Shown: positions 1 to 64,000 of the stretch, in pieces | Layout: each line of letters starts with the position of its first letter | Numbering within the stretch: position 1 is the stretch's first letter | From: Mobula hypostoma | Lineage: Eukaryota | Assembly (NCBI RefSeq): GCF_963921235.1 | Contig: NC_086097.1 | Coordinates: forward strand, 106,704,001-106,768,000 | Direction: 5' to 3' | DNA length: 64,000 nucleotides | The notes under the pieces: model-generated | What the model saw: only the letters and a program-made list of their open reading frames with translations | What the model was told of the DNA's origin: nothing | Databases searched by the model: none | Made by a program: the position numbers and the translations under genes

Positions 1-318
1 TAGATAACAACGTCTTTGAAATCAGGAACTTGCATAAACAGTAAGCCATGAACTCTCATCCAACAAACTTCCCAGCTCTTTACTTTACCCTCTCCTGGTT
101 TCACCCCTCACCTAACACCTTGTATTTCTTTCTCCCATCCCCCCTCCCCATCTTCTTTCTCTGACTTCTCTTCCTTTCCAGTACTGATGAATGGTCTTGG
201 CCCAAAATATCAACTGTTCACTCTTTTCCATAGATGCTGCCTGGTCCGCTGAGATCCTCCAGCATTTTGTGTGTATTGCTTTGGATTTCCAGCAACTCCA
301 GATTTTCTCATGTTTATG
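1..318 (+). mobile_element. Penelope-like element 3' end, degenerate hammerhead motif
   Basis: CTGATGA at 184 followed by family tail GATGCTGCCTGG...CCAGCATTTTGTGTGT shared with 6000-6392 and 23050-23398. Confidence 0.7.
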
Positions 319-533
319 ATAAACTCTCAAATAATAACTTAAGCAATTCTGAGAATAATACCTTAGTAAGAGTCAAAATTAATGCTCATAATTAACCTGA
401 ATTCAAAATATCAGGAAAGTAAACTTTTAATTTACTTGATGAATACCTAGGAATGTGTATTATTATTATTTGTAAAGATTGCTGGACAAGCTGTTAATGG
501 GAACTGTTGTTTGCTCTCATTTTTATTCTACAG

Positions 534-571
534 CCTGGAAACCAGTGTTGGCACTTAGCCTCCTACTTGTG
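534..571 (+). other. Candidate 38-nt internal exon of an unidentified host gene
   Basis: Polypyrimidine TTGCTCTCATTTTTATTCTACAG acceptor, GTG|GTATGT donor, open frame xWKPVLALSLLLV; non-repetitive context. Confidence 0.3.
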
Positions 572-1237
572 GTATGTTAATTTTATTAATCGGTAATTTA
601 GTGAGTGCTATTTAGCCCAAGTTTATGTCTATTTGCCAACTACTACGAAGTTCATTGTGGACTGGACTGCTAAAGTCTGTTAAATCACAGAGAAAGTGTG
701 CCAGTCATCAATCCTGTTATTGCCCATATAACAACCTGCTAAGAATATACAACTGTTTGGAATATAACACTCTACATATAGACACCATGCTCAACCTCAC
801 ATAATACTGAATATTCCCAAGGAAAAATGAACTCCTATACTTGACCTTGCAATTCTAGTTTTCTTGACATGAATTAAAATGATTTCAGTATCATAACAAA
901 TGGCAGGAGCAGCAAGAGAAGGAAAGAAATCTGGCCAAATGGAAGATACACTACAAGGTTGCGGCAAATAGTCAATTGGAAACAAGATGTTGGAAGAGCC
1001 TTTGATATAATGAGATTAGTTCCTTAAAATTGCATCTAGAAAAGAGTATGCGAAAATAGTAGTTAACCTGTCAATACCAGTATCTAAAGGTCTGTATAAC
1101 TGATCCAGAGATATACATTTAAATCCTACAATGACACCTGGGAAGTGAAACTGAAATATTTCAACAGTCCTAAAAAAAAAACCTGGCATTAGTAATGGTA
1201 GCCATGAAACTCCAGACTGATGTGAATGTCCAGAAGA

Positions 1238-2052
1238 TCGGCTGGTAGGTTGTTCCAAGGATCTTGGAGAACTTGCCATAGTTCTTCTGTAGACTTTGGC
1301 TGTCTTACTTGCTTCTGTCTCTACATGTATTCCCAGACAGCCTTAACGACGTTGAGATCAAGGCTCTGTGGAGGCCATACCTGCTGTTATAGAGCTTCTT
1401 CTTTTTCTTTTTGATGAAGATAGTTCTTTATGATTTTGGCCGTGTGTTAGGGGTTATTATCCTGCTTCAGAACGAAGTTAAAACCTATCAGATGCCTCCA
1501 CGATGGTACTGCAAGATGGATGAAAACCTGCTTGTACTTCTCAACATTGAGATTCCATTAATTCTGACCAGATCACCAACTACATTTGCAGATATGAAAA
1601 CCCAAACCTGTAGGGAACCTCCATCATGCTTCTCTGTTTGCTGGAGTGCTGTGCTCTCTAGCTCTTCTACGGACTGCGGCCTGTTTGAGCCAAAAAATTC
1701 AAATTTTGACTCATCTGTCCACAGCACTTGCTCCCAATGTCCAGTATGTTTTTGTATGTAGGTGAGTCTTTTGGCTTTGTTTCCACTTCAGAGGAATAGC
1801 TTTTTTAGCAGCTGTTCCATGAGAACCACTTCTGACAAGAGTTCTCCAGATTGTAGAGGGGTTCCAGTGGTTTCTGTGAGTTCAGCACTATAGCAGTGCT
1901 GGACTTCTACCAATTTAGAAGGGACGTCAGTTTGATGTATCTCTCGTCTGCTGCTCTTACTTTCCATGGCCAAACACAGCGTTTCTGGTCCTCAATCTTC
2001 ACTATTTCTTTCTGCTTCTTCAGAAAAGCTTAGACAGCACATCTTGAAACTT
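1238..2052 (-). mobile_element. Tc1-like transposase remnant
   Basis: LWTDESKFEFFGSNR and KHDGGSLQVW motifs in ORF 1488-1727. Confidence 0.88.
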
Positions 2053-2053
2053 A

Positions 2054-2825
2054 CACTGCCTATAAAAAGTATTCAACCCCCTTGGAAATTTTCATGTTTT
2101 ATTATTTTATAACATTGATTCACAGTAGATTTAATTTGGTTTTTTTGACACTGATCAACAGAAAAAGGCTCTTTCATGTCAAATTGAAAACAGATCTCGA
2201 CAAAGTGATCTAAATTAATCACAAATATGAAACACAAAATAATTGATTGCATAAGTATTCACTCCCTTCAAGTCAGTATTTAGTAGATGCATCTCTGTCA
2301 ACAATTACATCCTTGAGTCTGTGTAGGAAGGTCTCTATCAGCTTTGCACATCTGGACACTGCAATTTTTTTCCCATTCTCAGAACCATAGTACACTACAG
2401 CACAGAAAACAGGCCATTCAGCCTTTCTAGTCTGCGCCGAAACATTATTCCGCGAGTCCCATTGAACTGCATCCAATCCGTAACCCTCCAGACCTCTCCC
2501 ATCCATGTACATATCCAATTTATTCTTAAAACTTAAGACTGAGCGCACATTTACCACGTCAGATGGCAGCTCGTTCCACACTCCCATCACTCGCTGAGTG
2601 AAGAAAAAGTTCTTTACAAAACTGCTCAAGTTCTGTTACATTGCATGGAGATCGTGACTAAACAGACCTTTTCAAGTCCAGCCACCAATTCTTAACTGGA
2701 TTGAGGTCTGGACTCAGATTTGGCTACTCCAGGACATTAAATTTATTGTTTTAAGCCATTCCTGTGTAGCTTTGGACTTTATGCTTGGAGTCATTGTCTT
2801 GCTGGAAAACAAATCTATTCCCAAA
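2054..2825 (-). mobile_element. Tc1 element right end (same family as 7333-8820), interrupted by CR1 3' fragment 2377-2605
   Basis: Terminal CACTGCCTATAAAAAGTATTCAACCCC; long subterminal repeat matches 7333-7520; C-terminal transposase residues. Confidence 0.85.
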
Positions 2826-3840
2826 ATCAGATGGCAGCTCATTCCACACTCCAACCACTCTCTGAGTGAAGAAGTTCCCCCTAAACCTTTCACTCTAAAG
2901 CTATGTCCTCTCGTATTTATCTCTCCTAATCTAAACGGAAAGAGCCTATTCACATTTACTCAGTCTATACCCCTCATAATTTTGTAAACCTCTATCAAAT
3001 CTCCCCTCATTCTTCTACACTCCAAGGAATAAAGTCCAAACCTGTTCAATCTTTCCCTGCAACTCAACTCCTGAAGACCCGGCAACATCCTAGTAAATCT
3101 TCTCTGTACTCTTTCAATCTTACTGATATCCTTCCTACAGTTAGGTGACCGGAACTGTAGACAATACTCCAAAGTTGGCCTCACCAATGTCTTATACAAC
3201 CTCCCCATAACATCCCAACTCCTATACTCAATACTTTGATTTATGAATGCCAGGATGTCAAAAGCCTTTTTTACAACCCAGTCTACCTGTGACGCCACTT
3301 TCAGGGAATTACGTATCTGAACTCCCAGATCTCTGTTCCTCCGCACTCCTCAGTGCCCTACCATTTACTGTGTATGTCCTACCTTGATTTGTCCTTCCAA
3401 AATGCAACACCTCACACTTGCCTGCATTAAATTCCATCTGCCAGTTTCTGGCCCATTTTTCCAGTTGGTCCAGATCCCTCTGCAAGCTTTGAAAGCCTTC
3501 CTCGCTGTCCACAACGTCTCTAATCTTAGTGTCATCAGCAAACATGTTGATCCAATTTACCACATTATTATCTAGCTCATTGATGTAGACACAAAACAAC
3601 AATGGTCCCAGCACAGATACTTGAGGCACACCACTAGTCACTCGCCTCCAGTCTGACAAGTCCACTACCACTCTCTGTCTTCTCCCACACAGCCAATTTC
3701 GAATCCAGTTTACAACCTCTCCATGGATACCTAGTGTCTGAACCTTCTGAATTAACCTCCCATGTGGGACCTTGTCAAAGGCCTTACTGAAGTCCATGTA
3801 AACAACACCCACAACCTTTCCTTCGTCTACTTTCTTGGTA
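2826..3840 (-). mobile_element. CR1 LINE ORF2 RT fragment
   Basis: [32 protein letters not shown] motifs. Confidence 0.95.
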
Positions 3841-3929
3841 ATTTATATCTTTGTTTAGTCATGTACTGGGCTGTATACCTGCAAAGTAATCACATTTTTA
3901 TTTGAAAGGTGCTCTATTGCTTAATATAA

Positions 3930-4145
3930 ACAAGAGAAAATCAGCAGATACTGGAAATCCAAGCAACACACTCAAAATGCTGGAGGAACTCAGCAGGCCA
4001 GGCAGCTTCTATGGAAAAGAGGGAACAGCTGATGTTCCGGACTGAGATCCTTCATCAGGAATCAACCAGAAACGTTGACTGTTTACTCTTTTCCATTCAT
4101 GCTGCCTGGCTTACTGAGTTCCTCCAGCACTTTTTTGTGTTGCTA
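3930..4145. mobile_element. Inverted pair of Penelope-like 3' ends
   Basis: TGCTGGAGGAACTCAGCAGGCCAGGCAGC and its reverse complement GCTGCCTGGCTTACTGAGTTCCTCCAGCA flank a degenerate hammerhead motif. Confidence 0.75.
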
Positions 4146-4497
4146 TTACTTAATATATTACTTTCTTTAAAGAAATACAAAAATTTCTCTGTAACATTTT
4201 ATTGATTTTGGAAAATGAATGTTTGGAAATCTAAAATTTATTCTTTTCTACTGACACACTAATGCAGAAGACAAAAAATAAACATCCAAGACAACATTTA
4301 TAAAAAATATACAATCGTAGAATTTTGCATAGCACTGTATGGGAATACGCAAAACTCTGCATTCATAATTGCGCATTGCCCTGACAATCAAATCTTCTGA
4401 ACAAATGAAAAACTGGTATCAGCTATTTTCCAAAGAAATCACTAAATGATGAACAACTTCATCAAAATTATGAGCAAATAGTACAATTCCACTTGTA

Positions 4498-5237
4498 CAC
4501 TCAGTGGCCACTTTATTAGGTACATTAGGTTGATTAATACAAATATCTAACCAGTCAATCATGTGGCAGCAACAACCCATAAAGGCATGCAGACACGGTC
4601 AAGAGGTATAGTTGTTGCTTGGACCTAAGATAGCCATAGAAAAGTACAGCCCAGAAACAGAAACAGGCCCATCTAGTCCATGCCTAGTTACATCAACCTG
4701 TACCCAGACCTTAGGCCTCAATACCCCTCCTGTCTATGTACCTATCCAAACTTCTCTGAAACATTGAAATCGAGCTTGCATGCTTCACTTGCGATGGCAG
4801 CTCGTTCCACACTCTCATGACCACATCACATCTGACTGCAGAAGAAATGTGATCTAAGTGAGTGTGACTGGAATGATTGTTGTTGTAGATGGGTGGTTTG
4901 TGCATCTCAGTAACTGCTGATCTCCTGGGATTTTCAAGGACAATAGTTTCTGGAGTTTACAGAGAATAGTGCAAAAAAACCCAAAAAGTAAACATCCAGT
5001 GAGCAGTAGTTTTGTGGGCAAAAATACCTTGTTAATGAGAGGTCAGAGGAGAATGGCCAGACTGGTTCAAGTTGACAGAAACTCAAATGACCACAGCGGT
5101 CATTAGCACAGCAGTGTGCAGAAGAGAATATCTGAACGCACAATACGTCGAACCTTGAAGCAGCACAAGATCATGGATATGCACACAGTGGCCATTTTAT
5201 TGGGTACCTCCTATACCAATAAAGTGACCACTGAATG
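4498..5237. mobile_element. Tc1-derived non-autonomous element (contains CR1 3' fragment ~4635-4822)
   Basis: TIRs CACTCAGTGGCCACTTTATTAGG / AATAAAGTGACCACTGAATG flanked by TA; same family as 18888-19451. Confidence 0.85.
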
Positions 5238-5959
5238 TATACTAAATTATCGAAAGCACCCGTACTATACAATGTGCTACAAACAAACCTGAAGCAACTT
5301 ATTCTCTCAATAGCTAGTTGACGAGCAAAATCAATGTAGTACTGCACAGGTTCTTGGAGAACAACTTTCAATTTGTTCACAAATGTCATCAAAATTCAAG
5401 TTGTAAAATGAGGTAAAGAGGTGTGGAAAAATGGTTTCTTGAAGACCAAGCCTGGCTTCATTAGCCATGGCTCTGGAAACTCCCACATCGGTGGCTGGTA
5501 TGGTGGTGCAACAGATCGTGCAGTTACCGCCTAGCTCCAGCTCACTGGAATTCATCCTGATTTTGGTTCTGTCTGCATATTCACCCTGTGGATTTCATCC
5601 TGGTCCTCTAGTCTCTTCCCATCTCCCAAAGACACAAACACAGAACATACAAAGGTACAGCACAGTAACACAGTGTCTGTGCCAAACATGATGATGATTT
5701 AAATTAATCTGATATACCTGTAGATAATCCATACCCCTCCATTCCTGTATATTCATGTGCCAGTCTAAAAGCTTCTTAAACACCATTATCATGTCTGTTT
5801 TCATCACTACCCGTGGCAACGTGTCCCAGACACCAACCGCTCTCTACATAAAACAAAATTGTTCTACATAGTGCCTTTACACTTCCACCTCTCACTTTAA
5901 ATATACTGTCTATCCTCTAGTATTTGACATTCCCACCTAATAGCAAGAACGTTCATTTC

Positions 5960-6392
5960 GATAACTTCCAGTAATTTCTTCCTCACTCGCTTTTTTCCAC
6001 TCTCCTTTTCTGTTTTTTCATTCCCCATTCTGGTTACCCTCTCAAACTTTCTTTTCCTCTTCCTCCGTCCTCATGACCTATCCATCACCTCCTTCTGGGC
6101 TCCCTCCTCCTTCCCTTTCTTCCTTGGTGCACTTTGCTCTGCCATTAGATTCCTTCTTCTTCAGCCATTTACCTCTTCCATCTATCACCTCCCAGCTTCT
6201 TACATCCTCCCACACCACCCCCCCCTTCACCTGGTCTCATCAATCACCTGCCAGCTTCTTACAGTCCTGATGAAGGGTCTTGGTCTGAAACACCAACTCT
6301 TTATTTCCCTCCGTAGATGTGTCCTGACCTGCTGTGTTCTTCTGCATTTTGATTGTGTTGCTCTGGATTCCCAGCACCTGCAGTCTCCCTTG
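5960..6392 (+). mobile_element. Penelope-like element 3' end
   Basis: Pyrimidine-rich tract, ACAGTCCTGATGAAGGG...GAAAC at 6261-6291, family tail. Confidence 0.75.
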
Positions 6393-7332
6393 TAAATTCT
6401 ACGTGCTGCCTGGAGTTTGGTCATTTGCTTTTCCATATGCATTTTATCTAAGTTGTACAAGAATTCTGACGATCATAAACGTCCATATGTTACACACTGA
6501 AAGTGTCCTACATTTAAATTAGACATTTATAAAATACTTGGGCACCTTTATGGTTCTGTTTGCATTCATGTATCTGTCATTTCTACTTCTATGAGAAGTC
6601 ACTAGTCCTATTAATTGCCTTCTTCTTTCCCATTTCATAGAACCGAGGTTTACTGCGTCAGAGTGGTAAACCTGCCTTTTCTCCCTCTAATATCCCATTC
6701 TTAATCAATTTTGCTCAGTTAACTGCTGCTTAAATGGGCTTGTAATTGTACTTCACAACTGATTATCAGGATTATTGATTCTGCCACTTTATTGGTTGTC
6801 TTGTCAAGTGAGCATTGAAGCACATATTTTAATGCACTAATTGAAATGTGTTAAGTAACTTTTTATATAACCCTTGAAATCCCACAATAACACTCCATAG
6901 CACAATAAAGCAATTTCCTGCCTTACAGTTTATACAATCTGCTTAAAGAAACACTGAAGTAATTTTTCCATTTTGTTGCATTGAATTAACAAGTGTGTGT
7001 AATCAATTGAAAAAGGGCGGAGATTCTTTACACTGATTTCCATCTACTTAGCATCTCAAACATTTTCTCAGTTGCTTATGCAAACACGATAGAAAGCTTG
7101 TCAGTTTAAAATAACTACATTGAAATTAAGCTTCTGTGAAATAACTTGTGTAAAATAGCTGTACTGAGGTCTTCATAAAGCTTTATACAGCAGCTTTATA
7201 AAGTACATTTGAGGAGAGTAGTGAGATTTGCGAAAAACATATTATAACTACTTCATTTTGCCTTTTGATTATTTCCTGATCCACTATTGGCTGTAAGAAG
7301 GCTTCAAGAAGAGTCTTACAGCTGTTATATAT

Positions 7333-8820
7333 AGTGCCTATATAAATGTATTTACCCCCCCGCCACCCCAGGAAGTTTTCATGTTTTACTGTTTTACAAC
7401 ATTGAATCAGTGGACTTAATTTTGCTTTTTTGACACTGATCAACAGATCTCTAATAAGTGATCTAAATTAATTACAAATATAAAACTTAAAATAATTGAT
7501 TGCATAAGTCTTCATTCCCCCCCCCTTAATATGATACATCAGATCATCACTAGTGCAACCAATTGGTTTTACAAGTCACATAATTAATTACATGGAATGG
7601 AAATCTGTTTTTGTAGATCTGTGTGCAGTCAAGGTGTTTTAATTGATTGTAGTAAAAATAAAGCTGTACCTGGAAGGTCTTGGCAAAAACTACACCATGA
7701 AGGCAAAACAATACTCCAAGCAACTCTGCAAAAAAGGCTATTGAAAATCACAAGTCAGGATTTGGATACAAGAAAATTTCCAATTAACTGAATATCCCTT
7801 GGAGTACTGTTAAGTCAATCATCAAGAAATGAAAAGAACATGGCATAGCTGTAAATCTATCTACAGCAGTCCATCCTCAAAAACTGAGGGAGGCCACCAA
7901 GAAACCTATGATAACTTTGGAGGAGTTACAAGCTTCAGTGGCTGAGATGGCAGAGACTGTGCAAACAATAACTGTTGCCCAGGTGCTTCACTAGTTGCAC
8001 CTTTATAGGAGTGCAGCAAAGAGAAAGCCACTGTTGAGAAAAACTCACATGAAATCTCTTCTAGAGTTTGCCAGAAGGCATGTGAGAGACTCTGAAGTCA
8101 GTTGGAAGAAGGTTCTATGGTCTGATGAAACCAAAATTGAGCTTTTTGGCCATCAGACTAAGTGCTATGTTTGGCATAAGCCAAACACATCATCAGAAAC
8201 ACACCATCCCTACCATGAAGCATGGTGGTGGCTGCATCATGCTGTGGGGATGCTTCATTGCAGCAGGCCTTGAAGGCTTGTGAAGGTAGAGGGTAAAATT
8301 AATGAAGTAAAATTCGGGGAAATCCTGAAGGAAAACCTGATGCAGTCTACAAGAGAAGATTTTTTTTCCAGCAAGACAATGATCCCAAGCATAAGGCCAA
8401 AACTACACAGGAATAGCTTACGAATAACAAAGTCAATTTCCTGGAGTGGCCAAGTCAGAGTCCAGACGTCAATACAACATTTGAACATTTGTGGCTGGAC
8501 TTGAAAAGTGTTTCACTCACAATCCCTATGCAATCTGACAAAGCTTAAAATTGCAGTGTCCATATGTGCAAACCTTATAGAGACTTATCCACAGACTCAA
8601 GGTTGTAATTGCTGCCAAAGGTGCATCTACAAAATACTAACTTGAAGGAAGTGAATGCTTGTGCAATCAATTATTTTGTGTTTAATATTTGAAATTAGTT
8701 TAGATCACTTTGTAGAGATCTGTTTTCTCTCTGACACGAAAGAGTCGTATTCTGTTGATCAGTGTCAAAAAAGCCAAATTAAATCCACTGCGGTTCAATG
8801 TTGAAAAACAATATAAAAGA
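7333..8820 (+). mobile_element. Tc1 transposon, decayed, long inverted repeats
   Basis: KRKPLL...[21 protein letters not shown] motif in shifted frame; inverted repeats ~7380-7520 versus ~8640-8820. Confidence 0.92.
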
Positions 8821-10119
8821 TAGGAAGGATAAAAGATGGCATCCTTGGCAGGTTTGTTTACAAGAGAGTCAAGCTACATTTCATCTTCTACATAATTCAC
8901 AGGCAGAGGTACTTTCACAGCATGTCCATATAACCGATTCACAACTTCTGAGCACCATATGGTGCAATGGCATTGAACTGCAGGAGTTGGGTTTATTGTC
9001 ACTTATATTCTTAAGCTTTTCTTCCAGAATTACTTGAATTTTGTCATACAGTCAGAAAGCCCTTAAGTGTTTTCAATTGTTTTCTCTCTCCAACCGCTCA
9101 TTATGCATCTCCTTCTACCTCAACAGGCTGAAAGAGTGGTTTCTTTTAAGTAGAATATGGAAGTTAATGTGCTATTTGACCGATCCTGCATGGGATAAGA
9201 GCTGCTCAATTAGTCCATCTCCCATTACTGAAATTGGACAGTCCCCAAAATTGGATTTTAATGAAAGTCTTTGATAATGCAGACAGGAGACAGTATATCG
9301 TGCTGCTTGCTCATTTGAATTACTTCTGCATCTAGCCAAATGTACAGTCATCGGTAAGACAATTCTCCAAGTGATTAATATTGTAAATAGCTACCCTACC
9401 TAAGCCTCATCAAAACTTCTCGTGGTTATGTAGGGAATGAATCTGATCTAGGAAATAGTGAGGAATGGTTCAGCCTTGAAAAGAATAGGATCCAAGATTA
9501 TTGGATGCTACACCACAGGCTTTAATGATGGAGGTACTTAGTGGGCAAATTAATTCATGGTTAGTAGAAGGCCCTCAGCACAAAAAGGACATTGAACATG
9601 AGCTGAAATTAAATTATTTTCACTACTGTCAGTCATGCAAGTTCCAGATGGAGATTCAGGAATATCATTGCACTCAGGTGTAGAAGGATTCTTCATTGCT
9701 GTTTCTGTACAATTTTGTTTGACCAGTCATGGTTCTGAACCCTGAACTGAACCCCAAACCTGGAGGACCGGTGCACCACTCTTAGTCTAGCCTCTACCCT
9801 TTGACCTGTTTGTCATGAATGACTCTACCAAAACCCAAAGCATAAAGCCCTGACTCCAGCCAACATAGCTCTTTGGGTCATTGAGGCACGCAGGCCTGCA
9901 AACCTCTTGTGGTCATCTTGGGGGATAACCTGACTGGACTGGGTGATGTGCAACATAGCTCTTTGGGTGTGAGCCTTGTAGCTGTGTTCAGTAGGTAATA
10001 GAGTAAATGGATCAGTACAGATAGTGAGTGTTGACGGGTCACTAATAAGCTGTTGCAAAGTGAGCAGAAATTGATGTTAATGATGCAGTGTAAGGATCAC
10101 AATTCTCCACAAAGACAGG

Positions 10120-10880
10120 ACAGTTCAGTCTTTTACAGGTAGAGGAGGTGAAGTATGCTTTATGATTAACTCATCACTGTGCACAGATATGGCAATTCTG
10201 TCTCAGTCCTGCTCACCCGACCTGAAACATCCTGCAGTCAAATGTAGCCCATTTTATCTGTTGAGGGAGTTTTCTGCCACCATCCACATTAGACAAGCAC
10301 TGAAGGAGCTGAGTAACATAATCAGCAAGTACAAAACAGAACACCCTGATATTTTCCCAAGGATGCCTCGAGTCAGTGGACTGGACTGTATTCAGGAATT
10401 CATCTTTGGATCTGAATAACCATGCCACAATTGTCTTCAACTTCATCAAGACTTGTGTAGATGTGTGTGTACCTTCAAGAGCATATCAGACTTGCCAAAA
10501 ACAAAAGCCATGGATGAACCAGTAGATTCAAAGTCTGCTGAGGGCTGCAGCATTCAAGACGGATGATCCAGAACTATATAGGAAGTCCACGTACAATCTA
10601 CAGAAGGCTATTTTACAGGAAGAGTAAACCTCAATTGCGATTGAAGTTAGAGACAGAATCAGATGCACATCAGTTCTGGCAGGGTTCACAGGCCATTACT
10701 TCCTACAAAGCGAAACCCAAAGCCACGAATGGCTATGATGCTTCAATCCCACATTAGCTCAGCGCTTTTTATGCATGCTTGGAAAAGGAAAATAAAACTA
10801 CACCTGTGCAAATCCCTGCAGCATCTGGTGACACTTTGATCTCTGTCTTGGAGGCTGATGTCAGACCATCTTTCAAGCCG
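10120..10880 (+). mobile_element. Rex1/Babar LINE fragment (endonuclease and linker region)
   Basis: CSPDLKH..VKCSPFYLLREFSA, KPWMN, WQG.QAITSYKAKP motifs. Confidence 0.75.
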
Positions 10881-12115
10881 TCCAGTATTGCCTTCTCCAA
10901 AAGATTATTAATTTTCCTGAAGTGCCACTCTAGATGTGTGTATGCAGGAGAAACCAATTGTCCTATCTCAGAAGGGCAGCATTTGTACTTCTATCACTGC
11001 CCCCTGCTAGTGACCTTGTATTGACTGTCAGTCAGGCTGCAGTCCACAGAAAGCTTTCTAGACCCAGAGACGCTCAACGTCAATCTTCACAGTCACTTGT
11101 GGTCTTCTCCAGTAAAAGACAGCAACCTTCCACAAGCCGTGGTCTGTAACAATCACTGGGATATCATCTTGTACAAGCAAAAGTATTAGAAAAACAGATA
11201 CTAAAAGCTTGTGCAAGATCAGTTTACTTTTGCATGCAATGTGTCATGCTTTCAATTTTAAAAATTGATTTGGAATTTTTTAACCTTGCGAGTTTTAAAA
11301 TTTTTTACCTCAGGCTGAAGAAAGTTATAGATACTTAGCCACTTGGTGGTGAAAAATGAGTTGCATTTATTAGAATTACCCTTAAATGAGTTCTTCTTGG
11401 ATAGTGCAGAGTCTGTTGAGTATTCTCCTTCCTTTTCTTTGCTCTTCCTCCTGATCCTCACTTGATGACTTAGTCAGCCCACTCATGAACATCAGTCCTG
11501 TGCCACATGCAGCAGAACACCATGAGTCTTGACACATAGTTTTAAACTCTAGGCAAAGCAAGCAATTTCTAGACACAATTTTGATCACATTTCATGTGGC
11601 AGCATGGCTTTCATTGTAAGCATGGTGCACAAGCATTTCTGGATTGTAATCATACTGCAGCTGCCTCAAAGTCACTCTTTGGTGTGCAATGAAGACTCAG
11701 CAGCAGTGAAGTACTACAAAATGATGTGACCATGGCTGTTGGCAGTATCATGGGTGTTGACTTGTATGATTTGCTACCTATAGTCAAACACAGGGGCTGT
11801 GATCTCCTTTCATTCTGATGGAGAGCAGATGTGTAATGCAGTGATCAAAAAACAACATTTATAAGTATACCAGACTATGCAGCTGGCAACAATCATTATG
11901 AAACCAAAGGTTTATAACACCAACTTCCTCTCGCAAGGAGATATAAAATATACTTGGCTCTTATCTGTATAATATCTGTTCCTGAACCTGGTGATGTTGG
12001 ACGTAAGGCTCCTGTACCTCCTTCCCGAAGGCGGCAGCGCGAAGAGAACATGGCCTGAATGGTGAGAGTCCTTGATGATGGATGCTGCTTTCTTGTGGCA
12101 CTGCTTCTTGTATGA

Positions 12116-12260
12116 GGAGGGCTTTTCCTATGATATACTGAGTGGGAGGGCTTTTCCTGTGAGGAACTGAGCAGGGAGCGCTTTTCCTGTGAGGGACTGA
12201 ACGGGGAGGGGTTTTCCTGTGAGGGACTGAATGGGGAGGGCTTTTCCTGTGATGGACTAA
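12116..12260. repeat. ~30-bp minisatellite, 5 copies
   Basis: GGGAGGGCTTTTCCTGTGAGGGACTGAAyg repeated. Confidence 0.9.
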
Positions 12261-12372
12261 GCTACATTCATCACTTTCTACAGGAACTCTGCAGATGCTG
12301 GAAACTCAAGCAACACACATCAACGTTGCTGGTGAACGCAGCAGGCCAGGCAGCATCTCTAGGAAGAGGTAC

Positions 12373-12408
12373 AGTCGACGTTTCAGGCCGAGACCCTTCG
12401 TCAGGACT
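12373..12408 (-). ncRNA. Minimal type I hammerhead ribozyme motif in Penelope end (12281-12408)
   Basis: AGUC-CUGACGA-AGGGUCUCGGCCU-GAAAC-GUC-GACU: stem I, conserved core, stem II, GUC cleavage triplet, no stem III loop. Confidence 0.8.
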
Positions 12409-13249
12409 AAGAGCATTAGCATTTCCATACCACGTTGTGATGCAACCAGTCAGGAACTCCACAGTGCATCTACAGAAGTCTGTCAAAGTTTTAGATGACA
12501 TGCCAAATCTGCACAAACATCTAAGAAATTAGAGGCACCTCCATGCCTTCTTTGAAATGGCACTTACGTGCTGGTCTTCTGTGAACTGATAACATCACGG
12601 AAAACAACGTGGTTCTTAAACTGCTCTGAGGTTGTCGCTGCAGATTGTATCAAGGACTTGCAGAATGCAATTGTTTCACACATTGCTCCTTACTGGATTG
12701 GGTCTCTATTTCTGAGGATATGGCCTCCTCTTCAGACCCTCCTCCTTTTTAGACTATTACACTAACTTGCCCTACCTAGTCTGTGTAAACTCTGCTCTTT
12801 ATTTGACCTAATGCATTTATGTCTGACAGCCAGTAGTTAATGCAGGAAAAGTGATTCATTACTTGCCACACCACAACCTATCGAAATTTTCAGCCTGAAA
12901 CAAATAAATGAATACCAAATACTTATAAAGCAACAGCCAAAATTACATGTAATGGAATATCTTGACATTTTTAAGTGTCATAAATGTAAGTATCTCTTTG
13001 TTATATTTCACTTTATCAGATACTAGCTGAAAATCCATACACATAGTGACCACACCATCTTTGTTAAGGTCAGTATTTTACCAAAAAATTCAGAATTAAA
13101 TTGGTCAAACTCAATTTGTCTTTTACCGATCTTACTAGAATTTCCATAAGCAAATTTTAATTTTATCTCTAAAAAACTCTCTTTGCAACACTAAGCTGAT
13201 TCCTGCAATTATTGGATTTATTCTTCCTTCCTTTTTATCTTCAGAGATA

Positions 13250-13615
13250 TTTAAATACTGTGACCAAACAAATATCTGCAATTTATTTCCTTGGTAACCT
13301 GAGGTGCATCCCATCCAGTCTGTATGTTTTGCATCGGTCAATTAACTTTATCGCTCAGATTGAAATTGGGTTGTTTGTGATACTTTCCAGTACTCACCCG
13401 AAAGACCTTTCTCTGTCATTGTCTGCCAGTTATCACACAACATAGCAAAGAGCTGAGAAGAGTCACTCCCTGCAGGCTTTCAGCAAGAGGATGAGTAGCA
13501 GGAGACAGGAAGAGCACGAGCAAGAAGACAAGGAAGAAAAGGGAGAGAAGAGCTGTCTTCCACTGGCAACACTGATAAGGCACGAGGATAATCTAATAGA
13601 TCACATGTTCACACA
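13250..13615 (+). pseudogene. Fossil Harbinger transposase C-terminal fragment
   Basis: QYSPER then VIVCQLSHNIA followed by a purine-rich/acidic tail, resembling HARBI1-type LQYSP...CCVLHNIA. Confidence 0.6.
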
Positions 13616-14624
13616 ACATTAAATATTTCATTATTTGCTGCTTTTTTATAGGCATATATCACTACAACAGTGATACAAATTCTACTAATTAGAAGCCTGG
13701 ACAACATTGTAATGATTGTCCACCACTTGCAATCTTCATCAGCAGTACATTCTAGGTCATATTTTTGAAGAATATTCTTTACTACAGAGATGCTCAACAT
13801 TTGGATGCACAGTGTATATTTCCCAGTGAAATTCCAGTGTCAGATGTTCAAAGAGCATCACGAGAATGCCTAGCCTATTAATTGCCTCAGGTGGCCTCCT
13901 ACATGATGTCTGATTCCATTCACAACAAGCATGGCTCCATTACACGTGCACCATACTGTCCAGTTAGGAGCAATCCTCTCACGAAGTCCTTTCATAACAC
14001 GCCTTTCAAACATTAACTAACTGGGATATTTAAACAGTATTGATGGCAACTGGCTCAATAGATCCATTACCTGGGTAGATTTCATAAATAACATGGCAAC
14101 ACACTGTGTAAAATTTGATTTAATGGCACTGTCATTTTTCTCTTAGATTAAATACATGCTAAAGTATTATTGGCAAAAGCTGATTCCTTACATTGAAGAA
14201 AGCATTACCTGAATAACTACAGAGATTATATTGAATTCACAGACCAGGAAACATTGACTCTCCTGTTCCACATTAATTGTTCACTGCATACCTGAGAGAC
14301 AACCACTAAGATACTTGCACTCAATTCCATGAAGGAGAAAGTTAAATGATACCTGTTCAGCTCAAGATCAATTAAAGTATCTACATCTGAATAGATGTAG
14401 ATATTTTTCTAATAAGGAGTTCATCATGATGGGAATGATACACTGTGGTCTCTTTTGCAGCAGTTACTTTGATGCTTTTACCTCTATAAACATGTTTTAT
14501 TGGCAAATTAGATGCAAGATGCTAAGAAATGGATTTATTTGTCCATCCCTTTATGCATGCCATTCTGGATAGGAACCTCTATGACCATGGAAAATGGAGC
14601 CAAATGGTTAGAGGTTGTGCATAA

Positions 14625-14850
14625 ACCCAGTTAACCCTAACCTAATAGCGGGACAATTTACAATGACCAATTAATTTAGTTCATCTCTGGACTGTGGGAG
14701 GAAACTAGAAGACCCGGACAAAACCCACACATTCAACAGGGAGGAAGTACAGAGACTCCTTACAGAACGGCATCAGAATTGAACTCTGAAACATCCCAGG
14801 CTATAATAGTGTTGCACTAGCCGCTACATAACATGACACCCTGGGATTGT
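14625..14850 (-). mobile_element. V-SINE (HE1-like) copy; related copies near 5490-5630, 26155-26340, 44925-45135, 46500-46620, 47640-47900, 54870-55080
   Basis: Shared core GGGTTT...CCGGGT.CTCC.GTTTCCTCCCACAGTCCAAAGA. Confidence 0.7.
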
Positions 14851-15509
14851 CAGGGTTGCTGGCTTAATAAGTAAATAAATGATGAGGAATGCAAGCAATC
14901 AGAGACAAGGCTGGATTGCCTCACCCATGCTCACTGATAACACCTTGGCCACACTGCAGTGATTCAACCTGATCTCTCATTATGATTAAAGCAAAACACT
15001 TTTTGCTCATGTGTTTCAATCAGTTGTCATCTCTTGCCATGTTTCAGAGGTTTAATCTAGTTCCTAGGATTACAATAAGGAAAAGAAGTACAATGCACCA
15101 GCCATACTCCCTTCAGTGTTTCCAGTCAAAGCTTGGCAAAATACTTCCCTTTCACAAACAATGATAAGGTAAAATAAAAATGCTTTTACAGAGTTAAACA
15201 TCAAAAGGAAATTACAAATATCAGAACTTAAAAGTTCTTTAATTTCAGGTAAAGCTTGCAAAATGAATGTGAAATTTACTAATCATCTTAAACTCTGATT
15301 AATGATATCTAGTGCTTCCTAACTGTGCTTGCTTTTCAAGTGAGCTTAATGGTGCTACTGCCATACTGCAATGGTCCCCTAGCACCTGACTTCTGGAAGT
15401 CTACCTTCTTTCCAAAGTGCTAGAAGCAGATGTCTATGATAGACACACAAGATGCTGGATGAACTCAGCGGATCAGGCACCACATATGGAGAGAACAGAT
15501 TCTCTCTAG

Positions 15510-16350
15510 AGGTAAACACAAGAAAGTCTTTAGACGCTGGAAATCCAAGCAAAACACATAAAATGCTGGAGGGACTCATCAGGTCAGGCAGCATCTACGG
15601 AAATCAAGGTTTCGGGCCGAGACCCTTTCTTAGTACTGCCAGAATGAAAAGGCGGGGGGAGGGGAAGGAGGATAGCTGGAAGATAGGTGAAGTCAAATGG
15701 TGGGAAAGGTAAAGGGCTGGAGAAAAAAAAGAATTTGATAGGAGAGGAGAGTAGACCATAGGAGAAGAGGACATTGGAAGTCGGGGGGGGGGAGGGAGGT
15801 GATAGGCAGGTAAGAAGAGGTAAGAGGCCAGGGTTGGGAATAGAACTTGGGAGGGGGAGGGAATTTATTTTTTTACCAGAAGGGGAAATCAATATTCATG
15901 CCATTTGGTTGGAGGCTACCCAGACAGAATATAAGGTGTTGCTCCTCCATCCAGAGGGTGGCCTCATCTTAGCACAAAGGCCATGGACCAATACGTCAGA
16001 ATGGGAATGGGAATCCGAATTAAAATGTTTGGCCACTTGGGAAGTTCTACTTTAGCAGATTGAGCGGAGGTGCTTGATGAAGCAGTCTCCGAATTTACAA
16101 TGGGTCCCAATGGGTAGAGAAGCCTGCATCGGGAGCGCCAGCCACAAATGACCACCCCAGCAGATTCACAGGTGAAGTGTTGCTTCACCCGGAAAGACTG
16201 ATTGGGGCCCTGAATGGAGATGAAGAGAGGAGGTGAATTGGCAGGTATAGCACTTGGGCTGCTTGCAGGAATAGATGCCAAGAGAGAGATTAGTGAGGAC
16301 GGACAAATGGACAAGAGAAACAGGGAGGGACAATACCTGTGGAAAGCTGC
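15510..16350 (-). mobile_element. Penelope-like element 3' portion with GIY-YIG endonuclease remnant
   Basis: IQGPNQSFRVKQHFTCESAGVV.C..SRCRLLY motif in ORF 15964-16314, followed by the family 3' end. Confidence 0.88.
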
Positions 16351-17389
16351 CTAATCAGCTGAGCTCCTCTTAACATATTCTATTTTGCTCCAGATTCCAG
16401 CATCTGCAGAGCCCTCATGACTCATGTCTGTGATGAAAGTCCACCGTGAATTCCTGCCCTTAAAGGGCCAGCTTCCAATTATTGTGGCAATAATCTAAAA
16501 AAGCAGGTGGTGGGCACTAGTGAAGGCACAGACACACAGCCAGTGATGGTGGGAGAAATCCTGAGAGAAACTGCCAAGGTAGTGACTGAAAAGATAACTA
16601 TTCAAATGTGTTCCGGCTTAAACCACCTTAGTGTCATGAGAGCAAACCAGACTTTGTCAATTCAAAAGAAATACACCAGTATGTTCCATGATGGCTTCAC
16701 TGAGAACTATTGAGACATCTATCAGTTCCTGGAAAATAGCAATTCGCTCACACTGGAGATCAAACTGATGGTTAGAAGTGTTAGTGGAGCTATGGTATGC
16801 TTGGACTGCGATGTCTGTATCTTCCATGTATACTTCCAGAGTACTGGCGGTAGCTGATCCAAAAGTGTGTGTTGATACCAGAGTGCAAGTGATACTGCCC
16901 TAGCTCTTTAGTACTATTTGCAAAGCATTTGTTGTAGATTTATCCATAACCCTAGTTAACTTGCGCATTCAATGTGACAGGCCTAAAAAGGTAGCCGTCA
17001 TTTCACTGTGTATCCCGACTCTTAAATTTCCTGTTCCTTGCTGCCTGAAAGCCAAGGAGCTTCCAACATACACACATTTGTCTGCACTATTCGTCTGCTT
17101 TTGTGGTGCTGGTTTCTGAGCTGGTGGCCTTCTAGTTCCCCAACAACTGCATTTTGTCATTTTCCAACCCTTTCCTCCACCTTTTCCTCTTCGTTGGCCA
17201 CTGGAGTCTAGTGTGGTGTTTCCTTCGGAGCCTGCAATTATAAGGACGGAAACAATAGCACGGCAACATACCATGTATTGTCCCTTTGTGTCATGTGGCC
17301 AACACACATTTTAAACATCGAGGTCATTTCAAAAGGCGAGAGTTATGTTGAATAATCATGAAATAAATGCATACCAGGCAGATTCTTAA

Positions 17390-18040
17390 CTTGCTCTGCT
17401 GACACTGGGGCATGGAGCTCGGCTGTTCATGAGGAAGAGGACCCTCTCCTCCAGACTGGTCAGTCTCGTAGCCTGAGAGGGCCCCCCTCCTGTCTGCCCT
17501 GACAGGTGGCGGTTGCATGCGGCCTTTGCCTGTAAGACAAAGAGGCAGATTAATGAGATGGACCCATGAGATGTTTGTCCTGCTTCATCAATGTGTGTCA
17601 GTGTCTGGCTCCTGGTAATTGTGAAGGAGGGATGAAGATAAAGGGGGGAGCGTATTGTCAGTGTCTGTCTGTGGGTGTTGATGAGGGCTGGAGGGGGCAA
17701 AGAGTTTTTCAGTATCTGGCTGCTAGTGCTGGGGAGCAAGAGTTGTTACCTGTATGGTCATTGTGTTAGAGCTAATGGCAACTGACATATCAGTAGCAAA
17801 TACTGGGTGCTGATCTCACCTTCAAGTATGGTATGAGGTAATTGAACTTCTGTACTGCTCCTTGTTCCTAAGTGTGGCTTCGTGCAATAAGCTCCTGAAC
17901 CACCTCCTACTAGATAAGCTAGTCGCTGCCCTGATAGTTTCCTGGAACCCCTCGTGCCAACAAGCACTCTCCACTTGTGGATCTCCTCCACCAGTTTTTT
18001 AAGGCTCCTATCAATAAAGCTCCTTCTCCTCTCTCACCGC
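17390..18040 (-). pseudogene. Fossil Harbinger Myb/SANT-like gene, two exons
   Basis: Exon A RRSFIDRSLKKLVEEI..RVLVG...EVVQELIARS...KFNYLIPYLK|GTGAG; intron 17819-17530 ending TCTTACAG; exon B AKAACNRHLSGQTGGGPSQATRLTSLEERVL. Confidence 0.7.
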
Positions 18041-18887
18041 TCTGTTTGCAATTCTTCACATACACACCACATGACATTTTACCCGTTGCAGCAGTGATGA
18101 TTCAGAATATATGTGAGTGAGTGCAAAGTGGCACTGCAAAATTGATTCTGCAGCTTCAGCCATCTGTATCAGCAGCCTTTGATTTCTTGACCCTGTGTCA
18201 ATGGCTGCACAGAATTACAACAGACGGATGGATATAATAAGATGTAGCCGTTGCCATATAAGGCAGTGTTCGTATAAAAACAAAACATGCCAACATTATT
18301 GTGCAGTTCTTCGGTCATGATCCTTCTACAACTTCTGAAAAGGGTTAGGTCAAAGCACAATGTTACTTTAATGCTCCAGTCATGCAGCAGATGGATTTCA
18401 AGGCTGGTGAATTTTTTTACTGAGAGTCAAAAGACGCTGGATTCAAATGACACAGAACATGCTGGAGGTCAGGCAGCAGCTGTGGAAACAATCAACATTG
18501 TGGGTCTGCAATGTCTGATGAAGAGTTGATTGTTTCTCTTCACCTAATAGGCCGAGTTTTTCCAGTTTATATTGGTTTAGTGTTGATTTTGCTAATGCAT
18601 GTGTAAATTTCCACTGAAGCACCTACCTGTGCTAGAAAGTGGTTTAAAACATACGTAGCTATAGCTCCATCAGTAACGTTCAGAGTGAGTTAGCTTCCAT
18701 CTACTGCCATGGCTCCCCATTCCCATCGTTATTTCCATCTATATTTCTCACTTCCACTTACATTATTATTTCCAGGGTGTTTCAATAAAGACAACCATTC
18801 CAGCCACTTAAACCTGCTGACCAGAGGGATAGGATTGTGAAGGGGTCGGCGAGAGGTGGAAAGGATGAACAGCATACCTTGTATATA

Positions 18888-19451
18888 CACTCAGTGGCTA
18901 CTTCATTAGGTACACCTGTACATCTGCTCGTTAATGCAAATATCTAAGCAGCCAAAAATGTGGCAGCAACTCAATGCATAAAAGGATGCAGACAAGGTCA
19001 AGAAGTTCAGTTGTTTTTCATACCAAACTTCAGAATTGGAAAGGTAATCTAAGTGACTTTGACAGTGGAGTAATTGTTGGTGCCAGACAGGGTGGTTTGA
19101 ATATCTAGAAACTGCTGATCTTCTGGGATTTGCGCACACAACAGTCTCTAGAGTTTACAGAGAAAGATGTGAAAAAGAAAAAACGTCCAGTGGGTGGTAG
19201 CTCTGTTGGCGAAAACACCTTGTTAATGAATGAGCTCAGAGGAGAATGGCCAGACAGATTCAAGCTGATAGGAAGGTGAAAATAACTCAAATAACCACGT
19301 GTTACAACAGTAGTGTGCAGAAGAGCCTCTCTGCATGCACGATACATTGAACTTTGAAGTAGTTGGGCTAAAGCAGCAGAAGATCATAGACAAGCACTCA
19401 GTTTTCACTTTATTAGGTACAGGAGGTATCTAATAAAGTGGCCACTGACTG
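18888..19451. mobile_element. Tc1-derived non-autonomous element
   Basis: TA-CACTCAGTGGC...TAATAAAGTGGCCACTGACTG-TA. Confidence 0.88.
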
Positions 19452-19696
19452 TACAGTATATTGTACATATCTCAACAATAAAACATTAATAAAAGTGAAA
19501 TGAAGGCTAATATGAAACTCTAGTAATTTGAGTTAACTCCAGGTGGCTTTGCCATTTCTGAATTTTCCATCACAAATTTATGCCTCATGTCAGCTAGTTT
19601 TTTGCATGAGGCATGGAAGAAGATCAATGCAAGAACTTTAAACAGACATTTCTTGTATGTGTTACAAAGGCCTGAACAAAATTGTGTGCTCTAAAG

Positions 19697-19875
19697 CAGT
19701 AGTCTCCAACCTCCAGGCTGCGGACCGATACTGGGCCACGAAGAATGCAGCGGTGCAGCGGTAGCCGGAACGCACCCAGCACATCTTTAAGAAAAAAGCT
19801 GAAATAAACAAGCTAATTAATTAGGTGCCACCCAGCACGTAAATGTCGGCCCAGATCAGAGGCGATCGCCGATTT
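19697..19875. mobile_element. Probable hAT-type MITE end
   Basis: CAGTAGTCTCCAACCT terminus and CpG-rich body; second end not seen. Confidence 0.4.
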
Positions 19876-20177
19876 CACTTGCTCTACGCTATAGTACATT
19901 TTCAGTGCCCATAAACTTCAAAATGAAGAGTACACAGCCTGTTGAGCAAAACATTATTCCCAAATCAGAGCTTCCTGGAGAAAACATTTGAGTTATGAAA
20001 TGTTTGCCGATACTGGAAATGTAAAACAAAATTAGAAAATGCAGAAAATCCTCACCAGTCCAGGCAGCAGCTGACAAAGGGTCTTTGACCTATAACAATA
20101 ACTCTGTTTTCCTTTTCCACAAATGATGCCTGACCCTTTTCTGTAATGTTTGTGTGAACTGGTTTTAAATTATAGCC

Positions 20178-20367
20178 ACGCAAACACAAGGAATTCTGCA
20201 GATGATGGAAATTCAAGCAACACACATCAAAGTTGCTGGTGAACGCAGCAGGCCAGGCAGCATCTGACGAAGACCTGACGAAGGGTCTCGGCCCGAAACG
20301 TCGACTGTATCTCTTCCTAGAGATGCTGCCTGGCCTGCTGCGTTCACTAGCAACTTTGATGTGTGTT
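20178..20367. mobile_element. Inverted Penelope ends enclosing a hammerhead core (20275-20308, +)
   Basis: 47-bp arms 20219-20265 and 20321-20367 (1 mismatch); CTGACGAAGGGTCTCGGCCCGAAACGTCGACTGT in the spacer. Confidence 0.85.
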
Positions 20368-20764
20368 AAATTATAGACATATAATCAAACCAAATTCGAG
20401 ACTTTTCAAGGCACACCAATGAGCTCCAGCAATTAAAGTCATAAATTTACCTGATACTTGAATCCCTGAACTGGTAGGAAAATGCACTTAAGTTATTTGC
20501 AATATTTATTAAATGCTTGATTCTATGATGGTGGACAACTGTGGACAACAGATAATTGATAAAGCTGTCTACAGTCCCTCCCTTACTTTCAAATTTCACT
20601 TTCTATCGTGTAGCTTTTTTAAAACTGCATAACGAGATGTGTAAATAGAGGATCTCAAGACCAGCTGAAGAACTCACAATATTGAATCACAAATCACAAA
20701 TGATTAGAAAGAACTGAGAGTTCTCCTACACAAATACCTGAACAGTAAAAGGAGTTTTGTTGTC

Positions 20765-21237
20765 AGAGTCATAGAGCACCGAGCACAGGAACAGGCCCTT
20801 TGGCAGCCACTCTAGCAAAACATGATTTTCTGCCCAGTACCATCTCCTCGCACACAGATCATAGCCATTCATAACCCTCCCATTCAGGTACCTATTCAAA
20901 CTTCTCTTAAATGTTGCACATCTACCTCTTCTGCTGGCAGCTTGTTCCACACTCACACTACCCTCTAAGCGAGGGAAGAACCCTCTCAAATTCTTTTTAA
21001 GTGTTTCATCTTTCATGATAATCTGTGACTTCTAAATCTAGTCTCACCCAATTTCAGGGGGGAAAAATCCTGTATGTATTTACCATATCTACCGCCTTTA
21101 TAACTTTGTACACCTCTATAAGTTCTCTCCTCATTCTTTTACGCTCCAGGGATTCAAGTCCTAACCGATTCAATCTTTCCCTATAACTCAGGTTGCCAAT
21201 TTCTGGCAACATCCTTGTTAATTTTCTCTATACTCTT
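20765..21237 (-). mobile_element. CR1 LINE 3' fragment, old
   Basis: Homology to the other CR1 3' ends in the window. Confidence 0.8.
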
Positions 21238-21604
21238 TAAAACAAAATACAAGCTAGTAATTAATGAAACACTCTCTGAACACATGCAGTAAATGTAACA
21301 GGGAACTGCACACAGAAAATGAAATATTTCAAGTAGTGAATATATGTGCCTTGAAGTTGGATTACATAGTACCCATTCTTGTAAGCCACATGGCCAGATT
21401 CCAATTTCAAAAATCATTGAAAATCAGTGACATCATGAAGTAAGTTGCGAAAAGACCCAATTTTCATTTCAGAGCATTCATTTAGCTAAAAATTTGGATA
21501 GCAGATATACATTAAGCAATAGCTTCCACGGTGTGCAGCGATCACCATTAGATATGACTACTGTCATTTTCAATTACATAATAATGTCTAAAGCTGTTTA
21601 TAGG

Positions 21605-22753
21605 CCACAGGTCCTTAAACAGCATTATTAACAGCTGTGAAGCCCTCCTGAGTCTCACTCAGCAGATCCCAGACCAACTCTAAAAATTTAATTCCACAAG
21701 ATCCACTTCAGGATAACTACAAGTAGAGCTACTAGGACTTGATGTTTCAGTCCCTATGATAAGTCGGCACTATCAATGTTGGCAGTGGGTATGGAGTGGT
21801 GACAAGAAGGGAGGGTAGGTACGTCATCGGGGTCATCAGGTGGGTACCCTCCTTCTTTGACATTTCGTTGATAAGCCCACGACATCTCCAGAGGGCTCAA
21901 CGGTGCTACCTGACGTCCCAGATACACCACCCTTAGTTCCATACCCTCCTGTCTTCATCTTGCAGCCCAGTTGTTGTCTTTCCCTTTAATCCAAATCCAA
22001 TTGCTGCTTTCTTCTGCTGTGTTTGACAAGGACTTGATTGCTTGTTGGAGGGAGTGATCCCCTCACCCCCATCTTCTTCAGTTGACTGGTCGTAGATGTA
22101 GCAACAAATCCCCTGCATCCCACAGGCGCATAAGCAGCATTATTAACAGCTGTGAAGCCCTCCCGAGTCTCACTCAGCAGATCCCAGACCAACTCTAAAA
22201 ATTTAATTCCACAAGATCCACTTCAGGATAACTACAAGTAGAGCTACTAGGACTTGATATTTCAGTCCCTATGATAAGTCGGCACTATCAATGTTGGCAG
22301 TGGGTATGGAGTGGTGACAAGAAGGGAGGGTAGGTACGTCATCGGGGTCATCAGGTGGGTACCCTCCTTCTTTGACATTTCGTTGATAAGCCCACGACAT
22401 CTCCAGAGGGCTCAACGGTGCTACCTGACGTCCCAGATACACCACCCTTAGTTCCATACCCTCCTGTCTTCATCTTGCAGCCCAGTTGTTGTCTTTCCCT
22501 TTAATCCAAATCCAATTGCTGCTTTCTTCTGCTGTGTTTGACAAGGACTTGATTGCTTGTTGGAGGGAGTGATCCCCTCACCCCCATCTTCTTCAGTTGA
22601 CTGGTCGTAGATGTAGCAACAAATCCCCTGCATCCCACAGGTGCATAAGCAGCATTATTAACAGCTGTGAAGCCCTCCTGAGTGTCACTCAACAGATACC
22701 AGACCAACTCTAAAAATTTAATTCCACAAGATCCACTTCAGGATAACTGCAAG
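21605..22753 (-). repeat. 515-bp tandem duplication (about 2.3 units) containing the 3' end of an RLE-type (HERO/NeSL-like) non-LTR element
   Basis: Identical ORFs offset by 515; minus strand VGCRGFVATSTTSQLKKMGVRG / LQQAIKSLSNTAEESSNWIWIKGKDNNWAAR*. Confidence 0.85.
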
Positions 22754-23044
22754 ACAGAGATCAGCTACAAAAGTGAGCACACACGGAAATGGATAGGAAA
22801 TCAGTTGTAAAAGAGCAGAGATTAATTCTAAAAGAGCAAGTGATCCGCTAACAAAATATTAGGTTCAAGGAGAAAATTGCCAGAGATGAATTATAAAACA
22901 GCAGAGCCATCAAACACTACCCTCTGAGTGAGGGAAGAACCAAAAGACTAGCTTCAAAAGACTAGCAAACTGGCTAAAAAAAAGTTCACCTAGTAAAGAT
23001 TATGGGCTCAGCCATGAACAAGCCAAAGATTAAGTGCTAAAAAG

Positions 23045-23398
23045 AACATCACCTGCCCATCACCTCTCTCTGGTGCCCCTCATCCTTCCTCTTCTTCAAT
23101 GGTCCACTATCCTTTCCTATTAGATTCCTTCTTCTTCAGCAGTTTACCTCTTCCACCTATCACCTTCTAGCTTCTTACTTCATCTCCCCCTTTCCCCACT
23201 GACATTCCCCCTCACCTGGTTTCACCTATCACCTGCCAGCTTGTACTCCTTCCCTACACCCACCTTCTTATTCTGGCTTCTTCCCCCTCCCCCCCGCCCA
23301 AGTCCTGATGAAGGATCTGGGGCTGAAACACTGACTGTTTATTCCACTCCGTAGGTGCTGCCTGACCTGCTAAGTTCCTCCAGCATTTTGTGTGTTGC
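23045..23398 (+). mobile_element. Penelope-like 3' end
   Basis: AGTCCTGATGAAGG...GAAAC..GACTG at 23301-23338 plus family tail. Confidence 0.78.
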
Positions 23399-24491
23399 AC
23401 TAGAAGAGTGCAAATTCATCTACAAAAATATAGGAGATCAGCTAAAATAACCAGTGGATGACCTACAAGACCATTAGATTGAGTACAACCGAATAGTGCG
23501 TTAGCCACAGAAGAACCACAGATAGTCACAAAAGAGTAGAACATCCTTTGGAGGGAGTAATCCCCATTAAACTATTAAAATCAGCTAGAGAAAGCCAAAG
23601 ATCAGTGACCAATGAGCAGAAGATTATCTACATAGAGACTAAGTAAATTGGTATGAAAGAGCCATGATGAGTTATAAGTGAACACAAGGCCACTTACATG
23701 AGATAAGGGGATACAATACAAAAGAGTTTGAGATTAAGCTATTGCTCCAAGATGACACCGTTGAGTTGTAGCTCTGATTTATTAATTGTGTTTTTAGGTT
23801 CGTAAAGATAGATTTGGGGATAGACAGAGCAGTTAGGGGTCAGATGAAACCAGCAACGTGAACGTGAAACATCCATGGTTAGATGTCGGACCAGCAGAGA
23901 GTAGATACCCACACACCATCACCCCCCCCGCCCCCGGTCAACATGCTCTGGTGTCAGAGTTCTATGCAGGAGGGAAGAACAAGGTCCGATGACCCCCTAG
24001 GTTCGCGAATTGATGAGACTAGAGCTCGAGGCCTCGTATTCGGAATCCCGTCATCGGCAAGTCCAGAGTTTGAGGCCTAGTATTTGGTGATTGGTGTGAC
24101 CTGGGATTGATGTCAAGGATAGAGGTCCAAGGATCAAATCAGAAGTCAAGGAAGATTGGCCAGATCCAGGTCTATGAATCTCTGCAATTCCGCTAGGGTG
24201 GTCAAAGCCTGGTGTCTGCAGCCCCATGTCTGTATCCGCTGGAGGCTCAAGCCTGGAGGGCTGTCCTAGAGTTATAGGGCTGTGTATGTGTGTGGTTGCA
24301 TGGGAGGGAGAAACGTGGCTTTTTTGCTGTTGTTGTTTTTTCAAATGTTGTGTTCTATGTTCTTCTGCCGAGCATTGTGGGCATGCTGTGTTGGTGCCAG
24401 AACATGTGGCGATACTTGAGAGGGCGCTGAGGACAGCCCAAGGGTATGCTGGTTGTTATGGTAAACAACGCACTTCACTGCTTGTTTCAAT

Positions 24492-25352
24492 TGTTACGTA
24501 CCCCGTAACTGGGTTGCCAAACCAGCAGAAATGGATCACTCAGTTGGAGTCTGGATTACTAGAACTAAGAAAGTTTTATTAAAGAAACAAGCAACACAGT
24601 AATCGAAAGGATAATAAATGCAACAGTTCAGTGATGATAAACACACATGGGCACAGCATTAAGATAACAGCATCAATCAAGCTCTATCGTTGTCTAGGGG
24701 TAAATGACCAATTTCAAAATGACTCAAAGTTCAGTCCAGTTTGTAGTTCAGTTCGCAGTAATCGTTGCCATGGCGATGGACAAGGTGGGGGAAGAGAGAC
24801 AGAGAGAACAGGAACAACTGATCATTCAGAACGGCTTCACTCACAGACCAGCGGGATGGCTCACAAACAGCATTTGGGCGGGTCCTTGGTGATGTCACCT
24901 GAGGTCACCGACTGTGACCCCTCCTCCAGATGCGGTCGATCCTCTGCAGTGAACCCGGCACCCAGGCAAGGGCGGACACACACCGGGTTCCCGCTGATCG
25001 TACCTTTCCACCCTGGTCGTTGTCTGGTACTTCTCACCCACTCGTGAGAAGCGTACCGCTTCCAGGGTCTCGTTACCTCGGGTGGCGTGTGTGTCTGTCT
25101 TAGCGAACCTGTCCCTTTTTATCCCCCTGCTGGGGTATCGCCTGTCCATCACTTCAAACAGTTCAGGGTTCAAAGGGGGGAGCCGCTCCAGACAGCTCTC
25201 CCTCCCACATCCCTTCATTACACATCTCCAGACGCTGCTCCATTGTTCCTTATCTCTCCTTCCCCTGAGGGCAGGTGGCAGACCAACTGCTGATGCCACT
25301 GATGCTAGCCCAGGCCAGCAAACATCTTAATTTTATGTGTATTCTCGTAACA
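24492..25352 (-). mobile_element. Solo LTR (Gypsy-type), 861 bp
   Basis: TGTTACG...CGTAACA inverted termini; perfect 4-bp TSD CAAT; AATAAA and TATA-like motif on minus. Confidence 0.9.
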
Positions 25353-26919
25353 CAATGTAAACTTGAATCTTGTAGTTTCCTACCAATTCCTGAAAGGTTA
25401 AACAAAAAAACAAATGCTAGGTAAAGAATACTGGAAAACTATTTGGCAAGAATCTTGGGCTGTCTTGTTCTGTACTTTGTCAGAAAAGGTAGAACAATTT
25501 AAATTTCATAAGTGTACAGCAGATTGATAAACTTTGTTATGGATGTCTTGTCTAAGTCAACTGTTCTCATTGAACCTAAGACAAGAACACAGTAATAACT
25601 GCAGCCCCCAAAGGAAGCACAGGATTGGTAGCTAATCAAGAAATGATGTTGCATCTACACCAAAGAAAAAGAACAGAAGACAGGAACATTGTTATAGCTG
25701 TAACCTAGGAGGAGTCAGCCGCTACAAAAGATGTAACAAGAAGTACAGCGAATTTTTGTACGATTTGCCCTGTTGCTGCATCAATATAGATCTCTGTTGA
25801 AGCTAGGATGCTGGCAACAGATTGCAGGGTGCATAAGTAAAATAACACAGCACTGACGTACAGAGATAATACAAGTTAGGGAGCGAAAAGGAATGTATTG
25901 GTAACAAGAGGCACTTACGGGAAGGGTACAATTCTCTAGAACCAAGAGTGTATGTCCATAAGGTAGAATGCTTATTTATGAGTGTGGTACTTAGCATCCA
26001 AACAACGTGGTCTAACTAACAATGCTAAATAAGGTCTCATTGCTGGGGAGAAGGCAACTGATAGTGGTTCATTTATCTTGTCAGTGCATACAAGATTTTG
26101 TAGAGGCAGTGTTAATGGTGCCTTTCCAAATATCATGAGGTAACTTCTCTAAGTATAGGGCAGCATAGTAGTGTAACAGTTAGCACAATTGCTTTATCAT
26201 GCCAACGATCACTGATCAAGGTTCGATTCCAGTCTAAGGAGTTTTCCAAACTGAGTTTTTATATTCTCCCTGTGAATGCATGGATTCCCCCGATACTCAG
26301 GTTTCCTTCCAACATTTCAAAGATATACAGTACAGTTAGAGTTAATACATTGTAGGCATGTGATATTGGCACCAAAAGCATGGCGCCACTTGCGGCTGTT
26401 CCCAGCACATCGCAAACGATGATGCAAGCAATACATTGTATGTTTCGATGTTTCAAAGTACACATGACAAATAAAGGTAATCTTTAAAAAAGTAGTCTGA
26501 GCTTAATAAGTATGCCAGACAATAGAGGCGCTTGCGAACGAGTAGACTTTGAGGTTTGTGTCATTTGTGCAGTTTTAATCTGTAAGCACTCTTTTTCTCA
26601 GATGGCCAGAGGCTGTGCTGATGCAGTGAAGTTGCAGATGAATTTCATAACTGATGTTTGCTCTCAATAAACACTGTCTCCTTAGATAAAGAAAGTGGTC
26701 CACGTTTTCTCAGGTCTTGTCATGGATCTTTATTACCAGTACTGTACAACTGGGATAGATTGTTGAGAGATCTTCACTTCCAGACATTATTTAAAACCCA
26801 TTCTTTCCTTTGCTTCAGTGAATAAGTCGAGGTTCAGCTCGGCCTCTGAACATGCATATTTTCAAGCATACCCGCATACTGACTCACGAGGCTGATAAAC
26901 TGAGAGCATTAAACAGATT

Positions 26920-27568
26920 ACAAATACCTGGGGATACGAATTGACAATAAACTGGACTGGTCAAAGAACACTGAGGCTGTCTACAAGAAGGGTCAGAGCT
27001 GTCTCTATTTCCTGAGACTGAGGTCCTTCAACATCTGCCAGACGATGCTGAGGATGTGTTACGAGTCTGTGGTGGCCTTGCTTTCATGTTTGCTGTTGTG
27101 TGCTGGGGCAGCAGGCTGAGGGTAGCAGACACCGACAGAACCAACAAACTCATTCTTAAGGCCAGTGATGTTGTGGGGATGGAACTGGACTCTCTCACGG
27201 TGGTGTCTGAAAAGAGGATGCTACCTAAGTTGCACGTCATCTTCGACAATGTCTCCCATCCACTACATAATGGACTGGTTGGGCACAAGAGTACATTCAG
27301 TCAGAAACTCATTCAACCGAGATGCAACACAGAGCGTCATAGGAAGTCATTTCTGCCTGTGGCCATCAAACTTTATAACTCCTCCCTTGGAGGATCAGAC
27401 ACCCTGAACCAATAGGCTGGTCCTGGACTTTTTTCATAATTTACTGGCATAATTTACATATTATTATTTAACTATTTATGGTTTTATTACTATTTATTAT
27501 TTATGGTGCAACTGTAACAAAAACCAATTTCCCCCGGGATCAATAAAGTATGACTATGACTATGACTA
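26920..27568 (+). mobile_element. Rex1/Babar LINE 3' fragment
   Basis: YKYLG.RIDNKLDW, HRKSFLPVAIKLYN; AATAAA then (TATGAC)n tail. Confidence 0.9.
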
Positions 27569-28520
27569 AGAAATACTTTCAGTGGCCATTTTATTAGGTG
27601 CACCTGTTCATCTGCTCATTAATGCAAATATCTAATCATCTAATTATCTTGCAGCAACTCAGTGCATAAAAGCATGCAGTCATGGTCAAGAGGTTCAGTT
27701 TGATGTAAAAGGTTCTTTGTGTGAATTTAAGAAAGCTATTAATAGTGCAGATTAGACAGCTCCAGGAAAAGATGATATATGTTATAGTATGGCTGACAAC
27801 TGTCCTGAGATAATATTAACATTTTTGAACCATATTTGGAGGTTAGGCCATCTTCCTCCTCATGGAAATTAACAGAGGTAGTGCCCATTCTAAAACCTGG
27901 GAAACACCTGTTGCATCTTTCAAATTATAGACCAATATCAATAATGTCCCATTTGTGTAAACTTATGGAATGCATGGTGATAGAGCATTTGAATTATATT
28001 TTGGAAAAGAGATGTGATATAGCGTTTTATCAGAGCAGATTCTGGAATGGTAGAATGACATTGGATTCAGTTTTATGTTTGGAAGATGATATTAGGAAAG
28101 CACAGGTAAATAGCAATATTTTTGATATTGAAAAAGCATATGATGTGTTATTAAAGGAAGGTACTTTGATTAAAGTATGGAAATTAGGAGTAAGAGGAAG
28201 GCTATATAATTTTTTTCCGAGTTTTTTATTTGGACAGTCTATGCAGATAAGTTTGGGTAAGGTATATTCGGGCTTCTAAGAGATAGAGAATGGGACCCCA
28301 CAAAGCAGTATTTGTAGCCCTTTACTGTTCAGTATTCTGATTAATTATATTTTCTCTCAGATAGGTACTGGGGTGGGTAAATGACTTCTTGCAGATGATG
28401 GAGTTTTGTGGATTAGAAGTAGAAATTTAAACTTAACTGTTTATAGGATGCCATTAGCAATTAATAAGGTCAAAGAATAGGCAAATAGATGGGGATTTAG
28501 GCTTTTGGTAGCAAAAATAC

Positions 28521-29903
28521 CATATAACCATATAACAATTACAGCACAGAAACAGGCTATCTCGGCCCTTCTAGTCCTCTTACTCTCACCTAGTCTCACC
28601 GACCTGCACTCAGCCAATAACTCTCAATTCCTTTCCTGCCCATATAGCTATCTAATTTAACTTTAAATGACAACATCGAACCTGCCTCAACCACTTCTGC
28701 TGGAAGCTCGTTCCACACAGCTACCACTCTCTGAGTAAAGAAGCTCCTCCTCATGTTACCCCTAAACTTTTCCCCTTTAACTCTCGACTCATGTCCTCTT
28801 GTTTGAATCTTCCCCACTCTTAATGGAAAAAGCCTATCCACATCAACTCTATCTATCCCCCTCGTAATGTTAAATACCTAAATCAAGTCCCCCCTCAACC
28901 TTCTACGCTCCAAAGAATAAAGACCCAACTTGTTCAACCTTTCTCTGTAACTTACAAGATGAAACCCAGGTAACATTCTTGTAAATCTTCTCTGTACTCT
29001 CTCAATTTTGTTGACATCTTTCCTATAATTCGGTGACCAAAACTGTACACAATACTCCAAATTTGGCCTCACCAATGCCTTGTACAAATTTAACATTACA
29101 TCCCAACTCCTGTACGCAATGCTCTGATTTATAAAGGCCAGCATACCAAAAGTTTTCTTCACCACTCTATCCACATGAGATTCAACCTTCAGGGAACTAT
29201 GCACCATTATTCCTAGATCCCTCTGTTCTACTGCATTCTTCAATGCCCTACTATTTACCATGTATGTCCTATTTTGATTAGTCCTACCAAAATGTAGCAC
29301 CTCACATTTATCAGCATTAAACTCCATCTGCCATCTTTCAGCCCACTCTTCCAACTGGCCTAAATCTCTCTGCAAGCTTTGAAACCCAACTTCATTATCC
29401 ACAACTCCACCTATCTTAGTATCATCTGCATACTTACTAATCCAATTTACCACCCCATCATCAAGATCATTAATATATATGACAAACAACATTGGACCCA
29501 GTACAGATCCCAGAGGCACACTACTAGTCACGAACCTCCAATCTGACTCACAGTTATCCACCACTACTCGCTGGTGTCTCCCATCTAGCCACTGCTGAAC
29601 CCACTTTACTACTTCAATATTAATACCTAACGAATGAACCTTCCTAACTAACCTTCCGTTTGGAACCTTGTCAAAGGCCTGACTGAAGTCCATATAGACA
29701 TCCACCACTTTACCCTCGTCAACTTTCCTAGTAACCTCATCAAAAAATTCAATAAGATATGTCAAACATGACTTTCCACGCACAAATCCATGTTGACTGT
29801 TCCTAATCAGACCCTGTCTATCCAGATAATTATATATACCATCTCTAAGAATACTTTCCATCAATTTACCCACCACTGACGTCAAACTCACAGGCTGATA
29901 ATT
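28521..29903 (-). mobile_element. CR1 LINE, 5'-truncated
   Basis: 337-aa RT ORF 28878-29891 (YADDTK); AATAC at both junctions. Confidence 0.96.
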
Positions 29904-30265
29904 AATACAAATTGTGTTTTACAAAGAGGATCAGTAGACCTCCACTTGATATGAAATTATCTGGTCAAACTCTTGAAGAAGTGTCAGTTGTAAGATTTCT
30001 CAGCACGTGGAAAGATAATAAGCTGACATGGAAACACCACAACAGTAAAATAACTGATAAATTTAAAAGAGCATTAAATATCCTCAGGTGTCTATGTGGG
30101 TATTCTTGGGGTGCTGCACGAAAATCTTTGTTGACCATTTATATTTGTTTAGTTAGATCAGTGCTTGATTATGGCTGTGTGGCTTATGGATCAGCTTCAT
30201 CTTCAACTTAAAATGTTTGGATGTGATACAAACATAGCCTTTAAGAATGTGTTGTGGTGCAATAA

Positions 30266-31655
30266 GGTCCATAAGACCACAAGATATAGGAGCAGAAGTA
30301 GGCCATTTGGCCCATCGAGTCAACTCTGCCCTTCAATCATGGGCTGATCCAATTCTTCCAGTCATCTCCACTCCCCTGCTTTCACCCTATACCCTTTGAT
30401 GTCCTGGCCAATCAAGAACCTATGTATTTCTGCCTTAAATACACCCAACGATATGGCCTCCACAGCCATTCCTGGCAACAAATTCTACAGATTTGCCACT
30501 CTCTGACTAAGGTAATTTCTCCGCATCTCAGCTCTAAATGGACGTCCTTCAACACTCTTGTCCTAGAATCCCCTACCATGGGAAATAAGTTTGCCATATC
30601 TAATCTGTTCAAGCCTTTTAACATTTGGAATGTTTCTATGAGATCCCCCCCTCATTTTCCTGAACTCCAGGGAATACAGCCCAAGAGCTGCCAGATGTTC
30701 CTCGTACGGTAACCCTTTCATTACTAGAATCATTTTCATGAATCTTCTCTGAACCCTCTCCAATGTCAGTATATCCTTTCTAAAATAAGGAGCCCAAAAC
30801 TGCACACAATACTCCAAGTGTGGTCTCACAAGTGTCTTAAAGAGCCTCAACATCACATCCCTGCTCTTATATTCTATACCTCCAGAAATGAATGCCAACA
30901 TTGCATTCGCCTTCTTCACAACTGACTCAAGCTGGAGGTTGACGTTTAGGGTATCTTGCACAAGGATTCCCAAGTCCCTTTGTATCTCTGTATTTTGAAT
31001 TCTCTCCCCATCTAAATAATAATTTGCCCGTTTATTTCTTCCACCAAAGTGCATGACCATACACTTTCCAAAATTGTATTTCATTTGCCGCTTCTTTGCC
31101 CATTCCCCTAAACTATCTAAATCTCTCTGCAGGCTTTTCGTTTCCTCAGTACTACCCACTCCTCCACCTAGCTTTGTATCATCAGCAAATTTAGCCACAA
31201 ATCCATTAATACCATAGTCCAAATCACTGACATACATCGTAAAAAGCAGCGGTCCCAGCACTGACCCCTGTGGAACTCCGCTGGTAACCGGCAGCCAGCC
31301 AGAGTAGGATCCCTTTATTCCCACTCTGTTTTCTGCCGATCAGCCAATGCTCCACCCATGCTAGTAACTCCCCTGTAATTCCATGAGCTCTTATCTTGCT
31401 AAGCAGCCTCTTGTGCGGCACCCTGTCAAAGGCCTTCTGAAAATCCAAGTTAATGATGACTACTGCATCTCCTCTGTCTACCCTGCTTGTAATTTCCTCA
31501 AAGAATTGCAGTAGGTTAGTCAGGCAGGATTTTCCTTTCAGGAAACCATGGTGGCTTTGGCCTATTTTGTCATGTGCCTCCAGGTACTCTGAAATCTCAT
31601 CCCTAACAATTGATTCCAACAACTTCCCAACCACTGATGTCAGGCTAACAGGTCT
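30266..31655 (-). mobile_element. CR1 LINE, 5'-truncated
   Basis: QHGF-like, DFQKAFD, GVPQGSVLGP, FADDTK. Confidence 0.96.
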
Positions 31656-33884
31656 GTTCTTGTTTCAGCTTTACTAGTTGAAAGGGGACAATTACCCTTA
31701 GAGTTGTGGAGGTTAAAGTTGATGTTAACATACTGGATTATTTTGAGGGGGCAAGGAAATGATCACCCTGTTAAAAGTGTGTTGGAAGACTATTGGGAAC
31801 ATCACAAGAAGAATGTTTTTAGTTTTGGGTGGCTGGGTTCTTATCACACTCGGAATATGGGTTTGCTAGATTATGCAGTATGTCCGACCGTAGCTTTCTC
31901 GGTAACCCCACCGTGTTTTTTTCCAGTGGCTTTAGTTGATTGTAGGTTACATGATTTAATGAAGTCTAAGGATTCTGATATGCCTGACAGTCTGTTGGTT
32001 CGTCAACATGTTAAGGAAAATTATTATGAAGGGAGTAAAACAAAATGGGAAGGAATTATATTGACTTGACTTAGAATTGGGCATACTATGCTTAATTATT
32101 CCTTACATCTTGTAGGAAAGCATCACTTTGGAGTGTGCAGGTTTTGTCATCATTGTGAAACAGTTGAACACATTCTATTAGAGTGTTTTGCATGTAAGGT
32201 TAAAAGAAATCAAATGCACACTTCACTACTACCTTTGGGGCTGATAGCTTTCAGTTAAAAACTTTATTAAGTTATGTAAGTTATTCAGTTCACAATATTG
32301 TTTTTCATTATTTACAATCTATAGGACTTTTGGGGGTAATTTAGTTTTCATTTGATAAAGAATTAGTAGGGGTTTTATTTCCCAACTCCCTACACCACAC
32401 TCCACACCAAGCAGGTTAACTGGTCTTTGGAAATGCCCTGTGTTTAGGTTAGGGTAAAACTGAGAGTGGTCAGGGGTGCGGGGCAGTGTGGCTTGAAGGT
32501 CCGGATTGCTTACATAGTTGCTGGAGATCATCTGTGATAGAGGAAGTGGTACTGAGTGGAACTGAGTGGAAGATCAACTACAACTGAGCAAGGAGATCAA
32601 TAGCAAAAAGCAGGAAATCTGTTATTAGATAGAAGGAAATCAAGATCATGAACCAAAGAGGCAATTTAGCTGAGCTTTTGTTCACATGTAGATTATTTCC
32701 CACTCCTTTCTGGATCATTGCCCAATTTTTTACACCAAGTCTCCTTTAATTTTAAAGCTGATGTTTTGGTCTTATGTACTGCAGCTGATTTCTTACTTAT
32801 TTATTGTTTCTCCTGCTCTTTAGCTAAGGTGCACTTTTGTAGCCAATCCTTTATTTTCGAGCTGATTTTGCATTTTTTCACAGCTTCTGCTCTTTTAAAA
32901 CTGAACCCACAGAGTCATACAGCACAGGAAAAGGCTCATTGGCCCAACTTGTCCATGCTGACCAAGGTGCACATCTAAGCTAGTTAGATGGGAAGATCTC
33001 GGTCTTAGAAGCTCTTCTTTTCTTTTGCAGTGAATCGCATGCTCCTTTACAGCTTAGCACCTGCTTTTTTTGTCAGAGACTCCCTTCAACTTTGTGGTGA
33101 TCTTGTTTTGCTGACAGTCTCCTACTTCTTTGTAACTGACTTAATTTTCTTTTGTAACTGATCTCTCACTCTTTCCAAGCTTGTCTCTTGCTCTTCCATT
33201 GTGGATTCCTTGATCTTAGACCATAAGACAAAGGAGCAGAAGTCGGCCATTCGGCCCATCGAGTCTGCTCCGCAATTTTATCAGGAGCTGATCCATTCTC
33301 CCATTTAGTCCCACTCTCCCGCCTTCTCACCATAACCTTTAATGCCCTGGCTACTCAGATACCTATCAATTTCTGCCTTAAATACACTCAATGACTTGGC
33401 CTCCACTGCTGCCCTTGGCAATAAATTCCATAGATTCACCACCCTCTGACTAAAAAAATTTCTTCGCATTTCTGTTCTGAATGAGCGCCCTTCAATCTTT
33501 AAGTCATGCCCTCTCATACTAGACTCCCCTATCATGGGAAACAACTTTACCACATCCACTCTGTCCATGCCTTTCAACATTCGAAATGTTGAAACAATCC
33601 TTTGTAGCTGGTCTTCAACTGGTTTGTACATCTTGGCTAATTTTTCCCCATTCTCCAGCACTTTTTCAGAGAGGATCTTTCTCTCTTACATTGATTAGTC
33701 TCATGTTTATTTTCTTAGCTGATATTCAGTCTGTTTGTAAATGATTTTATTATAGATTAAAAACAAATACTAAATACCTAATATAAAAACAGAGAAGAAG
33801 CTGGGAACACTCATCAGGCCAGGCAACATCTGTGGAAACTGAAATAGTTAAAACATTTCAAGTCCAGTGAACCTTCATCAGAAC

Positions 33885-36265
33885 CTGTTATAGAGTTATA
33901 GAGAGGTACAGCACAGAACAGGCCCTTCAGCCCATCTAGTCTGTGCCATCCATTTAAACTACCAGCTCCCAATAATCTGCACCAGGACCATAGCCTGCCA
34001 TATCCTTACTATCCATGTACTTATCCAAGCTTATCTTAAATGCTGAAATCGGGCTCACATGGACCACTTGTGCTGGCAGCTTGTTCCACACTCTCATGAC
34101 CCTCTGAGTGAAGCAGTTCACATTTAACCCATGACCTCTTAGTTGTAGTTCCACCCAACTTCAGTGAAAAAAGTTTGCTTGCATTTACTTTATCTATAAC
34201 CTTCATAATTTTGTATACCTCTATCAAACCTCCTCTTCTAAGGCTGTCTATGTTCTACAGAAGACAATCCTAACCTATTCAATCTTTCCTTATAACGCAG
34301 GTCCTCCAGACCCGGCAACATCTTTGTAAGTTTTCTCTGTACTGTTTCAACCTTGTTTACATCTTTCCTGTCGGTAGGTACCTGTGACACCACTTTCGAC
34401 AAATTATGTACCTGTATTCCCAGATCCCTTTGTTCTACCACACTCCTCAGTGCCCAACTGTTCATTGTGTAAGACCTACTGTGGTTGGTCCTACCAAAGT
34501 GCAAAACCTTGTACTTGTCTGCACTAAATCCATCTGGCATATTTCAGCCCATTTTTCCAGCTGATGCAGATCCCTTTGCAAGACATGATAGCCTTCCTCA
34601 CTGTCCACTACACCCCCAACCTTGATATCATCTGCAAATTTGATGATCAAGTTAACCACATTATCAACCAGATCTGGTTGTGGATTACAAGAGGAATAGA
34701 GACGGGCTAACCCCTATTGACATCAATGTATCTGGGGTTGAGAGGGTAAACAGCTTCAAGTTCCTCGGCATTCACATCACCGAGGACCTCACGTGGTTTG
34801 TACATACCAGCCGTGTGGTGAGAAAAGCATAATAGCGTCTCTTTCACCTCAGATGGTTGAGGAAGTTTGGTATGGGCCCCCAAATCCTAAGAACATTCTA
34901 CAGGGGCACAACTGAGAGCATCCTGACTGGCTGCATAACTGCCTGGTATGGGAACTGTTCCTCCCTTAATCGCAAGACTCTGCAGAGAGTGGTGCAGACA
35001 GCCCAGCGCATCTGTAGTTGTGAGCTTCCCATGATTCAGGACATTTACAAGGACAGGTGTGCAAAAAGGGCCCGTAGGATCACTGGGGACCCAAGCCATC
35101 CCAATCACAATCTATTCCAGCTTCTACCCTCTGGGAAGCGGTACCGCAGCATAAAAGCCAGGACCAACAGGCTGTGGGACAGCTTCTTCCACCAGGCATC
35201 AGACTGATGAAGTCACGCTGACTTGAGTATACTCTATATTACATTGACTGCTCTATTTATTATAAATTACTATAAATTACTATGACTGCACATTGCACAT
35301 TTAGATGGAGAGGTAACGTAAAGATTTTTACTCCTCATGTCATTTTATTCTTTGATATCGATGACGAACAACAAGGAACCCAACTCCGATCCCTGAGGCA
35401 CACCACAAGTCACAGGCCTCCAGTCAGAAAGGCAACCCTCTACTACCACTCTCTGGCTTCTCCACAAAGCCAATGTCTCATCCAATTTACTACCTTATCA
35501 TAAATGCTGAGAGACTGAACTTTCTTCACCAGTCTCCCATGCAGGACCTTCTCAAATGCCTTCCTAAAGTCCATGTAGGCAACATCCACTGCCTTGCCTT
35601 CATCCACTTTCCTGGTAACTTCCTCAAAAATTGGTTAAACATGACCTACCATGCACAAAGCCATGCTGACTATCCTCAATTAGTTTATGTCTATCCAAAT
35701 ACTTATATATCTGGTCCCTTAGAACACCTTCCAATAACTTTCCTACAACTGATGGCAGACTCACTGACCTATAATTTCCTGGTTTATGTTTAGAGCTGTT
35801 TTAAACAGTGGAACAACACTGGCTATCTTCCAGTCCTCTTGTACCTCTCCTGTTGCTAGGATGTATTAAATATCTCTGCTCAGGCCCCAGCAATTTCTGC
35901 ACTTGCCTCCCGTAGGGTCCGAAGCAACTCCTTGTCAGGTCTTGTGGATTTATCCACCCTGATTAGCCTCAGGGTAGCAAACACCTCCTCAGTAATCTGC
36001 ACAGACTCCATGAAGTTGATGCTGCATTGCCTCACATCTATAAACTCTGCATCTATCTCCTAAGTAAATACAGATGCAAAGAATGTAGTTAAGATCTCCC
36101 TCATCTGTTTCGACCCCACACATAGATTATCATTCTGGTCTTCCAAAGAACCAATTTTGTTCTTAACAATCCTTTTGCTCCAAATATTCCTGTAGAATCC
36201 CTTAGGATTTTTCTTCATCTTGTCAACTAGAACAACTTCATGCCTTCTTTTGCCTTCCTGATTTG
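33885..36265 (-). mobile_element. CR1 LINE remnant interrupted by Rex1 fragment
   Basis: KFADDIK, KNPKGFY motifs; CR1 sequence resumes after 35340. Confidence 0.88.
34673..35340 (+). mobile_element. Rex1/Babar LINE 3' fragment
   Basis: FKFLG, FYRGTTESILTGCITAWYGNC, LLPSGKRYRS. Confidence 0.92.
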
Positions 36266-37969
36266 TTGAACTGTTTCTCTCCATTTGCTGATATTGCAAG
36301 ATTTGCAAGGTTTTGTTTTTACCTCTGGCTCATACATAGTTAATCTCCACCTCTTCTCCAAATGATCTCTTAACTCTTTCATAACACATCCGCTTCATGC
36401 CTGACTTTTGCAGCTGATTTTCTCATTTTTAGTTGGTTCATGTGCTTTCATCATTGAAAAGTTTTTAAATGATTTGCTGCTCTTTTATAAATAATTTCTA
36501 CTTCTCGGTAGATTATCTCATGCTTTTGTAGGCAACCTCTCACAGACTTGCTGACCTTCCTTTGTAGATACTTTATACTTTATTGTCGCCAAACAATTGA
36601 TACTGGAACGTACAATCATCACAGCGATATTTGATTCTGTGCTTCCCGCTCCCTGGATTAAAAATTTAAATTATAAATCATAAATAGAAAATAGAAAAAT
36701 GGAAAGTAAGGTAGTGCAAAAAAAGATGATCTCTTCCTCATTTCGTAGCAGATCTCTTGTCTCTCATGGCAAACCTGCCACTGTTTTGTGGATGATATCG
36801 GTTCTGTTTAATCTTTTCCAGCTCTTTTAAGCTACTTTCCTGCTATTTTGCTGCTGATGCCCAGCTTTTATTTTACAACAGATTCCCTGTTCTTTGCAGA
36901 GATTTCCTGTTTTATTTTTGATGATCAGCTGCTCTTCATAGATAAGTTCCTGTACTTTCAGAGCCGATCTTCTCTTCTGTAGCTGGTTTTGGCTGCTAAT
37001 ATCGCATTCCTCTGTGTCTGAATTCTCTTTCGAAATTGACATCTTGCACCATTATAGCTGATCTCTAATTTTGTTATGCCCGTACTTATAATCTTTTCTT
37101 CTTTATCCTCGGCTCATTTGTAACTTCTCACCTGCTGTGTTGGAGGTTATCCCCCATTGTTTTGTAATTAATCTTTTTGTAATTAAGATGATTTTTCACT
37201 CTTGTAGCAACTGTCCCACTTATTTGTAAGTGATTTCCTACTCTGCTACAACTCATTACTGCCATCAGAGAAAAAAGGTAAAGGAGCCTAAAGACACACA
37301 TTCCACATTTTAGGAAAAACTTCTTCCTCTCTGCCATCAGATTTCTGAATGGTCCTTCAACTCATGATTGCTACCTCTGCACTACTTTTTTTTTATATAT
37401 TGTAGCTTATAGATTTTTTATATTGCACTGTCCCCTGCCGCAAACAAATTTCATGACATGTGTCAGTGATAATAAACCTGATTCTGATTTTGATTCCAGT
37501 AGTTTATGTTCTGTCTATTGCAACTTATCTTCTGCCTGTTTACTGCTGAATTTCCACTCTATTCTGCCTCAGCTTCAGCTCTAATGTTCCTTCTACTCAA
37601 TCTTCTGATCTTTTGCAGTTGTTATCCCTCTTAAATGAAGCTAGTTTCTTATCTTTTGTTCCTGCGCTCAGGTTCTAGCTGTTGTCTTGGTACTTTGTAG
37701 CTTACTTCTAGTCCTTTCACTGCTGATTTTCAGCTCTATTGTAGCTGATCTTTTGTATCTCGCTCTTGCTTTTTTGTATGTGATTTCCTATCTTTCTTTA
37801 GTGATCTTCTGCTCGATTCAACCTTTTCTTCTGTTTTTTATACTCTATTGGAGCTGATTTGCTGCTCCTTTATAGCCCATCGAACTCACTTTTGTAACTT
37901 CCTTTTCTTTTATAGCTCATTTCTTGATATTTTGCAACATATCATCTTTGATATGCCCAGAGAAATTGT

Positions 37970-38765
37970 AAGAATTAAGAGAGGAGAAAGTCATCTGGCT
38001 CTGCCCATTCACCAAGATCACCGCGGATCTTCTACACCAGCTCCATTTTCCTGTGGTATTCCCACTTTTCTTGAAAGAACTATTCCATTAGGATGGTCCT
38101 CACTTGATTAGACTGGAACCAGCATCTTAACACATCAAATAACTGAGGATGCATTCGGCTTCTTTATCTGAAGGTATGTAATATTCATAACTAGATAAAT
38201 TAATTAATAGCACATGTTTAAAATGTGATCAAGGTTTGGAATTAAATATTATCTAATACTTAGATGAGAGATAAATTTTAAAAAAAGAGGCAAAATGGTT
38301 TATATGAAAGAATGGGATAAAGGTAGCAGAGGCAAAAGATCGTAGTTCAGAAAATCGAGAAGCAAAATAAGTTTTTTTTAAGAGATGAAAAGCTGGAAGG
38401 GGCAAAAAATTAGTCAGAATTGTAGACTGATAGACTGATTCCCTTAACAGTAATTAATTGTGATGAGTGGGGTGCTGAGGTCTTAGTTCTTCACAGTTTA
38501 TATCCATGATCTGAATGAAGGGATTGTTTGTAATGACACAAAGCCAAGCGGCAGTGCTAATCAAGGAACAACTGTAGTGGAGCTCGTAATAGGCAAGGAC
38601 ATGGTAGTTGGAGTATTATGTGAAAAAATATGAGGTTATCCACTTGGGCAGAAATAGAGAAGGATTTGAACATTTTTTAAGTGGCAAGAGATAGAAGGTC
38701 AGGGGAAACAGAGCAACATTTATGAAGCATTTAGACCCTGCTGGATATTAAGAATATAAAGTACT
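37970..38765 (+). mobile_element. Old CR1 fragment, plus strand
   Basis: Degenerate DF.KV, SGV...LVL, NDTK, EVIHLG motifs. Confidence 0.55.
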
Positions 38766-39199
38766 GCAGGTCTATCCCAATAGTGAGTTGCTCGTTGGCA
38801 GAGAAACTGAAGGAACTGTACTTGGTGTGGACCATGATGCTCCCTGCAACAAGGAGGTGCATGAAACAGGTATGCTGTCTAACAACAAGTGGTCATCTTG
38901 GTTGCTTTTTTTATGATCACGAGACCCTCTTGGACATTGGTGGTGTGGAATACTGCAAGTACAATTCATTGGTTTATTGGTGAATGGCAGGTTTAGATGG
39001 CGAGGGAACTGCATTGCCTCGATCATAGCAAGGACTAAGCCTCAAGCTGCAGTGTTGCTTGTTTGCAGCTACGCAGGCGGGGAGGCATTAGAATTGATCA
39101 CATTACCTGAGTGCTGGAGGCAATGTGGTGTTGACCAACACCCCCCAACCCCCACCCCCACCCCCCACAGTGTTCATTTGGCAGAAGACAACCTGTATT

Positions 39200-39900
39200 A
39201 CATAGAAACATAGAAAATAGGTGCAGGAGTAGGCCATTCGGCCCTTCGAGCCTGCACCGCCATTCAGTATGATCATGGCTGATCATCCAACTCAGAACCC
39301 TGTACCAGTCTTCCCTCCATACCCCCAATCCCCTTAGCCACAAGGGCCATATCTAACTCCCTCTTAAATATAGCCAATGAACTGGCCTCAACTGTTTCCT
39401 GTGGCAGAGAATTCCACAGATTCACCACTCTCTGTGTGAAGAAGTTTTTCCTAATCTCGGTCCTAAAGGGCTTCCCCTTTATCCTCAAACTGTGCCCCCT
39501 CATTCTGGACTTCCCCAACATCAGGAACAATCTTCCTGCATCTAGCCTGTCCAATCCCTTCAGGATTTTATACGTTTCAATAAGATCCCCCCTCAATCTT
39601 CTAAATTCCAACGAATATAAGCCTAGTTGATCCAGTCTTTCATCATATGAAAGTCCTGCCATCCCAGGAATCAATCTGGTGAACCTTCTTTGTACTCCCT
39701 CTATGGCAAGGATGTCTTTCCTCAGATTAGGGGACCAAAACTGCACACAATACTCCAGGTGTGGTCTCACCAAGGCCTTTTACAACTGGAGTAGTACCTC
39801 CCTGCTCCTGTACTCAAATCCTCTTGCTATGAATGCCAGCATACCATTCGCCTTTTTCACCGCCTGCTGTACCTGCATGCCCACTTTCAATGACTGGTGT
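39200..39900 (-). mobile_element. CR1 LINE 3' fragment, young subfamily
   Basis: VRPHLEYCVQFWSP; near-identical to 45135-45830 and 55820-56520. Confidence 0.96.
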
Positions 39901-41193
39901 ATTTATGTTTGACTACAAGCTGCTGCAATATTCATGGACTCAGGGATTTGGACTATGCTTTTTTTTTCCTGTGACTAAATTTTACTGTTATCTCATATGT
40001 GCCTTATGCTATATATAACTGTTGGTTCCACGTTTTGCACCTTGGTCCAAGAGTAACATCATTTTATTTGGCAGTATTCACAGGTATTCATATACGGCTG
40101 AATGACAATTAAACTTGAACTTGAAAGTTTAAAAGAGATATACGAGACAATTTTATGCACAGAGATAGGTTGGTCTCTGACAGGGGATGGAAGCAGATAT
40201 GACAGCAATATTTAAGAGGTATTTAGACAAGCACCTGATACAGAGCACATGCAACCAAATGGGATTAATTTGGATTTGCATTATGGTCAGTAGTGACACT
40301 GTGAGCTGAGCGTTCCTGTGCTGCCCTGTTCTTTGCTCTATGTTGGATGTTGAGGAAAGTGAGAGACATAGCAGTCAGAGGAGCGAAGTGGCACTGAGGT
40401 ACAAGACCAACCATGATCTTATTGAAAGGGAGAGCAGGCAGCAGGGGTCGAAAAGCTACAGAGGAGCAAGGGATCTGTTACAAAGAAAATCAAGAAAACA
40501 GCATCAGATCAAATAGGAAACAATAGATCAGTTACTCAAGAACGGAAATTCAATTGTGAAAGAGCAGGGTATTAATGACAATTCTGCTACAAAAGAGTAA
40601 AACCTGTTACAAATGGGCCGCAGATCAGCAACAGAACTTCTGTGCATCGTAACAGAAGGCCAGATCATCACAAGAGAGAATTGGTTGAGCTACAAAAAAA
40701 AACAGGAGATCAGCCATGAGCATAGAGGAGATGAGTTACAATAAAGCTGAAATTCAGGTACAAAACAAATACTGGTTCAGTTACACCCTGAAACAGCCAG
40801 AGATCATCTTCAAAAGAGTAACGTTTGGCTGCAAATGAACACAGATTTAAAACCGCAGACAAGCTGGAAGGAATCTGGTGATTTGCTAAGTAGAGCATAA
40901 GGTGATCATCTGCGAAGTACATGGTCTTCTGCATATCTGGAGAGTTGTTACAAAGACAAGAAATTGAGTAACAAAGAAATGGTGTTCCACTACAAATGTG
41001 ATCAGCTATCAAAGGGCATTAAATCTTGTTACAAAGATGAGGAGTGGATCCGCTGGATGATATGTGTGGATTCAGAGGAGCATGGAACCACAAGAGGGAT
41101 GGGTCTTCAAATGAATGATGGAGGGCTGCATGGAAGTAATGGAAAAGGGAACAGTGATGACCAGGGGTGGGTTGGAAGGAGGAAGGGGGGGGG

Positions 41194-41206
41194 GAGATAG
41201 AGATAG

Positions 41207-41241
<35 letters not shown>

Positions 41242-41248
41242 TAGAGAG

Positions 41249-41320
<72 letters not shown>

Positions 41321-41330
41321 ATTGATTGAT
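41194..41330. repeat. (GA)n/(GATA) compound microsatellite plus (GATT)n
   Basis: Directly visible. Confidence 0.98.
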
Positions 41331-41419
41331 TCACTCTTCGTCACCATTGGATTATAGGCTGCCTAGGCAGAAAATCGGGTGCTCTTCTAATTTGAGTTGG
41401 AAGTGGAGTAGGCCAAGGA

Positions 41420-42770
41420 TGACCTCAACACCATTTCTTGCCCTGCCCTTGTATCCCTCAGTTTCTCTAATATCCAGATATTGTTTGGTCTCTGTTTTGA
41501 ATTAAATCAGTTCTGTGCGTCCATATCCCTCTTGAATGCCGAACTATAAATACACACCATCCTCTGAGTCCTGAATGACTTATCACTTTAAGGCTGTGAG
41601 CTCTGGTTCTGAATCTGTTATTCACCCTCCCTACGTTGACAATGTTAGAATTTTGTATATTTCCTCAAGATCATTTTTCAAATCTTAGAATAGCCCCTGC
41701 AATATTTTCTCACATGACATCTCAGCAACCAACTGGCGAATCGTTCTCACAAACTCTCTATGGCATGTATATTCTTGTATTAGGTGAGGAAATCAAAATT
41801 ATATGCTCTGGTATGACTACAGCAAGACATCTGCACACTTTTACTTAAATCCTCGTGCAATACAGTCCAGTATATACAGTAATTTGTCTTCCAAACTGCC
41901 TGCTGCATCTGCATGTTAGTTTTCAGTGATTTATAACACTCAGATCCCTCTGGATATCAACGTTTCCCTATTTTTCACCAAAGAAAAACTACTCAGTGTC
42001 TTTCAGTTTTTCTAATGAATGGGTGAACCTCACATTTTTTCACACTGCATGCCTTCTGCCCACTCACTCCAATTTATATCTATATCACCCTACTGTACCC
42101 TACTAGTCTCTACAAGCCAACATGAGAAGGACTCTGTTGTTTTCTGTATGTAATCAAATCCACCCCGCCCCCACCAGTTTCAAGTCTCCTCCGTGGAACT
42201 TATCAAAGATCTTCTGAATATCCAGACACACACTACTCACTGATACCCTCTCACCACTCTGCCAGTTAATCCTTGAACTCCAATGGAGGTCAAGCATGTT
42301 TTGCATTTATAAATCAATTACATTATTACTTTCTGATTGTCTTTGTTGTAGATTTTATCCTTTGTTATAATTTCTAGAGCTGTCAATCTCAATGTCAAAG
42401 ATCAGAGATTCTTTGTTTTCTTACTCCATTTTTTGAAATAGTGGGGTCATATTTCCACACTTGAATCTACAGAAAGCACTATCAAATCTATAGAAATCTG
42501 AAAGATAATATTCAGAACATTCACATTCCCCCAAAGACAGCTCTTTCAGAAAGGGATACAGATCAGGATTAGTTTTCAGGCTCCATAGACCTCTCCAGTG
42601 GTATATATTTTACTCATGCTAATTTCATTTACTTCCTCACTTACTCTTAGTTGTCTGGACTTTCCACAGCCTGATGATTTGTTTTTCTCTTTGTTCCCAG
42701 ATACAAAGTATTTATTTAATTCCTCTGCTATTTTGTTATTTTTAATTATAATCTTCCCATGTCTGTCTCA
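41420..42770 (-). mobile_element. Old CR1 remnant
   Basis: Degenerate similarity to CR1 RT copies (GATCTTCTGAATATCCAG ~ LDFQK; CTGCCTGCTGCATCTGCATG). Confidence 0.6.
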
Positions 42771-42774
42771 CATT

Positions 42775-43579
42775 TCAAAGTTTAAAGTAAATTTATTATC
42801 AAAGTATGTATAATCACCATATAATGCCTTGAGATTAATTTTCTTGCAGTTACAAGTAAATAAATACAATAGAACTTATGAAAAAAACTACACATCACCA
42901 AATACTGACAAACAACCAGTGTGCAAAAGAAGACAAGTTGTGCAAATGATAACAAATAAATAAATAATACCAAGAACCACACCAGTTCAGGAGCTTGACA
43001 GTTGTATGGTAATAACTGTTCCTGAGTCTGGTGGTGTGAGATCGAAGGCTCCCGTGCAAAGGGTAGTAGCAAAGAGACCACATTACCTGGATGATGCAGG
43101 TCCATAATAATGAATGCTACTTTCTTATGGCAGCATTCCTTGTAAATATGCTCAATGATGGGAAGCCCTTTGCCTTTGATGGACTAAGCGAATGCTTTCT
43201 GTAGATTTTTCTGTTCCTGGCCATTGGTGTTTCCATGACGCAACCAGTCAGATTACTCTCCATTATGCATCTGTAGAAGTTTGTTAAAGTTTTAGAAGAC
43301 ATGCCAAATCTGCATAAATTTCTAAGAAAGTAGAGGCGCTGTTATGCCTTCTTTGCGATGGCACTTGCATGCTGCTCCCAGGACAGATCCTCTGATTTGG
43401 TATTGCCAAAAAATTTAAATTTCCTGACACTCTCCACTCTTCCTCCTGCAGTCAATAATCAAGTCTTTGGTTTTGTTGATGTTGATGTTGATGTTGTTGC
43501 TGTGGCACTATCCAACCAGATTCTTAATCTTCCTTCTAAACGCTGATTCATCACCACCTTTGATTGACCAACAACTGAA
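42775..43579 (-). mobile_element. Rex1/Babar LINE 3' fragment
   Basis: MSSKTLTNFYRCIMESNLTGC; SHTTRLRNSYY. Confidence 0.85.
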
Positions 43580-44804
43580 TCTATATACTACTAAAACTCT
43601 CATGCTCTGTCTGTTTGGGACCTCCAATTAGCGCAAATGGTGCATTACAGTGGCACTTTTTTTGGCTAAATCGAATTAAAATGCGTTAACTTACAGAATA
43701 CAGGCAAAGTTCAGGGTTATATATTCATATAAAATTGCTCATTCGCCAAAAATCAACAGGCTGGCTTTCACCCGAGACCCGATCGGCCATCATGGAAATT
43801 GGGACGCAACAACCCGACGCATGCACACGGCCAGCCTCAGCAGCGACACCTACCGGAGTAAAAGGGCTGGGTAGCTCTATTTCAAGGGGTCACATTCTGC
43901 TAATCACCATCAGCATGTGCAGGATTGGGACAGATCTAACTGCCACCCATCAATAAGAGGTAATTAAATTTTATTGTAATGACGTACTTCAAGACACCCA
44001 TGAAACCATTTGCTGGAAAGGACAGCGGTGATTATATCACATCCATTTAGGAGAGCGCCAACCACATCATCAAGAATAATCAGCATCCTTTGGTGTTACT
44101 GCTTTGTATCTTCTATTCAGCATTAGGGTAAAAAAAAAAGGTCAGCCTAATTATGCCGCGTGGAAAGGGAAGGGGGACATTATGGTCAAGAGCTGACGCC
44201 AAACATCACCGGGAAGCAGCAAGGAGAGGGAGAGAACAAGAATCGGATGAGGCCAGGGCCGCACGACTCCAGGATCAAAGGGTCAGGACAAAAACAGATG
44301 AGAGAAGAAGAGACAGGGGAGGAGAGGCATGCACGTCTCCAGAATCAGAGACAAACAATAAACAGCAGAAGAGATGAAGAGACGGGGGATCAAAGGGCTG
44401 CACGTCTCCAGAATGACAAAAACAGGCACAGAAGGAAGAGAGAGGAAGAGATAAAGGAGCTGAGAAATGCACGTCTCCAGGATCACAGCCAAAGAACAAA
44501 CAGCAGAAGAGATGAAGAGACAGGGGATGAAAGGACTGCACGTCTTCAGAATGACAATGAGAGGCACGAGGGTGGCAGGTAAACCAGAAATGATGCCATC
44601 AAAAGTGTCCTTCGTTAAACAAGGAGAAGCTATATTTGCTTTGCTATGTGTCGTTCTTCTTTACTAAACTGAGGTTTTCTACTTCAGTTTCCGAAGCAAA
44701 GTGATACCAATAGTATTCAGGAAAATTTAATGTTCATTCTGGTCACATCAAACTGCACTACCCTTCTCTCAAAGGGTGCCCCAACAGGTCACCCCGTCGT
44801 CTAG
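43580..44804 (+). mobile_element. Non-autonomous Helitron, 1225 bp
   Basis: A|TCTATATACT 5' end; 3' hairpin GGGTG...CACCC then CTAG|T; no TSD; internal 69-nt repeats encoding EET..R.ARLQ. Confidence 0.88.
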
Positions 44805-45134
44805 TAGAGCAATATTGGCTACAAGTCAGCATGAGGTCAGATGCAAAACAGCTGGAGATCATCACCCAAAGAATGGCAGAAGGTACTTGCAGTACAAGGG
44901 ACAGCATGCTTTATTTATTATTCTTATTTAGCAATACAGCATGGAACAGGCCCTTCCAGCCTAACAAGATGCAATGCCCAGCAACCCATCTATCTAATTG
45001 TAGCCTAATCACAGGACAACTTACATTGACCAACTAACCTACTAACCAGTATGTCTTTAGACTGTGGGAGAAAACTGGAGCATCAGTTCATGTGGAGAAC
45101 ATACAAGCTCCTTACAAACAGTGTCGGAATTGAA

Positions 45135-46398
45135 CATAGAAACATAGAAAATAGGTGCAGGAGTAGGCCATTCGGCCCTTCGAGCCTGCACCGCCATTTA
45201 TTATGATCATGGCTGATCATCCAACTCAGAACCCAGCCTTCCCTCCATACCCCGTGACCCCTGTAGCCACAAGGGCCATATCTAACTTCCTTTTAAACAT
45301 AGCTAATGAACTGGCCTCAACAGTTTGCTGTGGCAGAGAATTCCACAGATTCACCACTCTCTGTGTGAAGAAGTTTTTCCTAACCTCGGTCCTAAAAGGC
45401 TTCCCCTCTATCCTCAAACTGTGACCCCTCGTTCTAGACCTCCCCAACATCGGGAACAATCTTCCCGCATCTAGCCTGTCCAATCCCTTTAGGATCTTAT
45501 ACGTTTCAATCAGATCCCCCCTCAATCTTCTAAATTCCAACGAGTACAAGCCCAGTTCATCCAGTCTTTCTTCATATGAAAGACCTGCCATCCCAGGAAT
45601 CAATCTGGTGAACCTTCTTTGTACTCCCTCTATGGCAAGGATGTCTTTCCTCAGATTAGGGGACCAAAACTGCACACAATACTCCAGGTGTGGTCTCACC
45701 AAGGCCTTGTACAACTGCAGTAGTACCTCCCTGCTCCTGTACTCGAATCCTCTCGCTATAAATGCCAGCATACCGTTCGCCTTTTTCACCGCCTGCTGTA
45801 CCTGCATGCCCACTTTCAATGACTGGTGTATAATGACACCCAGGTCTCGTTGCACCTCCCCTTTTCCTAATCGGCCACCATTCAGATAATAATCTGTTTT
45901 CCTATTTTTGCCACCAAAGTGGATAACTTCACATTTATCCACATTAAATTGCATCTGCCATGAGTTTGCCCACTCACCCAACCTATCCAAGTCACCCTGC
46001 ATCCTCTTAGCATCCTCCTCACTGCTAACACTGCCACCCAGCTTCGTGTCATCCGCAAACTTGGAGATGCTGCATTTAATTCCCTCATCCAAGTCATTAA
46101 TATATATTGTAAACAACTGGGGTCCCAGCACTGAGCCTTGCGGTACCCCACTAGTCACCGCCTGCCATTCTGAAAAGGTCCCGTTTATTCCCACTCTTTG
46201 CTTCCTGTCTGCTAACCAATTCTCCACCCACACCAATACCTTACCCCCAATACCATGTGCTTTAAGTTTGCACACTAATCTCCTGTGTGGGACCTTGTCA
46301 AAAGCCTTTTGAAAATCCAAATATACCACATCCACTGGTTCTCCCCTATCCACTCTACTAGTTACATCCTCAAAAAATTCTATGAGATTCGTCAGACA
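45135..46398 (-). mobile_element. CR1 LINE, 5'-truncated, uninterrupted 375-aa RT C-terminal ORF
   Basis: ORF 45226-46353; (TTCTATGT)n-type tail. Confidence 0.97.
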
Positions 46399-48555
46399 AT
46401 TATTAACTATTTTTATGAACTATTAACTCTGGAACGGACTGAGCTATAGTAGCATTGCACTAATCACTACACTACCATTACAGTAGTGATTAAGACAATT
46501 GCTTTACAGCACCAGTGATCATCACTCAACTTTCGAGTCCTGCCACCGTCAGTGAGGAGTCCGTACATTCTCCCCATTTCTCCCCATTTTATCCCACATT
46601 CCAAAGACATGTAATTAGAATTAGTAATTTGCAGACATGCAATGTTGGCTCCAGGAGCATGGTAACCGGAGCAACCAGTGGTCTCGTGGAGAAGGCACAA
46701 ACTTCTTACAGCCAGGGGTAGGAACTCCAATCTTACAGCTGGCATAAAGCTTTACGTAACCACTACATTACTGTGCCAGTTATGAAGAAGGGGGAAAGTT
46801 GTTACAAAACAATGCGAAATAGATATATTGCAGGAAACCTGCTACAAGAGATTGCATAGCTACAAAAATCTGTAGGACAGCTGCCAAAAAAAAGCAGAAA
46901 ATAATCTCCAAAAGAGCCAGTTTAGTTATAAAAATGCAGTTTGAGTACAAAATAGTGGAAGACCAACTACTAGTGAGCAGCAGACCTTAAGAAACAATGG
47001 ATGAGCAATTTCCAAAAATCAGCAGATCAGTTACAAAGGAGCCAGACACCAGCTAAAATGAACCAGGAGGTCAGCTATGAAAACCACGAGATCTCACAGT
47101 GACAGTTAGACAGAACAGAATCAGGCCTTTGGTCTAAGGAGAGAAGTACCAATTTAAGCCATAAAGTCACAAGACATAGGAGCATAATTGGACTATTTAG
47201 TCCATCAAGTCTGCTCCACCATTCCATCATGTCTCAAACCCAGTCTCCTGCCTTCTCCCGGGAACTTTTGACGCCCATACTAATCAAGCTCCAGTTTAAA
47301 TATACATAACGACTTAGCCTCCACAGCTGTTTGTGGCAATGAATTCCTCAGATACACCACCCTCTGGCTAAAGAAATTCTGCCTCATCCGTGTTCAAAAA
47401 GGGCATCCTGGCATTCTGAGACGGTGCCCTTTAACTTATATTAATTCCATTCCATTGTCACCACATTCCCATCAATGCTTCTAGATTCTACTCTGAAACT
47501 ACATGTTTTTGGAATATGCAAGGAAAGCCACGTGATCATAGGGAGAGCCCGAGATCAGGATCAAATCTGATTCACGGTAAGGCAGCAGTTACTACCTGTG
47601 CCATGGTGCCACTCAAACTCCCTCAAAACAAGGTCATGGATGCTACAGTAGCACAGCAGTTAATGCTGCTGTCTCGGCTCCAGACACCCAGGTTCAATCC
47701 TGACATCAGTGACAGTATGGGTTTCCTCCAGTTTCCTCCCACATGCTGATTGGCAAGTTATTGGACGTTGGCTGGCAAGAGAGTCTGAGGAGTTGGGTGT
47801 TGATGACTAGATCAGTGTAAAAATGAAATTGGTATAAATGGGGCTTGATGGTCAGCCCACGTGCAGTGCTCCAAATGGTCTGATTCTGAGCTGCATGAAG
47901 TTATTATCTACTTAAAGATTGGAAGATCATTCTAATGGCTGATGGACAACTACAAAAGGTCAGGATATCAAATAAGGCAACTAGTCACATGCAAATGAAC
48001 AAAGCAGCTGAAAAAGAGAGAAGGGCCCATAAAAAGAGTGGGTAGAGATGCTACAGCCAGACAGAGCTGAGCTATAAAAGAGTGAAAAATCAATTAGAAA
48101 AAATGAAAAAAAATTACCCACACTCAAATCAAAACTTTAGGAGACAAAAGTGTGAACTCAGATACAAAGTAGCAGGAAATCAGATATGATGTGCAGGAGA
48201 GCAGAGACAAAAGAGTAGGAATATAAGAATATTAGAAACAGATGTACGACCAGGTCTTTCAGACCTTGGTGCCCCTCCACTTAATAAGATCAAGGCTAGT
48301 CTTTTACCTCAGTTTTCTTATACTAAACCTATATCCTCTTATTTCCTCAATACCCATGCATCAACTGACCTCTTACTTGAATATAGTCAATTAACAGAGC
48401 CTCCACAGCTCTCTTATGTTATAAATTCCAAATATCCACTATCCACTATTCAGAGGAGCACATATAATGCCAAAAATGAGCAAACTTCCAAAAAAATGGA
48501 CATCAGCAAATAAATAGCAAAATAAAAAAAAATAGGAATTCATTGTGGACTTCAG

Positions 48556-49330
48556 CAATGTTCCTGCTAATTTGTAATGACCAGTGTACTCAAAAATCTT
48601 GTGCTGTGCAACTTTTTGCCCCGTGACAACATGTGCTGGCTGAATTTTATATATAGAGGTATTCATTTTAATAGCTAGCAAAACATTGTCAAAAAGAACT
48701 TGTATCTCCTCTGGGTTTGACCATTTTTGCTCTCATTCATCTGCACTCTCACAAAACATACGTAGCAGCCTGTAGTGGCTAATGAAGGATTTCATCGCTG
48801 AAGCTTTTCCACACAGTCTATATGTGATTTGCTTGCTAAATGATGTTCAATTTTCCAAGTATCACTCCACTTCTTCCCACTTGCAAATCCTCCAGCAACT
48901 TTTGCATCGTGACAATACACTTAGGTAACATCAGTTTCTGTACTGTACATAAATAATTCTCGAAGCTGCATGTTCCTGACCTCATGAGCTTACGGCATTA
49001 CAATTTCTACTGTTTCATTAAACCATTGTGCTTTAAATGAACTAGCAGTTCTTTTGTGCTTCACATCCTTTGCTTCTTTGGAATTCGACATTGTGAATCA
49101 ATAATATCTTCAACAAAAACAGTATAATTAAGACAGTTCTAAAATCTGCAGACAAATTATTGCAAACTCGTTGTCAACCCCATCCGCATCAGAAACCGGA
49201 AAAGGAAGTGTAATTGTGTACGATCATGAAACATGCCAATGAGGGTGACAACATCTTGTGCACAATTTAAATTTCTTTGTGCACTAGTAGCAAACGGTGT
49301 GTGTTCATGCACACCTTAAGGGGAACATCG
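48556..49330. mobile_element. hAT non-autonomous element
   Basis: TIRs CAATGTTCCTGCTAA / TTAAGGGGAACATCG; perfect 8-bp TSD GACTTCAG. Confidence 0.9.
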
Positions 49331-50750
49331 GACTTCAGTCAGGAGAAATTGGGAAAGCGCACTGTACTCCTCATCAATGGGTCACCAGTGGAAAGAGTGA
49401 ATATCTTCGAGTTCCTGTGTGTCAACATCTCTGAAGATCTATCCTAGGCCCATCATATTAATGCAATTGTACACAGTAACATTCATTTGGAGTTTGAGGA
49501 GATTTAGTACATCACTAAAGACTCCAGCAAAGTTTTACAATGTACCTCTGACAGCATTCTCAGATTCATTTATTTATCATGCGCACATTGAAACATACAG
49601 TGAAATGTGTTATTTGCACTAACAACCACCACAGCCTAAAGACGTGCAGGGGGCAGACCACAAGGGTTGCCACACATTCCGGCGCTAACAGAACATACTC
49701 ACAATGGGCAACAGAACACGTAAGCAACAGCAACAAAGCAACAACAGCAAAACAAGCCATTTTCCTCCCACCCACCCACTGACACACACACAAATGGGCA
49801 TCCAACCCCAGCTTAAGCTGCCTCCAGGCATCTAGCTGCCTGTAGATTCGTGGACTCACAGACCTCAGGCCTCTGACTTCTCTAGTGGAATCGCAGACTC
49901 ACAGACCCAAGATTTCAGCACAGGACTTCAACTTCCAGACTCACCAAGTTCAGTCTTCAATTTTCATGCTTCAATCTTCATATTCACCCCAGGACTTGCC
50001 AATGATGGAACCCCGAACTCCAAACTCACTGACCTAACGGGTCATCAGTCCTCATGCTTCCTGTCTGCATAAAACTCTGATCCCAGGACCTGGAGGTACT
50101 TGTTAGCCTGGGGGTACAGGAGCCCCCATTCTTGCTGGGCTTCATCCAGAGCACTTGCCAGTCTGATATCCATTCACGAAGATCACTGGCCTTTGACCCA
50201 TGGAGCACTCCGACCTGCACTCCGGCTTGACCTCTAACTCCCCGACATCCCCGACTTCACACTTCTCCCCTCCACCTACCCCTGTCCATAACAAGGTGCA
50301 TCATCACTGGTAGGAAGGAGCCACTGCACAGCATCAAAATAACCTGCAGAGGGCTGTAGACTCAGCCTGCTCCAACATGGGCACTAGCCTCCCCACTATT
50401 GAGGACTTCTTCAAAAGATGATGCCTCAAAAATTTGGCATCCATCATTAAGGACCTCCACAAGCCAGGACATGCCCCTTTCTCATTACTACCATCAGGGA
50501 GGAGGTACAAGAGCCCGAAGTCACATATTCAATGTTTTAGGAACAGCTTCTTTTCCTCTGCTATCAGATTTTAAAAAGATCCATGAACTCATGAACCTAC
50601 CTAATTATTTTACTCTCTTTTTACATTATTTATTTTTATATTCTCATTGTAATTTATACTATTTTTTTATATATTGCGCTGTACTGCTGCTGGCACAAAA
50701 CAACAAATTGTATGACATACAAGAGTGATAATAAACCTGATTCTGATAAC
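49331..50750 (+). mobile_element. Rex1/Babar 3' fragment interrupted by an unclassified SINE-like element (~49560-50305, minus; relatives at 23760-24490, 55640-55800)
   Basis: FEFLCVNISEDLS, IIKDLHKPGHAPFSLLPSGRRYKS, AATAAA-(CTGATT) tail. Confidence 0.75.
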
Positions 50751-50934
50751 GTGCAGTTCTAACAGTCAGGCAAAATCTATGGAATTAGAAGCAGTTTTTT
50801 GTTTTAGGTCTAGGATCTGTTGTCAGAATTGGGAAAGAGACAAAACATGTCAATTTTCAGTTGCAAGGGAGGGAGAAGAATTGATGGCACAATGGGAATT
50901 TTTCTGAGATGATAAAACCAAATGATTTTATGTA

Positions 50935-53900
50935 CATAGAACATAAAAGAGTACAGCACAGTACAGGCCCTTCGGCCCACAATGTTGTGCTGACCCTTAA
51001 AGCCTGCCTCCCATATAACCCCCAACCTTAAATTCCTCCATATACCTGTCTATCAGTCTCTTAAATTTCACTAGTGTATCTGCCTCCACCGACTCAGGCA
51101 GTGCATTCCACGCACCAACCACTCTCTGAGTAAAAAACCTTCCTATAATACCCCTCTTGAACTTCCCACCCCTTACCTTAAAGCCATGTCCTCTTGCATT
51201 GAACAGTGGTGCCCTGAGGAAGAGGCGCTGGCTGTCCACTCTATCTATTCATCTTCATATCTTGTATACCTCTATCATGTCTCCTCTCATGCACCTCCTC
51301 TCCAAAGAGTAAAGCCCTAGCTCCCTTAATCTCTGATCATAACGCATACTCTCTAAACCAGGCAGCATCCTGGTAAATCTCCTGTGTACCCTTTCCAATG
51401 CTTCCACATCCTTCCTATAGTGAGGCGACCGGAACTGGACACAGTACTCCAAGTGTGGCCTAACCAGAGTTTTATAGAGCTGCATCATTACCTCACGATT
51501 CTTGAACTCTATCCCTCGACTTCTGAAAGCTAACACCCCATAAGCTTTCTTAACTACCCTATCTACCTGTGAGGCAACATTCAGGGATGCATGAACATGT
51601 ACCCCCAGATCCCTCTGCTCCTCCACACTTCCAAGTATCTTCCCATTTACTTTGCACTCTGCCTTGGAGTTTGTCCTTCCAAAGTGTACCACCTCACACT
51701 TCTCCGGGTTGAACTCCACCTGCCACTTCTCAGCCCACTTCTGCATCTTATCAATGTCTCTCTGCAGTCTTCGACAATCTTCTACACTATCCACACCACC
51801 ACCAACCTTTGTGTTGTCTACAAACCCCACCCTCCTATCCCCACCTCCAGGTCGTTAATAAAAATCAGGAAAAGTCGAGGTCCCAGAACCAATCCTTGTG
51901 GGACACCACTAGTCACAACACTCCAATCCAAATCTACTCCCTCCACCACGACCCTCTGCTTTCTGCAGGCAAGCCAATTCTGAATCCACCTGGCCAAACT
52001 TCCCTGGATCCCATGCCTTCTGACTTTCTGAATAAGCCGACCCTGTGGAACCTTGTCAAATGCCTTACTAAAATTCATGTAGATCACAGCCACTGCACTA
52101 CCCTCATCTATATGCCTGTCAGCTCGTCAAAGAACTCTATCAGGCTTGTTAGACACAATCTGCCCTTCACAAAGCCATGCTGACTGTCCCTGATCAGATC
52201 ATGATTCTGTAAATGCCTATAGATCCTATCTCTAAGAATCTTTTCCAACAGACATAAGGCTCACTGGTCTATAATTACCCAGACTATCCCTACTACTTTT
52301 TTTGAACAAAGGGACAACATTCGCCTCCCTCCAATCTGCCGGTACCGTTCCCGTGGACAACGAGGACATAAAGATCCTAGCCAGAGGCTCAGCAATCTCT
52401 TCCCTCACCTCATGGAGCAGCCTGGGGAATATTCCGTCAGGCCCTGGGGACTTACCCGTCCGAATGTATTTTAACAACTCCAACACCTCCTCTCCCTTAA
52501 TATCAACATGCTTCAGAACATCAACCTCACTCATATTGTCCTCATCGTCATCAAGTTCCCTCTCATTGGTGAATACCGAAGAGAAGTATTCATTGAGGAC
52601 CTTGCTCACTTCCACAGCCTCCAGGCACATCTTCCCATCTTTATCTCTAATCGGTCCTATCTTCACTCCTGTCATCCTTTTATTCTTCACATAATTGAAA
52701 AATGCCTTCGGATTTTCCTTTACCCTACTTGCCAAGGCCTTCTCATACCAGCTTCTTGCTCTCCTCAGCCCATTCTTCAGCTTCTTTCTTGCTACCCTAT
52801 ATTCCTCAATAGACCCATCTGATACTTGTTTCCTAAACTTCATGTATGCTGCCTTCTTCCACCTGACTAGATTCTCCATCTCACTTGTCACTCATGGTTC
52901 CTTCACCCTACTATTCTTTATCTTCCTCACCGGGACAAATTTATCCCTAACATCCTGCAAGAGATCCCTAAACATCGACCACATGTCCATAGCATCATCC
53001 CAATTCACACCTGCAAGTTCTAGCCTTATTGCCTCATAATTTGCCCTTCCCCAATTAAAAATTTTCCTGTCCTCTCTGATTCTATCCTTTGAAGGCCAGG
53101 GAGCGGTGGTCACTGTCCCCCAGATGCTCACCCAGTGAGAGATCTGTAACCTGATCTGGTTCGTTCCCTAATACTAGATCTAGTATGGCATTCCCCCTAG
53201 CTGGTCTGTCAACATACTATGACAGGAATCCGTCATGGACACACTTAACAAACTCTGCCTCGTCTAAACCCTTGGAACTAATCAGGTGCTAATCAATATT
53301 AGGGAAGTTAAAGTCACCCATGATAACAACCCTGTTATTTTTGCACCTTTCCAAAATCTGCGTTCCAATCTGCTCCTCAGTTCCTCTGCTGCTACCAGGG
53401 GGCTTATGGAATACTCCCAATACAGTAACTGCTCCCTTCCTGTTCCTGACTTCTACCCATACTGATTCAAGAGGATCCTGCTACATTACCCACCCTTTCT
53501 GTAGCTGTAATAGTATCCCTGACCAGTAATGCCACCCATCTTCCCCTCACCCCCCATTCCTTTTAATGCACTGAAGTCCAGGAATATTGAGAATCCATTC
53601 CTGCCCTGGTTCCAGCCAAGTCTCTGTAATGACGACTACATCGTATTTCCATGTATGTATCCAAGCTCTCAGTTCATCACCTTCGATCCTGATGCTTCTT
53701 GCATTGATGTACATGCAGTTTAGCCCTTCTACCTTACTAACTTTATTCTGCTTCCCCTTCCTCAAAGCCTCTTTATATGATAGGGATCTGGCTTTACTCC
53801 ATGTACTATACTTGCAGTTTTCTCATGACATTTATCCTCCTTCACCTCACTATCAGCTCTAACACTCTGGTTCCCCTCCTCCTGCAAATCTATTTTAAAC

Positions 53901-54340
53901 CCCCTGGAGCAGCACTAGCAAACTTTCCCGCAGGGATGTTAGTCCCCCTCCAGTTCAGGTGCAACCCGTCCCATCTTCCCTGAAACAAGGCCCAATTGTC
54001 CAGAAACATGAAGCCCTCCGTCCTGCACATCTCCTTAGCCACGTATTTAGCTGCATTATCTTCCTATTTTCTAGCCTCACTCAGCACGTGGCACAGGTAG
54101 CAATCCTGAGATTGCCACCCTAGAGGTCTTGTCCTTCAACTTTGCACCTAACTCCCTAAACTCTCCTTGCAGGACCTCCTCCTTCTTCCTATCCACGTCA
54201 TTGGTCCCTTCATGGATCACGGCATCTGGCTGCTCACCCTCCCTCCTGAGAATACCGAGAACTCGATCCGAGATATTGCGGACCCGGGCACCAGGGAGGC
54301 AACAAACCATCCGGGATTCTCGATCTCTTCCACAGAACCT
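50935..54340 (-). mobile_element. Long CR1 LINE with ORF1 esterase, AP endonuclease and RT remnants
   Basis: VCCLPGARV...IHEGTND (SGNH-like ORF1); YINARSI...ITETWL (APE); KSPGPDG, NYRPVSL, KAFDKVP (RT). Confidence 0.96.
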
Positions 54341-54724
54341 CTGTAAACTGTAGCAGTTTACAGAGCAGATTTTAATAGATGTGTCTGTGTAATGTGGGGT
54401 ATGCCAAGCAGTTCAGACTATGTTAAGAAAGAAAACTGAGGCAAAATGATAACAGGCCAGAATGGCTAGTTTTGAAACTGATTCCATAACCTATGGACTC
54501 TCTTTCAATGTCTCTACAACTCATGTTCTCAATACTATTTATTTACTTACTTACTTATTAGTTTTTGTATTTGCACATTTTGTCTACTTTTGCACATTTG
54601 TTGTTTGTCAGCTTTTCTGTAGTTTTTCAATTATTCTATTGTATTTCTTTGTTCTATTGTGAATGCTAGCAATAAAATTAATCTCAGGGTAGTGTATGGT
54701 GACATATACGTAGTCTGATAATAA

Positions 54725-55330
54725 ATTTACTTTGACTTGATCTTTGAGACAGAAAGAAAGGGTGTGCTGCCTGAAGTTGCAAACTTAAATATTTAATCAG
54801 GAAGTCTGCAACGTGCTCAGATGGAAGATGAGATGTTGTTCCTCAAATTGGATTGGACCTTGTTGTAATCCCACCACTGTCTGAAGCAGTTTGTACGTTG
54901 CCACCGTTACCAAATGGGTTTCTCCCGAGTGCCTCCAGTTTCCTCCCACAGTCCAAAGACATACTGGTTGGTAGGTTAATTTGTCATAGTAAATTATCCT
55001 GTGATTGGGCTCGGGTTAAAATAGGGGTTGTTGGGCAGCGCGGCTCAAAAGGATGGGTTTATTCCATGCTGCATTTCAATAATTTTTTTTTAAATCGCAA
55101 GAGGCTACAAAACTGTCAGAACTGGAGCAGAATGGGGAATTAAACTGGCAGTTCTGAGTCACTCCTGCGGACTGAATGCAGGTGCCTCATCCCATCTGAG
55201 AGATTTCTCCAGTACAGAGATCACATTATAAACACCACGTGTCGTACAAAGACCGGTAGAAGTGCAAGCAAATCTCTGCTTCAATATGGAAAAATTGCTT
55301 TGGTATCAGGATGGTGGACGGTGGATGGGA
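54725..55330 (-). mobile_element. Old Penelope-like fragment with V-SINE insertion
   Basis: Degenerate similarity to 15880-16230. Confidence 0.45.
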
Positions 55331-55819
55331 GCAGGAAGGACTAGCATCTGTTCTTCTATCCCCCCTTTGTGAGGCACTCTCCCACCCAACCACAGGGAAG
55401 TACATTCACCTCTCCATTTTCAGCATCAAGTTTCTTTGCTCTAACCATCTTTGCCTACCTGGCCTGCAATTGAAAACTGACCAGTTTTCTTTATTACTTG
55501 TTCCGACAAAGGATTCCAGGCCTGAAATGTTAATTCTATTTCCCTTTCCACACTGTCTAACCTGCCAAATGTTTATATTTCAGATTTCCATCATCTGCAG
55601 TTTTTTTTAAATTTTCATTTACTAAAGAGCAAGGGGTTGGAAGGTCTGTGTGTGCAGGTGTGTGGGTGGGTGGGAGGAATGGAGCTTGTTTTGCTGTTGT
55701 TGCTTTGTTGCATGTTGCATTCTTTGTTGTGTTCTGTGTTGTTCTGCTGGGCGCTGTCAGCTTGCTATGCTACTTGCAGGCTACCTCGGCACATTCTTGG
55801 GTCATAGAATATTAGAAAA

Positions 55820-57520
55820 GTACATAGAAACACAGAAAATAGGTGCAGGAGTAGGCCATTCGGCCCTTTGAGCCTGCACCGCCATTCAGTATGATCATAG
55901 CTGATCTTCCAACTCAGAACCCTGTACCTGCCTTCTCTCGATACCCCCTGATCCCTTTAGCCACAAGGGCCATATCTAACTCCCTCTTAAATATAGCCAA
56001 TGAACTGGCCTCAACTGTTTCCTGTGGCAGAGAATTCCACAGATTCTCCACTCTCTGTGTGAAGAAGTTTTTCCTAATCTCGGTCCTAAAAGACTTCCCC
56101 TTTATCCTCAAACTGTGACCCCTCGTTCTGGACTTCCCCAACATCGGGAACAATCTTGCTGCATCTGGCCTGTCCAATCCCTTTAGAATTCTATACGTTT
56201 CAATAAGATCCCCCCTCAATCTTCTAAATTCCAGTGAGTATAAGCCTAGTCGATCCAGTATTTCATCATATGAAAGTCCTGCCACCCCAGGAATCAATCT
56301 GGTGAACCTTCTTTGTACTCCCTCTATGGCAAGAATGCCTTTCCTCAGATTAGGGGACCAAAACTGCACACAATACTCCAGGTGTGGTCTCATCAAGGCC
56401 TTGTACAACTGCAGTAGAACCCCCCTGCTCCTCTACTCGAATCCTCTTGCTATGAATGCCAGCATACCATTTGCCTTTTTCACCGCCTGCTGTACCTGCA
56501 TGCCCACTTTCAATGACTGGTGTATAATGACACCCAGGTCTCGTTGCACCTCCCCTTTTCCTAATCGGCCACCATTCAGATAATAATCTGTTTTCCTGTT
56601 CTTGCCACCAAAGTGGATAACTTCACATTTATCCACATTAAATTGCATCTGCCATGAGTTTGCCCACTCACCTAACCTACCCAAGTCACCCCGCATCCTC
56701 TTAGCATCCTCCTCACAGCTAACACTGCCGCCCAGCTTCGTGTCATCCGCAAACTTGGAGATGCTGCATTTAATTCCCTCGTCTAAGTCATTAATATATA
56801 TTGTAAAAAACTGGGGTCCCAGCACTGAGCTTTGTGGTACCCCACTAGTCACTGCCTGCCATTCTAAAAAGGTCCCGTTTATTCCCACTGTTTGCTTTCT
56901 GTCTGCCAACCAATTCTCTATCCACATCAATACCATACCCCCAATACCATGTGCTTTAAGTTTGCACACTAATCTCCTGTGTGGGACCTTGTCAAAAGCC
57001 TTTTGGAAATCCAAATATACCACATCTACTGGTTCTCCCCTATCCACTCTGCTAGTTACATCCTCAAAAATTTTTCCCCACCACCGATGTCAGGCTAACT
57101 GGTCTATAATTCTCCAGTTTCTCTCTCACTCCTTTGTTAAAAAGCCGGGTTACATTAGCCACCCTCCAATCCTCGGGAACTAATCCAGAATCTAAGAAGT
57201 TTTGAAAAATGATCACTAATGCATCCACTATTACTTGGGCTACTTCCTTAAGCACTCTGGGATGTAGACCACCTGGCCCTGGGGATTTATCTGCCTTTAA
57301 TCCCTTCAATTTCCCTAACACCACTTCCCTACTAACATGTATTTCCCTCAGTTCCTCCATCTCAGTAGACCCTCGGTCCCCTACTATTTCCAAAAGATTA
57401 TTTATGTCCTTCTTAGTGAAGACAGAACCAAAGTAGTTATTCAATTGGTCTGCCATGTCCTTGTCCCCATGATCAATTCGCCTGTTTCTGACTGTAAGGG
57501 ACCTACATTTGTCTTAACTG
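55820..57520 (-). mobile_element. CR1 LINE, 5'-truncated, young subfamily
   Basis: ORFs 57064-57456, 56433-57047, 55914-56408. Confidence 0.97.
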
Positions 57521-57870
57521 TTTCTGACTATTAGGGACCTACATTTGTCTTAACACTACATTTGTCTTAACCTACATTTGTACAACATAGAAACAGGCCA
57601 TTCTGCCTGTCTAGTCTGTGCTGATACTCCCAACGACCTGCACTGAGACCATACCCCTCCATATCCATGTACCACATCCATGTAACTATCCAAAATCTCA
57701 AACATTGAAATCGAGCTCACATGCACCTTTTGTGCTGGCAGATCGTTCCACACTCTCACCACCCTCTGAGTGATGAAGGTTTCCCTCATGTTCCCCTTAG
57801 ATTTTTTAATCTTTCATCCTTAACCCTTGATCTCCGGTTGTAGTCCCATCCAACCTCAGTGGCAAAAGCC

Positions 57871-58236
57871 ACTGAACCTCCCTGAGCTCTCAGGTCGTCT
57901 AAGGCAGGTCTGCTTACTATCCCCAAGGTCAAATCTAAACATGGTGAAGCAGCCTTTAGTTACTATGCTCCACATATCTGGAATAATCTTCCAGAGGAGC
58001 TGAAGTCTGCCCCAACTTTAAGCTCTTTTAAATTGAGGCTTAAAACTTCCCTTTTCACTGTGGCTTTTAATTAGAATCTCCTGCACTGTAACTTCTATTT
58101 ATCATTTCTATTTTGTGTGATTTTATTCTTATATATTGTCTGAAATTTGCTGTTTGATTTTTGTATCTTGTACTATGTAAAGCACCTTGAACTGCCTTGT
58201 GTTTGAAAAGTGCTCTACAAATAAACTTGCTTGCTT
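57871..58236 (+). mobile_element. L2 LINE 3' end inserted in a CR1 fragment (57585-58420, minus)
   Basis: LRSSKAGLLTIPKVKSKHGEAAFSYYAPHIWNNLPEELKSAPTLSSFKLRLKT; TGTAAAGCAC...AATAAA(CTTG)n tail. Confidence 0.9.
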
Positions 58237-58861
58237 GCATTTACCCTATCTATACCCCTCATAATTTTGTATACCTCTATCAAATTGCCTCTCAATCTTC
58301 TACATTCCAAGGAATAAATTCCTAACCTATTCAATATTTCTTTATAACTCAGGTGCTCCGATCTCAGCAACATCCTTGTAAATTTTCTCTGTACTCTTCC
58401 AACCTTATTTACGTCTTTCCTGCGTGTTGGTATTAATGCAAATGATGCATTTCACTGTATGTTTTGATGTACACGTGAATAGTGAATTTGAATGTTGAAA
58501 AGAATGGGAAATAAATTGCAGAAGTATGAGATATCCATTAATAAACATGGAGATGTCATCTACAAACAGAAGATGAGCTGTCAATGTACAGGAGCTCACC
58601 TATGAAAATATGGAAAATCAACTACAAAATAGCAGGAGACCATCTGAAACTGATTTGGAGATTACCTCCAAAAGGATTAGAGATCAACTAAAGTGGAACT
58701 ACAAATGAACTTGAGCTCAGCTGCAAACAAGTAGAGATCAATTTCAGAACAGCAAGTAGTTAAGAAAAACTAGGTAATCAGCTATATCATTGCTGAAAAT
58801 CACCTTCAATAATGCAAGAGATCGGCCTCTATCAGTCATAAAATAGCAAGGGTTGAACAGC

Positions 58862-59059
58862 TGTACCGTATAGCCTACATTATAATAAGGGACTACTTTA
58901 TGTTTTAGTAACACATCGTTGCATGCGCTATTAGGCATGTATTGCTCTGTACATGTGTGCCGACTTCGGATTATGCCAGTAAAGAACTATGAAACTTAGC
59001 TCCCATCTCCAGTGTTTTTATTAATAGCATTGTTGTGTAGCCAGGCCACATACACAACA
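58862..59059 (+). repeat. 5' LTR
   Basis: TG...CA ends; ungapped match to 62614-62811 with about 18 substitutions by hand count. Confidence 0.95.
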
Positions 59060-59062
59060 AAC

Positions 59063-59073
59063 TGGCGACGAGG
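59063..59073 (+). promoter_or_regulatory. Primer binding site, tRNA-Ser(GCT) type
   Basis: TGGCGACGAGG 3 nt after the 5' LTR; complementary to ...CCUCGUCGCCA, the 3' end of vertebrate tRNA-Ser(GCU). Confidence 0.85.
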
Positions 59074-59439
59074 TTAAGGAACCTACATCTTATCAGAATG
59101 CCGTGTTTTAGTTGATAACGACACTCGGAGGAAGAGCACAAGGAATGAGCCAAGGAGTGGGAGAAGGAGGCAGAGTGAGGCCGTGAGTCCGAAAGGAAGC
59201 GGGAGCACAGCTGGGGTGGGGAACGTCAGGAGACCAAGAGACACAGTAGGAGCCACAGCACGTCCAGCCGAGACCACAGACGGCGCTGACTCTAGGGGCT
59301 GAGGGACTGCCTGTCCAGAAGGGAGATAAAAAGGAGCGACACACGCATCTAGATGGAGTGCACTCGTGGCGCTAGCAAAAAGGACACGCGAGTCAAAAAG
59401 AAAACAAGGGGAAAACGGGGCTAAATTAACATAACAAAG

Positions 59440-60630
59440 ATGGCGATGACTGGAACCATTACAGCATTTGATAGTGGCATTGAAGACTGGGCAATTTACA
59501 TTGAGAGAGTGAAGTTATATTGTGATGCTAATGATGTTAATGATGAAAAGAAAGCCAGCGTCTTGCAAGGTATTATGGGAGCAAAAACATAAGGGCTGCT
59601 ACGGAGCTTGTTTACTCCTGAAAAGCCAGCTGACAAAACGTTCAAGCAAATAGTAGACACTCACGAACAGCAATCAAACCCCAAACCACTGGTCATTGCT
59701 GAAAGATTTAAGTTTCACAAACGGAATCAGAGCAAAAATGAAAGCATTTCTGAATATCATGCTGAATTGTGCAAATTATCAGAACATTGTCAATTTGGAG
59801 CTGGGCTATCAGACACATTGAGGGACAGGTTAGTGTATGGAATGCACTATGAAACCACACAGAAGAAGCTCCTGGGTGAAAAAAGACCTTACATTAGAGA
59901 AGGCGCTGAACATTGCAATATCAACGGAAACAGCAGCATGGGGTGCTTCAGAGATACAACAAAAATCTCCAGGATATGCTACGAATAAAATGTCACAGAA
60001 CAGAAATGAAGGAAAGAAATATTACCATTGTGAGAACATGTCACATGACCCTGATGACTGTTGGTTTAAAGACAAAGAATGCAGAAACTGCGGCAAACAG
60101 GGCCACACTGGCAGTGTATACAAAGCTAGTAAACAGCGGAAAAAGGACAAAATACAGAGAAACAAGAAACCCCAGAAAGGAAAATGCAACAACATACACA
60201 AAATGGAAGAAAGCAGTTCTGATGAAAACGACTCAGACAAAAGTGAATTGTCTTGTCTGCAACTACACAGCGTGAAAGAGTCAGATGATCGAAGAGTAAT
60301 ATGGATCATTCCACAAGTGGCGGGTGTGAGACTGAAAATGGAGTTGGACACAGGCTCAGGTTTAATAATGATCTCTGTATACGACTACAAATGACTGTTT
60401 TCTCACATACCTCTGAAATGAACTAAACTACTGCTAAGGACTTGCACAGGACAGAAAGTGCGTCCCAAAGGCAAAATTAAAGTGACAGTGACTCATGGAG
60501 ACAAAACACAGCAGCTAAACCTCTATGTACTGAAAAATGAAGGGCCACAGTTGTTGGGACAGGAATGGCTCAGGAAAATCCAGTTGGATTGGCACACCAT
60601 CAAGACACAAGGTGTGTCAACAAAGGAGGG
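59440..60630 (+). pseudogene. Gypsy gag plus aspartic protease, disrupted
   Basis: MAMTGTITAFDSGIEDWAIYIERV...PKPLVIAERFKFHKRNQ...LRDRLV; two degenerate zinc knuckles (CENMSHDPDDC, CRNCGKQGH); protease LDTGS and LLGQEWL; stops near 59590, 60392, 60419 and a +1 frameshift near 59880. Confidence 0.92.
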
Positions 60631-60646
60631 CAGCTCAGCCGTGAAG

Positions 60647-62044
60647 ATGTCCGCAGCTCTCCTCTCACCCATTGTCGACTAATACAACAATGAGGAGGAG
60701 CTAGACAGCGTCAACGATGAAGACAAACACAGTATCCGTGGCTGCGACTTGGATGAAGATACAGAGGATGCAAGTGAGACAGATATTGCCAATAAGCAGG
60801 ATGATGAAAACTACCTGGAAGTAAAAGAGCAGATGTACCAGGAGAAATTGACATCTCTCAAAAGACAGCTACAGCAGTTACAGGAAGGCACTTTGCAGGA
60901 GTATCAGAAAAGGATGAGGAAACTAGATCAACAATACAAGGAAAGAATACGAAATGCAGAGCTTTTTCTGCAACTGGAGACAGAACAACTGGAAAGGAAT
61001 TATATTAAAGAGAAGAAAGCAGCAGTAAAGGAATTTGAAGATAAAAAGATTGAGTTAGAAGAAAAGAAAAAAGATGATTGAGAATGAGAGGCTAACAATG
61101 GAACTCACAGGAGATTCTATGGCGGTAAAGCCAAAAATGACTAGGAAACTAAAGAGGAGACCTAATGACCCTGGTCCAATTACAGACAAAAGACAAAAAC
61201 CTGCACCTGTGCAGTTAAATTACTTGTTAATAGATGAACAGATTAGATTATGAGGACACTCAGTTCTCGTTTATTGTCATTTAGAAATGCGTGCATTAAA
61301 AATGATACAATGTTCCTCCAGAAAGATATCACAGAAACACAGGACAAATCAAAACTAACTGACAAAACCACATAATTATAACATAAGTTATAAACTTCGA
61401 GCCTCCGTCCAGCCCTCTGACACTGAGCACCATCTCTGCCGAGCGCTTTGACCCCGCCCTGGCCGCTGAGCAACAAGCAAAGCCGAGGACTCAGGGCCTT
61501 CCCCTCCAGAGATTCAGGATCACACAGTAGCAGTGGCAGCGAAACAGGCATTTCAGAAGTTTCACCAGATCTTCCTCCGTACTCTCACGTCTGTCTTCAT
61601 CAGATCAGGATTGTGCACAACATCCTACTTGACAAATAACAGATATCATTCACCGGAGTGTCCGCTGCAAGCTGCGTCGCGCCGCTATCTTCTCCTCTCC
61701 TCATTATGTAAGGTCTGTGAACTCTCAATAAGCTTAAACCTCCGAAAAGACCAGCATCTCCGTCTTCTCCTGAGCATCTTCCCAGCACTCCTGTTGAATC
61801 ACCAGCACAAAGATATGAAGCACGAATAGAAGCAGGAAAGTTATATTACGATAAGAGATGGTATCATAAAGGTCAGGCTATCTATTTGGAATCAATGGAG
61901 AATACGAAGATTGGCTGTGTAATTAGCTCAGTTGGAACAAATGAGATATGGGTAAGGAAGACAAATGATAGCACAAAGTTGTGTATATATCTAGGACAGC
62001 GGCACAGAGGAGTCTTCATTATACGGAGGCGATCTGCTGCCTGG
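60647..62044 (+). pseudogene. SUDS3: Processed (intronless) pseudogene of SUDS3 / SDS3, Sin3-HDAC corepressor subunit
   Basis: MSAALL...[11 protein letters not shown]...[55 protein letters not shown]...[12 protein letters not shown]...QLNYLL; resumes at 61703 with [21 protein letters not shown]...[11 protein letters not shown]...FIIRRRSAA. Matches vertebrate SDS3 end to end; has stops, a 24-nt deletion, a frameshift and one insertion. Confidence 0.96.
61245..61702 (-). mobile_element. Short non-LTR (SINE-like or deleted LINE) insertion splitting the SUDS3 copy
   Basis: SUDS3 frame stops at DEQI and resumes at IM; on minus strand starts GAGGAGAGGAGAAGATAGCGGCGCG and ends AATAAA...(TAATC)n; no GT-AG ends on plus. 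Confidence 0.75.
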
Positions 62045-62613
62045 AGCTCTTAGCAAAGTTGGAGGCACATATCTTCTTAACTCTCTGTGCTCAGAGGTCA
62101 ACTGTTCATGACCTTTATATGGAAATCTGTATTAAAACAAACAAGTTTATTGTCAGACTGAAGAACACACTATTTGAAGACACTTTTCAATGCCATCTCA
62201 GTTTTGATGATTGTACATATTTTTAAGAATAACATTCACCTTTTCACGGATTTCACTTTGCTTTCGTCATCTTTGCAAGATGGAGGTGACTACTCTTTAT
62301 GGCTGGAACCTGCCAATTTGTAGATTGTTCAATTTATTCCAGTCAATAGAGTGAAGACCTACTTGCTTCAGTGTCAGACAATCTAGAGAAGACCACCCCC
62401 CCCAAGACTTGAGTTATAAATGGGTCTTAGACCAATAGTAAAAAAGGCTTGTTATAATTCGATATTATTATGTTACTTTGTTATAATTTGATATGATTAA
62501 GTTGCTAAGTAAACAAATGGTAGGCATTTGTATGTTAAGGGTAAATATATTTGTTTAGCATAATGCCCCAGTAAAAAAAAAGTTGATGCACTATTAAAAT
62601 AAAAGTGGAGGAG

Positions 62614-62811
62614 TGTACCGTATAGCCTACATCATAATAAGGAACTACTTTATGTTTTAGTAACATGTCATTGCATGTGCTGTTAGGCGCGTATTGATCT
62701 GTACGTGTGTGCCGAGTTTGGATTATGCCAGTAAAGAACCATGAAACTTAGCTCCCGCCTCCAGCGTTTTTATTAATAGCATTGTTGTGTAGTCAGGCCA
62801 CATACACAACA
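62614..62811 (+). repeat. 3' LTR
   Basis: Direct repeat of 58862-59059, preceded by purine tract AAAATAAAAGTGGAGGAG (PPT, 62596-62613). Confidence 0.95.
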
Positions 62812-63772
62812 GCAGCAAAATAACAAAAACTACACCAACCATAAAATCATTGTGTAACAGTGTGTAAAGTACTACAAGAAAGCAGGTCATCACCTGCTCA
62901 AGAATAGGAGATCATCTCCAAATGGATTTGAGATCAGGTACAAAATCTACCAGAAAGGAGTCAAGGATCAGCTGAAACTGAGCCAAAGATGAGCTAAAAC
63001 TGAGCAGATCAGCCACGAAAGAATAGTAAAGCACCAACAAAAGAATGGAATATCACAGGTGAATCAGAACACAAGCTCTGGACCAGGGAAAAATGGGAAA
63101 TCTGATGTCAACCAGGTGAACTCAGCCGCAACACTGCTGGAAACTAGACACGATACAGAATACAGGCTACAGTGGAGCATGAAACCAGCTACAAATTAGC
63201 AGGAACTCAGTTTGCGATCAGCTACAAAAGAGCAGAAAGTAGGCCAAGAAGGATATCAGGATCAGGCAGAAGAATTCATTACAAAAGTGTCAGAGAACCG
63301 CTATAGACAGTGAGAATTCTGCGAAAAAAAATGGGGATCTTAGTTGAAAAAGGAGATCAAGTAAATTAGCCAGAAAAGACTGGAAGGTTGCAGAACAACA
63401 AGCCAATAAGTTACTGAAGACTGGAGATATGCTATAAGAGAACAAGAAACCAATTGTAAAGCAGTAAGACAAACGCTAAGCCAAAGTGAGGATCCAGAAG
63501 ATCAGGCAATTAGTTTAAAACAGATCTCTGTTACGAAAGAATGAAAGTTCAAAAGAGTTCATGATCAGATACACAAGAGCAGGAAATAAGAAAGGGCAGA
63601 CAAACTACCATATAGCAGGTGATAAGCTACAAAAGAGCAATAGAGAAGTCACTAAAGCGGAGAAGATAAGCAATAGAAGAGTGGGTAATTAGCTACATCA
63701 GAGCAGGAGATAATCCATGGAAAAAGCAAGAGACAAGCTACTAATATACATGAAGTCAGGTGCTAAAGAACA

Positions 63773-64000
63773 GCATAAGACCATAAAATTCAGGAACAGA
63801 ATTAGGCCATTTGGCCCATCAAGTCTGCTCTACCATTTCTTCATGGCTGATTGATTTCCCTCTCTGCCCAATTCTCCTGCCTTTTCCCCATAATCTTTAA
63901 TGCTCTGGCTATCAAGAATCTATCAACCCCTGCCTTAAATATACCCAATGATTTGGCCTCCATAGCCACCCGTGGCAACAAATTCCATAGATTTCCCTCT
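63773..64000 (-). mobile_element. CR1 LINE 3' end (runs off window)
   Basis: CATAAGACCATAA tail and GGCCATTTGGCCCATC as at 30270 and 33222. Confidence 0.9.

What the first reader, a model, noticed from the sequence alone, without database searches (positions are those of the whole stretch)
59440..62044. SUDS3 is fused in frame to Gag-protease: a reconstructable Gag-PR-SDS3 polyprotein
Seen: ORF 60458-60682 reads from protease (LLGQEWLRKIQLDW) straight into MSAALLSPIVD with no stop; the same frame extends back through the zinc knuckles to ~59880. The lesions are simple (TGA at 60392 and 60419 plausibly from CGA, TAA at 59590 and 60680 at likely Tyr codons, single-A gains in A runs). Inference: at capture the element may have encoded a Gag-onc-like fusion from which protease could release full-length SDS3, potentially interfering with or recruiting Sin3-HDAC. 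An in-frame junction has a 1-in-3 chance by accident, so function is not shown.
Basis: partly seen in the sequence, partly recalled or inferred. Interest (0 to 1): 0.8.

Follow-up and report, generated by a model that had tools for sequence, protein, structure and literature searches.

The report
Retrotransposon family carrying in-frame SUDS3
This is one dead copy of a jumping-gene family, with an estimated 400 copies in a ray-like fish genome, that carries a spliced copy of the host gene SUDS3 in place of its own copying enzymes and joined in frame to its Gag and protease; the fused protein likely never mattered, because the SUDS3 part mutates as if unused.

Summary
Observation confirmed; the functional reading is not supported. 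The window holds an LTR-bounded Gypsy-type element (58862-62811) whose RT-RNase H-integrase is replaced by spliced SUDS3 mRNA; the parent gene (12 exons) lies on another contig. The switch sits in a 10-nt stretch shared by pol-bearing relatives and the SUDS3 5'UTR. The junction is in frame in 76 of 79 copies; about 400 copies are estimated. No stop or frameshift is inherited family-wide, so the founder frame was likely open. Against function: 0 of 46 full-length copies are unbroken; SUDS3 dN/dS is 0.90 for private and 1.14 for inherited variants; 70 of 71 copies lack 8 residues of the dimerisation coil, so the cargo was never full-length; 17 of 79 copies belong to subfamilies that multiplied with SDS3 cut. 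One of these captured a second mRNA (Y-box protein), again in sense and in frame (15 of 22 copies), also decaying neutrally. This is LTR-mediated retroposition (Tan 2016) at unusual scale. The scan found this family before on other DNA of this genome.

The parts
58862..59059 (+). 5' LTR (198 bp, TG...CA), preceded by 5-bp target-site copy ACAGC
59060..59072 (+). primer-binding-site-like motif (TGGCGACGAG; label recalled, not tested against tRNAs)
59440..60250 (+). gag, broken (stop 59590, +1 shift near 59885), with two Cys/His knuckle-like motifs near 60020-60110
   Evidence: a pol-bearing relative gives weak Pfam hits to Retrotrans_gag and PNMA, below cut-off
60251..60624 (+). aspartic protease region (DTG motif near 60347), broken by stops at 60392 and 60419, and linker
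   Evidence: RVP match in a relative
60625..60634 (+). 5' switch point: 10-nt stretch shared by pol-bearing relatives and the host SUDS3 5'UTR
60635..60646 (+). 12 nt of host SUDS3 5'UTR, read in frame
60647..62044 (+). spliced SUDS3 coding sequence (all 11 introns absent), 94.8% identical to the parent; family-wide 24-nt deletion near 61051; stops 60680, 61709, 61718; +1 shift near 61068
61244..61702 (.). later 459-bp repeat insertion splitting the SUDS3 copy; related pieces lie at other positions in other copies
62045..62387 (+). 342 nt of host SUDS3 3'UTR (long-UTR subtype)
62385..62613 (+). 3' switch back to the element's own 3' region, ending in a purine-rich tract
62614..62811 (+). 3' LTR, K2P 0.099 from the 5' LTR, followed by GCAGC

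Best explanation
This is a decayed copy of a non-autonomous Gypsy-type LTR retrotransposon family whose pol is replaced by spliced SUDS3 mRNA in frame with Gag-protease, likely through a template switch of reverse transcriptase, and which likely multiplied using the enzymes of its pol-bearing relatives with SDS3 as an unselected passenger. Shown: structure, parent gene, shared 10-nt switch stretch, frame, copy number range, individual 5-bp target-site duplications, neutral substitution pattern. Inferred: SUDS3 mRNA was packaged with the element RNA; reverse transcriptase jumped to it and back; the founder lost 24 nt before the burst; helper elements supplied RT and integrase; repeated co-packaging gave further switches (second 3' junction, mosaic gag, later captures). 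The frame follows from where the shared stretch lies. A founder transcript would have made a Gag-PR-SDS3(minus 8 aa) polyprotein, since the relatives encode gag and pol in one frame, but nothing shows the SDS3 part was used.
For: Parent gene with 12 exons and intact 319-aa frame, all introns missing in the copy. Pol-bearing relatives match the window up to 60634, then run into RT-RNase H-integrase, and rejoin at 62385. 140 exact junction matches with 27 of 79 recall give about 410 copies; relatives 65 matches with 7 of 30 recall give about 280; 414 candidates. 28 of 30 copies with both LTRs have a 5-bp duplication with at most one mismatch (counted by eye). Short-UTR subtype (30 of 79) carries helper sequence that the long-UTR subtype (26 of 79) lacks, yet both share the 5' junction and the 24-nt deletion. 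Non-CpG dN/dS in SUDS3: singletons 0.90, 2-3 carriers 0.98, 4 or more 1.16, linked inherited variants 1.14 (10 N, 3 S); the same test detects constraint in gag-PR variants shared with helpers (0.47, p 0.03). 0 of 46 copies covering both parts are free of breaks (2-20, mean 8). 17 of 79 copies belong to three subfamilies with SDS3 interrupted.
Against: Power on inherited SUDS3 variants is low (13 variants; the family is star-like), so a short-lived function in the founder cannot be excluded. Fixed host-versus-family differences are 3 N to 12 S, which looks like constraint; I ascribe the S changes to the host lineage (a copy carries on average 7.0 non-CpG synonymous changes) but had no outgroup DNA to polarise them. 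Three inherited events keep the frame (SUDS3 junction, 24-nt deletion, Y-box junction). The estimated chimera number exceeds that of the helpers. Shared words of similar length between helper and SUDS3 5'UTR are not rare (15-21 per helper copy), so the stretch allows the switch but does not explain why this one succeeded.
Confidence: 0.75

Rival explanations
1. Open-frame filter: chimeras whose cargo continues the gag-PR frame replicate better, because the RNA escapes decay at an early stop or is packaged by the Gag made from it; the cargo's amino-acid sequence is irrelevant.
For: Both sense captures enter through a 5'UTR in frame: SUDS3 and a Y-box mRNA at an 11-nt shared stretch, 15 of 22 copies, about 30 copies in the genome: 1 in 9 by chance. 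The family-wide deletion is 24 nt, while only 28 of 108 private SUDS3 indels keep the frame. dN/dS near 1 is what this model predicts.
Against: Post hoc, three events. The antisense RING-gene capture stops the frame within ten codons in 5 of 5 copies and still multiplied. 5 of 22 Y-box copies are shifted by one base at the same spacing, two on different contigs with a shared neighbouring variant. One stop in gag-PR passes the inherited filter (4 carriers).
Confidence: 0.15
2. Gag-onc-like function: the founder's protease released a near-complete SDS3 that altered Sin3-HDAC silencing in the germ line, or SDS3's nucleic-acid-binding domain aided packaging, and this drove the burst.
For: Frame open family-wide and DTG the commonest protease motif (58 of 79). 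By offset to Ty3 RT (4OL8) the RT start falls some 20 residues before the junction, so a PR/RT cut site would likely be kept (extrapolated beyond the aligned part). SDS3 dimerises, binds Sin3 and HDAC, and its C-terminal domain binds G-quadruplexes (PMC8800102, passages). Only 3 amino-acid columns differ from the host.
Against: Neutral dN/dS in inherited variants; 8 residues missing inside the solved dimer coil 4ZQA; subfamilies without the C-terminal domain, or without everything after codon ~127, multiplied; no unbroken copy among 46.
Confidence: 0.06
3. The copies act today at RNA level, as a source of small silencing RNAs or decoy transcripts against the host SUDS3 and the other captured genes.
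For: Hundreds of copies about 94% identical to the parent; precedent in moth PxyMasc retrocopies (PMC9674220, abstract).
Against: The parent gene is intact and its protein matches named ray SDS3 proteins; copies are dispersed and decay evenly; no small-RNA data were seen.
Confidence: 0.04

Closest known systems
LTR-mediated retrocopies of animals (Tan et al. 2016, PMC5131818; passages read), including HERV-K/FAM8A1
   Same: Host mRNA replaces part of the internal ORF; short shared stretches at the switch points; both LTRs kept; further rounds as non-autonomous elements; several genes co-captured; sense and in-frame ORFs common.
   Different: About 400 copies, apparently more than the helper; whole CDS captured almost exactly where RT begins; serial recapture inside the cargo; a cartilaginous fish, not among the species of the passages read.
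Maize Bs1 (as described in PMC5131818, passages)
   Same: LTR element carrying parts of three host mRNAs, two in frame, copies sharing switch points.
   Different: Bs1 has 1-5 copies per species; here hundreds, all decayed.
Acutely transforming retroviruses with Gag-onc fusions (recalled, no call)
   Same: Defective genome, host mRNA fused in frame to gag, needs a helper.
   Different: No envelope gene between the LTRs of the relatives examined; the fusion follows the protease; no sign of selection on the cargo.
SUDS3 retrocopies of cartilaginous fishes (bioRxiv 10.64898/2026.06.26.734816; passages)
   Same: SUDS3 is named among the top retrocopy parents of cartilaginous fishes.
   Different: The passages tie retrocopy abundance to non-LTR elements; here one LTR capture and re-transposition account for the copies examined. 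Its supplements were not seen.

Membership tests
Ty3/Gypsy-type LTR retrotransposon (helper family) | LTRs with TG...CA ends and short target-site duplication | tested here: met
Ty3/Gypsy-type LTR retrotransposon (helper family) | domain order PR-RT-RNase H-integrase | tested here: met
   one pol-bearing copy; best RT structure match Ty3
Ty3/Gypsy-type LTR retrotransposon (helper family) | RT phylogeny places it in a named Gypsy clade | not tested
   only similarity to K02A2.6-like proteins
LTR-mediated retrocopy | intronless host mRNA replacing internal ORF between both LTRs | tested here: met
LTR-mediated retrocopy | short shared stretch at the switch points | tested here: met
   5': 10 nt; short-UTR 3' junction 5 nt; Y-box junction 11 nt. 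The window's own 3' junction shows no clear exact overlap
LTR-mediated retrocopy | secondary retrotransposition with shared junctions | tested here: met
LTR-mediated retrocopy | co-transcription with the LTR | tested here: inconclusive
   junction contigs exist, but no run is on record as RNA
Gag-onc-like functional fusion | cargo in frame with gag | tested here: met
   76 of 79
Gag-onc-like functional fusion | cargo under purifying selection or retained in all multiplying lineages | tested here: not met
Gag-onc-like functional fusion | fusion protein made, processed and active on the host | not testable with these tools
   needs translation and biochemical data

The most novel reading that the evidence does not exclude
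A vertebrate retrotransposon lineage acted as a serial in-frame gene collector: it fused first the Sin3-HDAC subunit SDS3 and then an RNA-chaperone Y-box protein to its Gag-protease, each through the 5'UTR, because an uninterrupted frame, and perhaps for a short time the cargo proteins themselves, helped the defective element out-replicate its helper.
Probability: 0.2. Interest if true: 0.75.

Novelty: new variant of a known kind. Interest (0 to 1): 0.42.

Why it matters
It likely explains a published oddity, SUDS3 among the top retrocopy parents of cartilaginous fishes: in this genome one LTR capture was re-transposed hundreds of times, so the count reflects neither many independent LINE-made copies nor selective retention. 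It also explains 'SDS3-like' gene models in Mobula annotations, which carry the family's 8-residue deletion. The nested captures give a dated, many-copy record of template switching and a way to test whether frame matters for captured genes. As a functional Gag-SDS3 protein the case is weak.

Tried and rejected
Inherited stop in the protease: one column has a stop as commonest codon (1 of 413), but it shows no linkage to inherited variants (best p 0.003 of 143 tests; control pairs reach 4e-13), occurs in all subfamilies and in 7 helpers: recurrent. Segmental duplication: rejected by individual target-site duplications. LINE-made processed pseudogene inserted into an element: rejected, pol is replaced and both ends are switch points. 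Expression: no RNA holder listed; junction-bridging contigs in runs only guessed to be RNA (X11, X16) show presence, not transcription, and no silent control stretch was laid. Other top retrocopy parents: SLU7 and MIR-domain searches gave only exon-sized hits, not followed up. No annotated Gag-PR-SDS3 fusion among the 120 listed of 473 homologues of 308-980 aa; longer or shorter ones not searched. The PR/RT cut site could not be located. Window fragments gave no Pfam hit for gag or protease. No tRNA genes in the window. No complex or fold prediction was run. Literature searches found no paper on an LTR-borne SUDS3; one search listed only 15 of 484 papers, none with SUDS3.

Full report
Observation. 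The frame 60422-60679 reads from the end of an aspartic protease into the first 11 codons of SDS3 without a stop, and the same frame extends to about 59885 with two stops. The region lies between two 198-bp LTRs (58862-59059, 62614-62811; K2P 0.099) with a near-perfect 5-bp target-site duplication.

Host and parent. The closest named proteins are from Mobula, so the genome is likely that of a myliobatiform ray. A splice-acceptor pattern gave one hit, which led to the parent SUDS3 on contig C78: 12 exons, an intact 319-aa frame, ten GT-AG introns and one AT-AC intron, all missing from the copy. The element took 12 nt of unique 5'UTR, the whole CDS and 342 nt of 3'UTR.

Donor and junction. Of 69 loci picked by protease similarity, 41 carry SUDS3 and 28 do not (before removing duplicates). 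Pol-bearing relatives match the window to 60634, continue into RT, RNase H and integrase, and rejoin at 62385. Natural copies show gag running into protease and protease into pol without a frameshift, so gag-pol is likely one frame. The last 10 nt before the divergence are shared with the SUDS3 5'UTR, the signature of template switching described by Tan et al. (PMC5131818, passages). Shared words of that quality are not rare (15-21 per helper copy against 261 nt upstream of the ATG).

Family. I held 112 distinct loci: 79 chimeras (window included), 30 pol-type relatives and 3 set aside (one broken upstream of the junction, two with unrelated sequence after the protease). The sample is biased towards copies like the window. 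Exact junction matches and their recall in the sample give about 410 chimeras and 280 relatives, rough figures. 28 of 30 chimeras with both LTRs have a 5-bp duplication with at most one mismatch, so these are separate integrations; median LTR divergence is 0.084 and 0.106 in the two main subtypes and 0.097 in 6 relatives: one old burst, contemporary with the helpers. Gene models named SDS3-like in two Mobula species carry the family's 8-residue deletion, and junction-bridging contigs occur in runs of four coded organisms (E, F, G, H), so the burst likely predates several speciations.

Was the founder frame open? 76 of 79 junctions are in frame. No frameshift is shared by more than 6 copies. 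Of 413 gag-PR codon columns one has a stop as commonest codon; it and the other frequent stops lie at hypermutable columns, occur across subfamilies and helpers, and are unlinked to inherited variants, whereas inherited variants are strongly linked to each other. The window's other stops are shared by 1-3 copies, or by 14 and 22 at such columns. So the founder likely had one open Gag-PR-SDS3 frame. One change is inherited by nearly all: a 24-nt deletion, 70 of 71 copies spanning it, removing 8 residues inside the segment solved as 4ZQA, which by my reading is the antiparallel dimerisation coil described in PMC8800102 (passages). The amplified cargo was therefore not full-length SDS3.

Was SDS3 used? 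Counting against each column's commonest codon, leaving out CpG-type columns and the deletion region: SUDS3 dN/dS is 0.90 (592 singletons), 0.98, 1.16 (4 or more carriers) and 1.14 for 13 linked inherited variants; gag-PR gives 0.90 for singletons, 0.47 for inherited variants also seen in helpers (p 0.03) and 0.76 for chimera-only ones (16 variants, not significant). Family-versus-host differences are 3 N and 12 S; each copy has gathered about 7 non-CpG synonymous changes since the burst, enough to ascribe the S changes to the host branch, but this was not polarised with outgroup DNA. None of 46 copies covering both parts is unbroken. 17 of 79 copies (12 of 40 protease-picked) belong to subfamilies in which SDS3 is cut: two by an antisense piece of a RING-finger gene at nt 677 or 698, one of them with a stop within ten codons in 5 of 5 copies, and one at codon ~127. 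They multiplied, so intact SDS3 was not needed.

A second in-frame capture. The subfamily cut at codon ~127 switched, at an 11-nt shared stretch, into the 5'UTR of a host Y-box (cold-shock domain) mRNA whose exons lie on C75; about 30 copies exist. The Y-box ATG is in frame with Gag-PR-SDS3 in 15 of 22 copies (one more lacked the anchor); dN/dS there is 1.2-1.4. Two of two sense captures in frame has a chance of 1 in 9, and the 24-nt deletion also keeps the frame, which leaves room for an open-frame filter; the antisense capture and some shifted Y-box copies speak against it.

Mechanism. Most likely SUDS3 mRNA was packaged with the element RNA and reverse transcriptase switched onto it and back, giving an element with LTRs, primer site and purine tract but no pol. 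Helpers copied it. Continued co-packaging is indicated by the short-UTR subtype, which has helper sequence absent from the long-UTR subtype, and by gag variants shared with helpers. A founder RNA would have been translated into Gag-PR-SDS3; the offset to Ty3 RT suggests the PR/RT cut lay upstream of the junction (extrapolated), so a shortened SDS3 with a short extra N-terminus could have been released. That step is untested and left no trace of selection.

Comparison and verdict. It meets the tested criteria of LTR-mediated retrocopies; it fails the selection criterion of a functional Gag-onc-like fusion. A 2026 preprint lists SUDS3 among the top retrocopy parents of cartilaginous fishes and links retrocopy numbers to non-LTR elements (passages; supplements not seen and may bear on this). 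Searches showed no paper describing this family. Known mechanism, unusual in scale and in serial capture; interest 0.42.

Noticed in passing
G000:C75:3291130-3305302 (parent); loci L131, L145, L189-L205: Subfamily of about 30 copies with a Y-box (cold-shock domain) mRNA, first ~218 codons, captured in sense and in frame after SDS3 codon ~127, followed by the antisense RING-gene piece.
   Followed up: yes
   Followed up: partly
LTRs of L116, L128, L130, L021, L034, L036 and others: LTRs come in about 198- and 223-bp forms (a 25-bp tandem unit); 11 of 30 elements have one of each, unexpected if both LTRs are copied from one template.
   Followed up: partly
pairs L029/L033, L021/L045, L023/L051, L119/L062, L036/L038, L126/L151: Best-supported sister copies in the gag-PR tree lie 0.5-3.4 Mb apart on one contig; the two pairs with target sites read have different ones: possibly gene conversion between neighbours or local hopping.
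   Followed up: no
G000:C78:8395737-8398853: Intron 7 of the host SUDS3 has AT-AC ends (minor-spliceosome type), correctly removed in the retrocopy.
   Followed up: yes
proteins P0009, P0020, P0021, P0022: NCBI 'SDS3-like' models of two Mobula species lack the same 8 residues: likely copies of this family annotated as genes; P0009 and P0022 have open 311-aa frames.
   Followed up: partly
window 61244-61702: 459-bp repeat insertion; related pieces lie in other copies of the family (L040, L043, L051, L090) at other positions. Class not determined.
   Followed up: partly
window 1-58500: Dense with truncated LINE-like reverse-transcriptase fragments on the minus strand (repeat families, ORFs); labels from recall.
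   Followed up: no
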